From positions 28,171-92,170 of the forward strand of contig PRDH01000035.1 in NCBI GenBank assembly GCA_003345545.1: a stretch of DNA of 64,000 nt. The letters run 5' to 3'. Position 1 is the first letter of the stretch; every line of letters starts with the position of its first letter. The position numbers were made by a program, and so were the translations under genes. This DNA is from Candidatus Thorarchaeota archaeon (GTDB taxonomy: Archaea; Asgardarchaeota; Thorarchaeia; Thorarchaeales; Thorarchaeaceae). Shown one piece after another: positions 1 to 64,000 of this stretch. The notes under the pieces were generated by a model, which ran no database searches, was not told the DNA's origin, and worked only from the letters and a program-made list of their open reading frames with translations.

Positions 1-2
1 AG

Positions 3-326
3 CGTATCTTCACTAGAGGCAATCTTGAGGGTGTCGTACTTGATTATGGTTCTGAAGGTCTGCACCTCATTCAGAATATCCGTGATGAAGCGCATCGATT
101 CGCGCAGCGATATCATCACAAACTCCGCGAGAAACGCTTTACCGGCTCCATACTTGAGGAAGCCCCTGGAATTGGACCGAAGCGACGCAAGGCGCTCATT
201 GATGCATTTGGAAGCTATGACGGTGTGAGGAAGGCAGCTGCTGATGAGCTAGCCAAAGTGGAAGGCATGTCTCAGTCTTCAGCTAAAGCACTATACGCAT
301 GGCTCCACACGGAAGAACAAGACTAG
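3..326 (+). CDS. uvrC: Excinuclease ABC subunit C, 3' part (truncated by window start; not in ORF track)
   Basis: Manual translation of frame 3 gives ...GLHLIQNIRDEAHRFAQRYHHKLREKRFTGSILEEAPGIGPKRRKALIDAFGS...ELAKVEGMS..., i.e. the RDEAHRFA motif plus tandem HhH. TAG at 324-326. Confidence 0.93.
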   Translation, partial: RIFTRGNLEGVVLDYGSEGLHLIQNIRDEAHRFAQRYHHKLREKRFTGSILEEAPGIGPKRRKALIDAFGSYDGVRKAAADELAKVEGMSQSSAKALYAWLHTEEQD

Positions 327-483
327 CCTATCCATAATGCCCAGGCGAGAGAACACTCGATTAATAGTGCCAATCTGAGATAGTATCCTTTCATTCTTGA
401 TACGCCATACACTTAGGTTTAAATGGGCAGGTGTGGCGTTTCCGACGCTGGACTGGTATACTAGTCTAAACGAAGTGGTCGAA

Positions 484-666
484 ATGATCTGGAAAGTAAC
501 TGACGCATGTACAGCGTGCGGAACTTGTGCTGATGTCTGTCCTGTTGACCCGTCTTTGTACGTGGTCAATGAGAAGTCTGTTTACCAAGTCGCCCGCGCA
601 GATGAATGCACTGAATGCTTTGCCTGTGTTGATAGCTGCCCCGAGGCCGCTATTGAAGAGGCATAA
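484..666 (+). CDS. 2[4Fe-4S] ferredoxin (60 aa)
   Basis: CTACGTCADVCP and CTECFACVDSCP motifs; ATG at 484 preferred over track start 397. Confidence 0.93.
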   Translation: MIWKVTDACTACGTCADVCPVDPSLYVVNEKSVYQVARADECTECFACVDSCPEAAIEEA

Positions 667-678
667 GACTAGCAATAC

Positions 679-750
679 TACTGGTCCTCACGTATTAGTG
701 AGGACGAGTACGACAGGAGCACTTTCTCAATCATTGAGAGTGTTCCTGTC
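679..750. terminator. Two tandem stem-loops between convergent genes
   Basis: GTCCTCAC/GTGAGGAC (684-691/698-705) and GACAGGAGCACTTTCTCAA/TTGAGAGTGTTCCTGTC (712-730/734-750). Confidence 0.5.
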
Positions 751-765
751 ATCGATCTCCTTACT

Positions 766-1044
766 CTAGTAGTCCATTCGGCGAGACTGTTTCACCAGGT
801 ACGGAACTCCGAGAACTGAATCAAAGAACTCTCTCAGCGAGTCATCGATGAGAATAACCCGAACATGCGCCATTTCATCGCTATTTGGATCGAAAGTACC
901 TATGACTTTCTCAATCTGTGACTCATCTTCTAGCATCAGAATCGTACTTGCTTCGTCGATTTCCTCATGCATCGTAAACTTATCTCGTATCTGCTCCATG
1001 CAGCTCCTGTATTCACCAGGTCTGACTCTGTAGAATAGCTTCAT
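766..1044 (-). CDS. Hypothetical protein (~92 aa)
   Basis: Globular-looking ORF MKLFYRVRPGEY...; start uncertain (1044 or 1080). Confidence 0.6.
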   Translation of the reverse strand: MKLFYRVRPGEYRSCMEQIRDKFTMHEEIDEASTILMLEDESQIEKVIGTFDPNSDEMAHVRVILIDDSLREFFDSVLGVPYLVKQSRRMDY

Positions 1045-1143
1045 CGTCTGTGACCTCGTTTTTGTCTTTCTCATAGACATGCAGGAAGGTATAAGTGATT
1101 TAGTCCTTCCACTCACAGCCACTGCATATCGGGAGTATTTGAC

Positions 1144-2781
1144 ATGACTAGTTACCGCCACAAGATGATAAGTGTTCTTCTGCTTTCATTAATGATCTCA
1201 GGTTTCATTCCTCTTGTTCTTTCTCCCATGGTTTCACTTGAAAGCTCTGAAAGAATCTATGCACCCTCGGCCTTCACGTGGCAGACCTTTAACAAGAACA
1301 TGAATGTGACGACATTCGTATCACCTGATGGAAGTCGTAATGGTCTCTGGCATTTTCTCAATTCAGCTAAGGAGAGTATCTATGTTGAGATCTTTGGGAT
1401 AAACAACCCCTACCTACTTGATCTCATTCACGATCTTCACGCTACAAAACCTTCCCTTGAGATGAAGTTCCTAATAGGATGGAACAGCTTAGGCTACTAT
1501 AGTCCCAATGATTATGTCGCCAATGATCTGACAAATCTTGGCATTCCTGTGAAGTGGACCAGTGATACAGAATTCACCTATGCCCACCAGAAGTTCGTCA
1601 TAATCGATAATATGACGACGATTGTGCATTCTGGTAATTGGGCAAAGACGAGTTTTCCCGAGGACGGCAAGATAGCTAACAGGGAGTGGAGTATTGCGAT
1701 GACTGATACGGAGGTCACACAATACTATCGAAATGTCTTCGACTACGACTGGAGTAACGGTATCGACTATAATCCAGTTGCTCATGGAACCGGCACTCCA
1801 CTTTCATATACTGAAACCGGTAGTAGCTATCCTCGACCTTTTGCGACTCCCGGAACATTCAGTGGTGCGATGAAGGTCACACCAATCTTCAGTCCGGATA
1901 CAAGCCTCCAGGGGATTCTCTATTGCATAAACGCAGCTCAGGCGACGCTTGACATTCAAATTCCATATATCACAAACTTTGATGCTGGTAATGCAGTGAC
2001 TCAAATCCTTAATGCAATCATCGCAGCGAAGAACCGTGGCGTGACAGTCCGGGTGATCACTGAGGAAGACTACGATTTCCTTGAGGTTGCTGCGCTCCTG
2101 CAGGGTCATAATATACCGGTAGTCTGGCAAGATGCAACTTGGTTCAGTACTGATCACAATAAGGGCATCATTGTTGATGGTCGAATAGTTCTCGTAAGCA
2201 GTATCAACTATAGCGATGGAAGTATTTCGGAGAACCGAGAGTCTGGAGTCATTATCGAGAACACACAGGTAGCACAGTGGTATCTAGATGTGTACGATTT
2301 TGACTGGGGAATTGGTGATTGCGATGTAATGGATGAGGTCAATCTCTATTGGGATCCCAATATACCGACAAGCTCTTCACCAATCAGTGTTACAGTGTAT
2401 GCTCACATGCTGAACGAAACACCTGTTGACTCAGTTAGACTAGGTGTGCGGATTGGAACAGGCAGCTGGTCAAACTACACTATCACGAACAATATCTTCG
2501 AGTCAGCAGAAGGCGATTTAGAGAACTACTACCATGTCATCCCTGCTCAGGCTGATGGCACAGACATCACTGTACAGGCAACTGTGGTAGCTGATGGAAC
2601 ATCGTATGTCGGCGAAGAGATGGTGATTCCAGTGCGGAACTCGATTGGGTCCATCACTACAACAACAACTACTCCGGACTCCTTGACCCAGCTGATAATT
2701 GAGCTCTCTCCCTACATAGCTCTAGCCATCATTACGGGTATTGTCGCTCTCTGCGCAAAGAGCAGCAAGAAGAATCCGTAG
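1144..2781 (+). CDS. Secreted, C-terminally membrane-anchored phospholipase D superfamily protein
   Basis: N-terminal hydrophobic signal; two HKD motifs (HQKFVIID..HSGNW, HNKGIIVD..SSINY); beta-rich domain, Thr linker (TTTTTT), C-terminal TM helix and basic tail. Confidence 0.88.
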   Translation: MTSYRHKMISVLLLSLMISGFIPLVLSPMVSLESSERIYAPSAFTWQTFNKNMNVTTFVSPDGSRNGLWHFLNSAKESIYVEIFGINNPYLLDLIHDLHATKPSLEMKFLIGWNSLGYYSPNDYVANDLTNLGIPVKWTSDTEFTYAHQKFVIIDNMTTIVHSGNWAKTSFPEDGKIANREWSIAMTDTEVTQYYRNVFDYDWSNGIDYNPVAHGTGTPLSYTETGSSYPRPFATPGTFSGAMKVTPIFSPDTSLQGILYCINAAQATLDIQIPYITNFDAGNAVTQILNAIIAAKNRGVTVRVITEEDYDFLEVAALLQGHNIPVVWQDATWFSTDHNKGIIVDGRIVLVSSINYSDGSISENRESGVIIENTQVAQWYLDVYDFDWGIGDCDVMDEVNLYWDPNIPTSSSPISVTVYAHMLNETPVDSVRLGVRIGTGSWSNYTITNNIFESAEGDLENYYHVIPAQADGTDITVQATVVADGTSYVGEEMVIPVRNSIGSITTTTTTPDSLTQLIIELSPYIALAIITGIVALCAKSSKKNP

Positions 2782-2844
2782 GACTGCATCGATACTCCGG
2801 GAACCTATGATGAATCCCGTTGTGGGTTTCTCTCTCTAGCAGAA

Positions 2845-3435
2845 CTAAGACTGTTCAGCCATCTGCGCAAATCTCAGACAACTCTCCGCATCCTGCATCT
2901 CTCCGCGTTTCTGGTGCAGGCTTGCAGCGATTCTATATGCACGTGCAACAGCTGACCAGTTTTCCTGTGCATCCAAACAGAGAGCGAGGGCTTTCCATAT
3001 CACAGGATCTCCCGAGTTGTATTTCAGAGCCTCGTTGTAAGCATCCACTGCCTCTTGGATTCTGAGAAGACTCTCAAGAGCTCTTGCTTTCTTGACCCAG
3101 AGATCTGCGCTGTCCGGAATGATTCTGAGTCCTGCGTCGGCGACTGCATTTGCTTCTTCAAATGCCCCGATTGTTATCAACGCCTCAGCCTTGTTTGAGT
3201 GTCCTCTATAGTCCTTTGGATCGATGTCGATAGCAAGATCAAAAGCCACTCCCGCGTCGCTCTGCTCGCCTATGTTTATGTGTGTCAGTCCCAATTCATT
3301 CAGGACATCTATGTTGTCCGGGTCCAACTGGAGTGCTTGTCGATACATCTCAATAGCTTTCTTGTTCATTCCCTGTTGACGCAGGCTTCTTGCTTTGCTG
3401 ATACATTGCTCTAGGGTCGTTCCATCGGGAGGCAT
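2845..3435 (-). CDS. Tetratricopeptide-repeat protein
   Basis: Repeated TPR units (AIEMYRQALQLDPDN, AVDAYNEALKYNSGD); ATG 3435 follows a GGTGA RBS-like motif. Confidence 0.88.
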   Translation of the reverse strand: MPPDGTTLEQCISKARSLRQQGMNKKAIEMYRQALQLDPDNIDVLNELGLTHINIGEQSDAGVAFDLAIDIDPKDYRGHSNKAEALITIGAFEEANAVADAGLRIIPDSADLWVKKARALESLLRIQEAVDAYNEALKYNSGDPVIWKALALCLDAQENWSAVARAYRIAASLHQKRGEMQDAESCLRFAQMAEQS

Positions 3436-3588
3436 GTGTTGTCTGTTCACCTTATTGTTTTAATCATTATTCCGGTAGACACTTCGAGCATCTACGGGAA
3501 GCATATGAATAGAGCAGTTCCATCCGACAACAAGGATTTTAACGGGACCTTTCTCCAACCAATCCACTCGATTTGTGAGGAAAACCGA

Positions 3589-4158
3589 ATGAAGAGAGAC
3601 GACGAAACATTCTTCGAAGATGACTCTAACGAAGATGAAGAAGACACTGCTTTCCCCGATGAAGACGAAGAGGATGCTGAAGTCGAGGAAGTCGATGAAG
3701 AGGAATACGGGGAAATCGAAAAGGTGTTCTCTGATCGTGGCAGGGAAGGACTCACTGGATTGATGATGGATCCATGGCCGCGGGTTGTCTTCATCCTCAC
3801 GCTGATTGGGCTGGGTGTTGTCTTCTTAACGCCGCCTGCAATCTGGTCCGTCTGGAACTATTTCATCCTCGGCAATTACTTCCTCATTGTTTTTGTTGGT
3901 GTCGCGATAATTTTCTCCTTGGTGGTTTGGTCCAAAGCTGGAAGTCAGAGATTGCGATGGGCAGGGCCGACAAACGTGATTGTAGTCTTACTCTGTGGAG
4001 CCATAGGAACGCTGGATACTGCTAGTTGGATGGTCTATGGAGCTGGTCTACTTGCTGGCATTGAAACTCCTCTGCTATCCTTGCTGATCATGATTGTGAT
4101 TTTCTCACTGTATTCGCTGTGGCTGGTCCAGCGAAGTTTCGGTAAAGAACAACGTTAG
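3589..4158 (+). CDS. Four-TM membrane protein with highly acidic N-terminal tail
   Basis: About 45 D/E-rich residues followed by four hydrophobic segments; ATG 3589 after GAGG. Confidence 0.75.
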   Translation: MKRDDETFFEDDSNEDEEDTAFPDEDEEDAEVEEVDEEEYGEIEKVFSDRGREGLTGLMMDPWPRVVFILTLIGLGVVFLTPPAIWSVWNYFILGNYFLIVFVGVAIIFSLVVWSKAGSQRLRWAGPTNVIVVLLCGAIGTLDTASWMVYGAGLLAGIETPLLSLLIMIVIFSLYSLWLVQRSFGKEQR

Positions 4159-4164
4159 AAAGGA

Positions 4165-4545
4165 GTGAATCCGGTGGGAGAAACGCCGCACACCCTTACA
4201 GAGCTTTCAGAAATGATTCGCGAGTTCGTCATAGAAAGAGATTGGGAGCAGTACAATCATCCCCTTGACTTGGCAATCTCGACTTCAATAGAAGCTGGCG
4301 AGCTGCTAGAGCTGTTCCAGTGGAAGACTAGAGCTGATGTGGATAAGGCTCTGAAGGATGATGAGTTTCGCAGAGCCCTCGCCTCTGAAGTCGCCGACGT
4401 TCTAATCTATCTCCTGAGAGTTGCAGATACAGCCGGAATTGATCCCACACGAGCTATCATTGACAAGTTGAAAGTGAATCGAGAGAAATATCCAATTGGT
4501 TATTGGGAAGGTCGTGCACCAAGCAGATTCAATCGTCCGAAATGA
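4165..4545 (+). CDS. MazG-like nucleotide pyrophosphohydrolase (dCTPase/DCTPP1-like)
   Basis: ERDWEQYNHP..EAGELLELFQW..EVADV..KYP pattern. Confidence 0.9.
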   Translation: MNPVGETPHTLTELSEMIREFVIERDWEQYNHPLDLAISTSIEAGELLELFQWKTRADVDKALKDDEFRRALASEVADVLIYLLRVADTAGIDPTRAIIDKLKVNREKYPIGYWEGRAPSRFNRPK

Positions 4546-5326
4546 GCCTTCTGTACAGACTTGGGCGTCTATCTTCTAGGAGATCGTTCCTCTCTGTGAT
4601 TGCCTTGTCATCAGCCAAGCTCGGGTCTATGTCGACCCATGCTAGACCAGTTTCGTCGCGACCCATTTGAGTCAGTCTGCTGCCCTTGACGTCGGTGATC
4701 TGTGAGGCACCAGAGAATGTGAGCCCTCTCTCGATTCCAGTTCTGTTCGCCGTAGCTGTGTACACTCGATTCTCAATGGACCGTGTGACCATGGCATCCT
4801 GGCAGTATGGTAGAACAATATTCGCTGGATGCAGGATGACCTGAGCTCCCTGTAGCGTGAGGACTCGCGCCACCTCCGGAAACGCCCAGTCAAAGCATAC
4901 CATGACGCCAAATCGATACCCTCTGTATTCAATGACTGGAGGTTCCTCATCCCCTGGCAGAAACCAATCCTTCTCATCAAGGAAGAGGTGAATCTTGTGG
5001 TATGTTGTGATGTGCTCACCACTACCTACTACTACAGCTGAGTTGAAGAATCCTTCAGAGGTCCTCTCGCAGATCCCTGCTACAACAAGTCTTCCTCCTC
5101 CTGACCAGGCGAGTAGCTCCTGCGACATAGGCCCCTCTGGGATTGGTTCTGCTGAAGCGCTCAGTTCACCTTTGTTCTTGAATGCGTATCCAGAGTTGCA
5201 GAGTTCGGGTAGTACGAGAACGTCGACGTCTACTTTCTCTGCTTTCTGAAGGATGTTACTTACTGTCATTAGGTTCTCATCAACATCTGCAATCAAGGGA
5301 GCCAACTGGCCAACAGCAATTCGCAT
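4529..5326 (-). CDS. Carbon-nitrogen hydrolase (nitrilase superfamily)
   Basis: Glu-Lys-Cys triad motifs LPELCNSGY, YHKIHLF, VCFDWAFPE; C-terminal DRRPSLY. Confidence 0.92.
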   Translation of the reverse strand: MRIAVGQLAPLIADVDENLMTVSNILQKAEKVDVDVLVLPELCNSGYAFKNKGELSASAEPIPEGPMSQELLAWSGGGRLVVAGICERTSEGFFNSAVVVGSGEHITTYHKIHLFLDEKDWFLPGDEEPPVIEYRGYRFGVMVCFDWAFPEVARVLTLQGAQVILHPANIVLPYCQDAMVTRSIENRVYTATANRTGIERGLTFSGASQITDVKGSRLTQMGRDETGLAWVDIDPSLADDKAITERNDLLEDRRPSLYRRLISDD

Positions 5327-5381
5327 AGCTGGATTCACCGTCATAGAGAGTGTGATTTCGTGCTTTGACTTCTTCGGTTTC

Positions 5382-6242
5382 CTAGAAGAGACCATGCTGC
5401 ATTGCCGTCTGACAGTCACATCCGGCGTCCTTTGGGATACGGGCAATCATCTCGAAGGTCAGTTTCCTCACACGCTTCACATTCTTTGCCATAGTCTTGA
5501 GGACAAGCTCGTGTGTGACGACTTCATCACCATGGACATCATAGTCTGTTGGCATGGAGATGTTGACGAAGCAGATTCCTGCTTCGCGGGCAAGAGCCGC
5601 TTCAGGGAATGCAGTCATTCCGATGACATCCCAACCCTGATTGTGGAAGAACATTGACTCGGCTCTCGTTGAGAATCGCGGGCCATTGATGCAGACATAG
5701 GTTCCCCTGTCATGAACCTTATACCCTATTTCATTCGCAGTTTCAGCCGCAATCCTCCTCAACTCAGGACAGAATGGCTCCGCAAAGGGAAGATGTGCAA
5801 TGGTCCCTCCGTCGAAGAATGTGTCTTTCCGGACTCCATAAGTCCTATCGAAGAGTTGGTCTGCAATGACGAACTCACCCAGTTTGATCTTCTGTGGCTG
5901 GAGGCTACCGGCTGCCGCAGGGCTCAATATCCTCTTCACACCCAGAGCCTTCATTGCCCAGATGTTCGCTCGGTAGTTGATTGCATGAGGTGGGATTGTG
6001 TGTGTGCGGCCATGTCTTGCCAAGAATGCGAAGGTGCGTTCTTTCACAGTACCAAGAACGAAGTTGTCTGACGGCGCCCCATAGGGTGTGAAGACTTTTA
6101 CCTCTATTGGATTCTCTATGACCTTGGAATCGTAGTTACCACTCCCACCGAACATTCCTATCTCTATAGGAAGAAGGTCATGCAGTGCCCCTGCCATGTT
6201 TCTGTCCACTGGTACAGCGGATAGCTTAACTTCGAAAGCCAT
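5382..6242 (-). CDS. mtnP: S-methyl-5'-thioadenosine phosphorylase (PNP/MTAP family)
   Basis: GGSG, TPYGAPS, RHGRTH, INYRANIWA, GPRFSTRAES, GMT, TDYD and C-terminal CxC. Confidence 0.92.
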   Translation of the reverse strand: MAFEVKLSAVPVDRNMAGALHDLLPIEIGMFGGSGNYDSKVIENPIEVKVFTPYGAPSDNFVLGTVKERTFAFLARHGRTHTIPPHAINYRANIWAMKALGVKRILSPAAAGSLQPQKIKLGEFVIADQLFDRTYGVRKDTFFDGGTIAHLPFAEPFCPELRRIAAETANEIGYKVHDRGTYVCINGPRFSTRAESMFFHNQGWDVIGMTAFPEAALAREAGICFVNISMPTDYDVHGDEVVTHELVLKTMAKNVKRVRKLTFEMIARIPKDAGCDCQTAMQHGLF

Positions 6243-6254
6243 CGTCAATCCTCC

Positions 6255-6920
6255 TCACTTTTTCTTTCTCCACGCCTTGTCAAGTGGATACACGATTCTG
6301 TCGAGGTATCCCATATGTGCTTTGATTTTGGAGAGCTGGTCATCAGAGAGCACGATGTTGTTGTACTCTCTGAGATGCTTCTTCAGCTCCAGAGTGCTCA
6401 TCTCGTTCACCTTCTCGCCCTCGAAGATCTTCATGATGAGTGAAGATAGGTCTTCATAGAAGTTCCATGGCCATATCTCCCATGCCCACGTAACCTCAAC
6501 ACCAAAATAATCTGGCACAAACTTGGAACCTGCAATATGCATGAGCGTTGCACTCTTCACCTCACGTGGTCCACAATCCTTCACGTGATTTACTGCCATC
6601 GTAAGGCTTTCTCCTGTATCTGTGATGTCATCAACGACTAGAACCCTTTTTCCAGCAACATCTACAGTCAGAGGGCAGGTCAGTTTCGCCCGGCCATCTT
6701 TTGTCGCGGTGACTCCCCAGTGATCAATCTTTACCGAGTAGAGTTCCTTGACCCCTAGGAGATCACACGCAATCCTTGCATGAACCCAACCACCTCTGGC
6801 AATTCCGACAATGACATCAGGTTTCCATCCTGACGCCTTCACCTTTGTAGCGGTTTGGTATGCGTAGTCATAGATATCATCAAAATCGAGCACATAACAG
6901 AGTGGACCTTTCAGCTCCAT
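6255..6920 (-). CDS. Purine phosphoribosyltransferase (type I PRTase)
   Basis: GIARGG and PRPP-binding VLVVDDITDTGES. Confidence 0.9.
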   Translation of the reverse strand: MELKGPLCYVLDFDDIYDYAYQTATKVKASGWKPDVIVGIARGGWVHARIACDLLGVKELYSVKIDHWGVTATKDGRAKLTCPLTVDVAGKRVLVVDDITDTGESLTMAVNHVKDCGPREVKSATLMHIAGSKFVPDYFGVEVTWAWEIWPWNFYEDLSSLIMKIFEGEKVNEMSTLELKKHLREYNNIVLSDDQLSKIKAHMGYLDRIVYPLDKAWRKKK

Positions 6921-7035
6921 AGTGATTTGCCACCATATCCAGTCCTGATAGACTTCGATAAAAGTGTGACTCTTTCCGCGTACGACGCCTCAATAACAAT
7001 AATAGGGCTCTTTTCCATACTAGGAAACGATTCAG

Positions 7036-7350
7036 ATGGCACACAAAGAGAAGTGTATCGGAAAAGAACCGCGTAAGGTAACAGCACGTGTCATAAGTCA
7101 GCAGGGTCATTGCGCAATTGGCCACGAGGTCGGTGATATCATTGAGTTTGACCACTATGGCGTTAGGGGCGACATTTGCATCAATGCGCTCTTCACCATG
7201 CTTCCAGTTGTTTATGCAATGATGCATAATGCTTACTTTCCTTGGTCGCAAGACCACTGCAAGGAACTTCATGCATGTCCTGACCCCAAGAACCCTGTAG
7301 TCTTTGAACTGGACAGGTCTCAACCGATGGAACGCAAGGCGACAGGATAG
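7036..7350 (+). CDS. TIGR04076-like small Cys/His protein
   Basis: GHCAIGHEVGD..ICINA..ACPDPKNPVVFEL pattern. Confidence 0.7.
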   Translation: MAHKEKCIGKEPRKVTARVISQQGHCAIGHEVGDIIEFDHYGVRGDICINALFTMLPVVYAMMHNAYFPWSQDHCKELHACPDPKNPVVFELDRSQPMERKATG

Positions 7351-7352
7351 AC

Positions 7353-8189
7353 CTAGTGAGTCTGCAGCAAAAGTGAGTCGTATTCACCAGGTCTGAATTC
7401 AACTCTTAGACTGAGAGTCTGCCCAGCTTTCATGTCAACAGGTTTGGGCAGCGGCAGGAACAGCTCTCTCCACCCATCGTCCATGGTCAGAACAATCTCG
7501 CTGTGCAGTCTACACTCGAACATGCCAAGGAGTCCATGTACGATTCCAGTCTGTACAATCTTGAAATCGAGTGTCTTGTCTACTTTCGCATCGGGATTCG
7601 GTATCGTCAGATCAAAACACGCGAGCTCCATTAGGTCTGCAAGGTCCACACTCTGCCCCCGTTCTACTGTTTGGGGCACCCTTGGAAAGGACAAATCATC
7701 GATCTGAAACCTATTCCATTGAATCTCATTCTGAACTGGGACTGCGAATATGCGGACCTCCTCTGGAATAATATGCCCCGAGGGCTTCAGAAGGTTTTCA
7801 ACTGCATAACTACTTGCAGATACTTGCTGCTCAATGAGCATCATTGAAGAGAGCATCTCACAAATGACAACGTCTGCTCGCCTGCCAATTGAGAAGTCTA
7901 CAAAGTGGGAATGCACGAATTCAATCCTGTCTGCTACGCCATTCTGTCCTGCCGCCTCTCTAGCATATGCCAATGAGTCCTGGTTCACATCGACTGCGGT
8001 GACCCTTGCTCCTTGTTTTGCAGCTAGGATGGCAAGGATGCCACTTCCTGTACCAAGGTCAACAACATGATCGTTGGTCTTGACGACCCTCCGTATCGCC
8101 TCTCGGAATTTTCGTATACGTGATGTGTGACTTAGCAGACTCGCGGCATGGAGCATCGGGAATGGTGTGGCATATTCCTTTCCTTTCAT
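7353..8189 (-). CDS. SAM-dependent methyltransferase, PRMT-like (Rossmann fold + beta-barrel)
   Basis: VVDLGTGSG, VTAVD, ADVVICEMLSSMMLIE (E-x8-E), LLKPSGHIIP; C-terminal VHGLLGMF..GWRELFLPL barrel pattern. Confidence 0.8.
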   Translation of the reverse strand: MKGKEYATPFPMLHAASLLSHTSRIRKFREAIRRVVKTNDHVVDLGTGSGILAILAAKQGARVTAVDVNQDSLAYAREAAGQNGVADRIEFVHSHFVDFSIGRRADVVICEMLSSMMLIEQQVSASSYAVENLLKPSGHIIPEEVRIFAVPVQNEIQWNRFQIDDLSFPRVPQTVERGQSVDLADLMELACFDLTIPNPDAKVDKTLDFKIVQTGIVHGLLGMFECRLHSEIVLTMDDGWRELFLPLPKPVDMKAGQTLSLRVEFRPGEYDSLLLQTH

Positions 8190-8246
8190 AGTTTTTCCCC
8201 TATCAATGTCTACTTATAATAAAATGCCGGCACTCTTGCACGCCAA

Positions 8247-9431
8247 ATGGCAATGAGGAAGCATCAAGTCGTGTCTGAAAAGGTTCTCGAATCTGCAAAA
8301 CGGGCTCTGGAGGAGTGTCGACCGAAAGATGCCATTACTGCATTAGAGCCCCTGGTTGAATACGATGATGAAGATGTCGATGCACTTGTCTATCTTGGAA
8401 TCGCATATGTGCAGGCTGAGATGCCTGAGAAAGCTGTAGAGGTACTCTATCGCGCTGATGAGCTCGTCGAACAACACTATGTTGTTGAACTGTTTCTTGG
8501 CAGAGCTCTCTGGGCTTTGGGCAAGGTGACATCGGCAGAAGAGCACATCCAGGAGGCCTTACGACTTGATTCGACTCAGCCAGAGCCATGGATAGACATT
8601 GGGCGAATCTATCTCCAGAAACGTGAGTATCGTCAGGCACTAGAGCATTTGGAAGTAGCTATTGCGAAGTTTCCTGATGATATCAGTGCCATTTTCCTGC
8701 ATGCCTTAACACTGTATCGCCTTGGGGACTTCACAGCTGCGACGAAGGAGTGGGCTCGAGTCCACGCTCTTGAGCCGAAACTCATGACAGCAGTTTCAAA
8801 TTACGCATACGTATTATTGCTTCAAGAACGTTCATTCGAAGCAGCTCCCTTCGTGGGCTATGCGAACACCATGAGTTCTGACGACTATAGGTCTCTGATT
8901 CTCTTGGGCGAACTCCGATTCCAATCAGGTGATCACGAAGGCGCGCTTGAATGCTTCAGAAAAGTGCTAGATAGAGATCCGAAGAACATTGAAGCTCTTT
9001 CTAGGATTGCTGTAATTGCTCACAGCTCACGTGATGACAAGGTGTGCAGGGAGCATCTCAGTCGTGCTGAAATGGAATTAGGCAATGATCCGGAGTCGTG
9101 GAGAGGGCTCTGCGGTGCATATCCCTACCTTGGGAAGTGGGATGAATACCTAGACTGTCTAATCCGTTGGACTAATGCTGACAAGAATGCTGCAGCTCCT
9201 TGGGTCACTCTAGCAAAAGAATACGACCGCAGAGGAGAGCTTGAGCACGCCCGGAATGCATGGAGGAGAGTCTTTGAACTGAGGGGTTACGTGAAAACTA
9301 GATGTCCAAGCTGCAAGACTGAGACACGACTGCCGTATAGTACTCCCTCAGGATTCGACATCTGTGCAGACAAGTTCTGCGAAACCTGCGGCTCGGTAGT
9401 CTATATGCCAGCTGGCCTGCCTTATGACTGA
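8247..9431 (+). CDS. TPR protein with C-terminal zinc ribbon
   Basis: Multiple TPRs followed by CPSC...CETC. Confidence 0.85.
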   Translation: MAMRKHQVVSEKVLESAKRALEECRPKDAITALEPLVEYDDEDVDALVYLGIAYVQAEMPEKAVEVLYRADELVEQHYVVELFLGRALWALGKVTSAEEHIQEALRLDSTQPEPWIDIGRIYLQKREYRQALEHLEVAIAKFPDDISAIFLHALTLYRLGDFTAATKEWARVHALEPKLMTAVSNYAYVLLLQERSFEAAPFVGYANTMSSDDYRSLILLGELRFQSGDHEGALECFRKVLDRDPKNIEALSRIAVIAHSSRDDKVCREHLSRAEMELGNDPESWRGLCGAYPYLGKWDEYLDCLIRWTNADKNAAAPWVTLAKEYDRRGELEHARNAWRRVFELRGYVKTRCPSCKTETRLPYSTPSGFDICADKFCETCGSVVYMPAGLPYD

Positions 9432-9446
9432 TGAGATGAATGAGAT

Positions 9447-9935
9447 ATGAGTGACCGAAGGTACCCCTCTCATCCCATTCCCGGAGTAGGTGCAGTCGTT
9501 ATTGGTTCTCAGGGCGTTCTCTTGGCTCGAAGAGACAAAGCCCCCGGGAAAGGGCTCTGGAGCATCCCTGGTGGTGGTGTGGAGCTTGGTGAGACACAGA
9601 TTGAATCCATAAGAAGAGAGGTCGAAGAGGAGACTGGAGTCAAGTGCGAGGTTCTCGAGCTCATAGGTACTTTCGATCTCATAACCAAGGATGACAAGGG
9701 AACTATCGAGTTTCATTTCCTATTGAACCACTACGTCGCTCATGCTGTCACCGAAACAACGAGACCTGAGTATTCTGATGGTGAGGTTGGATGGTTTCAT
9801 CCTGACAGATTGCCTCCAGATATGGCTAGCTCAGGGATTGAGGCACTCATCAAGTCTCAGCGATCGAGGATTTTGTCGCTCATGAAACATAACAAAACAC
9901 CGAATGTCATCCCTTCAGATTGCCAAGGAATATAA
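9447..9935 (+). CDS. Nudix hydrolase
   Basis: Nudix box GGGVELGETQIESIRREVEEETGV. Confidence 0.93.
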   Translation: MSDRRYPSHPIPGVGAVVIGSQGVLLARRDKAPGKGLWSIPGGGVELGETQIESIRREVEEETGVKCEVLELIGTFDLITKDDKGTIEFHFLLNHYVAHAVTETTRPEYSDGEVGWFHPDRLPPDMASSGIEALIKSQRSRILSLMKHNKTPNVIPSDCQGI

Positions 9936-9997
9936 GAATCCCCGTGCTGCTATTTGATACAGTATCTAATCTTCCGCAAAAGGACGTGTTGAATACA

Positions 9998-10459
9998 ATG
10001 TTTCGAACCATTACTGCACTGTTGATTGCTCTAGTGACAGCGATCTTGATTGGAGCCTTTCAGATATTGAACCTAGATCTTGCAACCATCCAGGCTATCA
10101 TTGGTAGTGGCGACATTACTGGCGACCTGAGGGTCATGGGCGGCACTCTGTTTGCCTCACTCCTATTCCCGTACACGACAGCTCAGGCTGGAGTCTATGC
10201 CCCGCTTGTTGCCCTAGGTGTAGCCGGGTTCATTGCAGGATTGATCTCAAAGAGCGGTGTAAGAATGCTCGTTGTATCGATCATTGCGATGGTGCTCTTC
10301 TTCTTGGGCTTCTACATCCTGACATATCTAGGCGATCCGGCCAACTTCGCCGAGATGTTCAATGTGGCGCGTAACAACATTATCGACCTTGGCGTCAGCT
10401 TCGGTCTGCTTTTCATACCCGGGATTATCGGCGCATCACTGACTGCAGAAGACTATTAG
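9998..10459 (+). CDS. Hypothetical membrane protein (~4 TM)
   Basis: Four hydrophobic segments; ATG 9998 avoids overlap with the Nudix gene. Confidence 0.75.
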   Translation: MFRTITALLIALVTAILIGAFQILNLDLATIQAIIGSGDITGDLRVMGGTLFASLLFPYTTAQAGVYAPLVALGVAGFIAGLISKSGVRMLVVSIIAMVLFFLGFYILTYLGDPANFAEMFNVARNNIIDLGVSFGLLFIPGIIGASLTAEDY

Positions 10460-10475
10460 TCGCAGAATCACGACT

Positions 10476-10507
10476 TGGATTGGGGGTAATCCCCATTATC
10501 CATTTTT
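10476..10507 (+). terminator. Stem-loop + T-tract
   Basis: TGGATTGGGG-GTAAT-CCCCATTATCCA then TTTTT, between convergent genes. Confidence 0.5.
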
Positions 10508-10513
10508 GTTGCT

Positions 10514-12010
10514 TCAGTTGTTCAGAACCTTAGCCATATGTTGAGAGGAGAGTTTCAGAAACTCGTCGACATGGTCTTTGTGAATGAATGCTCCTGCCGC
10601 CATCGGATGACCTCCCGCCTCTGCTACGAGGATTCCGTATTTCTTATTCATGTTCTCTGCGACTGACACGAAAGTTTCCTTGAGATTCAACCCTCGCTTG
10701 ATCAGGCTCCTATGAGCACGTCCTGACAGCTTGACAAGAGGACTGTCATTTGACGAGTCTGAGCTGACGCCGATGACGGGTTTATCAATAGGGATTATTC
10801 GTGAGCTTTGCGCCATACCGATAACAACGCCAATGATAGTATCCGGAATCTCAGGATCATTCACCAGATAAAAGCCCGGCATGGTCACAAATCCTCCATC
10901 CTCCAGAAGCCTCAGAGACTGCGCCAGATTCTGTCTGTGCTGCTGCAGCAAGTATCTCCCGTTAGCGACTGCTTCAGAGTCCCCCAAACAAACTTTGACA
11001 CCTACTTCCGGTTGCTTGTTCCGACCGCAGGCATTCAACAGCGTTGAGAATTCCTTTGCACTGCGCATCTCAGTTTTCTCAGGTCGTTGCGTAAGAATCA
11101 CAACATCACCAACAAGTCCAGTAGCGACTATGGGGTCATTGTAGGAATCGATAACCACTTGGATTAGTCTTTGGATGATTCGCTGCTTCTCATCAGATTC
11201 CAGATCAACCCATGTCCGCCATTCATCATTTCCATCTTTCAACGGAATTCCAAGTTCCTCAAAGAACATGAAGCATGCCGTTTCGTCACCGGTGATTCCT
11301 GGAAGATACGGGTCGGTTGCATATTGCAGGAGATAGGGCAAAGGGCGCGTATTGACTCCGAAGAAAGTTAGGTCTTTCGTGACTCTTAGGTACCCTGCAT
11401 CTTCCCCCAATTCAAGTATTTTCTTATTGATTCCCGAGAACCCTTTTCCATAATAATCCTGCAGGTCTCCTGTGGCTCCCACAATGGCCAGTTCAGCGAG
11501 GTCGACGTTCTCTGTTGATAAGGACAGAGCCAGAAGAAAGGCCACGCCTGCTCCAGATATATCGTAGCTGCCATTCATGCCATGATGAGATGGATTAATC
11601 TCTATCAGCCTATCACTTGTGAATGACTGTGTCTGCCGCGATTCCTCGTCTTGTGGCAGATGGTGATCGAGTACAATCGCGTGTTCAACGTAATCTAGGT
11701 CAGCAACTAGGTTTCTCACAAGCTCGATCTGCCCTGTTCCAAAATCACTGAATACGACTAAGTCAGGCTGGTAGTTCTCGACCTCATCACGAATTTCGAC
11801 AATTGTTTCGGAGTTGATCTGATGGATATTCCTCCATTCTACTTGTAGCTTTTCACGGTTAAGGGCCATGACCACAATTGCTAGAGCTGATATGCCATCG
11901 GCATCGATGTGCGAGAAAGCCATTGTCTTCCGTGATTGCCTCACAGCCTGTACTGCCTTGTTGAGCATTTGAGTCATAGATTTCGGGATTGATTCAAGAA
12001 GTGTGTCCAT
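10514..12010 (-). CDS. RecJ/Cdc45-like DHH nuclease (GAN type)
   Basis: HIDADG, SDFGT, LDHH, GATGD, GGHPMAAG motifs; central insertion FFGVNTRPL..DPYLPGITG typical of archaeal GINS-associated nuclease. Confidence 0.88.
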   Translation of the reverse strand: MDTLLESIPKSMTQMLNKAVQAVRQSRKTMAFSHIDADGISALAIVVMALNREKLQVEWRNIHQINSETIVEIRDEVENYQPDLVVFSDFGTGQIELVRNLVADLDYVEHAIVLDHHLPQDEESRQTQSFTSDRLIEINPSHHGMNGSYDISGAGVAFLLALSLSTENVDLAELAIVGATGDLQDYYGKGFSGINKKILELGEDAGYLRVTKDLTFFGVNTRPLPYLLQYATDPYLPGITGDETACFMFFEELGIPLKDGNDEWRTWVDLESDEKQRIIQRLIQVVIDSYNDPIVATGLVGDVVILTQRPEKTEMRSAKEFSTLLNACGRNKQPEVGVKVCLGDSEAVANGRYLLQQHRQNLAQSLRLLEDGGFVTMPGFYLVNDPEIPDTIIGVVIGMAQSSRIIPIDKPVIGVSSDSSNDSPLVKLSGRAHRSLIKRGLNLKETFVSVAENMNKKYGILVAEAGGHPMAAGAFIHKDHVDEFLKLSSQHMAKVLNN

Positions 12011-12084
12011 TTTCTTCGGGTGTTAGTGGTTTTTCCATGATATAAGTTGACTTCTCTGATGAGCCGAGAGTCTATGTTTGTCAG

Positions 12085-12423
12085 CTAGTCAGTCACACGG
12101 AACACCCTGGATATTGCCAAGAAAACGATGAGAAAGACACTTGCGACTGCAGCAAGTCCTTTTGCCACCTTCTGCCACGTCTTCAGAGGAACTTCGAGTT
12201 CTCTGAGTTCATTCTTGACTCGCTTCAAGAAGACTCGCCTCTCCGTAAACAAGGCGATCTGGTCGTCAAATCTGGACGAGAACTCAGCCCAACTTACATA
12301 GAGCGGGCTTTCAGGATTAGTATTCACCCATTCGTCCCACATGTCCAGTACTTCACTTCGGTGTGGTTCAGGGAATTCCTCAATTTTCTTCTGTACGGAT
12401 TCTATAATCTCGTCAACTGTCAT
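12085..12423 (-). CDS. Hypothetical helical protein with a single C-terminal TM (tail-anchored topology)
   Basis: Soluble helical N-terminus, then GLAAVASVFLIVFLAI eight residues from the C-terminus. Confidence 0.7.
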   Translation of the reverse strand: MTVDEIIESVQKKIEEFPEPHRSEVLDMWDEWVNTNPESPLYVSWAEFSSRFDDQIALFTERRVFLKRVKNELRELEVPLKTWQKVAKGLAAVASVFLIVFLAISRVFRVTD

Positions 12424-12612
12424 TGGTCCGTGCACCCCTTGTATCCCGGCAGAGGTTAGACGTGCGTCGCATTGCATTCTAATAAATGTTGACTGAATTG
12501 ATTCGAACGATTACTATATCGCGCGGAATCCAAGCTACCAATACATCTTGTGCTAATTGGCTATAAGCGGAGCGAATAGGGCAAGCGTTGTGCCATGCTC
12601 GATACAAAAGAG

Positions 12613-13137
12613 CTATCTCATTTTCGAGAGTTCGCGACCCCATTCCTTGATATCAACACGGAGTTTCTGGAGGTCCGCTGGACTAATGGTGTCGACTCTG
12701 CCATAGGTCCTCAGGATTCGTGTCCATCTCTGCATCTTTACGATGAGCGCCTCTGCTACTCCTTTGCTCTCCAGCATACCTGCAGCCTCGCTAATCTTCT
12801 GCGAGAGGTCGCTAGCAATAGCTCCTTCTCGAACTTGTGTTTCAAGGGTATCTAGGACTGCTTGATTGGTTGAAACTGCGCCTTTCTGAGCTACGCCTGC
12901 ACTGCTTGCAGCCTGCGTTGCTGGTCCTCCACGCTTGATGCTTTTCACAGTTTCAAGGATCTCGTCAAGTTTCTCTGAGTTTGCAGTCACTGCAAGAGCG
13001 ATTTCTGACTGAGTCTCCTGAATCTCAGTGACCTTCGAGATGACATCGATCATCCTATTCAACATCTGAGTGAGTCTCTCAATAGCTCCATTTATCTCAG
13101 TCAACTTTGCTCTCAGATATGTGTCTTCTTCACTCAT
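12613..13137 (-). CDS. Coiled-coil protein with putative Vps28 C-terminal-domain-like bundle
   Basis: Heptad N-terminus, Ala/Gly linker, then VLDTL...KMQRWTRILRTYGRVDTISPADLQKLRVDI, matching the Vps28-CTD residue pattern. Confidence 0.6.
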   Translation of the reverse strand: MSEEDTYLRAKLTEINGAIERLTQMLNRMIDVISKVTEIQETQSEIALAVTANSEKLDEILETVKSIKRGGPATQAASSAGVAQKGAVSTNQAVLDTLETQVREGAIASDLSQKISEAAGMLESKGVAEALIVKMQRWTRILRTYGRVDTISPADLQKLRVDIKEWGRELSKMR

Positions 13138-13339
13138 GCTTATCCCACTCTTGAGGACCGTATCTGATATCCACAATCTCTCGGACGCAGTTAGTTCTCA
13201 CGAAGATTAAGCTTTCTGTGGCATTCTCCTTAGTAGCGCAAGAATGACGTCCATAACCGAATATCTATATTACGCAACAGGAGTTTCCTCGAGCAGCATG
13301 TTGACGCAACTATAGATATCTGTGAGGAGAAGTCTACTC

Positions 13340-13687
13340 ATGTACGTCGTAAACTATCATGAACGAGATGCTATCGAAGTTGATATGGCCGGGGCCAAGG
13401 GCGCAACCGTGCGCTGGCTTGTGGCCAAGCGAACAGGAGCTCTGAACTTTGCGATGCGTCTGTTCGAGATTGCACCTGGTGGCATCATTCCGTTGCATGC
13501 ACATGAAGAGGAACACGAGATCTTCGTGCTCAATGGTAAAGTCAAATTGATTGGCGATGTTGAAGGCTATGCGAAGAAGGACGATATCGTGTTCGTCCCG
13601 CCGAACGTGCAGCATGGCTACGACAACACTGAAGGCAGCGAGATCTTCCGCTTCATCTGTGTAATTCCTCTTTTGGACAAAGAGTAG
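13340..13687 (+). CDS. Cupin domain protein
   Basis: PLHAHEEEHEIFVLNG...VPPNVQHG cupin metal motifs. Confidence 0.9.
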   Translation: MYVVNYHERDAIEVDMAGAKGATVRWLVAKRTGALNFAMRLFEIAPGGIIPLHAHEEEHEIFVLNGKVKLIGDVEGYAKKDDIVFVPPNVQHGYDNTEGSEIFRFICVIPLLDKE

Positions 13688-13734
13688 GTATATTTTTCTC
13701 TTCGAACTGAATGCTAATTGGGGGAGCTGGTCAT

Positions 13735-14541
13735 ATGGACCTTAGCAGAAAGAAACTCTGGGTCTTTGATGTCGATAACACACTAATTCTCGATGTGGAA
13801 CATCCTACTCCCTTTAAAGATGCCCTGACGCTATGGAGTTCACTTGAAGAGAAAGGTTGCACACTTGCTATTCTAACGAATGTGGGACGGCTCTCAAGCA
13901 GACAAGTACATCAAGCGGTTGAGAGAGCCGGATTTCATCTTCCCGTCGAGAGAGTCTACACTGCTGGTGCAGCAGCGGCAGCCTATATTCACAATAGGTC
14001 TCCCGGGGCACGCTGTTTCGTAATCGGCGAAGGCGGAGCCCAGGAAGACTTCATTGCACGGGGGCTTGATGTGGCGAACAATCCGCCAATCGATTTTGTT
14101 GCAGTGGCTGCCGATAGGGGAATGACATTTGATGAACTCAATTTTGCCACCAAGATGGTCAAGCAGGGTGCGGGCCTGGTATGTGTCAGTGGCAGCCGTG
14201 ACTACTCTGGGAAATATCTTGGACAGGATGATGTCTACATTGGTGAACGTTCAATAGTGGCGGCAATAGAGCATGCCACTGGCGTTGTCGCAGTCACAGT
14301 CGGCAAACCACTCCCTGAAATTGTCACGGAAACTGTGAAGACCATTGGATTCAAGTTGACTAATGCAGTCATTATTGGTGACAATCCCAATTCAGATATC
14401 GCCGGCGGCAATGCCGCTGGAGTCACAACAATCCTAGTGAAACGAGATCCCCACAATATAGTCGCCTTTGAATCAGGTGGCCTGGATACGAAACCGACAC
14501 TCACTGTGAAATCGCTGGAAGATGTGATTGATCTTCTCTAG
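13735..14541 (+). CDS. HAD-IIA (NagD-like) phosphatase
   Basis: FDVDNT, LTN, GKP, IGDNPNSDI motifs. Confidence 0.9.
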   Translation: MDLSRKKLWVFDVDNTLILDVEHPTPFKDALTLWSSLEEKGCTLAILTNVGRLSSRQVHQAVERAGFHLPVERVYTAGAAAAAYIHNRSPGARCFVIGEGGAQEDFIARGLDVANNPPIDFVAVAADRGMTFDELNFATKMVKQGAGLVCVSGSRDYSGKYLGQDDVYIGERSIVAAIEHATGVVAVTVGKPLPEIVTETVKTIGFKLTNAVIIGDNPNSDIAGGNAAGVTTILVKRDPHNIVAFESGGLDTKPTLTVKSLEDVIDLL

Positions 14542-15275
14542 TGACATCTCTCAAAACCCTCAAAGCCCCCGATTGTATCATTTCAACTGTGTTGTCCTCG
14601 AAGTCTGTCGTGTTTGAAACTGGGCCTCCGGGTACCAGCGTGACCGTTGCAGTGCTAGATGATCTGAAATTGGGCAAGTCCAGCTCCGAATTCGAGGAAT
14701 ATGAATCTTCACTCTTCGAAACAATCAGGTCCAACAACGATCTTGAAAGTCTACGGCATGACCCGCTGATCCGGTCGTATCGCGCACTTCACTGGTCCTA
14801 CTCAATGGATCCAACCAAGACTCGAGTTTCAAGCGAGGCTGTTCTGCGCCGGGTATTGCAGGGCGAGAATCTGTGGCGCATCTCTAATCTCGTTGATGTT
14901 GTGAATCTTGCCTCTGCATATCACAAGATACCAATAGGGCTAGTTGATGTCTCCAAGATTCAAGGTCAGTTGACGGTTCGAAAGGCTAGAAAGGGCGAGG
15001 TCTTCAGGAGAATAGGAGGCGAGGGAGTCGAGTGCAGGGGCAGAGAGCTTGTTCTCAGCGATGACAGTGGAATTGTCTGCTATGGTTTTGCGGTTCATGA
15101 CTCTGAACGGACAAAAATCACGCGTAGCACCAGATGTGCTCTTCTATTACTCTATGGTGCCCCTTATGCGACAGAGGATATAATGAATGACGCCACTTTC
15201 TTCACTCTAGGTGCTATCAAACGGTGGGTTGACTGCATGATCTCGAAACCTGTCCGGTATGCGGCTCCGGCCTAG
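14541..15275 (+). CDS. Stand-alone B3/4 domain (PheRS beta editing-like) protein
   Basis: SYRALHW..DPTKTRVSSEAVLRR..ISNLVDVVNLAS..PIGLVD pattern. Confidence 0.85.
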   Translation: MTSLKTLKAPDCIISTVLSSKSVVFETGPPGTSVTVAVLDDLKLGKSSSEFEEYESSLFETIRSNNDLESLRHDPLIRSYRALHWSYSMDPTKTRVSSEAVLRRVLQGENLWRISNLVDVVNLASAYHKIPIGLVDVSKIQGQLTVRKARKGEVFRRIGGEGVECRGRELVLSDDSGIVCYGFAVHDSERTKITRSTRCALLLLYGAPYATEDIMNDATFFTLGAIKRWVDCMISKPVRYAAPA

Positions 15276-17197
15276 AATTCCAGAAAGGGCTCACCCAAGA
15301 CAATGCGCTCAAGGAAGTTGTTTCTATTAGCTTTCATGACCAGCTGTTCGAATCTCTTTTTCAGTCGTTCCTCATCAACATATTCCGGTTCCTTCACGCC
15401 CATGCTTTCAATTACCTTCAGTAGCATGAAGTTGAAGTCGTAAGCCAGGAACTCCTCCTTCGCTGTTTTGCCCTTCTTTTGTATCTCCTTAATGATCCTC
15501 TTGGCAAGACCCTGTTTCTGCGCTTCGCGAGTTTCTGTCAAGTAATAGGACATGGACTTCTCATAATGGAGTTCTCCTCGTTGGACAAGTTCCCTCAGAA
15601 ACTCAAGGCCGAAAGTTGTTCTTGCGATGGCCTCGATTCTCGCAATGAAGGCATTGATGAGGTCATCATAGGAGACCATGCCTGCCTGCCCATGAGTATC
15701 AAAGACCTTGGCTGTATCCGGAGCTGATTCGAACTTCTGTTTCTTATCCAGTAGCAATCGTTCCTGTTCCAGTCGAGCGGCCTCCTCTGCTTTCAGGCGT
15801 TCCTCTTCAAGTCTGAGTTTCTCTGTGGCCGCCATCTCGTCCGACTTTCGTTTCTCAAGAGCCAATCTCTCTTCTTCAAGCTTCTTGAGAACCTTGTCCT
15901 GCTCCGCAACAAGCTTCTGCATGTGCATCTGAACGTCTTTTTCAGTGAGTGTCACGTGGTTGGTGAGCAGCCAACGGACGCTGATATGATTGACCTTTGG
16001 TTTGAGGTCTACAGATGAGAAAATGAAGCTTGCAGGTTCCTGCCCTGGCAATTGGGTTATGATATCTTCAGACTCCTTCTCTCCAGCAATGGGTTCGAGA
16101 ATCCTCTCAAGGACCTTCAGAGATTGTTCACTACTGATACGTCCAGTGGAGATGGTATTGAATTGCTCGAAAGCCTTGTAGTCTACATCCTTCGGGCTCT
16201 GAGTTGCTATAAGACACTCAACGCCATACTTCCTTGCTTGTCTGAACAGAAGCAAGTATGTTTCCTTTGGACCAGGTGAGAGCATTCCTGCAGGAATGAA
16301 GGGCGCAGCCTCGTCCTGGAATACCATCATTCGCGGCTTCTCCGTGAAGCCCTGTCTTAACATCCACGAATACAACTGGTTCAAGACGATAGCGATGAAG
16401 AAATGCTTCTCTTCCTCGCTTCTAAGCGTTTTGAGGAATATAACATTGATCGGAGTTTTTCCCTTGACTGGTCTTGTTAGCTCATCGAAGTCGATCTCGC
16501 CCTCTTCCTTGAACAGGAGCTGTGAGGAACCCACGGTCAGACTACGTATACGAGTCGCAAGGGTCAGTCGCTCTGAAAGCTTCATGAATGGTTCGAGGTC
16601 CACACCAACCGTCTTTGCATCTCCAGTGAGCATATCAGCCAGTTCTTTGAGCCCCTTAATCTCCGTTTTCTCGTTTTCCCAAATCGTTCTCAATAGCTCA
16701 TAGATGGCAGCGAAGGCTTTGCCTTCCCACGACCTCGTCAATCCGGCAACTTTCACAAGGACTTTCACGAGAGTCCGCGCACAGTTGTCAAGGAGCCGGA
16801 TGATATCATCTTGGTCTGCCATTCTATCTGGTAGTTTCAGCGGATTGATTGATATTGCGAGACCCTTGCTGCTGGCAGGCGTATACACGCGTACAATGAC
16901 CCTATCCATGTACTCCTTCAATCTCTCTGGAGGAACACCCTTTTCGGCAAGTTGCTTTGGATCTCCTGGCAACATCAAGGATGCAATATCACCCTGAGGG
17001 TCGAGGGCGAGAATCGGAATTCCCTGCATTGCAGCCTCCTCTAGGATACATTTTGATAGAACAGTCTTTCCGGAACCTGTAGATCCGAAGACTCCTCCAT
17101 GCTTTCGAAGAAGGTCCACACTTATCTCGAAATTCTCCCCAGTTCGATTTCCTTCTTTGTCGAGCTTGTATCCAATCCAGAGTTTTCCGTCTCCCAT
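15272..17197 (-). CDS. HerA/FtsK superfamily (DUF87-type) ATPase with C-terminal charged helical region
   Basis: Walker A GSTGSGKT, LDPQGD, Walker B VFQDEA, arginine finger RQARKYG, ATQSP; E/K/R-rich helix. Confidence 0.88.
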   Translation of the reverse strand: MGDGKLWIGYKLDKEGNRTGENFEISVDLLRKHGGVFGSTGSGKTVLSKCILEEAAMQGIPILALDPQGDIASLMLPGDPKQLAEKGVPPERLKEYMDRVIVRVYTPASSKGLAISINPLKLPDRMADQDDIIRLLDNCARTLVKVLVKVAGLTRSWEGKAFAAIYELLRTIWENEKTEIKGLKELADMLTGDAKTVGVDLEPFMKLSERLTLATRIRSLTVGSSQLLFKEEGEIDFDELTRPVKGKTPINVIFLKTLRSEEEKHFFIAIVLNQLYSWMLRQGFTEKPRMMVFQDEAAPFIPAGMLSPGPKETYLLLFRQARKYGVECLIATQSPKDVDYKAFEQFNTISTGRISSEQSLKVLERILEPIAGEKESEDIITQLPGQEPASFIFSSVDLKPKVNHISVRWLLTNHVTLTEKDVQMHMQKLVAEQDKVLKKLEEERLALEKRKSDEMAATEKLRLEEERLKAEEAARLEQERLLLDKKQKFESAPDTAKVFDTHGQAGMVSYDDLINAFIARIEAIARTTFGLEFLRELVQRGELHYEKSMSYYLTETREAQKQGLAKRIIKEIQKKGKTAKEEFLAYDFNFMLLKVIESMGVKEPEYVDEERLKKRFEQLVMKANRNNFLERIVLGEPFLEF

Positions 17198-17284
17198 GTC
17201 TAACACCAGACAGCTGTCAGATTAACTATGAGTGTTAAGAGCCTTTCCACCATAAGTCATTCTACTATACCGATTTCTTGGATG

Positions 17285-17314
17285 GAAAATGATGGATGGA
17301 GATGACTCCATCCA
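17285..17314 (-). terminator. Stem-loop + short T-tract after the membrane protein gene
   Basis: TGGATGGAG/CTCCATCCA 9-bp stem (17293-17301/17306-17314), followed on the minus strand by TCATTTT. Confidence 0.5.
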
Positions 17315-17326
17315 AATCATCCTAGA

Positions 17327-17950
17327 TTACTTGCCTACTGGTTCGTATTTTCTTCCCATATAGAGCACCATTAGTAGGACCAGCGCGACTGCGAAAACCA
17401 TGAGCACCGCCGCTGCCCATCCGTACGAAAATGTGCCGTATATGATGTTGAGAAACAGGTGTGCACCTGCCATGGCCACACCTAGAATGAGCGAAACAAG
17501 CATGAACCTTGATGTCATTTCCTTTACTTGTCCCTCTTCTGCACCCTTTGCGATTTTTCCACCAAAGAATACAAAGACGAACAGGAAGATGTACGCGATC
17601 ACAATCATTGTTCCCATATTGAAGAGGTACCCCTGAATGGTTATGTCCACTCCTTGCAGCAATCCACAGACAAGAAGAGTTCCCAATGCCATTACGTAAA
17701 CCAACATGTTGGAATACATCTTATCATCAGGATGGACAAAGCCAGTCATCTCAGTGAAGGTGTTTATCACACCTATGACCACCACAATTGCGAGTATCCC
17801 CAACGCGATGAGCCAGACGTAAAATGGATACAGAAGCTGATCTGGCGTGGCAGAAAGTGAGTCAAGAATGAACTTAAGGAAGATAGTAACTGCGAGCAGA
17901 GTCAAACCAATGCCCGAAAAGACATTACCAGTTGTTGTAAGCCTGACCAT
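17327..17950 (-). CDS. Hypothetical membrane protein (~6 TM)
   Basis: Six hydrophobic segments. Confidence 0.8.
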   Translation of the reverse strand: MVRLTTTGNVFSGIGLTLLAVTIFLKFILDSLSATPDQLLYPFYVWLIALGILAIVVVIGVINTFTEMTGFVHPDDKMYSNMLVYVMALGTLLVCGLLQGVDITIQGYLFNMGTMIVIAYIFLFVFVFFGGKIAKGAEEGQVKEMTSRFMLVSLILGVAMAGAHLFLNIIYGTFSYGWAAAVLMVFAVALVLLMVLYMGRKYEPVGK

Positions 17951-18129
17951 AATTCTCTCTCCTTTGAGGTAGAGTAACTGAAAGGTTTCAAGCCGAGGTT
18001 TCTATTAACTCTTGCCATGATTCTCATATTAGTGCCCGTTTCAGCTGCGATGCGCTGTATTCCCAAGCTCATTTCTTCAGCTTCATCCCTCAAAGAAGGA
18101 GCTTTATATCTCTTCGAGCAGAACTTACT

Positions 18130-18822
18130 GTGAGGGTCGCTTCTACGTCTGAGCCAAGCTCTGATAGAATCCTCGTGAAGAAGGATAATCTTGCCAGATG
18201 CGCCTGGTGTGGTACTCCGGAGAGTGATGAGTGGATCACCAGAGGCCGGAATGAGATATTTTGTTCATCTGAATGCCAAGCCGCAAAGTATTCAACAGGA
18301 GCTGATCTCGCTGGATATATATTCACGTGCCTTGGCGGGGGAATACTGGTTCTGTTCTTCTTTGCTTCTCTCGCTCCTAACATCCTCGGTGATCCTAGGG
18401 CTGTTGCAGAGGTTGTAGTATATGGACTCTTCTTCCTCATCGTCGGCGTCGGAACAGTGATTGGTGCTAACAGGGGAAAAAAGTACCAGGATAGGAAAGA
18501 CAAGTACCGGGATGTCACCCTCCTTGTGTGCGAGTATTGTACGCAGGCAAATCCTCCAAGCATCACACGATGCAGGCATTGTGGCGCATCCCTGACTAAA
18601 GCCGTGTTCTCATACGAAACGACTCCTCCTTGGATTCAAAAAAGGCGGCTCAATCGATTCAGATGCCCCCGCTGTAATGCTGTCTACTCCTATAATCTGC
18701 TAAATCTTCAAAGTGGCGGGACAGTCAAATGCCAGAACTGCGACAGGCCGTTTGTCCTCTCCCGTCCGCTCGTCCTTGTAGATGACTCGATTGCCGCACG
18801 TTCCCTGTATCCGGATGTTTGA
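18130..18822 (+). CDS. Multi-zinc-finger two-TM membrane protein, copy 1
   Basis: CAWC..FCSSEC, two TMs, CEYC..CRHC, CPRC..CQNC; ACG at 18145 where the paralog has ATG. Confidence 0.78.
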   Translation: MRVASTSEPSSDRILVKKDNLARCAWCGTPESDEWITRGRNEIFCSSECQAAKYSTGADLAGYIFTCLGGGILVLFFFASLAPNILGDPRAVAEVVVYGLFFLIVGVGTVIGANRGKKYQDRKDKYRDVTLLVCEYCTQANPPSITRCRHCGASLTKAVFSYETTPPWIQKRRLNRFRCPRCNAVYSYNLLNLQSGGTVKCQNCDRPFVLSRPLVLVDDSIAARSLYPDV

Positions 18823-18934
18823 TTCCGCGTGCGACCCGATTGCACTCTATTCCCTAGCTCATTTCATTATTATCATTATTCAAAAAAGGAGCTTTATATC
18901 TCTTCGAGAAGAAGTCACTCGGACGGTCAAGTCT

Positions 18935-19624
18935 ATGTCTGAGCCAGACTATGATAGAATTCTCGTGAAGAAGGACAATCTTGCCAGATGCGCTTGGTGT
19001 GGGACGCCAGAGAGTGACGAATGGATAACCACTGAGAGGAATGAAATCTTTTGCTCATCTGAATGTCAAGCCGCGATGTACTCTGTTGGAGCTGTGGGAT
19101 CTACTGGGGCTGGATTTGCATGCTCCTGCCTTGGTGGCATAATGCTATTGGCTCTGGTTTTCTCTGCTTCTCTCAATCCTGGCATGTCCAGTATGCGTAA
19201 TGTCGCCGCAGATCTTCTTGTAATTGGAATCCTGTTCCTGCTTACTGGTGGTCTGATAATGTTCGGAGGCAACGAGGGAAAGAACTATCAGGATAGGAAG
19301 GACAAGTACAGGAATGTCAGCCTCCTCGTGTGCGAGTACTGTACACAGACAAACCCTCCGAGTGTCACACGATGCACATATTGTGGTGCATCCCTGACAA
19401 GAGCCATGTTCTCATATGAGACAACTCCTCCTTGGATTCAGAAAAGGCGGGTCAATAGATTCAGATGTCCTCGCTGTAAAGCTGTCTATTCTTATGATCC
19501 GTCAAGCCTACAAAGGGACGGAACAGTCAAGTGCCAGAACTGTGATATGCCGTTTGTACCCTCTCGTCCACTTACCCCGACAGATGAATCCAATACCGCA
19601 TATTCTCCATGTTCGGGTGTCTGA
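18935..19624 (+). CDS. Multi-zinc-finger two-TM membrane protein, copy 2
   Basis: Same architecture; ATG at 18935. Confidence 0.82.
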   Translation: MSEPDYDRILVKKDNLARCAWCGTPESDEWITTERNEIFCSSECQAAMYSVGAVGSTGAGFACSCLGGIMLLALVFSASLNPGMSSMRNVAADLLVIGILFLLTGGLIMFGGNEGKNYQDRKDKYRNVSLLVCEYCTQTNPPSVTRCTYCGASLTRAMFSYETTPPWIQKRRVNRFRCPRCKAVYSYDPSSLQRDGTVKCQNCDMPFVPSRPLTPTDESNTAYSPCSGV

Positions 19625-19719
19625 CATATCATCCGCTTCAACATCTTTTCGATTCTCAATGCAGTCCTGAAAGCATGTTACTGGGTCAATGTGAATTCCT
19701 TCAGCAATCAGTCGAAGTT

Positions 19720-21009
19720 TCATTCGATTTCAGGGGTCTGCCTTGCAGCAGCGACCTCGTGACTCCCTTGAGGGGCGGCTTCCTTAAGGAAGTATGTTCC
19801 GATGCATGCCACTGAGATTAGGATTATGACCAGGATGGCCAGACCCGGGAAGAGACCTCCCAATGAATAGGCAAACTCAGCAGCGAGTGGACCGATGATC
19901 ATTCCAGACCCGAAGAAGATGCTGTATACGCCCATTGTACTGCCTCGCGCTTCTGCACTAGATATGTCCGTGAGATATGCCATTGCTGCAGGTGGAAATG
20001 AGCCTGCAATAAAACCGAGCGCAGGCAACAGAGGCCATAGTCCCGAGGTCCAGAGAGTATCGAAAGACTCAGCATTGGCGACAAGCAGGTAGGCCAGGGC
20101 GCCAAAGCCTATGAGGCCAAACACGATGAACGGTCTTCTCTTCATAACTCGGTCTGATAGATGTCCCATGATGACTATGCCAAGAAACAATGACACTCCA
20201 AGCATCGCAAAGAGAAGAACCATATCAGCAGCAGTTATATCGAAGTAGACCTCGATGATTTGTTTCGTCTTCGATATCACCAGGCCATACAATGAGATAA
20301 TGGGCACATAGACTGGAAGCATTAGTTGGACTCGCCTATCAGCGGCAACCTTTTTGAGGAGTGCTATGACGCTGACATCCCTGCGTGATACGACTCGTGT
20401 TTCCTTGATTAGAAACAACGTCACTAGTCCTGTCACAGCACATGCTCCAGCGGCAGCAAACAGAAGAAGTGTCGGAGTGATGACAATTTCAAGAATGAAC
20501 GTCCCGATATTCAGACTGATGGTCCCGACCTCCAGCAGAATGATACCGAGACCGAAGCCGCCTGCAAGTCCAGCCAGAGTAGAGAGATCGAAGTAGCCCA
20601 TCAGTCTAGCTCTGTTCTCCTCCGAAGAGCAGTCCGCAATAATGGAGAGTGTAGTGGTCACTTGAGAGGCAGCGCCAATCCCAAAGAAACCGGCTAGGAT
20701 GAGTGCAAGGACTCCCATGGTGGCAACACCGAATAGGAATGAGGCTAGTCCTGTGATGAAGAGACTTGCGACAAGAATCGGTTTCCTCCCAATCTTATCG
20801 CTGTATGATCCAAAGAATGAAACCGTGCTCAGTTCTGTCAGGGGATAAATTGCCAGCACCGCTGCGACACCCCAACCCGTCAATGCTCCTCCCATGTACA
20901 CACTACTGGAGATAACAGCAATTGTGACATAGAATGATGCGCGCATGATCAATGTCACAAGATAGAGCAGAATCAGAGTCATTGCATGACCGGATTTTCG
21001 TAGTCCCAT
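19720..21009 (-). CDS. MFS transporter
   Basis: About 12 TMs; motif A GSYSDKIGRK and repeat GHLSDRVMKRR. Confidence 0.92.
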   Translation of the reverse strand: MGLRKSGHAMTLILLYLVTLIMRASFYVTIAVISSSVYMGGALTGWGVAAVLAIYPLTELSTVSFFGSYSDKIGRKPILVASLFITGLASFLFGVATMGVLALILAGFFGIGAASQVTTTLSIIADCSSEENRARLMGYFDLSTLAGLAGGFGLGIILLEVGTISLNIGTFILEIVITPTLLLFAAAGACAVTGLVTLFLIKETRVVSRRDVSVIALLKKVAADRRVQLMLPVYVPIISLYGLVISKTKQIIEVYFDITAADMVLLFAMLGVSLFLGIVIMGHLSDRVMKRRPFIVFGLIGFGALAYLLVANAESFDTLWTSGLWPLLPALGFIAGSFPPAAMAYLTDISSAEARGSTMGVYSIFFGSGMIIGPLAAEFAYSLGGLFPGLAILVIILISVACIGTYFLKEAAPQGSHEVAAARQTPEIE

Positions 21010-21210
21010 CTAGATGCACTCCGTGTTTGTCGTGGCTCAACCTGTGTATCCTCTTTTATAAGCTATGCAGGTGCAAGGGACGTACTATGACATCTGGTAG
21101 AGTTCCCGAGGAAGTTGGTGCTTCCACGACTTGCTGTTTTCTAGTACAGATGTCAATATCACGAAGAGTTTAAATCGCACCTTCATCGGTTGCTCTGTGA
21201 GGTCAATAGG

Positions 21211-21981
21211 GTGAGCTGGGTCGCCAAGATAATCAAGGGAACTCCTGACGAGTTTGTTCATGCAAAATTAGTCAAGTATGGACTAGGGTCTCATCCAGGT
21301 CCAAGAGCACGGATAACCCTGAGCAAGCCGAGCATCAAGTTCAAGGCTGACCTCGACCAAGAGAAAGCGTTTTTGAAATGTTACGTGTTGGGTGCTCCTT
21401 CTGGTCAACATAAGATCAAAGGTACTATCATAACTTACTCGGATAGAAGACCCCAGTTTGGAAAAATGATGATGCCGATTTCTTGGGACAAATCGAAGGG
21501 CAAGGGCACACCTGTCTTTAGGGCAAAAGTCGATGAGTCTGCTCCTCTGGAGGACATCAAGGCTCTCTTCAGCATCGACGATCCGACGACTTTCTACCTT
21601 CTCTCGCTCAATCCCAAAGATGGCACGAAACCTTGGAAGATACAGACTAAGACATCATTCCCGAAGGGTGGCCCTGCAGAAGAAGATGAGGAATCCGTAT
21701 CAAAAGATCCTGTATTCTCCACTGGGTCACTTGGAAACAGCCCCGTAACTCTTGACTTCATCATGGACAGCTACATACCAGATCTGCGTGGCAAGATTGG
21801 ACCCAAGACCAAGGATATCTGGATTAGGAACAGCTTTGAAATCCGGGAAATCAAGATTCCCGATGACCCGAAACTGTCTTTTACTGAACAACGCAGGTTC
21901 GCCAAAAAGCGTGGGAAGTTGATTCGTGAAGTGACAATCGATGGAGAGGACTTTGTAACGGAGTATGAATTCCTTGCATGA
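21211..21981 (+). CDS. Hypothetical soluble protein
   Basis: Long ORF with normal composition; GTG 21211 after GAGG; no motif recognised. Confidence 0.7.
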   Translation: MSWVAKIIKGTPDEFVHAKLVKYGLGSHPGPRARITLSKPSIKFKADLDQEKAFLKCYVLGAPSGQHKIKGTIITYSDRRPQFGKMMMPISWDKSKGKGTPVFRAKVDESAPLEDIKALFSIDDPTTFYLLSLNPKDGTKPWKIQTKTSFPKGGPAEEDEESVSKDPVFSTGSLGNSPVTLDFIMDSYIPDLRGKIGPKTKDIWIRNSFEIREIKIPDDPKLSFTEQRRFAKKRGKLIREVTIDGEDFVTEYEFLA

Positions 21982-22047
21982 TAACTTGACCGAGCACTTT
22001 AAATTACTCATCAAAGCGACCCCTGTAGAAACAACGAGGCGATAGAC

Positions 22048-22248
22048 ATGCTCCAGAACTTTGAAAGCACGATTTTTCTCTTTTCGTTAGTATTCCTGTT
22101 CTTCGGGATATTCGCCTTTGGCTGGCTTGTCGTCCACATTGAGCGTGGTCGCCACTTCTCGCGGCTCAGGGTCCTCTCTGCCCTATGCCTCGGTGCAATC
22201 CTAGTTGGCTTCGGAATACATTTCCTGCTGCTGTCCATGGGAATATAG
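22048..22248 (+). CDS. Small two-TM membrane protein
   Basis: GAGG RBS; two hydrophobic helices. Confidence 0.65.
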   Translation: MLQNFESTIFLFSLVFLFFGIFAFGWLVVHIERGRHFSRLRVLSALCLGAILVGFGIHFLLLSMGI

Positions 22249-22379
22249 AAAGGCAACCCTTGCAGGAGAATTCGACCCGGAACCTATGCACAAACAATTG
22301 TTATTTAGACACTTGATATTTTGAGTGCTGTTAGTCGTAGTGGACAGCAGACACGATTTGTATGTGAGGAATTCCTACC

Positions 22380-23570
22380 ATGTTGCCTGAGATCGACATT
22401 CAGAAGCTCGCAATGGAGAGTCGCCAAAGGCTAATAGAGGAATTCACAGATACCTATGCCAATCTAAGAGAGCGCGTAAAGCGTGTTCCTGAAGCAGAAG
22501 CACGAAAGATCTCTGAGGGGCTCTCTTGCCCTCTTGAGGTCGCCATGGTTGCCTACCTCATCAATATGGATGGAATCATAGGTCTCCGCTCTGCAGTGGA
22601 TCTCTTCACCACAGAATTAGGACGTCGCGCCAGTGTTGCTGAAGATGTACCAAACTTGCCTGGTAACGTGATGGAGTTCGCACTTAGTGAGGGTAGATGG
22701 ATTTCGCACCTCTATGGACGATTTTCTAGGCAGCTGGAGTTGCAGGGTCGAAGTCTAGCGAATCTTGAAGATGTGATTGATTCAAAGAACATGGAAGTTG
22801 AAAAAGCGCTCTCAATCATTGCTGAACGTACCAAACTTGCAGAAACTATCATTTCACCCATTCTCGAAGAGTGGATCAAAGAGCATCCAAAGTCTATCAG
22901 CGTCGATGCATTGACAGCATTCGGACAAGCAATTACGAAGTGGAATCGAGCCACTCTCAATGGGAAGTTCAAACAGGTCCTTCGACGGAATCAGGCTCAC
23001 TTTCGATTGATACGAGAGTCATTGATAGGAGTCACGGACTCATTCACTATTGACGCATCATTGGCACGTCTCGACGCTCTTATTGATGAACTCGGACAAC
23101 CGCTTGAGAGACTTCCACTCAGGGCAGTGGCACATTTCCTCATTCATCTCATACCCCGTCCCATAAGCGGACGGGGTGACCGGTCACCCTTTGTGGATGT
23201 CGGTGTCAGTTCGACCAGAGGCAATAAGGCTGAACCTGATTTGGTGTCTCCTTTTGATTTTCTGGAACGCGACGTGAAGCTCGCCAGAAGAAGAAAGGGC
23301 GACGAACGAGCAGAATACTTGTCGGAGCAAATTGGTCGTGTTATTAGAGTCCTGAAATATCAAGGTAATGACTTAACGGCTTGTGTTGAGAAATGCCTCA
23401 ATGAGATCAAAGGACGATTCAAACTCGAAGATGTTCCTCTCGACAATGTGATCTCCTCTGCAAAAGTACAGATATCCGAAGCTCCACTATCCGAACGCGA
23501 TACGCTCACCATCAAGATAGTGCATGATTTCGTCGACGCCCACATATATGAGGAGGATTCAATGCATTGA
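22380..23570 (+). CDS. Hypothetical alpha-helical protein
   Basis: 396-aa ORF with GAGGA RBS; overlaps the next gene by 4 nt. Confidence 0.8.
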   Translation: MLPEIDIQKLAMESRQRLIEEFTDTYANLRERVKRVPEAEARKISEGLSCPLEVAMVAYLINMDGIIGLRSAVDLFTTELGRRASVAEDVPNLPGNVMEFALSEGRWISHLYGRFSRQLELQGRSLANLEDVIDSKNMEVEKALSIIAERTKLAETIISPILEEWIKEHPKSISVDALTAFGQAITKWNRATLNGKFKQVLRRNQAHFRLIRESLIGVTDSFTIDASLARLDALIDELGQPLERLPLRAVAHFLIHLIPRPISGRGDRSPFVDVGVSSTRGNKAEPDLVSPFDFLERDVKLARRRKGDERAEYLSEQIGRVIRVLKYQGNDLTACVEKCLNEIKGRFKLEDVPLDNVISSAKVQISEAPLSERDTLTIKIVHDFVDAHIYEEDSMH

Positions 23571-24340
23571 AGGAGAAGACTCCTCTCTATTGGCTAATCA
23601 ATATCGAGACGTACGACTTCAGTGTAGATGCATTTCGTGGTGCTGACCTATCTGGTACTGCACTTATCCTCTCAACACAGTTATGGTCCATAATACGTGA
23701 AACGGAAGTCTACTCGGTCTTGATTGGACCTGGCATTTTCCTGGGCACCGCGAGAAAAGGAAACATCAATATTGCAGTACAGGAATTCATCTCTGCTCTC
23801 ATGTTCGATCCAACACAACTTCGGCTTGATGAGCCTCTCCCTCAGGTAGACATAGTGACGCCTGAGGTCATCGACCCTTTAGGGACGGGAAGACAAGATG
23901 AGATTGTCACTCTGATTCGAAATCTCGTAATTGAGCGAGGAAATGTTCTTGCAGGAGATGCGCTTGCAAAAATCAGAGTCGAGGCAGGCATACCTCAAAC
24001 TCTGTACTATCAGGAGATGTTCAAGCGCATTAAGGTCTCTCATGTATCCGGCGAACAACGTGCAAGATTCATTCTTGGTGGTACGAGCGGCCATATCTAT
24101 CGCCCCTTCATTGAGAATTTTCCCCGACTCCGACAGCAGCGTACTGAACTCTCAAAGGTGTTTGCAGCTCCGTTTCATCGATTTGCAGGCTTCTCCGATA
24201 TCGAGGTCATGACTGACTGGATGATTGTTGAGAAGGCCGGCGAGGACTCCAAGACTGGCATGGACGCCTTTGCGGATGAATACCGAGACACGCTTGACCT
24301 AGTTGAGAAGAATAAAGAGAAGTTCATTTTCGAATTGTGA
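23567..24340 (+). CDS. Hypothetical protein, N-terminus possibly a degenerate GGDEF/palm fold
   Basis: TTG start overlapping the upstream stop after GAGGAGG; LINIETY..DAF..IIRETEVYSVLIGPGIF pattern. Confidence 0.7.
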   Translation: MKEKTPLYWLINIETYDFSVDAFRGADLSGTALILSTQLWSIIRETEVYSVLIGPGIFLGTARKGNINIAVQEFISALMFDPTQLRLDEPLPQVDIVTPEVIDPLGTGRQDEIVTLIRNLVIERGNVLAGDALAKIRVEAGIPQTLYYQEMFKRIKVSHVSGEQRARFILGGTSGHIYRPFIENFPRLRQQRTELSKVFAAPFHRFAGFSDIEVMTDWMIVEKAGEDSKTGMDAFADEYRDTLDLVEKNKEKFIFEL

Positions 24341-24391
24341 GAACCACAAGTGTCTTCTAGGTTAGAGATTTCTCAATCCTGAGGTAGTTGA

Positions 24392-27028
24392 TTGGAAGTA
24401 GCTGATGCTGACGTTCAAAAACGGCTCTTGAAACCCTATGTGCTTGTCTTTAGGGCCGCTAAGCAAGACATGGCGACCAGAGTCGATGTGTTCTCGGATG
24501 AGCTAAGGGACCGTCAGCGTTCAGTATTAGGTGGCATGATAGAATTCGGATACCGAGCTTCCGAGATGCTGGAGGTTAATCGATTCTGGTTTATCAAATA
24601 CAACAAACCTCTCTACTATCAACCCAAAGAAGCCAATGAGATTCTGAGAAAGGCAAAGAGTATAATCATTCCAAAGGAGCTGACACCTGGATTCCTTGGA
24701 GACCTGAAGACTTTTCTTGAGCGGATTGGCGCATCGAATGCGAGAGTCGTTCCAACCTGCCAACATTGCCTGCGCGATGACAAGCTCACAATTCTGACTA
24801 GAAGAAATGTTGTGAAGCTGACTGCAGAACAGGTGACCTGTTTGTCGTGCGCTCAAGCTGATCTCAAGACTGAGTTGAAGACTCTTGGCATCAATATGTC
24901 TCGGGCAATGATGAATCAGTTGGAACGGCAAGTATCACGCGTAAAATCCATTCCTCGTCTTCTAGAGATGCTGACACCTGGATTCGATCCAACCGCAGAA
25001 CCTGACCTCACACTCATTGACACAGTCGTTGCTCAGGATGTAGGCACAAAGAAAGACATCGAGGAACTCCCAATCCCGGACGAATTCAAGAAGGTACTCA
25101 GAGAAGCTGGATTGGAAGTACTTCTACCCATTCAGCGGAAGACTGTTGACTCAGGTCTCTTGAAAAACGCCTCACTCCTGATCGTGTCCTCCACGTCATC
25201 GGGAAAGACCCTCTTGGGTGAACTTGCAGGAATTCCCAAGGCCATGCAGGGCAAGAGGATGGTGTACATGTCGCCCCTTGTTGCATTGACAAACGAGAAG
25301 TATGAGCTATTCAGAAAGAGATATCGTACGCTTGGCCTGCGCACAGGTATCAAAGTTGGTATGTCACGTCTTGATGTGGGAAACGAGGGGAAACCAATTG
25401 TCGATACTGACATCAGCAAGGCCGATATCATCTGTGCTACATATGAAGCATTGGACTTGCTCTTTCGTTCTGGAAGTACGAGCGATCTTGGTAACGTGGG
25501 CACCGTAATCATTGATGAGATTCAGAACCTTGCAGATCCTGAGCGGGGCCCTGAACTCGATGGCCTTCTCACGCGGATGCGCTTGCACTACCCTAGGGCA
25601 CAATACATCGCGCTCTCAGCTACAGTCGGCTCACCAGCAGCATTGGCAAAGGAACTTGGCTTCAAGCTTGTTAACTTTGAAGGACGCCCAGTTCCTTTGG
25701 AGAAGCATCTTATCTTCGCGAGAAGTGATGAAGACAAGTGGTCTATCATCCGTCGTCTTGTCAGCCATGAGTTCAAACACACAAGTACATTCGGAAACAA
25801 GGGACAGTCCATTATATTCACATACTCGCGACGGCGTGCTCAGAATCTGAATGATTGGCTCCGTGAACAACACGTATCGTCTACTGTCTATCACGGAGGA
25901 CTTCCATACAACCAGAGGAGAGGAATCGAAAGAGCATATGACAGACAGAAGTTCGCATGTGTTGTTACAACAGCGGCTCTGGGAGCTGGCGTGGACCTAC
26001 CTGCATCTCTGGTGATCTTTGAAACCCTCGCAATGGGCGCGGATTGGCTGTCAAATGCCGAATTTGAACAGATGTTGGGTCGTGCCGGCCGTCTCGGCAA
26101 ACATGACCGCGGCAAGGTATATGTTATAGTTCAGCCTGAGCGGAAATATCATAGTGGACAAGATGGCACCGAGGATGAAGTAGCGGTGCGTCTACTCAAT
26201 GGAATAATCGAGGACGTTGAGCCATTTGCTGATAAGGAAGCGAGTGCCGAACAGATTCTAGCGACCATATGCTCTACCGGTCTGGTGGACTTGAAGTCAA
26301 TTGCACGAGCGTACAAGAGCATGCTTTCGATGTCCGTGCCTCCATCTGACGCTCTGAAGCATCTAGTCAAGACCCACATGATTCGAGTGAAGGAAGGAGG
26401 CGCATATCCGACAGAGCTTGGTCGTGCAACTTCACTCTCCTTCTTGACCCCAAGCATGGGTCTGGAGGTCACGAAACTCACGGCCTCGTATGATGTCTTA
26501 GATATCGCGTTGATGCTCGAACCGTTTGAGAACATTTACCTGAGTAACAAACTGCAGGAAGAGATTAACTCCGCCTTCAGGACACACATGCCCACTCGAC
26601 TGTTCTCAGGTGTATTTGGAGAGATAAGCAGTCTGACCAAACCGGGCAGCGGAGCAGGAAGACTGCCTCAGTGGGTCTTTGAGGTCTTCAGCAAATGGAC
26701 CATTGCATTCTTCAATTGTGGCTGTCGCGATTTTCCGGAGTGTGACCACGGGAAGGTAAAATTGGGACGCTGGCTAGTTGAGAGGAGACATGAGGGCTAC
26801 AATCCATCCGGACTGGCTGACAGACTTGAAAGGGAATTTGAACTATGGGCATACCCCGGTGATCTTTTTTCCTGGCTTGACTCGCTTATTCATAGTCTGA
26901 AGGCAGTACAGCGGATTGCTGACGTCGCTGGCAAGACCGATCTCAGTGAGGAGATTGATAGCCAGATTGCGAGAATCGAACGACCTCTAGAGCATCAAGA
27001 GGTCGAGCAGAAGACAACTACGACGTAA
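24392..27028 (+). CDS. Archaea-specific Ski2-like SF2 helicase (ASH-Ski2/COG1202 type)
   Basis: N-terminal CQHC..CLSC; SSTSSGKT, DEIQ, SAT, QMLGRAGR; C-terminal CGCRDFPECDH. Confidence 0.88.
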   Translation: MEVADADVQKRLLKPYVLVFRAAKQDMATRVDVFSDELRDRQRSVLGGMIEFGYRASEMLEVNRFWFIKYNKPLYYQPKEANEILRKAKSIIIPKELTPGFLGDLKTFLERIGASNARVVPTCQHCLRDDKLTILTRRNVVKLTAEQVTCLSCAQADLKTELKTLGINMSRAMMNQLERQVSRVKSIPRLLEMLTPGFDPTAEPDLTLIDTVVAQDVGTKKDIEELPIPDEFKKVLREAGLEVLLPIQRKTVDSGLLKNASLLIVSSTSSGKTLLGELAGIPKAMQGKRMVYMSPLVALTNEKYELFRKRYRTLGLRTGIKVGMSRLDVGNEGKPIVDTDISKADIICATYEALDLLFRSGSTSDLGNVGTVIIDEIQNLADPERGPELDGLLTRMRLHYPRAQYIALSATVGSPAALAKELGFKLVNFEGRPVPLEKHLIFARSDEDKWSIIRRLVSHEFKHTSTFGNKGQSIIFTYSRRRAQNLNDWLREQHVSSTVYHGGLPYNQRRGIERAYDRQKFACVVTTAALGAGVDLPASLVIFETLAMGADWLSNAEFEQMLGRAGRLGKHDRGKVYVIVQPERKYHSGQDGTEDEVAVRLLNGIIEDVEPFADKEASAEQILATICSTGLVDLKSIARAYKSMLSMSVPPSDALKHLVKTHMIRVKEGGAYPTELGRATSLSFLTPSMGLEVTKLTASYDVLDIALMLEPFENIYLSNKLQEEINSAFRTHMPTRLFSGVFGEISSLTKPGSGAGRLPQWVFEVFSKWTIAFFNCGCRDFPECDHGKVKLGRWLVERRHEGYNPSGLADRLEREFELWAYPGDLFSWLDSLIHSLKAVQRIADVAGKTDLSEEIDSQIARIERPLEHQEVEQKTTTT

Positions 27029-27278
27029 GGTTGTCTTTCTCTACCTCGAAGAGAACTCTGATATTGCCCACAAGTTCGGGGGGCATAGAATCAATGTTGA
27101 GGTCTATCCATTTGTGAAGGTCTCGTCTGATTGACTCTTTGTCTTCCAGAGGTATAGGCAGTTCAGAACGGTCCTCTGATACCAACTGAAAATGCGAACA
27201 TCCGCAACTACATTCGCCGTCAAGGACCATATCGATATCTACCGTGCTCTTGCCACAATTCCTGCAGATGAAGATCAT
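27018..27278 (-). CDS. Small zinc-ribbon protein (DUF2072/OapC-like N-terminus)
   Basis: CRNCG...GECSCGCSHF. Confidence 0.6.
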   Translation of the reverse strand: MIFICRNCGKSTVDIDMVLDGECSCGCSHFQLVSEDRSELPIPLEDKESIRRDLHKWIDLNIDSMPPELVGNIRVLFEVEKDNLTS

Positions 27279-27406
27279 ATCTGATAGTCTCCTCAAGCTA
27301 TGTGATTTCATGAGTCTATGAGCCTTGGTATCGCTTGTGTATTACTAGCATACGTAGAGCTAGACTTATTTGGTCAGTATCATGGCAGCATGTCAGGGCC
27401 ACAAGT

Positions 27407-27664
27407 ATGCCAAAGTCGTGCACAGTCTGTCGAGAGAAGGCAAAGATTCGCTGTGATAGGTGTCACAACGAGTTTTGTTCAGACCACGCCGTCAAATGCT
27501 CTTCTTGCGGAACCATAACCTGTATCCGCGACCTTAATCGAAAGGCTCTGTGTCCGACATGCGGCAAGCGTATCGGGCTCTGTCCAGAATGCCTCCTGAA
27601 TGGCAAGATTGTAAGAATTGTTAAAGGAAGCAACTATTGCCCGGAATGTGGCTGGAATGGCTAG
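27407..27664 (+). CDS. Cys-rich multi-zinc-finger mini-protein (85 aa, 14 Cys)
   Basis: CTVC, CDRC-x4-CSDH, CSSC-x4-CIRD, CPTC, CPEC, CPEC. Confidence 0.75.
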   Translation: MPKSCTVCREKAKIRCDRCHNEFCSDHAVKCSSCGTITCIRDLNRKALCPTCGKRIGLCPECLLNGKIVRIVKGSNYCPECGWNG

Positions 27665-27909
27665 AGAAAGAACAGCAGCCAGAGAAGACATAGTATCATC
27701 CCGACAATTCCTGCGACCAACCACCCTTTTCTCCCATAGCCCCATACAATCGGTATTGGTCCCAACAATACAACGCCTCTGCTCTCCATCTTTGGCTCCT
27801 CACCCGACTCTGATTTCATCACCGCCAGAACAAGTGCGATAATGACACAGAGAATGCCCAGTATGAGGAGAATCCAACCAAGGGCCTGAATGAACCACAT
27901 CGCCTGCAC
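27661..27909 (-). CDS. DUF131/TIGR00304 family membrane protein
   Basis: GVVLLGPIPIVWG signature between two TMs. Confidence 0.85.
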   Translation of the reverse strand: MQAMWFIQALGWILLILGILCVIIALVLAVMKSESGEEPKMESRGVVLLGPIPIVWGYGRKGWLVAGIVGMILCLLWLLFFL

Positions 27910-27915
27910 TGTGGT

Positions 27916-28479
27916 TCACCGTCTATCCAAGGTATTTCCTGGGAGGTTGAACATCATCCTCTCGTATCCGCCTACATCCTCGCCTTCCATCGCCCATAGA
28001 CTGAGAATGTCTCCATAGATCTCGTATTCGAGGATAGTTTCAATTTCGGTAATCCTTGTCCCCACGGGAAACCTCCATAGGATCTCGAAATCGTAGGGCG
28101 CAGTCTCTTCCTCTACCCAAGTTTCAATCTTATTCGACCCTTTGTGAAGATGCCCAGCGAAATCAATCAAATATACTACTGCAACCACGTCGGTCGTTCC
28201 CTTCAGAAATATGTCACAGTAGTTTACTTTTGACTTGACATCCATTCCATTGATCTCGACTCGCTCTTTGTCCAGAAAGAACTGCAGGTTCCCTGCAAGT
28301 TTCTCTACCTCATCCCCCAGAAGCCTTTCATCACGAAGCACCTTCGAATAGTAACGATCCATGTCAAGGTATTCGAAGCACAGTCGTTCGTGGATTTCTC
28401 CTGCCGATGAAACTGAGTAGAACGAATCTGCATGCACCGGCTCTACCATATCGGAACTATCTTCGTTCAGCCCTACCAC
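27916..28479 (-). CDS. Hypothetical protein
   Basis: Tightly packed between the MBL nuclease and DUF131 genes; start could be 28449. Confidence 0.75.
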   Translation of the reverse strand: MVGLNEDSSDMVEPVHADSFYSVSSAGEIHERLCFEYLDMDRYYSKVLRDERLLGDEVEKLAGNLQFFLDKERVEINGMDVKSKVNYCDIFLKGTTDVVAVVYLIDFAGHLHKGSNKIETWVEEETAPYDFEILWRFPVGTRITEIETILEYEIYGDILSLWAMEGEDVGGYERMMFNLPGNTLDRR

Positions 28480-29484
28480 CTACTCTAGCGCTACCGCATT
28501 GATACCAGAATCTGACAAATGCTTCGAAAACACTCCCGCCCTATCGGTGAATACATACGCCACTCTTGGGTCGACTGACTTGGCAAAATCAAGTAGGCCT
28601 TGGAAGTCTGAATGAGCACTCAATGGGAACCCTCGCTCTGCAAATTTCGCAAGGGTCCAGCCTGAGAGATTAAACGTGTCTGTGTTTTGCTCAAGTCTAT
28701 CAATCGATTTCTTGTCGAGCTGGTGTCTTGCTGTGGCCAAGGTATTGCGAAGTGATGACGTGACCACTACGGCCCCTGACTCCAGGGCTTCAGGCACATT
28801 GACAGACTTCATGGTGTAGTGTTTGAGACTCACGCCATGATTTCCATACACCTTGCAGACCTTGTCAATACTTGTGTTGCCACTTATTACCCTGAATCCT
28901 CCGCTCTGCAAGAGAGCGATTGCTTCCTGTGATTTTCCAAGGGAGTATGCACTGAATACCGGAGTACGCCCCTCAGCTATGGTTTCTGATGCCGCCTGCA
29001 GAATACTATCATACACCTTTCTTCTATCTGGGAAGATCCATGTGGGCTCACCGTAGGTTGCTTCAGTGATGAGGACATCAGCTGCCACGGGTTTCGCTGC
29101 TCTGTGAACGAGACTATCGACATTGTTGAAGTCGCCGGTATAGAGCACTGTGAGTCCATCATTGAACTCTAAGTAGAACATGGCTGAGCCAAGGACATGT
29201 CCTGCATTCAACGGAGTTATGTTGACTCCTATCTGTCCAAACATGTCATCGATATCTAACACCGTCTTTTTGGCTACTGGCTCAGTACCTCTAGCACTCC
29301 ATGTATCAAACGTCGCTTGAGTTGCAATGATGTCATGTGCGAACCTTAGTCCCCCGATATGATCCGAATGCGGATGTGACAGAAGAGTGGTTTCTCCCTT
29401 TATGCCAGTGTCAAATGCCAATCTGACATCCCCATATCGGAGAAAAACCCCTGATCCGATTTTCTTCACATCGAGTGTTGACAT
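28480..29484 (-). CDS. Metallo-beta-lactamase fold (beta-CASP-like) nuclease
   Basis: SHPHSDH, AGHVLGS, YTGD, EATYG, YSLGKSQE, LSAHSDF. Confidence 0.88.
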   Translation of the reverse strand: MSTLDVKKIGSGVFLRYGDVRLAFDTGIKGETTLLSHPHSDHIGGLRFAHDIIATQATFDTWSARGTEPVAKKTVLDIDDMFGQIGVNITPLNAGHVLGSAMFYLEFNDGLTVLYTGDFNNVDSLVHRAAKPVAADVLITEATYGEPTWIFPDRRKVYDSILQAASETIAEGRTPVFSAYSLGKSQEAIALLQSGGFRVISGNTSIDKVCKVYGNHGVSLKHYTMKSVNVPEALESGAVVVTSSLRNTLATARHQLDKKSIDRLEQNTDTFNLSGWTLAKFAERGFPLSAHSDFQGLLDFAKSVDPRVAYVFTDRAGVFSKHLSDSGINAVALE

Positions 29485-29718
29485 GGGACGACCACTTTTG
29501 ATAGAACAGTGCGACACAAAAGGGTTTCCGCCTGTCTTGGCAGATGGCTGTTCTCTGATCAGTGTCATTAGCTGTCTCTTAAGAGACCCACTCATTTGCG
29601 TATGAGCGTCTGATGATTCGATGGAGTAATCATTGTTGTGTCCGGTATTGCAGGTGTTGCTGTTGTCCTCAGTGTTGTTTCGAGAAGAAGGCATTGACAC
29701 AATGGAAAACGAACTCTC

Positions 29719-30612
29719 CTACAGGTGTTTTCTCAGTAATGTTAGTGCCTGTTTCTTCGGAGATGCGCCTAGTCGATCAGCTAGTGACCCTACAAGACTA
29801 GCCAGCTCACCACTAATGAGCGGAAGATGAACCTTCATCGTCTGTTCTCTGCATAATTCAGAAACAATGCAGTCCACCGCAGATGATTCGGAACAATCAG
29901 GCCCAACCACTATCAGCCCTACAGCAGCTGTATCATTGAGCCTCTCGATACTAGTGGCAATCCTTGCTGTTCCATTGACCGAATAGGTCTTGAGCGTCCT
30001 TCTACTGCATGCAAAATCAAAGGCATTCCATACAAGAGAATTAGACTGCCCTATCGCTTCTCTCTGTGCCCAGATCAACTGCTTTGTTCCCTCCATGTTC
30101 GGCTCTTTGTCCCACTTCGCCTCATTTGGCTGAATCACGTTGCTTTCGCCGCACTCGAGAACATAACTCCGCATTGCCCCAATGGGCTCAAAATTCATGC
30201 TTGCTAGAGTTCTCATTGTCCATGAGTCTAGCGCTAGACTCACTGGAAAGCCTATTCCTGTCCGTTGTGGCCCGTCTGCCACGAGGGCATCGACATCCCG
30301 TATGGCAACGGTTCTCAAGAAGGGAAGAGAGGTTTTGATAATGTGAAATGCACTGGTTTTTCTGAATTTCTTCAGCACTGCCGCTGAACTCAGAACCATT
30401 CCCAAGCGATTCCTGTCTCGATATATTGCGGTTCCACCAATAACCTCATCATTAATGCTTGAAACGAATGCAATCGTATCAGGAAGTCCAAGGTAGCTCA
30501 CAGCAAGGCTCCGATTTGCATAGCCGTGTTCGGTAGTTTGATTGACAAGGTCTAGCCATGTGTCAGTTTCATCTCTGCGAAGCCGTCTGTTGAACATGAC
30601 TGGTGCGCTCAT
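29719..30612 (-). CDS. Hypothetical protein, possible GNAT-like fold
   Basis: FNRRLRRDE..AFVSSINDEVIGG..AVLKKFRK..MNFEPIG resembles the GNAT layout; motif A is degenerate. Confidence 0.6.
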   Translation of the reverse strand: MSAPVMFNRRLRRDETDTWLDLVNQTTEHGYANRSLAVSYLGLPDTIAFVSSINDEVIGGTAIYRDRNRLGMVLSSAAVLKKFRKTSAFHIIKTSLPFLRTVAIRDVDALVADGPQRTGIGFPVSLALDSWTMRTLASMNFEPIGAMRSYVLECGESNVIQPNEAKWDKEPNMEGTKQLIWAQREAIGQSNSLVWNAFDFACSRRTLKTYSVNGTARIATSIERLNDTAAVGLIVVGPDCSESSAVDCIVSELCREQTMKVHLPLISGELASLVGSLADRLGASPKKQALTLLRKHL

Positions 30613-30838
30613 TGGCTGCTCCTCTTCTCTTACTGCTCATACGTCTAAAGTATGGGTTATTCCATCTCGGACTTACTTCACGACGACTGTTCTGTCCGGT
30701 TTGAAAGGCGTATTGGCTGTAAGTTCGGTCATGCTCAACTATAGGCTCTTCCACTTAAGTCATACTCCAACCGAACATCTTATCTTGTTGTTTTTGTAGA
30801 AGGGTTTATTCATCTCTAATACGAAGAGGGAGGGCCCT

Positions 30839-31828
30839 ATGCAATCACTAGTATTGACCTCAGACGGTTTGCAGATTGCTGACACGCCAATTCCTGCCCT
30901 CATGCCTGGCGATGTGAGAATAGAAGTTCGCTCCGTGGGCATTTGCGAAACTGATTTGGCAATCTGGAAGGGTGATTATGAAACGAGTCTCCCGGTTATC
31001 CTTGGACATGAGATTGCAGGAGTTGTTCACGAGAGTTCTTCTCCTGACTTTGAAGCAGGGACTCCTGTGACAACTGAGATTGACATCCCTTGCGGCAGAT
31101 GTTGGTTCTGCAGGAGTGGGCACAGACACCTATGTGCATCCAAGGAGGTAATCGGCCTCACATGCGATGGAGGGCTCTCTGAATATCTCTGTGTGCCCGT
31201 TGACTTGCTGCATGTATTGCCGGGAGAGGTGGACGCCACATCAGCTACATTTGTTGAGCCCTTGGCCTCTGCGATTGCCACGGAGCGACAGGCACATGCA
31301 GAGGTGAATGAACCTGTAGTCATATTCGGAAGCGGAAAGCTTGCTCTCCTACTTGCACAGGTCTACGATATATGCGGCGCTGATGTCCATATTGTCGGCC
31401 ATAATCGATGGCAGTTAGGCCTAGCGAAACAACTTGGCCTTCGGAATACGCATGATACTGATTCCGGGAATTGGCGCAATGATATTCTCAAAGCAACAAA
31501 TGGAATCGGGCCGAGAATAGCAATCGAGGCGACAGGCAATACTGATGGCATCAATATGGCGCTGGGCATTGTGAGAAATGGCGGCATTGTAGCCTTGAAG
31601 AGCATGCATGGATGTGAGTATCCAATCAACCCATCTGACATTGTCAACAGAGAGCTGACAGTCTTTGGGACCAGCCGAGGGCCGTTCGAGAAAGCAATCG
31701 AATACCTCGCACAGGGTCGTATCGAGGTCAAGCGCCTTGTTTCAAAAGAGTTCAAACTTGAGGATGGCAACAAGGCATTTGAGTTCGCATCTCAACCATC
31801 TGTGACGAAGGTAGTCATCAACCTCTGA
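30839..31828 (+). CDS. Zinc-dependent alcohol dehydrogenase (MDR family)
   Basis: GICETD, GHE, CGRCWFC..C, VEPLA, GSGKLA. Confidence 0.92.
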   Translation: MQSLVLTSDGLQIADTPIPALMPGDVRIEVRSVGICETDLAIWKGDYETSLPVILGHEIAGVVHESSSPDFEAGTPVTTEIDIPCGRCWFCRSGHRHLCASKEVIGLTCDGGLSEYLCVPVDLLHVLPGEVDATSATFVEPLASAIATERQAHAEVNEPVVIFGSGKLALLLAQVYDICGADVHIVGHNRWQLGLAKQLGLRNTHDTDSGNWRNDILKATNGIGPRIAIEATGNTDGINMALGIVRNGGIVALKSMHGCEYPINPSDIVNRELTVFGTSRGPFEKAIEYLAQGRIEVKRLVSKEFKLEDGNKAFEFASQPSVTKVVINL

Positions 31829-31839
31829 GGATATCAGTC

Positions 31840-33117
31840 ATGCCTCTCTTTGATGCGGATCTCCATATACACTCTCTTCACTCCATCGGCGTAAGCAACG
31901 CTATGACTGTTCCTCGAATCGCCCAAGGAGCGAAGGAGAAGGGGCTTCATCTGCTGGGAACGGGGGACGCAACGCAGCCTCAGTGGTTGAAGCATCTTCG
32001 AACTCACCTGAAGCAAGAGGGTGATGTCTACACGTTTGATGCCATTGCGTTTGTTCCTACAGTTGAGATTGAGGATTTCGAGTCAATCCATCATGTGGTC
32101 ATTCTGCCCAACTTCGATGCAGTAGAGAATCTACGAATAGCGACTAAGCCACATTCGCCCAATCTCAACACTGAATGGGGAGGGAGACCCCGAGTGAATC
32201 TGGGCGGTGCTGAACTAGCTGGGCTCGTACGAGACGCTGAGGGAATGATAGGACCTGCTCATGCCTTCACGCCTTTCAAGTCCATATTTCGGGAGAGTAG
32301 GCACTCGACTCTACAGACCTGCTATGGTGACGAAGCAAGCAACATACACTTCATTGAGTTAGGTCTCTCTGCTGACTCTGAGATTGCTGATTGCATCCCT
32401 GAACTGCGGGGTCTCACATATTTGACCTCGAGCGATGCGCACTCTCCGGGTCCTGATAAGTTGGGAAGAGAGTTCACACGATTCGAGATGGAGTCATGTT
32501 CATTCGAAGAACTTCGATATGCGATAAGACGTGAAAGAGGCCGAAAGGCTGTTCTGAATGTTGGCTTAAATCCGCGTCTTGGCAAGTATTACTTGTCGTT
32601 CTGTTCCAAGTGCCGCCGAACACTTGTGATTAATGAGGGCGATGGAGCCCCCAAGTTCGACGATCTCAATATCTATGTTAATTGTGCCGACAATGCAGAG
32701 AAGGATAGAATCCTTCATGATATTCATCTGCGAAAGGTGCGCTGTCCAGCTGATGGCAGACCTCTTCGATTGGGAGTGCGAGACCGTGCCCTAGAAATTG
32801 GTGAGGGAGTTTCGAAATCTCCCGATCACCGTCCTCGCTATCTCCATATCGCTCCGTTGCTCGATATTATAGCATACGCCCTTGAAATCAAGTCCTCCTC
32901 CTCAAGAGCCGCAGGCACGTTATACTACAAGATGAGAACGAGTTTTGGATCCGAAACCTCTGTTCTCACAAATACTCCTATAGAAAGTCTACGAGAAGTC
33001 AGTGACAGAGTTGCACAGATGATACAAGCATACCGCGATGGCACTGCCTGTTATATGGCCGGAGGCGGTGGTCGATATGGCAGACTCATCCCTCCATGGG
33101 AGTGTGAAGCTGAATGA
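31840..33117 (+). CDS. Endonuclease Q family PHP-domain protein
   Basis: ADLHIHS, GTGD, PAHAFTP, ELGLSAD, SDAHS, LGRE, LGKY, CSKC, GVRDR, GGGGRYG. Confidence 0.88.
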   Translation: MPLFDADLHIHSLHSIGVSNAMTVPRIAQGAKEKGLHLLGTGDATQPQWLKHLRTHLKQEGDVYTFDAIAFVPTVEIEDFESIHHVVILPNFDAVENLRIATKPHSPNLNTEWGGRPRVNLGGAELAGLVRDAEGMIGPAHAFTPFKSIFRESRHSTLQTCYGDEASNIHFIELGLSADSEIADCIPELRGLTYLTSSDAHSPGPDKLGREFTRFEMESCSFEELRYAIRRERGRKAVLNVGLNPRLGKYYLSFCSKCRRTLVINEGDGAPKFDDLNIYVNCADNAEKDRILHDIHLRKVRCPADGRPLRLGVRDRALEIGEGVSKSPDHRPRYLHIAPLLDIIAYALEIKSSSSRAAGTLYYKMRTSFGSETSVLTNTPIESLREVSDRVAQMIQAYRDGTACYMAGGGGRYGRLIPPWECEAE

Positions 33118-33422
33118 CGGTCATCAAAGGTGTGATACGTGAAATCGGACGTAGTCATACGACTCGTGTAAGTTCTCAGCAATGGTACGGTTCGACTGAT
33201 ATTGTGGTCCAGGATGAGTCTACAGGGAAGACCTATACCGTACGCATTTCAGCAAGCGTAATGGACAAGCATCGATTTCTTCCCCGAGTGGGCATGAAGG
33301 TAGTGGTTCACGGCTATGTGGAAAAAGCAGAATTTGGTCTGTCCGACTTTATGGTCACAAGGGTCACAGACATCCACCACGAGGGCGCTGGAATCAAGAG
33401 AATCTACAAACTGGATGAGTAG
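33114..33422 (+). CDS. Small OB-fold-like protein, translationally coupled to EndoQ
   Basis: ATGA overlap; IKGVIREI..IVVQDESTG..TVRI..RVGMKVVVHGYV strand pattern. Confidence 0.7.
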   Translation: MTVIKGVIREIGRSHTTRVSSQQWYGSTDIVVQDESTGKTYTVRISASVMDKHRFLPRVGMKVVVHGYVEKAEFGLSDFMVTRVTDIHHEGAGIKRIYKLDE

Positions 33423-33425
33423 CTG

Positions 33426-33725
33426 TCATCTCTTGTTTCTGATTAGAAATGAAGGAGCAAGAATCCATTCCGATTTGCATCTTGGGCATTTGGTCGGCGC
33501 TTTTGCCGAGCCCTTTACCTTGAATACGTATTGACACTTGCCACAGCTTGCTGGCTTGACAAGGACTTCCTTGCCCTGATTCTTTACTGAACGTGCGATA
33601 TGATCGATGTCATCATAGACAATTGATCTCTTTTCCAGATCCAATATGTCGCGGATTTCCTGAGCAGTCATTGGCTGTTCTGCGGACTCCAGAAGTCTGG
33701 TGATCTCTTCCCTTCTCGTGAGCAT
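33426..33725 (-). CDS. wHTH + zinc-ribbon transcriptional regulator (COG3357-like)
   Basis: MLTRREEI..VYDDIDHIARS..PASCGKCQYVF..PTKCPRCKSEWI. Confidence 0.88.
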   Translation of the reverse strand: MLTRREEITRLLESAEQPMTAQEIRDILDLEKRSIVYDDIDHIARSVKNQGKEVLVKPASCGKCQYVFKVKGSAKAPTKCPRCKSEWILAPSFLIRNKR

Positions 33726-33745
33726 GATATAGAGGGAGTTGCTGT

Positions 33746-33833
33746 TGTACATCAAATACTTTCTTGTTAGTATACCAACGACACTGTACAAGTCATTGTA
33801 CAGGCTGTACAAAACGTAGAGTCATATGTATAC
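33746..33833. promoter_or_regulatory. Putative operator array in a divergent intergenic region
   Basis: CTGTACAA-N4-TTGTACAG (33784-33803); four TGTACA and two GTATAC hexamers in 88 bp. Confidence 0.55.
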
Positions 33834-33861
33834 GGGTAACATACATACTGAGGCAAAATAA

Positions 33862-34590
33862 TTGAAGAGCTACGAAACTGGGCTATCAAGCAAAGTTCTT
33901 GCCTCGGTGTTGGTTGCAGTCATCATCACTACTGGCGTTTTCATTATTGCAGTGAATCTTCCTGGCAATGGTGGTAATAACACAACGACCACGCCGACAA
34001 ATCCCGTTGCAGGACTTGGTTCGAAAGCTGCACTGTACCTCAATTCGATGAGGGATAATGTTGTCTTCTATTGGATGTGTAACTCAACCCTTGTGAACAT
34101 GAATCTCTCAGACTACTATGATGCGGTTCATCCTGGAGCATTTGTCGACGCAGTCTACATGACCGATAATGAAACGGGCGGCGAGATCACCGTCCTATTC
34201 TCGCCATTCTTTGACAACATTGTGGGTAGGGGAGTACTCACTGAAACCGAGTGGAATGCCCTAAGTGGTACAATTATTGATGATGGAATTGGTCAGATGG
34301 AGCAGGCAACTAGTTTCCCAACTGGTTATTATCCACACACTTGGCCCATTGATTTCTATATGACTGCCTACTTCAATGATGATACGTGCTTTACTGTTGG
34401 ATTTACCAGATCTGACGGATTCGTGTACATCGTAAACGGCACGTGGAGCGGCGACTTTGAAGATAGAATTGTTCCACCAGTGCTTTCGTGGGGGACTGGC
34501 TATTGGCTTGATGACAATGGCCATTTCGCTGTACCGCTTCAGAATCTCTACACTGCGATTACAACGACAGTGCCTTATCCGGGCGCATGA
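33862..34590 (+). CDS. N-terminally anchored extracellular protein
   Basis: N-terminal TM, GNGGNNTTTTPT linker, several N-x-S/T sequons. Confidence 0.78.
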   Translation: MKSYETGLSSKVLASVLVAVIITTGVFIIAVNLPGNGGNNTTTTPTNPVAGLGSKAALYLNSMRDNVVFYWMCNSTLVNMNLSDYYDAVHPGAFVDAVYMTDNETGGEITVLFSPFFDNIVGRGVLTETEWNALSGTIIDDGIGQMEQATSFPTGYYPHTWPIDFYMTAYFNDDTCFTVGFTRSDGFVYIVNGTWSGDFEDRIVPPVLSWGTGYWLDDNGHFAVPLQNLYTAITTTVPYPGA

Positions 34591-34591
34591 T

Positions 34592-34622
34592 GATGGGCTT
34601 TTGCGCCCATCTACTTTATTTT
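34592..34622 (+). terminator. Stem-loop + T-rich tail
   Basis: GATGGGC/GCCCATC followed by TACTTTATTTT. Confidence 0.5.
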
Positions 34623-34674
34623 ATGTCGAGTTACATACAGGAGGACAGAACAGATATTTCGTGGTGGTTAGATT

Positions 34675-35121
34675 GTGAGCGCAGAATCTGACAAGGACAT
34701 TGTAGACAAGCTCCTGAAGGGACGAACGATGAGCGTCTACGCCCTTCTTCTCTCTCAAGGACAGATGGGTGTCCGAGACATTCAGAGGGCTCTCGGATTC
34801 TCCAGTCCCAGTCTGGCTCTTCACCATCTCACAAAACTCTCAGAACTTGATCTTGTCAAGAAGGACGAGTCTGGTAACTATTCCATCTCCAAGACTATTC
34901 GTGTGGGCTCTCTCTCTCTGTTCGTCAAGTTAGGAACTAGGCTTGTTCCGAGGTTCTTGTTCCTAGGAACACTGTTCGTAGCCATGCTCATTCTCTACGG
35001 AGTATTCTTCTTCTCGTGGCCACCCAGCGGGAAAGATTTCATGTATATCGCTTTGAGTGTGATTGCCATCCTAGTGCTATTCCACGAGACTAGGCGAATT
35101 TGGCTTCTCAAGCCATTCTAA
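34675..35121 (+). CDS. ArsR-like wHTH regulator with two C-terminal TMs
   Basis: MGVRDIQRALGFSSPSLALHHLTKLSELDLVKKDESGNY plus two hydrophobic helices. Confidence 0.85.
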   Translation: MSAESDKDIVDKLLKGRTMSVYALLLSQGQMGVRDIQRALGFSSPSLALHHLTKLSELDLVKKDESGNYSISKTIRVGSLSLFVKLGTRLVPRFLFLGTLFVAMLILYGVFFFSWPPSGKDFMYIALSVIAILVLFHETRRIWLLKPF

Positions 35122-35217
35122 ACACTCGGCAGCTGTGAGAGATAGATATAGCTCCAAATCCTTAGAAGGATATGTTACAGTTCCCATGTTGATAAAGGCG
35201 CTCTCAGTTGATCTCCA

Positions 35218-36483
35218 ATGCCTCAGACAAAGCTAGTTCCTACATCGGAAGTTCCAATGCAGGCATCCTATGATGAGCGGGTGTGCTCGAGGTGTATGGG
35301 GCACAGAGCGCTTTGTGGTGTCCGACCCTGCCCTTTGCTGATGCGTGCGAAGGCTCTTGCTCAGATTGATGATGCCTTCAAAGGAAACGAACTAGTCGGC
35401 GCTTCACCTCCTTCTCTATTCATAGGTGAAACTGGTTATCCCAAGGTGCTGGCAGGGCCGCTAGTTCCTCCTGTGCGGGTTGATGAGGCTCCACTCATGG
35501 AGCGACCTGATCTGTGGCTCGACAGGACCATTGATGAGATTCTGGCACTCCGATTCAGTCTTGTACGAACGAAGAAACTCATGCCTGTGGATGCTGCAGT
35601 GGATCCTCCTCGAGACCTCGCAGAAACACAGACTCTTGCGCTGTCGGAGACCGCTCTTAATTCTGAGGCAACACTGTTGAAGAAGCCATCCTTCACGACA
35701 GTCTTTTCTGACAGGACTCTGCCCATCGGCCCTTCAGCGCCACTTGATATCTTCAGGCTTGAGGATGAACCTAGAGTGCCAAGGGTAGTAGATAAGGTCA
35801 CATCAGATACAGATCTTAAGGCCGTAGGCGGTGTGATGGACCTCTTCAAGGGTGGCATTCGTCAGGAACATATCACCCGTCTCCTCTCTGTGGGTGTTCT
35901 GGGCCAGAGAAAGATGCGAAAACTGGTTCCGACTAAATGGAGCATCACTGCCATTGATGATACTATAGGACGTCGTCTGCACAGACAAGTGCTGAGATAT
36001 TCCTCGATCAACGACTATTTGGTCAGTATCGACCAAGCCCTTGGGAACACAGTCGCCATGCTCTTCTATCCGGGTGGCTGGCAGTTCGAAGCTATGGAGT
36101 CCTGGCTCGGAGGTCTGAATCCAACAATCATCAACGACTATGAATTTGGAAAAGGGCGAAAGGACTATGCCAAAGATGTCGTCGGAGCCTACTATGCGAC
36201 CCGCTTACCGGCCTTGGAGTATCTCGTTAGGATTCGGAAGCAATCAGGAGTGATTGTCTTTTTGGAAACAGATCCTCAGCAATGGATTCCCCTCGGTGTG
36301 TGGAGATTTCGTGAGATAGCAAAACGGGCACTAGACCGAGGCGTCAAGCGGTTCCAGAGTATGGACGAGGCGACTGCAGAGGTCGGAAAGTACTTGCGCA
36401 ATCCAGTCCAGCGTTGGCTAGCAAAGAGTAGGCTCTACCAAGAGCACAGAAACCAAACGAAACTATCCGATTTCATTGAATGA
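35218..36483 (+). CDS. nreA: Nre family DNA-repair protein with C-terminal PIP box
   Basis: CSRC..LCG..CP, SPPSLFIG..GYPKV..GP, LVPTKWSITA.DD, GAYYA.RL, PLGVW; ends QTKLSDF. Confidence 0.9.
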   Translation: MPQTKLVPTSEVPMQASYDERVCSRCMGHRALCGVRPCPLLMRAKALAQIDDAFKGNELVGASPPSLFIGETGYPKVLAGPLVPPVRVDEAPLMERPDLWLDRTIDEILALRFSLVRTKKLMPVDAAVDPPRDLAETQTLALSETALNSEATLLKKPSFTTVFSDRTLPIGPSAPLDIFRLEDEPRVPRVVDKVTSDTDLKAVGGVMDLFKGGIRQEHITRLLSVGVLGQRKMRKLVPTKWSITAIDDTIGRRLHRQVLRYSSINDYLVSIDQALGNTVAMLFYPGGWQFEAMESWLGGLNPTIINDYEFGKGRKDYAKDVVGAYYATRLPALEYLVRIRKQSGVIVFLETDPQQWIPLGVWRFREIAKRALDRGVKRFQSMDEATAEVGKYLRNPVQRWLAKSRLYQEHRNQTKLSDFIE

Positions 36484-36551
36484 CTGTCTATGGATTTATC
36501 ATGCATTTGTTTTTAATAACGAGATTTCCATATTGATTCGGAGAGTTTCAT

Positions 36552-37898
36552 ATGCACGCTACAAAAAGCAAAATCGTGACCTTCTCGGTCTTGATACTCC
36601 TTGTGCTTCCATTCGCTGCAATGCCGATGTCTAATGCTTGGACCGCTGGTGATGAGGCCGTTGTTTTTGGCCACACCTTCGAGGAAGAGTACTGGACAAA
36701 CAGCTCGATTCGAGTGGAGGCAGAGGATGGAACCAATGCAAGCCTAACAGCATCGTTTGTGCATGTAGGAGAATTCTCATCATTTCTCATTGCATTCAAC
36801 AATGCCAACAAGACAGATGGTACTCAGGCAATCTTGCCATACCAGTTGTTTGGTATGTATTTCAAGACCCCTGAGAACAGAGAAGTCTTCATCGGCGCCA
36901 TATTTGCATTCCTGCTGGTACATAATGAAACGTACGGCAGTAATGACCTGCCTGACGTAGGAAATGAACCGGCGTGGTACATTGTGCCTTTGGCTTCAGA
37001 TAACACCTGGCCTGAATACACGCCAGTCGTAGATCCAATCCCTGCGACAAAAATCAGTGACGGTCACTATCGCTTTGGAATGCGATACTACAACTTAACC
37101 TGTCGTGTGGTCGATGCCAACAATCCCTTGGGATTCTGGATCTCATTGGCCCTGCCTATTCTGACAGTCCTGATCAGCGAGCTCGTAATTCAATATGATA
37201 TTACCATTGGCGAAACTGGGGAAGTCAATGCTGAAACCCTATACACCCTGGGTCAGGTCAATAAGATGAAGTTCTGGGGTAACGAAACCGCACCAACGGA
37301 AATCATTACCGATTCTATGGAAATCTCAGCCGTACACTACCTGTCAATCTTCACCTCTCAGTACACGGTGGCGACTGAAACAGGAACTGTCTTGACTCCA
37401 CCGACTAGTACAATGCCTCTAGACGAGGACATCAGCATCAGAGTTGGAAGTGATGATGAACGTGCCTTTGACATAGGTCTAGGAAGGAACTATGCTCTCA
37501 TCAATGAAACAACCGGGATGACAGTTTCTGACAATGAGACTGCGCTCAATACTCTACTCGGGGCACGTCTGAGCGATCTCCTCCTTGTTGCCTGGCAGGC
37601 TCCTCTGTCTGCCTGGATATTCGCACACATGGCATATGGACTATCTGCCCAGATCAGGTCAGTGTATACTTCCGTGGGCGACATGGCCTCTCACGCTGTT
37701 GCTGGCACTGCCTTCCACAATAGCAACTGGTGGTATGCTGTCACATTCCCAGAGTGGAATTCACTTCGTATCCAGCAGGACCCTGTATACACTGCATATA
37801 CGAATCTCGCTGCTGGCGGCGGTGGTGGTGGAGTTGTTGTCCTCCTTCTTGTCGCCGTGGGCGTACTGGTACTTGTCTACATCATTCGCAGACGATAG
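36552..37898 (+). CDS. Secreted surface protein with C-terminal TM anchor
   Basis: Signal peptide, many N-x-S/T sequons, GGGGGG linker, TM, RRR tail. Confidence 0.8.
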   Translation: MHATKSKIVTFSVLILLVLPFAAMPMSNAWTAGDEAVVFGHTFEEEYWTNSSIRVEAEDGTNASLTASFVHVGEFSSFLIAFNNANKTDGTQAILPYQLFGMYFKTPENREVFIGAIFAFLLVHNETYGSNDLPDVGNEPAWYIVPLASDNTWPEYTPVVDPIPATKISDGHYRFGMRYYNLTCRVVDANNPLGFWISLALPILTVLISELVIQYDITIGETGEVNAETLYTLGQVNKMKFWGNETAPTEIITDSMEISAVHYLSIFTSQYTVATETGTVLTPPTSTMPLDEDISIRVGSDDERAFDIGLGRNYALINETTGMTVSDNETALNTLLGARLSDLLLVAWQAPLSAWIFAHMAYGLSAQIRSVYTSVGDMASHAVAGTAFHNSNWWYAVTFPEWNSLRIQQDPVYTAYTNLAAGGGGGGVVVLLLVAVGVLVLVYIIRRR

Positions 37899-37912
37899 TA
37901 GTTGCGCGTAAG

Positions 37913-37964
37913 TGTCCCCTGGATTTCTGCTCAATGAAGTCCACGGGACATCCCTCCCTTTTTT
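37913..37964 (+). terminator. Long stem-loop + T-tract
   Basis: TGTCCCCTGGATTTC/GAAGTCCACGGGACA (37913-37927/37936-37950) then TTTTTT. Confidence 0.55.
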
Positions 37965-38031
37965 GTACCGAGTATCTCATCGGGGAATTTAAGAGAAGCA
38001 GAGATGACTCTGCCAGTAGAGGACTTGAACC

Positions 38032-39558
38032 GTGTTATACGAGCGCCTATGTCATTACAGCTCAAAGATCCCCCCCTTCTCAAAGATTACTAGGAAGACT
38101 GATGACAGAGAGCTCGCAAGGGCGGTACGTTTTCTCCTTCCACTTATGACAGTGACCGTACAGGGCGTCGTTTCTGCAGCCTATCTCTCGACCACAGTGA
38201 CATTCTTCGGGGCAGTCATGACACTGCTACTACTGGGACTAGATATTCTCATCGCCATCCCTCTCTCGGCAATGTTGGCGGCTGTGATCTATTATGTTGT
38301 CATCTCATACCCTGTTTCGATGATGAATAGCTATAGGCTTGGGCTCTCTGAGGAGGCCGATATTGTCTTTGAGCAGTTCATACTGGTCTTCCAGACCCAT
38401 GGTACAGTCTTTGATGCGATTGAGATGGTGGCGCAGTCCAATCATCCATACCTGTCGAAGGCATTCCGGCACATACTCGGTCGAATTGCTGAAGGCGTGC
38501 CCCCTGAAACATGCCTGATGGACTTTGCGAAAGACCAACCTTCGGACGACATTAGGCGCTATTTCACGACAATTGTTGCATCGCTTGAGAGGAAGACTGA
38601 TCTTCTGGACGAGATTTCAGGGGAGTCTTTTGAGGCCGACCTTGCGCTCAGGCAGAAGAACTTGGAACTAGAGAGCAGGCTCTTGATAGTGGCCGCCCTG
38701 GTGACTTACTTCCCTATTATGTTCACTCTGGCAATATCCCTCGGAGGATACGCAACTCACCTTGCTGTTCTCTTGGCTGTGCCATTCTTCATCTTTTTCA
38801 ATGCTCTACTTAGGAATCGGTTCTCACGGCAGTTTTCGGCCTACTTTGATAGACCTAAAGATGACTCTCTACTTCCACCCACGCAGAAGGACATAATCGG
38901 TGAGTATGACGAATTCCTGAGTTTTCTGATCCTTCTAGGGCAACGCCTCACATCAGGTGATTCATTGGAGGTCGCATTGCCGGCGGTCCGCGGTGATCTG
39001 GAGCCGGCATTGCAGAAACTAGTGGATCTTGCTGTCAATGCTGTCTATCAGAAGCATCTCAGCATTTCTGAGGCCATGAACATTGCATCGGAGGCTGCTC
39101 TTGGTCAGAGAGTTTCACAGATGTTCAAGATGATTGCATTGATGTGCGAGACCTCAACTCAGGATTCTGGAGAAAGGATTTCAAGGATTGCTGCCCGTCT
39201 CATCAAGAGGTCTGCTATAGCTAAAGAGAGAGACAGTATAATTGCCGCTCAGAGAATGAAGGTCTACTTGCTGACCTTGACGAGTGTTGCGGTGCTAGGT
39301 ATGCTTGCTTCACTAGCTCCCTTCCTCTTCATAGGTTCTCTTCTGACCCAGGGGCCGACATGGTCACTTGGGTCCCTCTCAGCAATTGACATTGCTCCTC
39401 TCCTTATCACCCTTGGAATCACGGCCGTTTCGATGGGCTACCAGAACACTCGAATGGTTAGTGGTTCACGCCCAGTTCTAATGGCCACAGTCTGTGGGCT
39501 GGTATTTTGGATTGCCTTTGCCTTCTCTTCTGGACTAATGGGCTTGACTCTAGTGTAG
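38032..39558 (+). CDS. Type II secretion F (TadB/TadC/ArlJ-like) membrane platform protein
   Basis: Two helical cytoplasmic repeats (YLSKAFRHILGRIAEGVPPETCL; LGQRLTSGDSLEVAL) separated by TM pairs. Confidence 0.75.
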   Translation: MLYERLCHYSSKIPPFSKITRKTDDRELARAVRFLLPLMTVTVQGVVSAAYLSTTVTFFGAVMTLLLLGLDILIAIPLSAMLAAVIYYVVISYPVSMMNSYRLGLSEEADIVFEQFILVFQTHGTVFDAIEMVAQSNHPYLSKAFRHILGRIAEGVPPETCLMDFAKDQPSDDIRRYFTTIVASLERKTDLLDEISGESFEADLALRQKNLELESRLLIVAALVTYFPIMFTLAISLGGYATHLAVLLAVPFFIFFNALLRNRFSRQFSAYFDRPKDDSLLPPTQKDIIGEYDEFLSFLILLGQRLTSGDSLEVALPAVRGDLEPALQKLVDLAVNAVYQKHLSISEAMNIASEAALGQRVSQMFKMIALMCETSTQDSGERISRIAARLIKRSAIAKERDSIIAAQRMKVYLLTLTSVAVLGMLASLAPFLFIGSLLTQGPTWSLGSLSAIDIAPLLITLGITAVSMGYQNTRMVSGSRPVLMATVCGLVFWIAFAFSSGLMGLTLV

Positions 39559-39613
39559 CAGAGTTTATTTGCAGCTAGATGTAATGCGAGTTTAGTTAGG
39601 ATGAGGTGTTAAT

Positions 39614-40258
39614 ATGCTTCAAATCCCATTTCTTGATTGGACGCTTCCTGAGATTATGGCCTATTTCCAGGATGACTGGATTCTTGCGTGGGTGCTCATA
39701 CTGTCAGGAGGTCTTTTGGCAATATGGCTTCTGGAAAACATAACAGATCCTGTCCCAATTCTGGGTTCGATCTTTGACTTTCTAGTAGCGATTGGAACTT
39801 ATCTGGGCTTTTTTGTGGGTATCTTGGATATCTTCGTTGGATACGTTGTTTGGACAGTCCAGCCTGGGGCAACAATTGTGGCCGGTGTGCTGATCCTGAT
39901 GGGATTCTCACTGGTCATGAGAGTGCTCTCAAAATTCCCGCTCGCCTTGCTGTTCGCCGTGGCAATTGCCATCTTCGGAGTTATAACAATTCACGGATTC
40001 TTGATTCCTTATATTTCAACTCCGGTGATTGGCACCTACGTTGCCTGGCTAACATCTGGTAAAGGCATGCTAGTCATTGGGTTCATTATATTCTGCGTTG
40101 CATATGTCCTAGGCGGACTAATCATCAAGATACTCGAGCTGATAGGCAAGATATTCGCGTCCGTACCGGTGAGTGTCATTGTTGGACTTGCAGCTATTGC
40201 AGTTGGCGTGATTATCATACTCAATCCGTCATTGCTCAGTATCGGACCCTGGCCTTGA
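39614..40258 (+). CDS. Hypothetical polytopic membrane protein
   Basis: Almost entirely hydrophobic, about 6 TMs; GAGGTG RBS. Confidence 0.8.
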   Translation: MLQIPFLDWTLPEIMAYFQDDWILAWVLILSGGLLAIWLLENITDPVPILGSIFDFLVAIGTYLGFFVGILDIFVGYVVWTVQPGATIVAGVLILMGFSLVMRVLSKFPLALLFAVAIAIFGVITIHGFLIPYISTPVIGTYVAWLTSGKGMLVIGFIIFCVAYVLGGLIIKILELIGKIFASVPVSVIVGLAAIAVGVIIILNPSLLSIGPWP

Positions 40259-40263
40259 GCTAT

Positions 40264-40297
40264 AGAGGGGTCAAACCCCTCTTACCTTTCTTTTTTT
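40264..40297 (+). terminator. Stem-loop + T-tract
   Basis: AGAGGGGT/ACCCCTCT then TTTCTTTTTTT. Confidence 0.6.
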
Positions 40298-40301
40298 AAT
40301 C

Positions 40302-40565
40302 CTATTCTGTTGGCTTTCTAATTTCTCTAAAGAACAAGAACTTCAGTTTGCGATCACTGTAGAATTGTGCTGCCGCCTCGATTCTTTTCTTTGCAGCCTT
40401 GATTCCGACTATGCATTCCGACACATACAGCTTCTTCTTACGACTCTTCTGAACTTCAGCAAGAGAGAAGCCATTTGGTAGATCGAATCCTTCCGGTGCC
40501 AGAAGTGCTACACGAAACGCGGACATGCCTCTCATCGATTCTAGCCAGAGTTCACAGTAAGCCAT
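40302..40565 (-). CDS. Hypothetical small basic protein
   Basis: ATG after GGAG; fills the gap between genes. Confidence 0.65.
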   Translation of the reverse strand: MAYCELWLESMRGMSAFRVALLAPEGFDLPNGFSLAEVQKSRKKKLYVSECIVGIKAAKKRIEAAAQFYSDRKLKFLFFREIRKPTE

Positions 40566-40812
40566 CGATCATCTCCCGTTCTGTACCCTCAGCCCCAATG
40601 AATCTTTCCATGACTAATGCAGGCTCATCAGTTTGAACACAACGAGGTCTGTTGCTGTTTCTAGGTGGCTGCTGAACAGATCTGATATCGACCCGGATGA
40701 TATCCCAAAGAATTCATATAGTAGGTCTGCATGCAATCTACTAAATTCGAATACAATCTAATAGACTTGATAGTACTTGCTGATAGTCTAATACTGGGAG
40801 GTAACCTTACCT

Positions 40813-41490
40813 TTGTCGCTTAGGTTCGAGGAATCGTTGCTGTTGAGAGAAAAGACAGAATTGGAGGCGAAGCTCAAGAAGATTCGTAAGGACAAGAACG
40901 ATGATTCAGCCGAGCTTCCGAAAAGTGAGAAGGCACGACTCGAAGAAATAAACGAACTTCTGAAGAAGAAGATTATCAGTGTTACAATGACTCAGTCCCT
41001 AGTGAATCATATTGATGACCTTGTCAAGGATCGAGCTGGTCGGTCTCGGGCTCAGATGATTGAGGACTCAGTCCGTTGGTTCCTTGATTTTACAGTGCAT
41101 AAGTGGAATGAGCGAGGCATCTACGTCAACACCTCAAGAGCAGTTCTTGAATCAGAAGCAATATCCTCTCTCTTCTTCTCTAAACTTACTCCCTCTGACC
41201 AATACGAATTGGGGCTCACTGCTGGTGCTCAATCACCTGTTGCTGACGTTGTCCGATTGATTCACGGAGAGGACCCCGGGAAAGTCGGTAGCCGAGATCT
41301 GGTTCTGGGTCTGTTACAGGACAATGGGTGGGGATCAATATCACATACTGAACAGGGTCTAGTCGTGATTAGTAGTCCATTCTATCCGGCACCTTTCATA
41401 CGTGGCTATCTGGAGTCTCTGCTCAAGGTAAAGCTGAAAGTTGTCGAAACAAATGTGAAAGAGAATGTTGCACTACAGGTCGTCAAGTAA
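40813..41490 (+). CDS. Ribbon-helix-helix regulator fused to a V4R/H-NOX-like domain
   Basis: IISVTMTQSLVNHIDDLVK..SRAQMIEDSVRWFL (RHH), then YELGLTAG..NGWGSI..FIRGYLESLL. Confidence 0.7.
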   Translation: MSLRFEESLLLREKTELEAKLKKIRKDKNDDSAELPKSEKARLEEINELLKKKIISVTMTQSLVNHIDDLVKDRAGRSRAQMIEDSVRWFLDFTVHKWNERGIYVNTSRAVLESEAISSLFFSKLTPSDQYELGLTAGAQSPVADVVRLIHGEDPGKVGSRDLVLGLLQDNGWGSISHTEQGLVVISSPFYPAPFIRGYLESLLKVKLKVVETNVKENVALQVVK

Positions 41491-41532
41491 GTCTATTGCG
41501 AATCTCTGACAGCGAGACTTCCGAGGTGCCTG

Positions 41533-41958
41533 TTACCATTCCTGGCCCATTTCAAGGATTTCAAATTCGCTTTCATAGAGACCTGGAATGCTATTGATGG
41601 TCTTTCGAATATCAGGCTCCTTGGCTCTAATATCGTCAGCGGAGAAGTATACCTCATAGATGCATCTGTTTTCCTCAAAACAGAAACCTGTTGTGAACAG
41701 CACTTTGAGGTCATGGTGCTTAAAGAGCTGAGTCATTGTCTGCATGAGTGCTGGGTTGACCTTTTCAACCTCGAGTCGTACTCGAGCTCCGCCTTCTTTC
41801 GTCATAGGAATCAGCCGAATCTCACCAGATCTCTCGAAGTAGATCACCATCGCAGCCTTCAGACCCTGTAAGGCTTCGTTTTGAAAGAAATCAGCTGGAA
41901 GTCGAATCTCCTTCTTCCGGTGGACATCTGCAATCATTCCCTTTGTTAGTCCGGCCAC
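41533..41958 (-). CDS. AbrB-like + ACT-like domain protein
   Basis: DVHRKKEIRLP..EIRLIP hairpin motif, then beta-alpha-beta-beta-alpha-beta ending INSIPGL; GTG start after GAGG. Confidence 0.6.
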   Translation of the reverse strand: MAGLTKGMIADVHRKKEIRLPADFFQNEALQGLKAAMVIYFERSGEIRLIPMTKEGGARVRLEVEKVNPALMQTMTQLFKHHDLKVLFTTGFCFEENRCIYEVYFSADDIRAKEPDIRKTINSIPGLYESEFEILEMGQEW

Positions 41959-42139
41959 GCATATCGCCTCTTGCCTGTCAATCTGCCTCTGCGCAATCGA
42001 AGTATTTGTATCTTCGCCCCATCTACTATTAGGCGTTTCTGGGATACTCATTAGCATAATAAAGCTATCAAGTAGGTCAGAAATCCATAAAAACGGGATA
42101 GGATTATGGTTTTCAATGAGAGATTCGGAGAAATGAAAC

Positions 42140-42262
42140 ATGGGTAAACAAGGCGGCATTTATGTCTGTGATATCTGTCAACAAGTCATTGAAGTGAAGA
42201 AATCCGGAGTGGGGACCTTGGTGTGTTGCGGACAACCCATGCGGCTCTATGAGGATGATTGA
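42140..42262 (+). CDS. Desulforedoxin-type FeS4 mini-protein (40 aa; not in ORF track)
   Basis: MGKQGGIYVCDICQQVIEVKKSGVGTLVCCGQPMRLYEDD: CxxC-x15-CC and G.LVCCGQPM; GGAG upstream. Confidence 0.9.
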   Translation: MGKQGGIYVCDICQQVIEVKKSGVGTLVCCGQPMRLYEDD

Positions 42263-42567
42263 CGACTTTGACTTCTGAATATGATGGGAATATTGCCCTT
42301 GATGTGATTGGTCTACTGATAAGCTCAGCGAGGAAAGAGTGATAGCGACGAGTCTTTGTCGCATCATATGATGCGTGATGGAACATGGATTATTTGGCTT
42401 GGTTCCCTTGCCTCTGAATTCATGTATTATTCTACAGAGCCAGAGTTATGGATATATTAATAAATTGCAGAAATGGTGACAAAATCAATATAGGCTAGGA
42501 GGAACATTCATTGACTGCGAGATTGCGAGTAACAGCTAGAACCTTCAGAAACAGACTTTGGCGAGTA

Positions 42568-43125
42568 ATGTACGAACCGCGTTCATACTGGAACAAGAGG
42601 TATAAGGTTGGGGGGACCTCCGGAAAAGGAAGTATCGGTCAAGAGAGATCAGAAAAGTGGGATATTATTAATCAATATGTGGATATGACTGGACTCCGTG
42701 TCCTTGATATTGGGTGCGGCGATCTCAGTTTTTGGGAAGGTCGAGCGATACCTGAGGACTATATAGGTGCAGATGTTTCCGATGAAATAATCCGCAAAAA
42801 CAGGCAAAAATACCCCACTAAGAAGTTCATACGAAGTAACGGTCAGAATCTGGAGAATATCCCTGTAGATGTTGTGCTGTGTCTAGATGTCTTATTCCAT
42901 TTGAAGAAAAGCGATTTTTTTGAGCTATTGAAACGACTCGATACTCAAGACGCAAAATGGTTGGTTATTACTAATATTCCCGAAGTACGTAATCCCGAAC
43001 CACACATGCACGCACGGCCAATGCCAATTGAAATGCTTACGTATTGGACACTTATTGAGAAGCACCAACTGGAAAGCGGTAATCTCTTGTATGTGTTTTC
43101 AAAAGATAAAAGCAAATATGCGTAA
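42568..43125 (+). CDS. Class I SAM-dependent methyltransferase
   Basis: YWNKRYKVGGTSGKGS, VLDIGCGD, GADVS, LDVLFHL. Confidence 0.85.
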   Translation: MYEPRSYWNKRYKVGGTSGKGSIGQERSEKWDIINQYVDMTGLRVLDIGCGDLSFWEGRAIPEDYIGADVSDEIIRKNRQKYPTKKFIRSNGQNLENIPVDVVLCLDVLFHLKKSDFFELLKRLDTQDAKWLVITNIPEVRNPEPHMHARPMPIEMLTYWTLIEKHQLESGNLLYVFSKDKSKYA

Positions 43126-43372
43126 GAGTAATTGAGCTATCAGAATGGGTAGCTGCAAAGTGGGATTTTGAACATTGATACAGGGGTCCTTGTACAGCAT
43201 TTCCATCCATGAAACTCCAGTGGGCAAATAGATTGGGAGACTCGCAATAGTCATCACCCTTTGTGAGTCATTCTAATACGCTAGAGTTCTTGCATTATTC
43301 AGAGAGCCGAACACTTGACAATGTTTATATCTTCTGCAGCGGGGCCAATCAAAGTCCTCGGGGTATCCTTCT

Positions 43373-43930
43373 ATGTTCGAATTGCCTAATCATGTTGTCA
43401 AGACTAGGGGCCTTCTGAATCTTCGTGCCTACAAGACCACTGAGCTCTTTGAGTACGAAGATAAGTATGTGATGTATCCGACGAAGGGAGAGGTCGAGAA
43501 GATATCTCGGTACGTTGTGTGGATTCTCAAGGAGCCAAAGGTCATTGGTATTGCCTTTGTGAAAGAGATTGCAAGCAAAATGGAGGAAGTCGAAGCTCAA
43601 CGGGGCATGCTTGTGGGCGGGCTGCGTTTCACCCCTGCTGCCAAGAAAGAGGCCAGCTCCGCGAAGGTGGAATTAGTCGAGGGCGGCTATGCATCCTTTG
43701 ACCTATTTGAGCACGAACTTGTCCCGCCTCATTCAATAGCATCTGAGGAAGAGATCAACCTTGTACTAAATCACTACAAGATTACAAAGACTCAACTTCC
43801 TCGCATCAGTCACGACGATCCAGCTGTCCGGGTTCTTGGCGCCGTACCTGGACAGGTATTGCGTATTGAGCGTACGAGTGACACAGCAGGAACTTCTTAC
43901 TATTATCGCCTAGTTGCCCGTGGTGTCTGA
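43373..43930 (+). CDS. rpo5: RNA polymerase subunit Rpo5/RpoH with eukaryote-like RPB5 N-terminal domain
   Basis: C-terminal HELVPPH..QLPRI..DP..GQVLRI.R.S.TAG..YYRLV; extra ~105-aa N-terminal domain with KVIGIAFVK..RGMLV..FTPAAK. Confidence 0.9.
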   Translation: MFELPNHVVKTRGLLNLRAYKTTELFEYEDKYVMYPTKGEVEKISRYVVWILKEPKVIGIAFVKEIASKMEEVEAQRGMLVGGLRFTPAAKKEASSAKVELVEGGYASFDLFEHELVPPHSIASEEEINLVLNHYKITKTQLPRISHDDPAVRVLGAVPGQVLRIERTSDTAGTSYYYRLVARGV

Positions 43931-44039
43931 TACAGACTAAGACCTCCGCAGTAGACTCCCGACTCCTGACAAGGTTCTTAGCCCTTCATAAGCAATCCAT
44001 TCTCGGGTCAGGAGAATTCGTCCAAATGACCGCTATTTC

Positions 44040-44498
44040 ATGAAAGGTGCCGGGCTGTTGCTACTAATCGGTGCCATTATCTTCATACTGACTATCTATT
44101 ATACAGAGCAGGCTAGACATGAAGTGATTGATGTTGATCCTGGCTTCGTAGTACTCACAGGTTTCTTCCTGTTTGTGGTATTCACTGCGATCATTGCACC
44201 CACTCTGATATGCTTCGATACATCATGGGTCACGCCACGTCACCGCGATATGCAGCCAAGCAAGCCTCCTGATGACCTCTATACACGCGTCATTCTCCAT
44301 GAGGACTCCAAGTCTGAAGTGCTCATATATGGTAAGGAGAATGTCACTGTCAGAGAAGCATTGTTGGGTGACTGGCCGTTCGCCCAGAGTATCAAGAAGA
44401 ATACGTGGTATGTTGTCGATGCTTCCGGCAATGATGTGACTGATTCTGCTCTATCGCGTTTCAAGGGGACTGCGCGCAGCTTCTTTGAAGAGACCTGA
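44040..44498 (+). CDS. Two-TM membrane protein with small soluble C-terminal domain
   Basis: Two hydrophobic helices, Pro-rich linker, ~70-aa alpha/beta domain. Confidence 0.7.
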   Translation: MKGAGLLLLIGAIIFILTIYYTEQARHEVIDVDPGFVVLTGFFLFVVFTAIIAPTLICFDTSWVTPRHRDMQPSKPPDDLYTRVILHEDSKSEVLIYGKENVTVREALLGDWPFAQSIKKNTWYVVDASGNDVTDSALSRFKGTARSFFEET

Positions 44499-44698
44499 AC
44501 GGAAAGAGGGTGCCGAGTATGTTGCTCTTGCCAGTCGTAATTGCATGCTAGATAGGGACATGCAAGTCAGCCTTGGCATGCAGTTCCCTCTTCAATGAAG
44601 TGAATGCACAATGTCTATGTTCTGTTAACCACTTCCAGTCACGAGGCAGTTCTTACAGAACTCAACGCTTTCGTACCGTGCTCATTGTTGAGCATATT

Positions 44699-45463
44699 CT
44701 AGAATACTAGCAGTCCCATCTGCATTGCAACCAGGAGCATTACTAGGCAGGTTATCATTGGCAACGTGACATTATCCGTGCCTTTGGGACTGAAGAGTTC
44801 AACAATTGTACCTGTGAGTGCTCCAACTAATGCTAATAGCAGCATATTGAGATAGCCCGCAGACGACGTGAATATAGGATCACTGTAGATACCAAACCAC
44901 CAGAAAGCAATCATCGCTCCGATGAATCCGAAGATGAAGAGGCCAAGGCAGCCCTCGATACTTCTCTTTGAACCGAATATCACCTTCGTATGTCTTGCTC
45001 CATATTTCATTCCGATTGGTGCGCTCATACCATCGCCCAACATCATGATCATTATGGCGGCACCAGCCAGAAAGTAGGCTTCTTGATAACCTGTGAATGT
45101 GAATACTGCTGTAAGAATTGTGATGGATACTGCATACCAGAACGGGCCCCGCACACTTCCATGTTCCAAGTCCTCTGGCCTTGCCATTGCTGCAAAGAAC
45201 CGACCAAATCTGTCAGTATTTGCCAGCCCGAGCATGACCACGAAGGTGAGGGCAACGAAAGTGGCGACCCATGCATGAGGATAATAGGGGACAGTCCAGA
45301 TTGCAGCACCTGCGAATAGATGTACAGTCTTCCGTGTGAAGTCGGACCCAAGATGCATCTTTCTCCGACCAAGATCCGCAATTACGAGAATGATGACAGC
45401 ATAAATCACAGCTATGAAGAAGACAATGATGTCCTCCAACACGATAGCGAATTCAACCTGCAA
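44699..45463 (-). CDS. CTP-dependent polyprenol kinase (dolichol/phytol kinase family)
   Basis: FTRKTVH, GDGMSAPIG, KRSIEG, GTDNVTLP. Confidence 0.88.
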   Translation of the reverse strand: MQVEFAIVLEDIIVFFIAVIYAVIILVIADLGRRKMHLGSDFTRKTVHLFAGAAIWTVPYYPHAWVATFVALTFVVMLGLANTDRFGRFFAAMARPEDLEHGSVRGPFWYAVSITILTAVFTFTGYQEAYFLAGAAIMIMMLGDGMSAPIGMKYGARHTKVIFGSKRSIEGCLGLFIFGFIGAMIAFWWFGIYSDPIFTSSAGYLNMLLLALVGALTGTIVELFSPKGTDNVTLPMITCLVMLLVAMQMGLLVF

Positions 45464-45528
45464 GCAGTGCGCTCTCCAGCTTCCATTGTCATCTAAACGA
45501 ATGAATATATCTATCGGATGTAACGGGA

Positions 45529-46341
45529 CTACTCTGCGACGGGTTTTGCTGTGAGTCCCGTGACCTTCTCCAACTCCTTTATTGTCTCTCCAACGCGCCT
45601 CTTTGCTTCTTCAAGATTCTCACTCCCCATCGAAACCCATACCCTGAGGTTTCTTGAAGTCCCATACGTCTTTGGCATGGATTTGACATATACACCAGGG
45701 TGCTTCTTCATGGTGACATCGATGGCTGGTGCGAACATAGACTCATCATGCATCCCGAACTCAACGACCTGCTCGTGAAATTTCCATCTGACCCTCTCTT
45801 TGATCCAAGGGACTATCGAATCTTCGAAGATGAACTTCAACTCACTTGGAACACCTGGCAAGCAGAAAACAACCAAGTCCTCCTCCTGGATCATTACTCC
45901 TGGTGCACCTCCAGCTCTGTTATCGAGTGGAATTGATCCCTCTGGAATCTGTGCCATCTTGATTCTAGCGTCGGTTATGTCTGGTGAATTCACAATGCCT
46001 CTTTCGAACAGAGTCTGATATTGCCGTTTTACAATGGTCAGTGCTTCCGGACTCTCTACTATTCTTCTTTTTAGTGCTTTGGCGATTGCCCTCAGTGTCA
46101 TATCATCATGGGTTGGCCCGAGACCTCCTGAGGTTATGACAATGTCACACGCATCTCTCACAAACGCCAAGGCCTGTCCAATCTCATATAGATCATCTCT
46201 CACAGATACGAGCCTCTTAGTCTGTAATCCGAGTCCGACAAGCCTAAGTTCTATCCAGTTTGAGTTGGTATCGGGGACAAGCCCATCCAAGACCTCGTTA
46301 CCTATGGCTATGATCCCTGCTGTTCTGATTTCTTCTTTCAT
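45529..46341 (-). CDS. CinA N-terminal/MoCF-biosynthesis-like domain protein (COG1058)
   Basis: IGNEVLDG..DTNS, SGGLGPTHDDMT, GGAPG, LPGVPSE. Confidence 0.9.
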   Translation of the reverse strand: MKEEIRTAGIIAIGNEVLDGLVPDTNSNWIELRLVGLGLQTKRLVSVRDDLYEIGQALAFVRDACDIVITSGGLGPTHDDMTLRAIAKALKRRIVESPEALTIVKRQYQTLFERGIVNSPDITDARIKMAQIPEGSIPLDNRAGGAPGVMIQEEDLVVFCLPGVPSELKFIFEDSIVPWIKERVRWKFHEQVVEFGMHDESMFAPAIDVTMKKHPGVYVKSMPKTYGTSRNLRVWVSMGSENLEEAKRRVGETIKELEKVTGLTAKPVAE

Positions 46342-46342
46342 C

Positions 46343-47014
46343 TTATCTAGGCTCCTGCCCATCTATGTTCAGCTCTATTCCAAGTATTCTTACAAGATTC
46401 TGCAGTGTCCTTAGCCTCTCATAGGCGAGTGTCTTCCCCCTTGGCGTAGACACGCTCTCTGCAATCTTTGATGCCAGTGGGAGAAACTCAATCAGCTGAC
46501 GGTGAAAATCCCCGAGACCGTTGCCGGGTTGAATCCGAATTCCATTCAATATGTACTGCAATAGCCCAATCAATCCTAGTTTGTGGATCTTGTCCGCCTC
46601 CCATATTATCTGCGCCTCAATTGGCTCGATTGGCTTTTCTAATGTGAGGCCAACATGTTTCTTTATGGCATCACGGACTCTGATTACAGTCGGGGAACCG
46701 AATCCATTCTTGATGAGCCACTCTTCTGCTAACTCTGCGCTTGCTGCTCCATGATCTCTTATTGATGCTCCTCCCAGACCTGGCTTGGCATAATCATGAA
46801 ACCAAGCAGCAAGAATGACCACTTCCATGTCGGCATCTGTTTTTGAGGCAAGATGTTTAGCCAGTTGAACAACTTGCTCGACATGATCTCCTCTATAGTT
46901 GTATAGAGGCGCATCCTGATTGTCCGAGGCATCTTTCCACTCATCTATCGCTGCCTCGCTTGTTGTGGCCTTCACCATCTTTCTGATTTGTTCCTCGATT
47001 CCCGGCTTCATCAT
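46343..47014 (-). CDS. HD-domain phosphohydrolase
   Basis: DHVEQV, AAWFHDY, HGAASA, KH, EADK. Confidence 0.88.
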   Translation of the reverse strand: MMKPGIEEQIRKMVKATTSEAAIDEWKDASDNQDAPLYNYRGDHVEQVVQLAKHLASKTDADMEVVILAAWFHDYAKPGLGGASIRDHGAASAELAEEWLIKNGFGSPTVIRVRDAIKKHVGLTLEKPIEPIEAQIIWEADKIHKLGLIGLLQYILNGIRIQPGNGLGDFHRQLIEFLPLASKIAESVSTPRGKTLAYERLRTLQNLVRILGIELNIDGQEPR

Positions 47015-47300
47015 AGATCTACCCGTTCTCAGTTGGTGCGTTCTTATGAATCATATCACCTGATTTTAACACTTGAGTATAGACAAAGAATGCTTCATTG
47101 TAGAGTTTCATTAATCTCTCCCCATCTCCAGACGATTTTCCAGACCCATCCAAGTCCCATGCGCAGATTCCCGGGCTCGTTCCTCTTCTACCTCTTCTTC
47201 ACCAAACCTAGACTAAGATCTGGATGGTCATCTTGAAATATCTCTCTTGAAATACGATCTACCGAGGGATTCGCAAAGCAATATGCTCTTCTGATTTCTG

Positions 47301-48209
47301 CTAGAACCACCAATCCGGATGAATTAGCACTTGCACAACTTGACCTAGTTTCGCCTCATCTACTCTTCCAAGAATATGTCGGCCCTGTGAATCAATTATT
47401 CTCCCGCCGCCTGCATCGCTGATGTAAAAGTCATACTTCATATCATAGGCTGACCAAACCTGAAGTGACTCACGATCCAATTCTGACCAAATCTCACGAT
47501 TCTTATATTTTCTATGTCCATGAGGACACACAATATGCGTTGTTGCGATTTCTCGAAGTCTTACTAGGTCCTCTCTAAACAATGCAATTGCTTTCTCTTT
47601 GTCCCCTTTTGTGAATGAGAGCATGTCATAATGCATACCGATGCCAAATCCATCGACGTGAAGTTGCCTAATCAGTGGAATCGCTTCTTCGTGGCTGTAC
47701 TTCTCCGCATGCATACGAAAGAAGTAAGTCGACCTGATTCCCTGCTCCTTCTCGATTTCATACATTCTTCTAGCGCGAAACAGCGAAATATCAACATCGT
47801 GCCTCAATAAGACATTCACCTTATTCTTTTTGAAATCACCATCTATGTGGTCATTGAAGAGGAGTGTATCATACCTCTCGTCTTTGATTGTCCTCAAGAA
47901 AAATCGATATTGATCAAGGCTGTATCCCTTTCCCCATTTTATGAAGTGATACATCAATAGGAGAGTTACCGCCCATCCTATGCTACCGACAAGTGCCACA
48001 TATGATAATGGTAGCCAAAGATACAGTCCGATAGTGAAACAGAGTGCTGCTGATAGTTCCAATATTGGATAGTAGGGAAGCAAGTCGAATAATAATGTTG
48101 CAAAGCGAAGTTGTTTTTGTAGTGATAATACTGTAAACACCCAGATGCAGAAAGAAAAGCCGATGAGGAGAATCGTTGATAACCACATTGGAATGGTTGC
48201 TCCGCGCAT
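47301..48209 (-). CDS. Membrane-anchored polysaccharide deacetylase-like (NodB fold) protein
   Basis: N-terminal TMs; LRHDVD, STYFF, IGMHYD, HGH, YISDAGG, LIHPDWW. Confidence 0.72.
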   Translation of the reverse strand: MRGATIPMWLSTILLIGFSFCIWVFTVLSLQKQLRFATLLFDLLPYYPILELSAALCFTIGLYLWLPLSYVALVGSIGWAVTLLLMYHFIKWGKGYSLDQYRFFLRTIKDERYDTLLFNDHIDGDFKKNKVNVLLRHDVDISLFRARRMYEIEKEQGIRSTYFFRMHAEKYSHEEAIPLIRQLHVDGFGIGMHYDMLSFTKGDKEKAIALFREDLVRLREIATTHIVCPHGHRKYKNREIWSELDRESLQVWSAYDMKYDFYISDAGGGRIIDSQGRHILGRVDEAKLGQVVQVLIHPDWWF

Positions 48210-48389
48210 CTACAATCTTATTCGTGTTTCTGAGAGAATTCAGCGGCAATAAAAACGGACCTATGTACACTAGTTATGTTGTTTTCCTGTGGCCTGCTGC
48301 ACTCGGATCTTCTTCTCCTTCCTGCAAAAACACGTTAGTCATGAACATTGCCGAGCTAAGACTGGTACCGTATGTGTTTGTCGATTGTA

Positions 48390-49148
48390 TCACGTCTCGC
48401 CGATTCCTGTGTACAAGCGGAGGGTGTTTTCAAGGATAATCTCACGCATCTCTTCTACATCTCTTCCCAGTATTGATGCGACGTTTCTGAGGGCTATTGG
48501 GAGGTTTGAGGGCTCATTTCTGACTTCTCTATTTGGACTTAGGACGGGACTGTCGGTTTCCAGTAACAATCGGTCTAGTGCAACTGCTTTGACGAGCTTC
48601 CTCTTTTGGGGAGAACGCACAACTGATGTTGGAATCGAGAAGTAGTAGCCAAGATTCTTTGAACTATTTCGAGCCAGACCTGCCTTTCCGTCGAATGCAT
48701 GCATATGTACGCTCTGTGCATCATTCTTCTGAAGCACTAATAGAGCTGCGGCACCTGCAGATCGTGAGTGAACTTGAATTGGAAGACCAAGTTCCTTAGA
48801 GAGACCAATCATCTTGACAAATGCAGTTTCTTGCTTCAGTCTCTCAGCGTGGTCTCTCTCTCGATAATGGTCGAGTCCAGTTTCTCCAATAGCTATGATT
48901 TCAGAACTATGATCATGTATCCCTTGTGCCGCCTTCTCTACCTGAGTGTGGAACATGGGGTCTAGACCCAGTGATGCATACACGTTCTCATGGTTCTGTG
49001 CAATAAGCAAATTTCTTTCATAGTTCTCGGTGGATATCGCTGAAGTAATGATTACGATTTCCTGCTCTGCCGCTCTCCTAATCACCTCTTCCCTATCGGA
49101 CTCGAACTCAGCCTGCTCCAGGTGACAGTGAGTGTCTACAAATCGCAT
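48390..49148 (-). CDS. tatD: TatD family nuclease
   Basis: DTHCH, IGETGLD, VHSR, HAF, LLETDSP, NEP. Confidence 0.92.
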   Translation of the reverse strand: MRFVDTHCHLEQAEFESDREEVIRRAAEQEIVIITSAISTENYERNLLIAQNHENVYASLGLDPMFHTQVEKAAQGIHDHSSEIIAIGETGLDHYRERDHAERLKQETAFVKMIGLSKELGLPIQVHSRSAGAAALLVLQKNDAQSVHMHAFDGKAGLARNSSKNLGYYFSIPTSVVRSPQKRKLVKAVALDRLLLETDSPVLSPNREVRNEPSNLPIALRNVASILGRDVEEMREIILENTLRLYTGIGET

Positions 49149-49156
49149 CTACTGGA

Positions 49157-50500
49157 TCACTCTCGTTCTAGCATGAACCAGTCCCCGTCATGACTGATTT
49201 CCTTCCAGCTCGGGAACCTCTCACGGTTCTGGGTGTTTATGACAGCATGGGTCGAGCCCTCCTCATCAAGGCGCTTCGAAAGAGCCTCCTCGCTGAGTTC
49301 AGGGAAGTATAATGATACCCCTCTCTTATCTGAGAAATATTCTGCAGCTCTAAGTAGTCTATAGGGAACAATGAATCTCACGGGCTCAGGTAATTCTTTG
49401 AGGCGATGAAGCATCGCAACGAATTCATTATCCAAGTGCTCATAGTGTATAGAGAAGTATAACGATACTCCAAATGAACCGACTGCCAAAAGAGAGATGA
49501 GAATTGTGAATATTGTGCCGTTCTGAAGGATACGGGCGGAAAAAAAGGCGAATGGTGCTGCAGCAAGATATAGATGTCTGAAAGACTCACCGGCTATCCA
49601 GAAGATTAGAAGTAAAAGACATACTATGCCCCAGCTCAAGAAGAGAAGTTCAGTATAAGGCTCTATGACGGTGATCTGAAATATCACTAAAGGTCCTAGG
49701 CTGACTGGAAACATAAGGATATTCTGCAACCAAAGAATTCCAGCATAGATGGCAAAACCTGCCACAGTTGGAGTAAGAAGGAGTCCCTCCAATCTCTGAT
49801 TTGGATAATGCCCTTGCCGCAGGTACTTCCAAATCAGAGCCATGTGACTGCTAAAAATCCGAATATAGTCGGCTTTAGAGACTATTAATGCAGTCAGAAC
49901 TGCAGCAAATAGAATCAACACTACCTGCAAGTCTAGAAGCGCAAATGTAAGGCAAACAATGTACAAGGTCTGGGTCGACAATTTGTGAGAAAGCATAACG
50001 AGTGCCATCGGAAGTACTGCTATCCAGTTAAGAGGAACTGGCAAAGTCAGGCACAGAAGGGAGACCGTGAAAAGCATCAGGCCAAATGGACGACTTGACA
50101 GACTGACGCCATGTTTCACAGTAAAAGGAGTGACAAGGAAAAGCAGCATGGCCACAAGTGATGTTTCTACACCGAAAGAAGGTCGAAGGAATGCATAGAG
50201 AAGGATTGCAGTGAGAAGGTCAAAGAGAGGTGTCACCTTGTTAATAGTGCGGACCGGAATTTCCTGTTTGCTGCGTAGGAAGAATCTGAATAACTGGTAG
50301 AGAAATTTCGGATAATGGTAGTCCTGTTCTGATTCGTAGTCAGGATCCTTGAACTTGTTCATGAAGTAGAATGTGTCAGGAGTACTTGGATACTTGTATC
50401 TCACATGCGGGATATACCTGAGGAGGGCTCCTATCCCCATTAGCAGTAATAGCATGATGACTTCAGTGAGCGTTTCCATCTCTTCCTCTTCCTTTGCCAT
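49157..50500 (-). CDS. Polytopic membrane protein, probable GT-C fold glycosyltransferase
   Basis: Acidic motif PDTFY after TM1, HYP, about 11 TMs, short soluble C-terminal domain; lies in the glycan cluster. Confidence 0.6.
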   Translation of the reverse strand: MAKEEEEMETLTEVIMLLLLMGIGALLRYIPHVRYKYPSTPDTFYFMNKFKDPDYESEQDYHYPKFLYQLFRFFLRSKQEIPVRTINKVTPLFDLLTAILLYAFLRPSFGVETSLVAMLLFLVTPFTVKHGVSLSSRPFGLMLFTVSLLCLTLPVPLNWIAVLPMALVMLSHKLSTQTLYIVCLTFALLDLQVVLILFAAVLTALIVSKADYIRIFSSHMALIWKYLRQGHYPNQRLEGLLLTPTVAGFAIYAGILWLQNILMFPVSLGPLVIFQITVIEPYTELLFLSWGIVCLLLLIFWIAGESFRHLYLAAAPFAFFSARILQNGTIFTILISLLAVGSFGVSLYFSIHYEHLDNEFVAMLHRLKELPEPVRFIVPYRLLRAAEYFSDKRGVSLYFPELSEEALSKRLDEEGSTHAVINTQNRERFPSWKEISHDGDWFMLERE

Positions 50501-50659
50501 GTGATGTGAGGCCGTTGAGGAATTATCTCTTGTGATTTTCCGTCACTTTACAACTCATGCAACTCTCGCGTGACATTCTATCTGTTCATGTAAGGGTTTT
50601 GATTCTTAAGCAAGAGAGATAGGTTTCACTAATGTCAAGCGGCGAGAGATAACCCATTG

Positions 50660-51760
50660 CTCTGAGAGATGATATAGTTTCAGATACCTGTGAGCTGCGA
50701 TTTCTCACCTGAAGTTGTCAATCATACGCCGATAGCCATTGGAAGCCACTTCATCTCGTTCTTCTGCATTTGTCAATAGTTGTGATATCCTGTCTGCTAG
50801 CTCTTTAGCTCTCCTTGGTTCAAAGAAACATCCTCCATTTCCAAGGATTTCGGGGAAAGCGCCAAATTCCGAAACGATTACCGACTTTCCACAAGCTGCT
50901 GCCTCAGTGACTACCATGCCAAATGCCTCGTCCAGTGATGGCATCACAAATAGATCGCAAGCTGCATAATAGGTGTTTATGTCGTGCCAGCTGACGTATG
51001 GTACAATATGGACTTTCGAACCAAGATTGTTCTTTATGACAAACAGTCTTGCACTGCTGACAAGAGGACCATCTCCTATGATTACGAATCTGACATCATG
51101 TTTCTTACAGACAGTAGTAGCGGGTCCAAGTAAAGTGAAGGGATCTTTGTCATCTTGCAGCCTAATTACTGACAGTATGATCTTTTCTGACTTCGAAAAC
51201 TCATTGCGAACAGAATCACCATTCATCCGCAGGTTGAATCTATCGACATCAACACCATGGTGAATCACAAGTGGTTTCATACCATGACGCTCGAAGAGGA
51301 GCTTGGCTATGAGGTGCGAGACTGTCACAAATGTTCGTGCTTTCCTCGCGATTCTAGGCAACATTTGGTGCTCTTTTTGGTCAGATTCTCGTGTGTCTGC
51401 CAAATTCAATCGGATTTGACCGTGGTTCGTCTAATGTTTTTTGTTCCATAGAGCTTGCGAGCAAGGTATGCACTTATGGGCTGCTTAGATGAATTGACAT
51501 GTACCAAATCATAAGCTCTCAAACGAAGGATCTGGCGAAATAGCCCCGACATTGTGGAGGGTCTTTTGTAACTAGGAGAACCAGGAGAACCCGTCATTCA
51601 TGTGCAGTTGGGAAACCTGTAGGCCTTAGATTTGGCCTTGAAGAACACATCAGTCTCAACAGATTTTCGAAGCTCCCGAGCCAACTCTGCCGTGTACTGG
51701 GGATAGCGCTCATAGGAGGCACACTTGATGCGGAAGATCCTCGTAGTAAACCTCCAGTAG
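50660..51760 (-). pseudogene. Decayed GT4 glycosyltransferase
   Basis: GT4 motifs (HGVD, EAFGMVVTEAAACG) in 50705-51409; the N-terminal part is split across further fragments (51406-51597; YTAELARELRKS upstream); premature TGA where Trp is expected (NFR*EIAAHRYLKLY). Confidence 0.75.
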
Positions 51761-51925
51761 GTGATTATTCTTATAGTTGTTGTTCATCGAAAGTCGTTTG
51801 AGAGAATTAGCTCATTCTTGATACAATGGAAATTGTTGAAAGGATAAGAGTGATAGGTGTGTCTATAAAGACCTCCTACGAGCTACCAAAAAAGACCAAA
51901 CTTCGAGGTGCCCTGGTGGGATTAA

Positions 51926-53521
51926 ATGGCCGACTCCATGATTGACTCTTCCAGTATAGGTGACAAGCAGAGAGTGATTCGAGGTGGTGTCTTCCTGACA
52001 TTGAGTCCCGTAGCGTCACTAGTACTGGGATTTATCATCACCGTCATCATAGGAGTGTACATTCTTCCCGAAGAGTATGCTGTGTTCGAATGGTTCAATG
52101 TCTTAACATCATTCTTCATAACGATTATCCCTTTTCAACTTCCTTCTGCCATTGGCCGTTATGTGGCAGTAGCAAAAGGTGCTAATGACTCTGATACAAT
52201 TGAGCAGCTCGCAAAATCCGCTACTGTCCTCTCATTGTTTCTAGTTCCGCTAAGCGGAATCATCTCTTTTCTGATAACGCCCTATGTCTTCACAGCTGTA
52301 GGGATTGGTTCAAGTTATACTGTCGTCGATGTTCTGATATTCAGCATAGGGGTCATGTGCATGAGCCTCTCCTCCTTTGCAGTGAGCATGTCCTCTGGAC
52401 TTCAACAGTTTGAGAAGTTGGGAATAGGTCAATTTCTCGGAAGCTTATTGAGTCAAGGTCCTGTAATTGTCCTCATCCTCCTAGGGTGGGGTATACGTGC
52501 ACTGATTCTTAAATGGGCTCTGTTGGGCATAGTAATCTCCATTTTTCTTACCTTGGCAGTTAGAAGAATCTGGACCTTGCGTGGTTCTCTTCATCCGATG
52601 AGGCCTTTGATTGAGTTTGCGTACCCTGCAATCATCGCATTCCTTTTTGCGTACATATTCAATGAGCTACTTATTCGTAGCATATTCCAGAATTATGTCG
52701 ATCAGAATGAGCTTGGTTTGTACGGTTTTGCTGTGAGACTCACGACATTCATTAGTGCCCTCACTCTTGGCTTCCATAACGCTATCGGCCCCCATTACTC
52801 AAGGGCTGTTGGGCAGGGAGGAACTCAAGCACTTGAGAATGAGGTCAGGTGGACGATGAGAATGTCTTTCTTTCTCTTTCTTCCTCTCATTGTGGGTGCT
52901 ACAATAATCGCTCCTGCCGTATTTGAGATGCTCTTCCCAGCATATTACTGGTCTTACAAATACTTTGCAGTGCTTATGATACAGCTTTTCTTTTTCCTCC
53001 TCCTCAGACCATATGCTTCAGTTCTTAGTGCCTTAGCGAAAACGAAACAAGTCTTGTCCAGTTCTATCGTTTCAGCCATTGCAGGTGGAGTTCTAATGTT
53101 CATATTCGTCGACTATGGTCTGGTTTTCGTGGTTATTGGATATGCTTCATCTGGTTTCTTTGCCGCTCTCATGAATGCTCTATGGATCAGAAAAGAGATT
53201 GCGATCAGTCTAGGGATTCGTCAAATCCTACCAATAACAGTGGTGTCATTTGCGACGGTTATTCCAGCAGTATTGATTCATTACCTTCGGTTAGATCCGA
53301 TGGTCGAACTTGCTAGTATAGCCACTATGTTCATACTGATCTATATCATTTCAATACGTCTTCTCGGACTTGTGACATCGAACGAAATCCAAAAAGCCGC
53401 ATCGTTCCTTCCCGTTCGATTGGCTCAGCCACTGACACGGACTCTCACACGAGTATTCACTCGAATGCATGATGATAAATCAGACAAGTTGAAAACGAGT
53501 TTTGAGGTTGAAACACCGTAA
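51926..53521 (+). CDS. Oligosaccharide flippase (Wzx/MOP family)
   Basis: About 14 TMs; LPEEYA, AIGRYVA, LGLYGFA.RL pattern. Confidence 0.87.
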   Translation: MADSMIDSSSIGDKQRVIRGGVFLTLSPVASLVLGFIITVIIGVYILPEEYAVFEWFNVLTSFFITIIPFQLPSAIGRYVAVAKGANDSDTIEQLAKSATVLSLFLVPLSGIISFLITPYVFTAVGIGSSYTVVDVLIFSIGVMCMSLSSFAVSMSSGLQQFEKLGIGQFLGSLLSQGPVIVLILLGWGIRALILKWALLGIVISIFLTLAVRRIWTLRGSLHPMRPLIEFAYPAIIAFLFAYIFNELLIRSIFQNYVDQNELGLYGFAVRLTTFISALTLGFHNAIGPHYSRAVGQGGTQALENEVRWTMRMSFFLFLPLIVGATIIAPAVFEMLFPAYYWSYKYFAVLMIQLFFFLLLRPYASVLSALAKTKQVLSSSIVSAIAGGVLMFIFVDYGLVFVVIGYASSGFFAALMNALWIRKEIAISLGIRQILPITVVSFATVIPAVLIHYLRLDPMVELASIATMFILIYIISIRLLGLVTSNEIQKAASFLPVRLAQPLTRTLTRVFTRMHDDKSDKLKTSFEVETP

Positions 53522-53861
53522 ATTGCCACTTCAAGTTCTACGATGCTGAAAAATGACCTCTTTCATTGGAAATCTTGAAAAGTGTCACGGAAACACCCTG
53601 AATTGAGTAGGTCTTGAGATTCCAATTATTGACTTCCAAATCAATGTCTAGTGTCAATAGGCCTGACAAGGTTGAGACACGATGTCACTGGACGAGTTCT
53701 TTATAATTCAATAATCCTGGTGGCGTCGCCCGCCGATTCGCTTGTTCATTACATCAAAGATAGGCATCAAAATCCGTAGATTACCTCCTTTCCAACGTGT
53801 GAACACAAGTTATCATGCCAAGATAATCTGAAATAGGGTCAAGGAAATTGGTGATACTGAG

Positions 53862-54344
53862 GTGCCAACCTTTTGGACTGGCTGTGGGAACCGCCTTCGA
53901 GAGCTTGCTTGTGGCATTAGCGCTGAGGATGAATGGAAGTTCGCTGGTATCGAGTGGTTTCAGAATTATATCCTTCTAGGTCTGCAGTCCGAACCACACC
54001 GCGATTGGCATGTCGTCGAAACAGGATGCGATCCGGGCAAAATACTAGCTGAGATGGCAAACCTGTTTGAAGAAGTAATCGGTGTTCATTTCAGTCCTGA
54101 TATGGTTCGGAGCACCGGAAGTCGAAATCGGCATCTAGATAATGTGAAGGCCCTCCTGAACGATGGTAAGACTCTCCCAATAGGCATTGCATTTGTTGAT
54201 CTAGTGTATTCAGTACTTGCTCTGCGATACGTGAATCGTGAAGCTGTAGAAACAAACTTCTCAGAAACTAATGGAGTACTACTACCCGCAGGTATTCTCA
54301 GATTTCAAATTCGCCGGGATATCGAACGACGCAACTCCAATTAG
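53862..54344 (+). pseudogene. Degenerate class I methyltransferase
   Basis: Motif I reads VVETGCDPG (expected hhE/DhGCGxG) and motif II reads GVHFS (expected GhDhS); weak start; ORF ends soon after LLPAGILRFQ. Confidence 0.55.
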
Positions 54345-54693
54345 ATGGATCGATACTTTCTATCAAGGCAGGATTCTCTGAATCTTGCAGAGCTATTGGT
54401 TTCAAGATCATTGACTATCACTATAGACTTGCTCACGAACTATTCCATTGGTTCACTCTTCCCAAGATAAATCAAAAACACTCGAAACAAAAACGCGAGA
54501 AGCGATTTGACACCTCCCGGAATCTAGACAAAACATGAGAATTACATACTGTCTAAGCGTACGTAAGAAAAAGTGCATATTGATGCAGGTCAAAATCAAG
54601 ATAGGTAGTATTATCTTGTGAGGGAGTCATTCGAGTGCAAATGTCATTATCACCTGAATAAGGAAGAGAAAAAAAACACAGTTGTGAGGCTTC

Positions 54694-55602
54694 GTGAATT
54701 CCAAGCAGACATCTATCGCAGTAGTTGTTCCTGTAATGAATTGTGGTAAGACTCTTGGAAGAACATTCGATTCCATTTTACGTCAGACACTGCAGCCTGA
54801 AAGAATCATTGTGGTCTATGATGTAAGCAGTGACAATACACTTGCTGTTGTTATGAGTTATTGTGAGAGTCATCCCTCTCTCTTCGTGTTGATTAATGGC
54901 CCGGGCGAGGGAGTCGGTGCAGCTCGACAGGCTGCTCTTAGCGTAGTGGAATCGGAATACGTTGCATTCATTGATGGTGATGATTGGTATTTGGATACTG
55001 CATTGGAAAACCTATTCCAGTCTGTATCTAAAACAGGAGCTGCTTGTGGATTGGTGTGCAAGGTCCATACTGATGGAAAGATATTGAAACACGAGCCCTC
55101 TGGAATCGGAGAAGTTGTTGACTATGAAACTCTGAAAAGCAGCAATCCCATTGCCATGTCTTCAACAATGTATCAAACAAGTCTGATCAGACGAGTTGGA
55201 GGATTCGATGGGAAGCTCCTATGGATTGAGGACTATGATTTTCATCTACGCATTGCTCGGGTCACAGATTATCATCTTCTCAGGAACGTGACTACATTCT
55301 ATACAGTATACGAAAGCACAAACATACGGCGAACTTATCATTATTCCAAGTGGAGTGCGATTGTATGGCGGAAGCATGGTTTTGTCAATACTGGAGCTAT
55401 CTCAAATGCACTGAAGTCATTCGTACTTACAACGATATTGATTCCTGCTAACTTAGTAAGAAGAATACGGGACAAGAACAGACGGGTTTTTCGGGCAGAG
55501 TACATCCAAATACTCATGGGCTATCTTGTCGGGTTAGCAATTGGCTATCCCCCCAGGAAAGAAAAGAAAACACTCAAAAAAGGGGCGATAGCAGTCGTTT
55601 GA
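54694..55602 (+). CDS. GT2 glycosyltransferase
   Basis: VVVPVMN, YDVSSDNT, AFIDGDD, GGFD..IEDYDF. Confidence 0.9.
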   Translation: MNSKQTSIAVVVPVMNCGKTLGRTFDSILRQTLQPERIIVVYDVSSDNTLAVVMSYCESHPSLFVLINGPGEGVGAARQAALSVVESEYVAFIDGDDWYLDTALENLFQSVSKTGAACGLVCKVHTDGKILKHEPSGIGEVVDYETLKSSNPIAMSSTMYQTSLIRRVGGFDGKLLWIEDYDFHLRIARVTDYHLLRNVTTFYTVYESTNIRRTYHYSKWSAIVWRKHGFVNTGAISNALKSFVLTTILIPANLVRRIRDKNRRVFRAEYIQILMGYLVGLAIGYPPRKEKKTLKKGAIAVV

Positions 55603-56771
55603 CACAAAGAAAAGTGTGCCTTATTCTTGGCACAATGTATCCATATGAACGTGGTGGAGTAGATGTTCTGTATACAAGTGTTTTCAACATCATCTTAAAA
55701 GAGAAGCAATGGGAGATTGTCGCACTTGTTAGGACTCCTAGAAAGCCACAACGCTCGGCTTTCAGCAATCCACTGCCCACAGTAATGTTGCCAAGTCTGA
55801 GGAGTTCTCTATTTGGAAAACTGTTTGAGTTTGTATACCTTTCCTTTCTGGATCAGCTCTATTTCGACAAGAGAGTCAGCGCTCTTGCGGACAACTACTT
55901 GCAGAGGTTTGATGTAGTAATAACGCCCGACCCTCTGCTAACAACTAAGCTGTGCAAACAAAGGAACCGGCCCAGGGTCATACAGTTCGTGAGTGGAGCA
56001 TGGGCCGAAACTGTTTTGAGATCACAACCCCTTCTTTATTCATTTGCTAAGAGGATAGAGACAGATGCGTATAGGAAAGCAGACAGAGTTGTTTTCATGG
56101 ACGAAGCTTACGCACGACATTTCAATGTTAGCAAAGAGCATCGAGCTCTGATCTCCAATGGCGTAGATTTGGAATTGTTCTCGCCATCTAGGTTTGACCG
56201 CAGCAAATTGCGGGACCGTTTTGGCATGGATGGAAAAATCGTCGTTATGACAGTTGGGACTCTCCGGAAAGGTATCAAGGGACATGAGTTCCTTATCCAG
56301 GCCATTCCGTCTGTCATCAAGAGGTTTCCAAGTGCTCACTTCTATCTTGTTGGGAAAGGCAGTCAGGAATCATTGAGGCGCGACTCGGAGTCTTTGGGCA
56401 TCGCGGACAATCTGCATATTCTTGGCGAACGATCGGATATTCCTGAGCTACTCTCTTCGAGTGATGTTTTTGTATTGCCCTCTTTGACCGAAGGTACTCC
56501 TGGTGCCCTGTTGGAGGCAATGGCAATGGAACTACCATGTGTTGCTACACGAGTGGGCAATATCCCTGAGGTAGTGCAACATCAAAAAGAGGGGCTTCTG
56601 ATTGAGCCAGCTGACCCGCGAGAGATATCGGAAGCCATTACTCATGTTTTGTCAAGGCCCGATGAGGCGAGAATGCTTGGAGTACGCGCGAGGAACCGTG
56701 TTGAGGCGCACTATGACCTAGCTGCAACAGCAAGAGCGTATGTAGCTCTCATTGAGGAATTATGCCAGTAA
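55599..56771 (+). CDS. GT4 glycosyltransferase
   Basis: NGVD, KGH, LPSLTEGTPGALLEAMA. Confidence 0.92.
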   Translation: MTQRKVCLILGTMYPYERGGVDVLYTSVFNIILKEKQWEIVALVRTPRKPQRSAFSNPLPTVMLPSLRSSLFGKLFEFVYLSFLDQLYFDKRVSALADNYLQRFDVVITPDPLLTTKLCKQRNRPRVIQFVSGAWAETVLRSQPLLYSFAKRIETDAYRKADRVVFMDEAYARHFNVSKEHRALISNGVDLELFSPSRFDRSKLRDRFGMDGKIVVMTVGTLRKGIKGHEFLIQAIPSVIKRFPSAHFYLVGKGSQESLRRDSESLGIADNLHILGERSDIPELLSSSDVFVLPSLTEGTPGALLEAMAMELPCVATRVGNIPEVVQHQKEGLLIEPADPREISEAITHVLSRPDEARMLGVRARNRVEAHYDLAATARAYVALIEELCQ

Positions 56772-56786
56772 ATCCGGAATACAAGC

Positions 56787-58079
56787 CTAGGAACCTATCT
56801 TTCTCACCACTCGCTTATGACCTCTCTCTTTCACATCGACTATTGCCTTCCCTTCCTCATTGAAAGTCAGAGTTGTCCAAATATGTTGTCCGATGTCATT
56901 CTCCATATCAAGCATCCACGGGAGTGGATACCTCCCTCCGGTCATATCCGGCTTTGGCGTTTCTAATGCGTTCTCTTTCCAGAGTTTTACAAGGTTTTCA
57001 ATAATTCTTTCTCCAGCGCCGCCATTGGATAAGCTCTCTGCTTTCAAAATGGACGATGAAGGACGGTCTTCGCCTAGGATTCTATTGCACTCAGTCACCA
57101 TGCTCTCTACATTCGTTCCGGCAAGATAATTCGCCCCTGCCCAGACCGTTTCCGGCCATTCAGTGGTGTCGCGTGTGGTTATGCAGGGCGTACCGACCAG
57201 CATCGCCTCTTCCTGTACTCCTCCGCTGTCAGTAATTGCGACCTTGGCCTCCTCGAGTATCTTCATGAACGTCAAGTAGTTCAGAGGTTTGATGAGTCTA
57301 AGATTAGAGGCTTTCTTGACAAGTTTTTGAAGACAAAATTCCTCGATCCTCTTGCTAGTCCTTGGATGAACTGGAAACACAATCTTCCCTTGAATCTTGC
57401 CCAGTGCCTTTAAGATGTCTTTCAACCGCTTCGCATTGTCAACGTTTTCTTGTCTATGGAGTGTCATGACAACATCGAATTCACCAATCTCTTTATGATC
57501 GAGCGTAATAGATTTCCGTACTTTCCGAGTTTCCTTTACGATATCAGCAAGAGTGCTTCCAGCAAGAAAGACTCTATCTTTGGGTTTACCTTCGAAGAGA
57601 AGATTAAGAGCAGCAACTTCTGATGGTGCGAAGAAGATGCTGGAAGTGGCATCCACGACAAGTCTATTGACCTCCTCTGGCATGTTTAGGTCAAATGATC
57701 TGCAGCCTGCCTCAATATGGACAACGGGAATCTGAAGCTTCGCTGCAGCAAGTGCACCTGCCATTGTTGTATTTGTATCACCAAGCACAATCACTAGGCG
57801 TGGCTTCTCTAGCGTGAGGCATTTCTCAATCTCTGTGAGCAGCAGTGCTGTCTGCTCACCATGGCGGCTAGATTTGACATCAAGAAAGTAATGGATTCTT
57901 GGGAGATTCAACTCCTCAAGAAACACCTGTGACATCTCATAGTCATAGTGTTGGCCTGTATGGATGAAGACAGGACTCACGAATTTATTGACTTCAGCTG
58001 CCTTCATGACTGAGTATAATTTGATGATTTCTGGTCTCGTGCCAAAAACAAAACAGATTTTCATTTGACTATCAGGCAA
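56787..58079 (-). CDS. wecB: UDP-N-acetylglucosamine 2-epimerase (non-hydrolysing)
   Basis: GTRPEIIK, HTGQHYD, GDTNT, HIEAG.RS, PEEVNR, TDSGGVQEEA. Confidence 0.95.
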   Translation of the reverse strand: MPDSQMKICFVFGTRPEIIKLYSVMKAAEVNKFVSPVFIHTGQHYDYEMSQVFLEELNLPRIHYFLDVKSSRHGEQTALLLTEIEKCLTLEKPRLVIVLGDTNTTMAGALAAAKLQIPVVHIEAGCRSFDLNMPEEVNRLVVDATSSIFFAPSEVAALNLLFEGKPKDRVFLAGSTLADIVKETRKVRKSITLDHKEIGEFDVVMTLHRQENVDNAKRLKDILKALGKIQGKIVFPVHPRTSKRIEEFCLQKLVKKASNLRLIKPLNYLTFMKILEEAKVAITDSGGVQEEAMLVGTPCITTRDTTEWPETVWAGANYLAGTNVESMVTECNRILGEDRPSSSILKAESLSNGGAGERIIENLVKLWKENALETPKPDMTGGRYPLPWMLDMENDIGQHIWTTLTFNEEGKAIVDVKERGHKRVVRKIGS

Positions 58080-58083
58080 TATG

Positions 58084-59187
58084 TCATTTCTCCTTCTTCT
58101 TCAGACCCCGTTGCTTCAACAGCCTCTCATATACTCTGATTGTCATATCAGTAGCTGCATCAATACTGAACATGGACATTACGTACTCTCGTCCAGCCCT
58201 GCCCAGTTCCTTCTGATATTGTTCATTGCGGAGTATTCTCTTGAGAGCTTCAGCAATCTCAGGTACTTCCAAGCATATTATCATGCCCTTTACATCTTTG
58301 TAGTCATTGTAGGTCAAGACTGGAGTCCCGCAGGCAAGTGCTTCAAGGTGAGATATGCCAAGCTCTGGAGTGTTGGGATTGAAACCTCTGGCCTCGACCT
58401 TTGAGGCATTCAGGTATCTGGGTATCTCCGTATTCGGGACTTCACCAAGAAAATGAACATTATCTGTCATCCGCAGGTCTTCTACCATCTTCTTCATATT
58501 CTGCTCTTCAGGGCCGATGCCGAGTATGAGGAGATGCGCATCTGGGAACTCATTCAAAGCAATACGGAACGCCTTCAATGTCTTGTACGGTGTCTTGATT
58601 TTGAATAACCGTGCAGTGAACGTTACGATACGGTTTCCGTACTTTGCAATCAAATCGTCAGCAGGGATGCCGGGTCGAAAGGTGTCTGTGTCAATCATCC
58701 TAGGTATGTAAATCCTCCGCTCAGCAGGTACCAAGTTCTCCATGAATCTGTGGTAATATTCCGCTGTAAGGACTAGCATGTCCACACGTTTGAGGAATAT
58801 CTTCTGTATCTTCCCACGGATGGGGTCTTTTGGCACATCGATAACTTCCCAACCATGCCCCGTCGCTACGATTGGAATTCTGAGCAATCGCGCGGCAATG
58901 AATCCTATGAAGAACTGAGACCAAAGGTACTGAACATGGATTATCTGAGGACGCAGCCACAGAATTCTCAAGAGCATGGGCAAGAAGAGTCCAAATGCTC
59001 TTGGCCGAATTGGCAACGGTCGGATCCAGGTTAGCTCAGCCCCTTTCGGCACGTTATGGGTAAATAGAAGTCGGCTCAGTTTCCGCTGGGTATCAAGCAA
59101 GACATAGACCTTGAAACCCTTTCGAGTGAGTCCCGTTGTCAGATGATATGCGCAATTCGCGATCTCATCAATCATGCAAATCCTCAT
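58084..59187 (-). CDS. GT4 glycosyltransferase
   Basis: HGWE, RLFKIK, ELGISHLEALACGTPV. Confidence 0.9.
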   Translation of the reverse strand: MRICMIDEIANCAYHLTTGLTRKGFKVYVLLDTQRKLSRLLFTHNVPKGAELTWIRPLPIRPRAFGLFLPMLLRILWLRPQIIHVQYLWSQFFIGFIAARLLRIPIVATGHGWEVIDVPKDPIRGKIQKIFLKRVDMLVLTAEYYHRFMENLVPAERRIYIPRMIDTDTFRPGIPADDLIAKYGNRIVTFTARLFKIKTPYKTLKAFRIALNEFPDAHLLILGIGPEEQNMKKMVEDLRMTDNVHFLGEVPNTEIPRYLNASKVEARGFNPNTPELGISHLEALACGTPVLTYNDYKDVKGMIICLEVPEIAEALKRILRNEQYQKELGRAGREYVMSMFSIDAATDMTIRVYERLLKQRGLKKKEK

Positions 59188-59315
59188 TGATTACAGGTCA
59201 CCATCATTAGTTGATGCGACTAACGCGCACTCCGAGCCCCTTGGCTGCTATAAGGGTTTTTCATAAACAGCCGACTGAAATTCTGTAAGGCGGGTATCAA
59301 CGCCATACGCGCGAC

Positions 59316-60128
59316 TCAAAGATGGAGGACTCTCTTGACTAGACCTACCAGCCTTCGTCTGAACTCGTTTCCATAATAGGCTAAGACCTCTTCATCTCGG
59401 CAACGCCAGATTCTTCGAGAGCGTTCAGACCAATATCCTCTCAGGTACTGCGGATCATGCTTCGCAATCCCCTTCAGAATAACGTAGGAAAGAGATGTTC
59501 CTGAGTAGTAGGCGAGTCTCCCCTGCCTGTATCTTCCTTTCCAAGTATGAAGATGGGTTGGCGGTGACTCAACTGTGACATTGCCCAGAATGACCAGTCT
59601 ATAGCCCTTGTTCAGCGCTTTGACATTGATGAACGAGTCGGCTGAAACCTCCCAATACTGTTTGATGTCTCTAATGATATTGGCACGGAATACTTTCCCA
59701 GTGAACATGGGGAACGTACGTTTCGGTTGGTTCCTAACTTGGCCGGCTACAACGCCAACATCGTGATGATTCTCTAAGTATGTAGTCATTCCTTCGAAGT
59801 AGGTGATTGGGAAAATCGTGTCCACATCCGCAGTCGCTGCGTAGGGCACATTGCGGAGGAGAACACGTAGCAGCGGCTGAGCCTTATTCCAAGCCCTACC
59901 AAGGGTATCGAGATTTCCCTTGGCCTTCGGAGGCATTGATACTATCTCAAACTTGAGACCATATTTCGTAGCCTCCTTTGCAGCGACTTCCGCGCTGCTG
60001 TCATTGGATCCATCGTTCATGAAAACGAATACCTTTGGTCTCAGTGTCTGCGAAGAGATGTTTTGAATCAGGGACGGGAGCCGTTTCTGTTCGTTGTAGA
60101 ACTTGGTAATCAGAATGTAGTCGACCAT
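59316..60128 (-). CDS. GT2 glycosyltransferase
   Basis: KFYNE, NDGSNDSS, TADVD. Confidence 0.87.
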   Translation of the reverse strand: MVDYILITKFYNEQKRLPSLIQNISSQTLRPKVFVFMNDGSNDSSAEVAAKEATKYGLKFEIVSMPPKAKGNLDTLGRAWNKAQPLLRVLLRNVPYAATADVDTIFPITYFEGMTTYLENHHDVGVVAGQVRNQPKRTFPMFTGKVFRANIIRDIKQYWEVSADSFINVKALNKGYRLVILGNVTVESPPTHLHTWKGRYRQGRLAYYSGTSLSYVILKGIAKHDPQYLRGYWSERSRRIWRCRDEEVLAYYGNEFRRRLVGLVKRVLHL

Positions 60129-60242
60129 CGATTCCGCTTCATCTCCTGACTCAATAGGCTAACCGAAATTGGATTTGCATCAGCGTCTTCTTCATCTTCC
60201 GAGATAACTCTTCACTTACGTTACTTGCCTCTAGAGATCGTA

Positions 60243-61820
60243 TCATAGCAGTCCTGCTTTCTGTGCGAATTTGCGGTACCCTTTCATGAGCAGCTTCACA
60301 ATGTTGAGTCTCAGCACGAATTTTATCCACTTCTCATCGGTTGGCTCCTTGAACAAGAAACCAAACCTTGCTGCATATTCGCCCTCACTGTTGTACGTAA
60401 TCAACTCCTCCACAGCTTTGGGAGCAAAAAGCAGCTCAACGTCGGGATTCTCTGCGCGTACAGGATTCACCTGAATCTCGTTCCTTCCGGTCACGAGCAC
60501 ATGGAATCTGTCCCCCTCAAGGTCATAGTCAATCACTGCTCCCTTCTTCAAGCCATCGAAGATGAGCGGGTGGTTTCCTAGATACTCCATGAACTTCTTC
60601 TTTAGGGGACTTTCTGTGACTGCCTTCTTCTTCTTGACTTGCTTAACGAATGGCAGGATAAACTCTGTGAGATCAACGACTGGAAGGTCACTCTCAATGG
60701 ACCTACCTCCGTCCTCAAGTCCTCTATGACAGAACGGACAGGCTGTGACCAACAATGATGCTCCCGTTTCTTGTGCTTCCTTCATTCGATTACCTGCGAC
60801 TTCGTCAGCCAGCTCTCCGTAGCTTCCCTTCACACCCCCGCCACTTCCACAGCAATGAGCATATCTCTTGTTCGTTTCCATTTCGATGAGAGTCACATTT
60901 TCAACAGCCTCAATGACTCTACGTGGCGCCTCATAGACCTCCGCATGTCTGCCAAGATGGCATGGGTCATGATATGTGACGGTTATTGACTTGGGTGATT
61001 CAAACGCTGCCTTGCCCTCCTGAATGAGGCGGTCAAGATACTCTGCGATGTGCAAGATGTCAAAGTCATACTCGAATCCCTCTTTAGGAACATCTACCTT
61101 CCAGGTTCTGAAGCAACCTGCACATGCGGTGACTATTGTTTCTGCCCCCGCCGCTTTCATCTGCTCAAGATTCGACTTGGTTAATCTTGCAAAGGATTTT
61201 GTTCTCCCCAGTCTAAGTAAGACTGAGCCGCAACACTGCTCGTTGGGAAGCACTGTATAGTCTACTCCGAGCTTGTCAAACAGCTCAATCGTCGTCTTGG
61301 CAATCCCCTTCTCTCGATACGAGCTTGTACAACCAACGTAGTAGATCACAGGTGCAGTTTCAGGCCACTCGCGTTTACCAAACAAGGCGAGTCTCTTATC
61401 GGCGGGCTCTTTGTATGGGTTACCGAACTCATTGATTGAGGCTTCAATCTCTCGATGCTTGGGCATGTCGAAGTTGTTGGCCACAAGATCCTTACGGAGT
61501 GCTTCCATCATATCTGGAAGATTGATACCATCTGCTGTGGCTGTGCAAGTCTCCATGCAATTCTTACAGGTTGTACATGTGTAAGCCCAGTCCCTGATAT
61601 CGTTATCAAGAGGTAGCCTTTCGGTAAGGAGGTCATTCATGATCATTATGCGGCCTCTTGATGCATACGCTTCGAATCCAAGAACGTTCTTGATTGCGCA
61701 AGGAAGATAGACATCTCGATTAGAAGCTACAGTCTTGTCTGCAAGCGAGCAGTCGCCACAACGCGCACAGAGCCAAAGCTCGTCTTCATACTTGGACAAG
61801 TTCTCTAACTTGATGGTCAC
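60243..61820 (-). CDS. Fe-S oxidoreductase (GlcF/HdrD-like, two CCG domains) with C-terminal SCP2-like extension
   Basis: CARCGDC..C, CTTCKNCMETC, YYVGC, CCG, TACAGC, HDPCHLGR, CCGSGGG, TACPFC; extra ~120-aa C-terminal domain. Confidence 0.87.
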   Translation of the reverse strand: MTIKLENLSKYEDELWLCARCGDCSLADKTVASNRDVYLPCAIKNVLGFEAYASRGRIMIMNDLLTERLPLDNDIRDWAYTCTTCKNCMETCTATADGINLPDMMEALRKDLVANNFDMPKHREIEASINEFGNPYKEPADKRLALFGKREWPETAPVIYYVGCTSSYREKGIAKTTIELFDKLGVDYTVLPNEQCCGSVLLRLGRTKSFARLTKSNLEQMKAAGAETIVTACAGCFRTWKVDVPKEGFEYDFDILHIAEYLDRLIQEGKAAFESPKSITVTYHDPCHLGRHAEVYEAPRRVIEAVENVTLIEMETNKRYAHCCGSGGGVKGSYGELADEVAGNRMKEAQETGASLLVTACPFCHRGLEDGGRSIESDLPVVDLTEFILPFVKQVKKKKAVTESPLKKKFMEYLGNHPLIFDGLKKGAVIDYDLEGDRFHVLVTGRNEIQVNPVRAENPDVELLFAPKAVEELITYNSEGEYAARFGFLFKEPTDEKWIKFVLRLNIVKLLMKGYRKFAQKAGLL

Positions 61821-61821
61821 C

Positions 61822-63246
61822 CTACGGACCTCCTCTAAACACCTCTGGCGCAAAGATATTGTCCGGATCGAGTGCTTGCTTTATCTTCCAGTATGTATCG
61901 ATAAAGGGCTTCCGAACCTTCTTGAGAACACGGTCCTCCCAAAGAAGCCCCATCCAATACGGACAGGCACCAGTGTCCATAATTGCGTCAAGCATCTCAT
62001 TCCAGACCTTCAGTCCGTACTCCATTTTCTCCTTCGTCGGAATGAAGATTGTAATCCATCCAGTCGCATACGCTCTCTCAGACCCCAGACAACTCGCTAT
62101 ATACTTGATGTCATTCTCCAGCAGCTTGTGCTTCTTGAATATCGCCCAGATTCGTTTCATTACTATCGGAATTGTGGGAATTGGCCGTAGGTGACACGTA
62201 TTCAACCAGAAACCATTATTGTAGAGCGGCTGAACCAAGTTGAACATCTCGGACCAGTGCATTTGGGACGCGAAGTTGCCCAGATCCTTTCCGGCATGTT
62301 TGAGAGCAATCTCTCTGATGAGCTCCATCTTTCTGTTTGCAAGTTGCTGATCCGTTTCCTGCACAATAGATGCGAACATGGCATTGATCTCTGGATGTTT
62401 TCCTAAGAACCCCGGGAAGAAGGTTTCAGTGGACTGACGATCAACGAGTAGGTTCAACTCCTCCGTGAAACCTCGCTTCTGAACCTCAAGAAATGCTTCT
62501 GTGGCATCTTCTAGTGTCTTGAATCCGAAGTCGCCATAGGTGTAATAGTCCGCCTTTGGATATATTTTCAGAGTGACCTTCGTCTTCACTCCGAGAGTCC
62601 CGTGGTCTCCACTGAAGATGCCAGTCATGTCAAAGAAGGTGGAATATCTACCAAATAGCTGGGCATCGGGATTCCATCCTGTGCCTGTCTGGACTACGTT
62701 TCCACTGGCTAGAACCACCTCAAACGACACAACTCCCTCGGTCGAAGGCCCATACTTCGAGGCTGCGTATCCAATACTATTGATGCTCGTCGATCCACCA
62801 ACAGTGCCGACATTCCCTCCATAGGGCCCTCGGAAACCCAGCTTGTACCCCTTCTCATTAAGACGGTGAATCAGCTCGGCCCATCTGAGACCTGCCTCGA
62901 CAGTGACAGTCATTACATCCTCATCGATCTTGATGATTCGGTCCATCTTGACCATGTCGAGCATGACGGCGTTGGGGACCCTGGGCAGACAGGCCCCACA
63001 GATACCATTTCTCCCCCCAGCTGGAACAATAGGTGTCTTGCTTCGAGCACAGAGCCTGACAATATCTTGGACTTCTTCTACACTCTTTGGCATGACGACG
63101 ATTCCAGGTCTCTCCGCTTCGAGGTGACATGCATCTTTAGAATAAGCTGAGATGATGACCTGATTATCGTTCACTCGTTCTTGTCCGACAATCGCCTTCA
63201 GTTCGCCATAGAGTTGGTGAGTTGCGGCAGCTTTGACAATAGCCAT
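61822..63246 (-). CDS. FAD-binding oxidoreductase (GlcD/D-LDH/ADPS, VAO-PCMH family)
   Basis: VVMPKSVEEV, PAGG, TVEAG, TVGG, GDHGTLGV.T, KQALDPDNIF.P. Confidence 0.9.
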   Translation of the reverse strand: MAIVKAAATHQLYGELKAIVGQERVNDNQVIISAYSKDACHLEAERPGIVVMPKSVEEVQDIVRLCARSKTPIVPAGGRNGICGACLPRVPNAVMLDMVKMDRIIKIDEDVMTVTVEAGLRWAELIHRLNEKGYKLGFRGPYGGNVGTVGGSTSINSIGYAASKYGPSTEGVVSFEVVLASGNVVQTGTGWNPDAQLFGRYSTFFDMTGIFSGDHGTLGVKTKVTLKIYPKADYYTYGDFGFKTLEDATEAFLEVQKRGFTEELNLLVDRQSTETFFPGFLGKHPEINAMFASIVQETDQQLANRKMELIREIALKHAGKDLGNFASQMHWSEMFNLVQPLYNNGFWLNTCHLRPIPTIPIVMKRIWAIFKKHKLLENDIKYIASCLGSERAYATGWITIFIPTKEKMEYGLKVWNEMLDAIMDTGACPYWMGLLWEDRVLKKVRKPFIDTYWKIKQALDPDNIFAPEVFRGGP

Positions 63247-63592
63247 GACTGAACCTCACTTCAGGTTGAGACTCTCCTGTATAAGTAATCAGCGGAAGTA
63301 GCGCAAACATTCGTATTACATTGCTACGAATGCAGAATCTTATGATTCTAGAAGAAAGCCCTGGGATTGGGGCAAAGCGTCGGGATGACATCAGCTCGTG
63401 GTCTCTCTTTTGCAGCCTGCTTTCATCGCTTTGCAAGAATGTCATCTTCAACTTCACTCATTGTCGCATCTTGACTCACAAAATGATTAGCCATTAATCC
63501 ATCAGTTTTCAGTCAATGAACACATCTATCTAAATTCACTAGAATCTGTAGTAGTGTATTTGATCGAAATTCCGAAAGAAAGTCAATGCAAT

Positions 63593-64000
63593 TCAATTTT
63601 CCTCCAAATGCGCTACTTTCCGGTTTTGTGATTGATGACTATTTGTTTGATTCTCCCCTTTTTCTATTGGATTGCCTGTTTCTTTGTATCTGCTTACACC
63701 GAGCTGAATGAGCACAAGTGGAAACCATAACTGGGGTTCCCAGAATAGCGCAAACATGAAGAAGGGAATTGCAGAAAATAACCACATCCACTTGTATTGA
63801 GTATTGATTGTGAAGAATATTAGAGCTACAATCAGTAGAATGTATGTGAACACATAAGCTGGATTCATTAGAAAATCTAGTAGAAACGGCATCGTGAAGA
63901 AGTCAAAGGCTGCATAAGGTTTGTTGCCAATCACAATGAATCTTACTACACCATATAGAGCACCACCAGCGATGAATGACAGAAATCCCTCTATTTTCTT
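63593..64000 (-). CDS. Membrane protein, 3' part (reading frame open to the window end)
   Basis: Frame continues without a stop to 64000 (KKIEGFLSFIAGG...); several TMs; AT-rich. Confidence 0.65.
   Translation of the reverse strand, partial: KKIEGFLSFIAGGALYGVVRFIVIGNKPYAAFDFFTMPFLLDFLMNPAYVFTYILLIVALIFFTINTQYKWMWLFSAIPFFMFALFWEPQLWFPLVLIQLGVSRYKETGNPIEKGENQTNSHQSQNRKVAHLEEN

Follow-up and report, generated by a model that had tools for sequence, protein, structure and literature searches.

Gene and protein architecture

On the minus strand of the window, which is the whole 64-kb stretch of DNA analysed here, lies a gene of 174 codons plus stop (12613..13137) whose product, P0001, combines a coiled coil with a tail resembling the C-terminal domain (CTD) of Vps28. 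Translation begins at the ATG at 13137 and the stop codon ends at 12613, giving a product of 174 residues; an in-frame TTG further upstream, at 13176, was discarded as the start because the orthologues share the MSEEDTY beginning. The protein is organized in three segments. Residues 3-69 (12931..13131, minus strand) form a long heptad helix, the coiled-coil stalk, which is modelled by AF2 as one single helix (pLDDT 87-97) and in which the 3-4 heptad spacing of hydrophobic residues can be read from L8 to V64. It is followed by a linker rich in Ala, Gly, Ser and Pro, residues 70-81 (12895..12930, minus strand), which is predicted to be disordered and which, in the family alignment (A1), varies in length and is poorly conserved. 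The remainder, residues 82-174 (12616..12894, minus strand), is a four-helix bundle with helices at 82-104, 108-124, 129-144 and 153-173 in the AF2 model, and is very probably a divergent homologue of the Vps28 CTD, as judged from hhalign, VIA and AF2. The full-length AF2 model was obtained from a 33-sequence alignment and has a mean pLDDT of 80.5, with values below 50 across residues 70-87. The succession of coiled coil, linker and helical tail which the first-pass annotation had described is therefore borne out by the translation, the model and the heptads, and the two motifs that it quoted, VLDTL and KMQRWTRILRTYGRVDTISPADLQKLRVDI, are both present in the translated protein.

Pfam searches with P0001 and 33 family members yielded only sub-threshold noise along the coiled-coil stretch. 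DUF948/YoxC (PF06103) is matched below threshold in 32 of the 33 members, always confined to the coiled coil; its best match in P0001 has an E value of 3.5e-4 and 12.6 bits against a cut-off of 37.2, and the hydrophobic N-terminal segment that is a feature of DUF948/YoxC was not seen in the P0001 sequence.

Gene neighbourhood

The gene directly downstream (12085..12423, minus strand) encodes a tail-anchored membrane protein of 112 residues that belongs to no Pfam family and to no known family, and the third gene of this co-directional run (10514-12010, minus strand) encodes a GAN/RecJ-Cdc45-like nuclease of 498 residues (DHH, DHH-CID and DHHA1). In almost all genera of the window's taxonomic family the 112-residue gene is found directly downstream of the orthologue and in the same direction, including at both copies in genome G203, and it is the only consistently adjacent gene within that family, the other neighbours there being a cupin, a HAD hydrolase, a B3/4 protein, HerA and the GAN/RecJ-like nuclease. 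In the sister family the orthologue and the 112-residue gene lie 10 kb apart and are not adjacent; the neighbours differ, with UvrC found there, and the set of cupin, HAD, B3/4, HerA and GAN is not kept. The tail-anchored protein evolves faster than P0001 (33-91% identity) and is possibly its functional partner. No ESCRT, ubiquitin or GTPase gene adjoins P0001 in its neighbourhood.

Distribution and conservation of the family

The gene had been taken for an orphan in the first-pass annotation, which turned out to be wrong, as it has more than 220 close homologues, its family is universal in Thorarchaeota, where each genome also has two paralogues, and tails related to its own are present in other Asgard classes. 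A word-indexed search returned 222 proteins at 70-99% identity, nearly all of the named ones being from Thorarchaeota, and an exhaustive HMMER search of 1.8 billion cluster representatives found three other full-length clusters at 50% identity, together with fragments. Across 301 Asgard genomes, the family profile detected members in the window's family (73 of 76 genomes) and in the only genome of the sister family, also Thorarchaeota, while in the 224 other Asgard genomes searched with it the family was not found and no strong match was obtained. In the searches run here members are confined to Asgard genomes and metagenomes. The family formed by a coiled coil and a Vps28-C-like tail is specific to Thorarchaeota and universal in this lineage.

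Sequence variation is unevenly spread along the protein: across the family there is almost none in the initial ~40 residues and in the two final helices. In the N-terminal helix the family alignment has T6, Y7, R9, A10, I15, N16, I19, R21, N27 and M29 as invariant residues, and in the tail these are R137, W138, R140, I141, L142, Y145, D149, D155 and W166. Because the start and the final helices are near-invariant throughout such a wide family, we conclude that the gene is real and strongly constrained.

Predicted structure of the tail

Comparison of the tail of the first model with 48,161 chains using VIA placed the yeast Vps28 CTD at the top (2j9u_A, Z 12.9, rmsd 2.1, 92 of 94 residues), with the designed repeat protein BRIC2 (12.4) and CheA P1 (12.3) within 1 Z unit. 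A second model, computed for the tail alone from a wider alignment (A3; AF2 pLDDT 88.5, pTM 0.79), again had 2j9u_A in first place, at Z 12.2 versus 10.6 for the next match, a gap of 1.6. Vps28 CTDs were also ranked first and second by Foldseek, but with E values of 0.15-0.18; re-scoring of the Foldseek list by VIA resulted in the first three places being occupied by Vps28 CTDs from two species, at Z 13.1. The best VIA matches of the tail are thus 2j9u_A, 2g3k_A, 2j9w_A and 2j9v, with Z values of 12.2-13.1, in a range (12-13) where helical bundles may match through arrangement alone. The tail is therefore predicted in two models to be a Vps28-type four-helix bundle with the Vps28 CTD as its top match, in line with the first-pass proposal, and this fold evidence by itself is suggestive.

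Profile comparisons of the tail with Vps28

The relation to Vps28 was further analysed at the level of sequence profiles. A profile built from 26 Asgard Vps28 genes found with PF03997 (A2) recovered the Vps28 CTDs of known structure, from Xenopus at 1.9e-12 and from yeast at 2.8e-6, and was for this reason considered a valid Vps28 profile; the N-domains were matched at ~1e-3. When the family alignment A1 was compared with A2 using hhalign, residues 77-172 were aligned to profile positions 90-188, which correspond exactly to the CTD, with a probability of 68.8% and P 4.5e-5. Comparing the tail with the CTD alone gave 80.5% (P 1.3e-5), a value that rises to 87.5% (P 3.6e-6) when both paralogue families are added, and the wider alignment A3 gave 82.8-88% (P 3e-6 to 9e-6) against the Asgard Vps28 CTD; one of the paralogues, B, is by itself only weakly related to Vps28-C (P 0.024). 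The profile-profile search thus does yield the Vps28 CTD match on which the first-pass annotation had staked its proposal, in the range of 69-88% and P 3e-6 to 4.5e-5, with no hhalign probability between the tail and Vps28-C reaching 90%. The control comparisons stayed far from these values: reversed profiles gave P 0.05-0.5, HPt/CheA-P1 profiles from 14 Asgard loci gave probabilities of at most 1.2% (P 0.019-0.29), and six decoys (Znr_PH_CC_SB, ESCRT-III, Vps4, Vps25, Vps22 and a 410-aa helical protein) gave P 0.02-0.5, which leaves the Vps28 match 3-4 orders of magnitude beyond the reversed, HPt and decoy profiles. HPt/CheA P1 domains (PF01627) share the gross fold of the tail (Z 10.6-12.3) but differ from it in having no profile similarity; Pfam Hpt is matched neither in P0001 nor in the 33 members, and a search of 17 genomes from the window's family found no HPt domains.

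The alignment itself is informative. In the register found by hhalign, W138 falls on the Vps28 Trp, D-T-I on D-T-L and D-I on D-L, and this is the same gapless register that had been proposed by eye on the basis of yeast Vps28 strings, which agree with the PDB chain sequences. The domain ends also agree, and two conserved Trp residues 28 positions apart are equally spaced in the tail and in Asgard Vps28. Indeed, the tail shares with the Vps28 CTD (C-terminal half of PF03997; 2J9U, 2J9V, 2G3K, 2J9W) a C-terminal up-down four-helix bundle of ~95 residues with equal helix boundaries, a Trp in helix 3 and a D-T-[IL] turn before helix 4, and it shares with the Asgard Vps28 CTD a second aromatic residue or Trp 28 residues after that of helix 3. 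P0001 differs from Vps28 in having a single coiled-coil helix and in lacking the headpiece/steadiness-box domain, a Pfam match and a location in the ESCRT cluster. Comparison of its N-terminal helix with the Vps28 N-domain profile gave a probability of 0.2% (P 0.35), and together with the AF2 model this upholds the earlier description of a long, single helix standing where Vps28 has its headpiece hairpin.

At 11-18% identity to Vps28, the tail eludes searches of other kinds. Pfam VPS28 is absent from the matches listed for P0001 at E values up to 10 and from the 25 Pfam families matched by most of the 33 members, and PF03997 has none at its cut-off in the whole genome; phmmer and profile searches of PDB sequences, as well as searches of the ESM Atlas by features and by shape, returned coiled-coil and generic-bundle noise and no Vps28. 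The Asgard Vps28-CTD HMM did rank P0001 first (E 0.11) and paralogue C second (E 0.16) among 9,430 ORFs of the genome, values which are not significant by themselves. Sequence-to-profile methods are too insensitive for the relation between the tail and Vps28. None of these lines is decisive by itself. Taken together, the fold and the sequence evidence for a tail of the Vps28-C type are convincing, and we consider this assignment highly probable.

Vps28-C-like tails in other Asgard proteins

Outside the family, the best matches of the Thorarchaeota tail HMM among 9,439 sequences are two proteins of ~792 residues (L130 and L131) from another Asgard family, composed of DDRGK/UFL1-like WH/PCI repeats and a tail, with E values of 1.5e-4 and 3e-3, the next match being at 0.27. 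Their tails exceed the Pfam VPS28 cut-off (36.7 and 28.7 bits versus 24.5) and are also matched by the canonical Vps28 CTD HMM. A second relative is found in Baldrarchaeia, in a 380-residue protein in which a weak longin match and an Arf-family GTPase precede a tail at the C-terminus (L062:2204-3355, minus strand, genome G039; family members P0253-P0280). This tail is homologous to that of P0001 (hhalign 96-97%, P 3e-9 to 3e-11). For the tail of P0001, the Baldrarchaeia accessory tails are nearer relatives (P 3.6e-9) than is the canonical Vps28 CTD (P 1.3e-5). Judging from these profile relations, the tail of P0001 is part of a wider set of Vps28-C-like modules.

Two further proteins were noted in the course of the searches. 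A protein of 995 residues (L063:1790-4777, genome G183) with a TrmB-type HTH and long apolipoprotein-like helical repeats has a C-terminus of the same type (LSDSEIVKLKNSIKEWKEKL) and matches the family profile with E 2.2e-5. A metagenomic protein of 1,034 residues (P0131) contains repeats of ~100 residues with a motif similar to helix 4 of the tail, Y-D-R-L-S-x-L-S-P-x-E-x-x-K-L-R-x-D-I-Y, four stretches of it being matched at E 4e-5; this may be due to chance or may be a remote reuse of that helix-turn motif.

The occurrence of Vps28-C in separately encoded and in many multidomain Asgard proteins has been described by Makarova et al. (2024, mBio, Fig. 6B and Table S3; PMC10936438). Among them is a Thorarchaeota 'BAR-SB' protein, KXH73277.1, with helical residues 1-110 and with residues 155-235 matching 2J9U_A at 84% (Table S3, PMC10936438); from its coordinates alone, this protein fits paralogue B in length and layout. 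P0001 has in common with these accessory proteins the presence of Vps28-C as a C-terminal module, the lack of a Vps28 N-domain and the restriction to Asgard archaea, and is distinguished from them by being shorter (174 aa) and by having a coiled coil alone in front of the module. The 174-residue family was not found among the proteins listed in PMC10936438. P0001 is thus an Asgard accessory Vps28-C protein and not Vps28 itself, and its family is a further, unlisted one of this kind. Since the reuse of Vps28-C in Asgard archaea is already published (PMC10936438), we regard this result as incremental rather than surprising.

Three paralogues with the same tail

The genome encodes exactly three proteins with a Vps28-C-like tail, and no other Vps28-C-like domains could be detected in these Thorarchaeota genomes. 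P0001, hereafter also paralogue A, is the shortest, each Thorarchaeota genome also having the two longer ones. Paralogue B (P0133; C39:86857-87561, L064:4858-5562) has 234 residues, arranged as a coiled coil, an insert of ~60 residues and the same tail; it shares its N-terminal helix with paralogue A and is present in 58 of the 61 genomes of the order. Its gene is flanked by two Ras-family GTPase genes, with a CBS protein and a 188-residue protein without family assignment also encoded there (L064:3494-6624). Among 29 further Thorarchaeota loci that were examined, almost all show this arrangement, even where the paralogue identity is as low as ~36%. Paralogue C (C37:22303-23220) has ~281 residues.

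The gene of paralogue C is located ~0.9 kb downstream of that of an all-helical protein of ~410 residues (C37:20078-23220; L061:4079-7221). The gene between the two looks like that of a putative archaeal D-aminoacyl-tRNA deacylase, and the 410-residue protein is also paired with paralogue C in at least four further genomes.

ESCRT genes and canonical Vps28 in Thorarchaeota

An Asgard Vps28 gene usually, if not universally, lies beside other ESCRT or ubiquitin genes. In the genome under study the ESCRT cluster (Znr_PH_CC_SB, ESCRT-III, Vps4, Vps25 and Vps22) is on contig C44 and holds none of the three paralogues; the P0001 gene is on contig C35, and the earlier remark that no ESCRT gene occurs in the 64-kb window holds, none having been found there. 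The Vps22/EAP30 gene of the cluster (C44:126948-127772, L008:10949-11773, minus strand) carries at its N-terminus the Vps28 N-domain, or steadiness box, which is recognized by the Asgard Vps28 HMM with E 3.5e-14; the true start of this Vps28N-Vps22 fusion is probably the Met located 22 codons downstream of the first. A Thorarchaeota Vps22 with a Vps28 N-domain is already listed in Table S3 of PMC10936438. Complex prediction of P0001 (A1) with the Vps28N-Vps22 fusion (A4) returned 'no answer', with a score of 0.00, in both runs, an outcome that speaks neither for nor against an interaction of the two.

Canonical Vps28 is present in most other Asgard families, while in the window's family only weak PF03997 matches were obtained, in 24 of the 76 genomes. 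In the five genomes checked, these matches fall on the ~410-residue helical protein, which was considered as a full-length divergent Vps28 and rejected, given that its comparison with A2 by hhalign gave P 0.13 and that it is also unranked by the Asgard Vps28 HMM; the weak matches were accordingly treated as spurious. This protein has borderline Pfam matches to both VPS28 and BAR, for which profile-profile comparison gives no support. Searches with PF03997 and with the Asgard Vps28 HMM did not find canonical Vps28 in the Thorarchaeota genomes, and at the level of sequence these appear to be without it. Previous surveys point in the same direction, the ThorAB25 set having neither Vps28 nor ubiquitin (PMC9192718) and UEV-Vps23 being reported as missing in Thorarchaeota (bioRxiv 10.1101/2023.07.25.550441). 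The two distributions are in fact complementary: canonical Vps28 occurs in most other Asgard families, whereas the P0001 family was found in the one sister-family genome and in 73 of the 76 from the window's family, and not elsewhere.

Interpretation

The reading that we favour, with a probability of roughly 0.6, is that P0001 is a Thorarchaeota-specific protein made of a coiled coil, a flexible linker and a divergent Vps28-C, in which the coiled coil would display Vps28-C to ESCRT-II or ESCRT-III. The coiled coil would either oligomerize or bind a conserved partner, for which the adjacent tail-anchored membrane protein is a possible candidate, and the stalk, as an oligomer or bound to its partner, would present Vps28-C in one or several copies. 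On the model of eukaryotic Vps28-C, and along the lines proposed by Makarova et al., the presented module would dock on ESCRT-II or ESCRT-III. All this would take place in archaea whose genomes yielded no canonical Vps28 here and from which ubiquitin and UEV-Vps23 are reported to be missing. That P0001 actually works as an ESCRT adaptor, for which we argue by analogy, is a tentative proposal. A more elaborate version, which we consider improbable, is that the three paralogues together replace ESCRT-I: paralogue A would be held at the membrane through its tail-anchored neighbour and would oligomerize via the coiled coil, and the clustered Vps28-C modules would recruit either the Vps28N-Vps22 fusion with Vps25 or ESCRT-III. 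If this is true, the ESCRT pathway would have an entry point that is anchored in the membrane and does not depend on ubiquitin.

A different function is suggested by the company that the tail keeps. It might serve to dock the small GTPases of Asgard archaea, or regulators of these GTPases, with the coiled-coil proteins acting as golgin-like effectors or tethers, which would be compatible with a shared origin with Vps28-C. What speaks for this is the related Baldrarchaeia tail (96-97%) at the C-terminus of a protein with longin and an Arf-family GTPase, and the flanking of paralogue B by two Ras-family GTPase genes, which recurs in almost all of 29 further loci. However, paralogue A is without a GTPase neighbour, synteny inside a single taxonomic family counts for little, a fusion shows joint action and not binding of the tail to the GTPase, and in the published view such proteins are brought to ESCRT-II by their fusion to Vps28-C (PMC10936438). 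We therefore see GTPase docking as unlikely to be the explanation; as a lead, the GTPase associations of the wider tail family are equally as concrete as ESCRT docking.

One could also suppose that the tail is a generic up-down four-helix bundle, similar to Vps28-C by convergence, and that P0001 is an unrelated lineage-specific coiled-coil protein. Four-helix bundles are very common, VIA Z values of 12-13 are also seen among unrelated helical bundles, as the near-tie with BRIC2 and CheA P1 illustrates, the Foldseek E values are high (0.15-0.18), and the low identity to Vps28 goes along with the lack of any Pfam or PDB sequence match. Against convergence, the tail resembles Vps28-C specifically at the profile level, at a distance of 3-4 orders of magnitude from the controls, and the resemblance grows when the paralogues are included; the domain ends and the 28-residue spacing of the two conserved Trp residues match, tails certified by Pfam as Vps28-C are the best outside matches of the family HMM, and Vps28-C came first in two unbiased structure searches. 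We thus hold a chance resemblance to be rather improbable.

Least tenable, and in our estimation very improbable, is that P0001 is a true Vps28 orthologue with an N-terminus diverged past recognition: the family is universal in, and restricted to, Thorarchaeota, where no Vps28-C is detectable besides the three paralogues, but the N-terminus is one helix and not a hairpin, is unlike the headpiece domain (P 0.35), the conserved Vps28 N-domain of the genome sits on Vps22, the tail is nearer to the Baldrarchaeia accessory tails than to the canonical CTD, and the gene lies outside the ESCRT cluster.

The significance of an accessory Vps28-C protein displayed on a coiled coil relates to the position of Thorarchaeota, which are an odd Asgard lineage in respect to ESCRT, having ESCRT-II, ESCRT-III and Vps4. 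Ubiquitin and UEV-Vps23, according to published surveys, and canonical Vps28, according to the searches carried out here, are not found in these archaea. With no other Vps28-C-like domain detected in their genomes, paralogues A, B and C provide three small, concrete and readily expressed candidates for the missing upstream ESCRT adaptor. The P0001 family also offers a test of Vps28-C as a general 'plug' for ESCRT-II, as proposed from comparative genomics, and the tie between the tail and small GTPases, seen in the Baldrarchaeia fusion and in the Thorarchaeota gene neighbours, bears on a pre-eukaryotic connection between trafficking GTPases and ESCRT.
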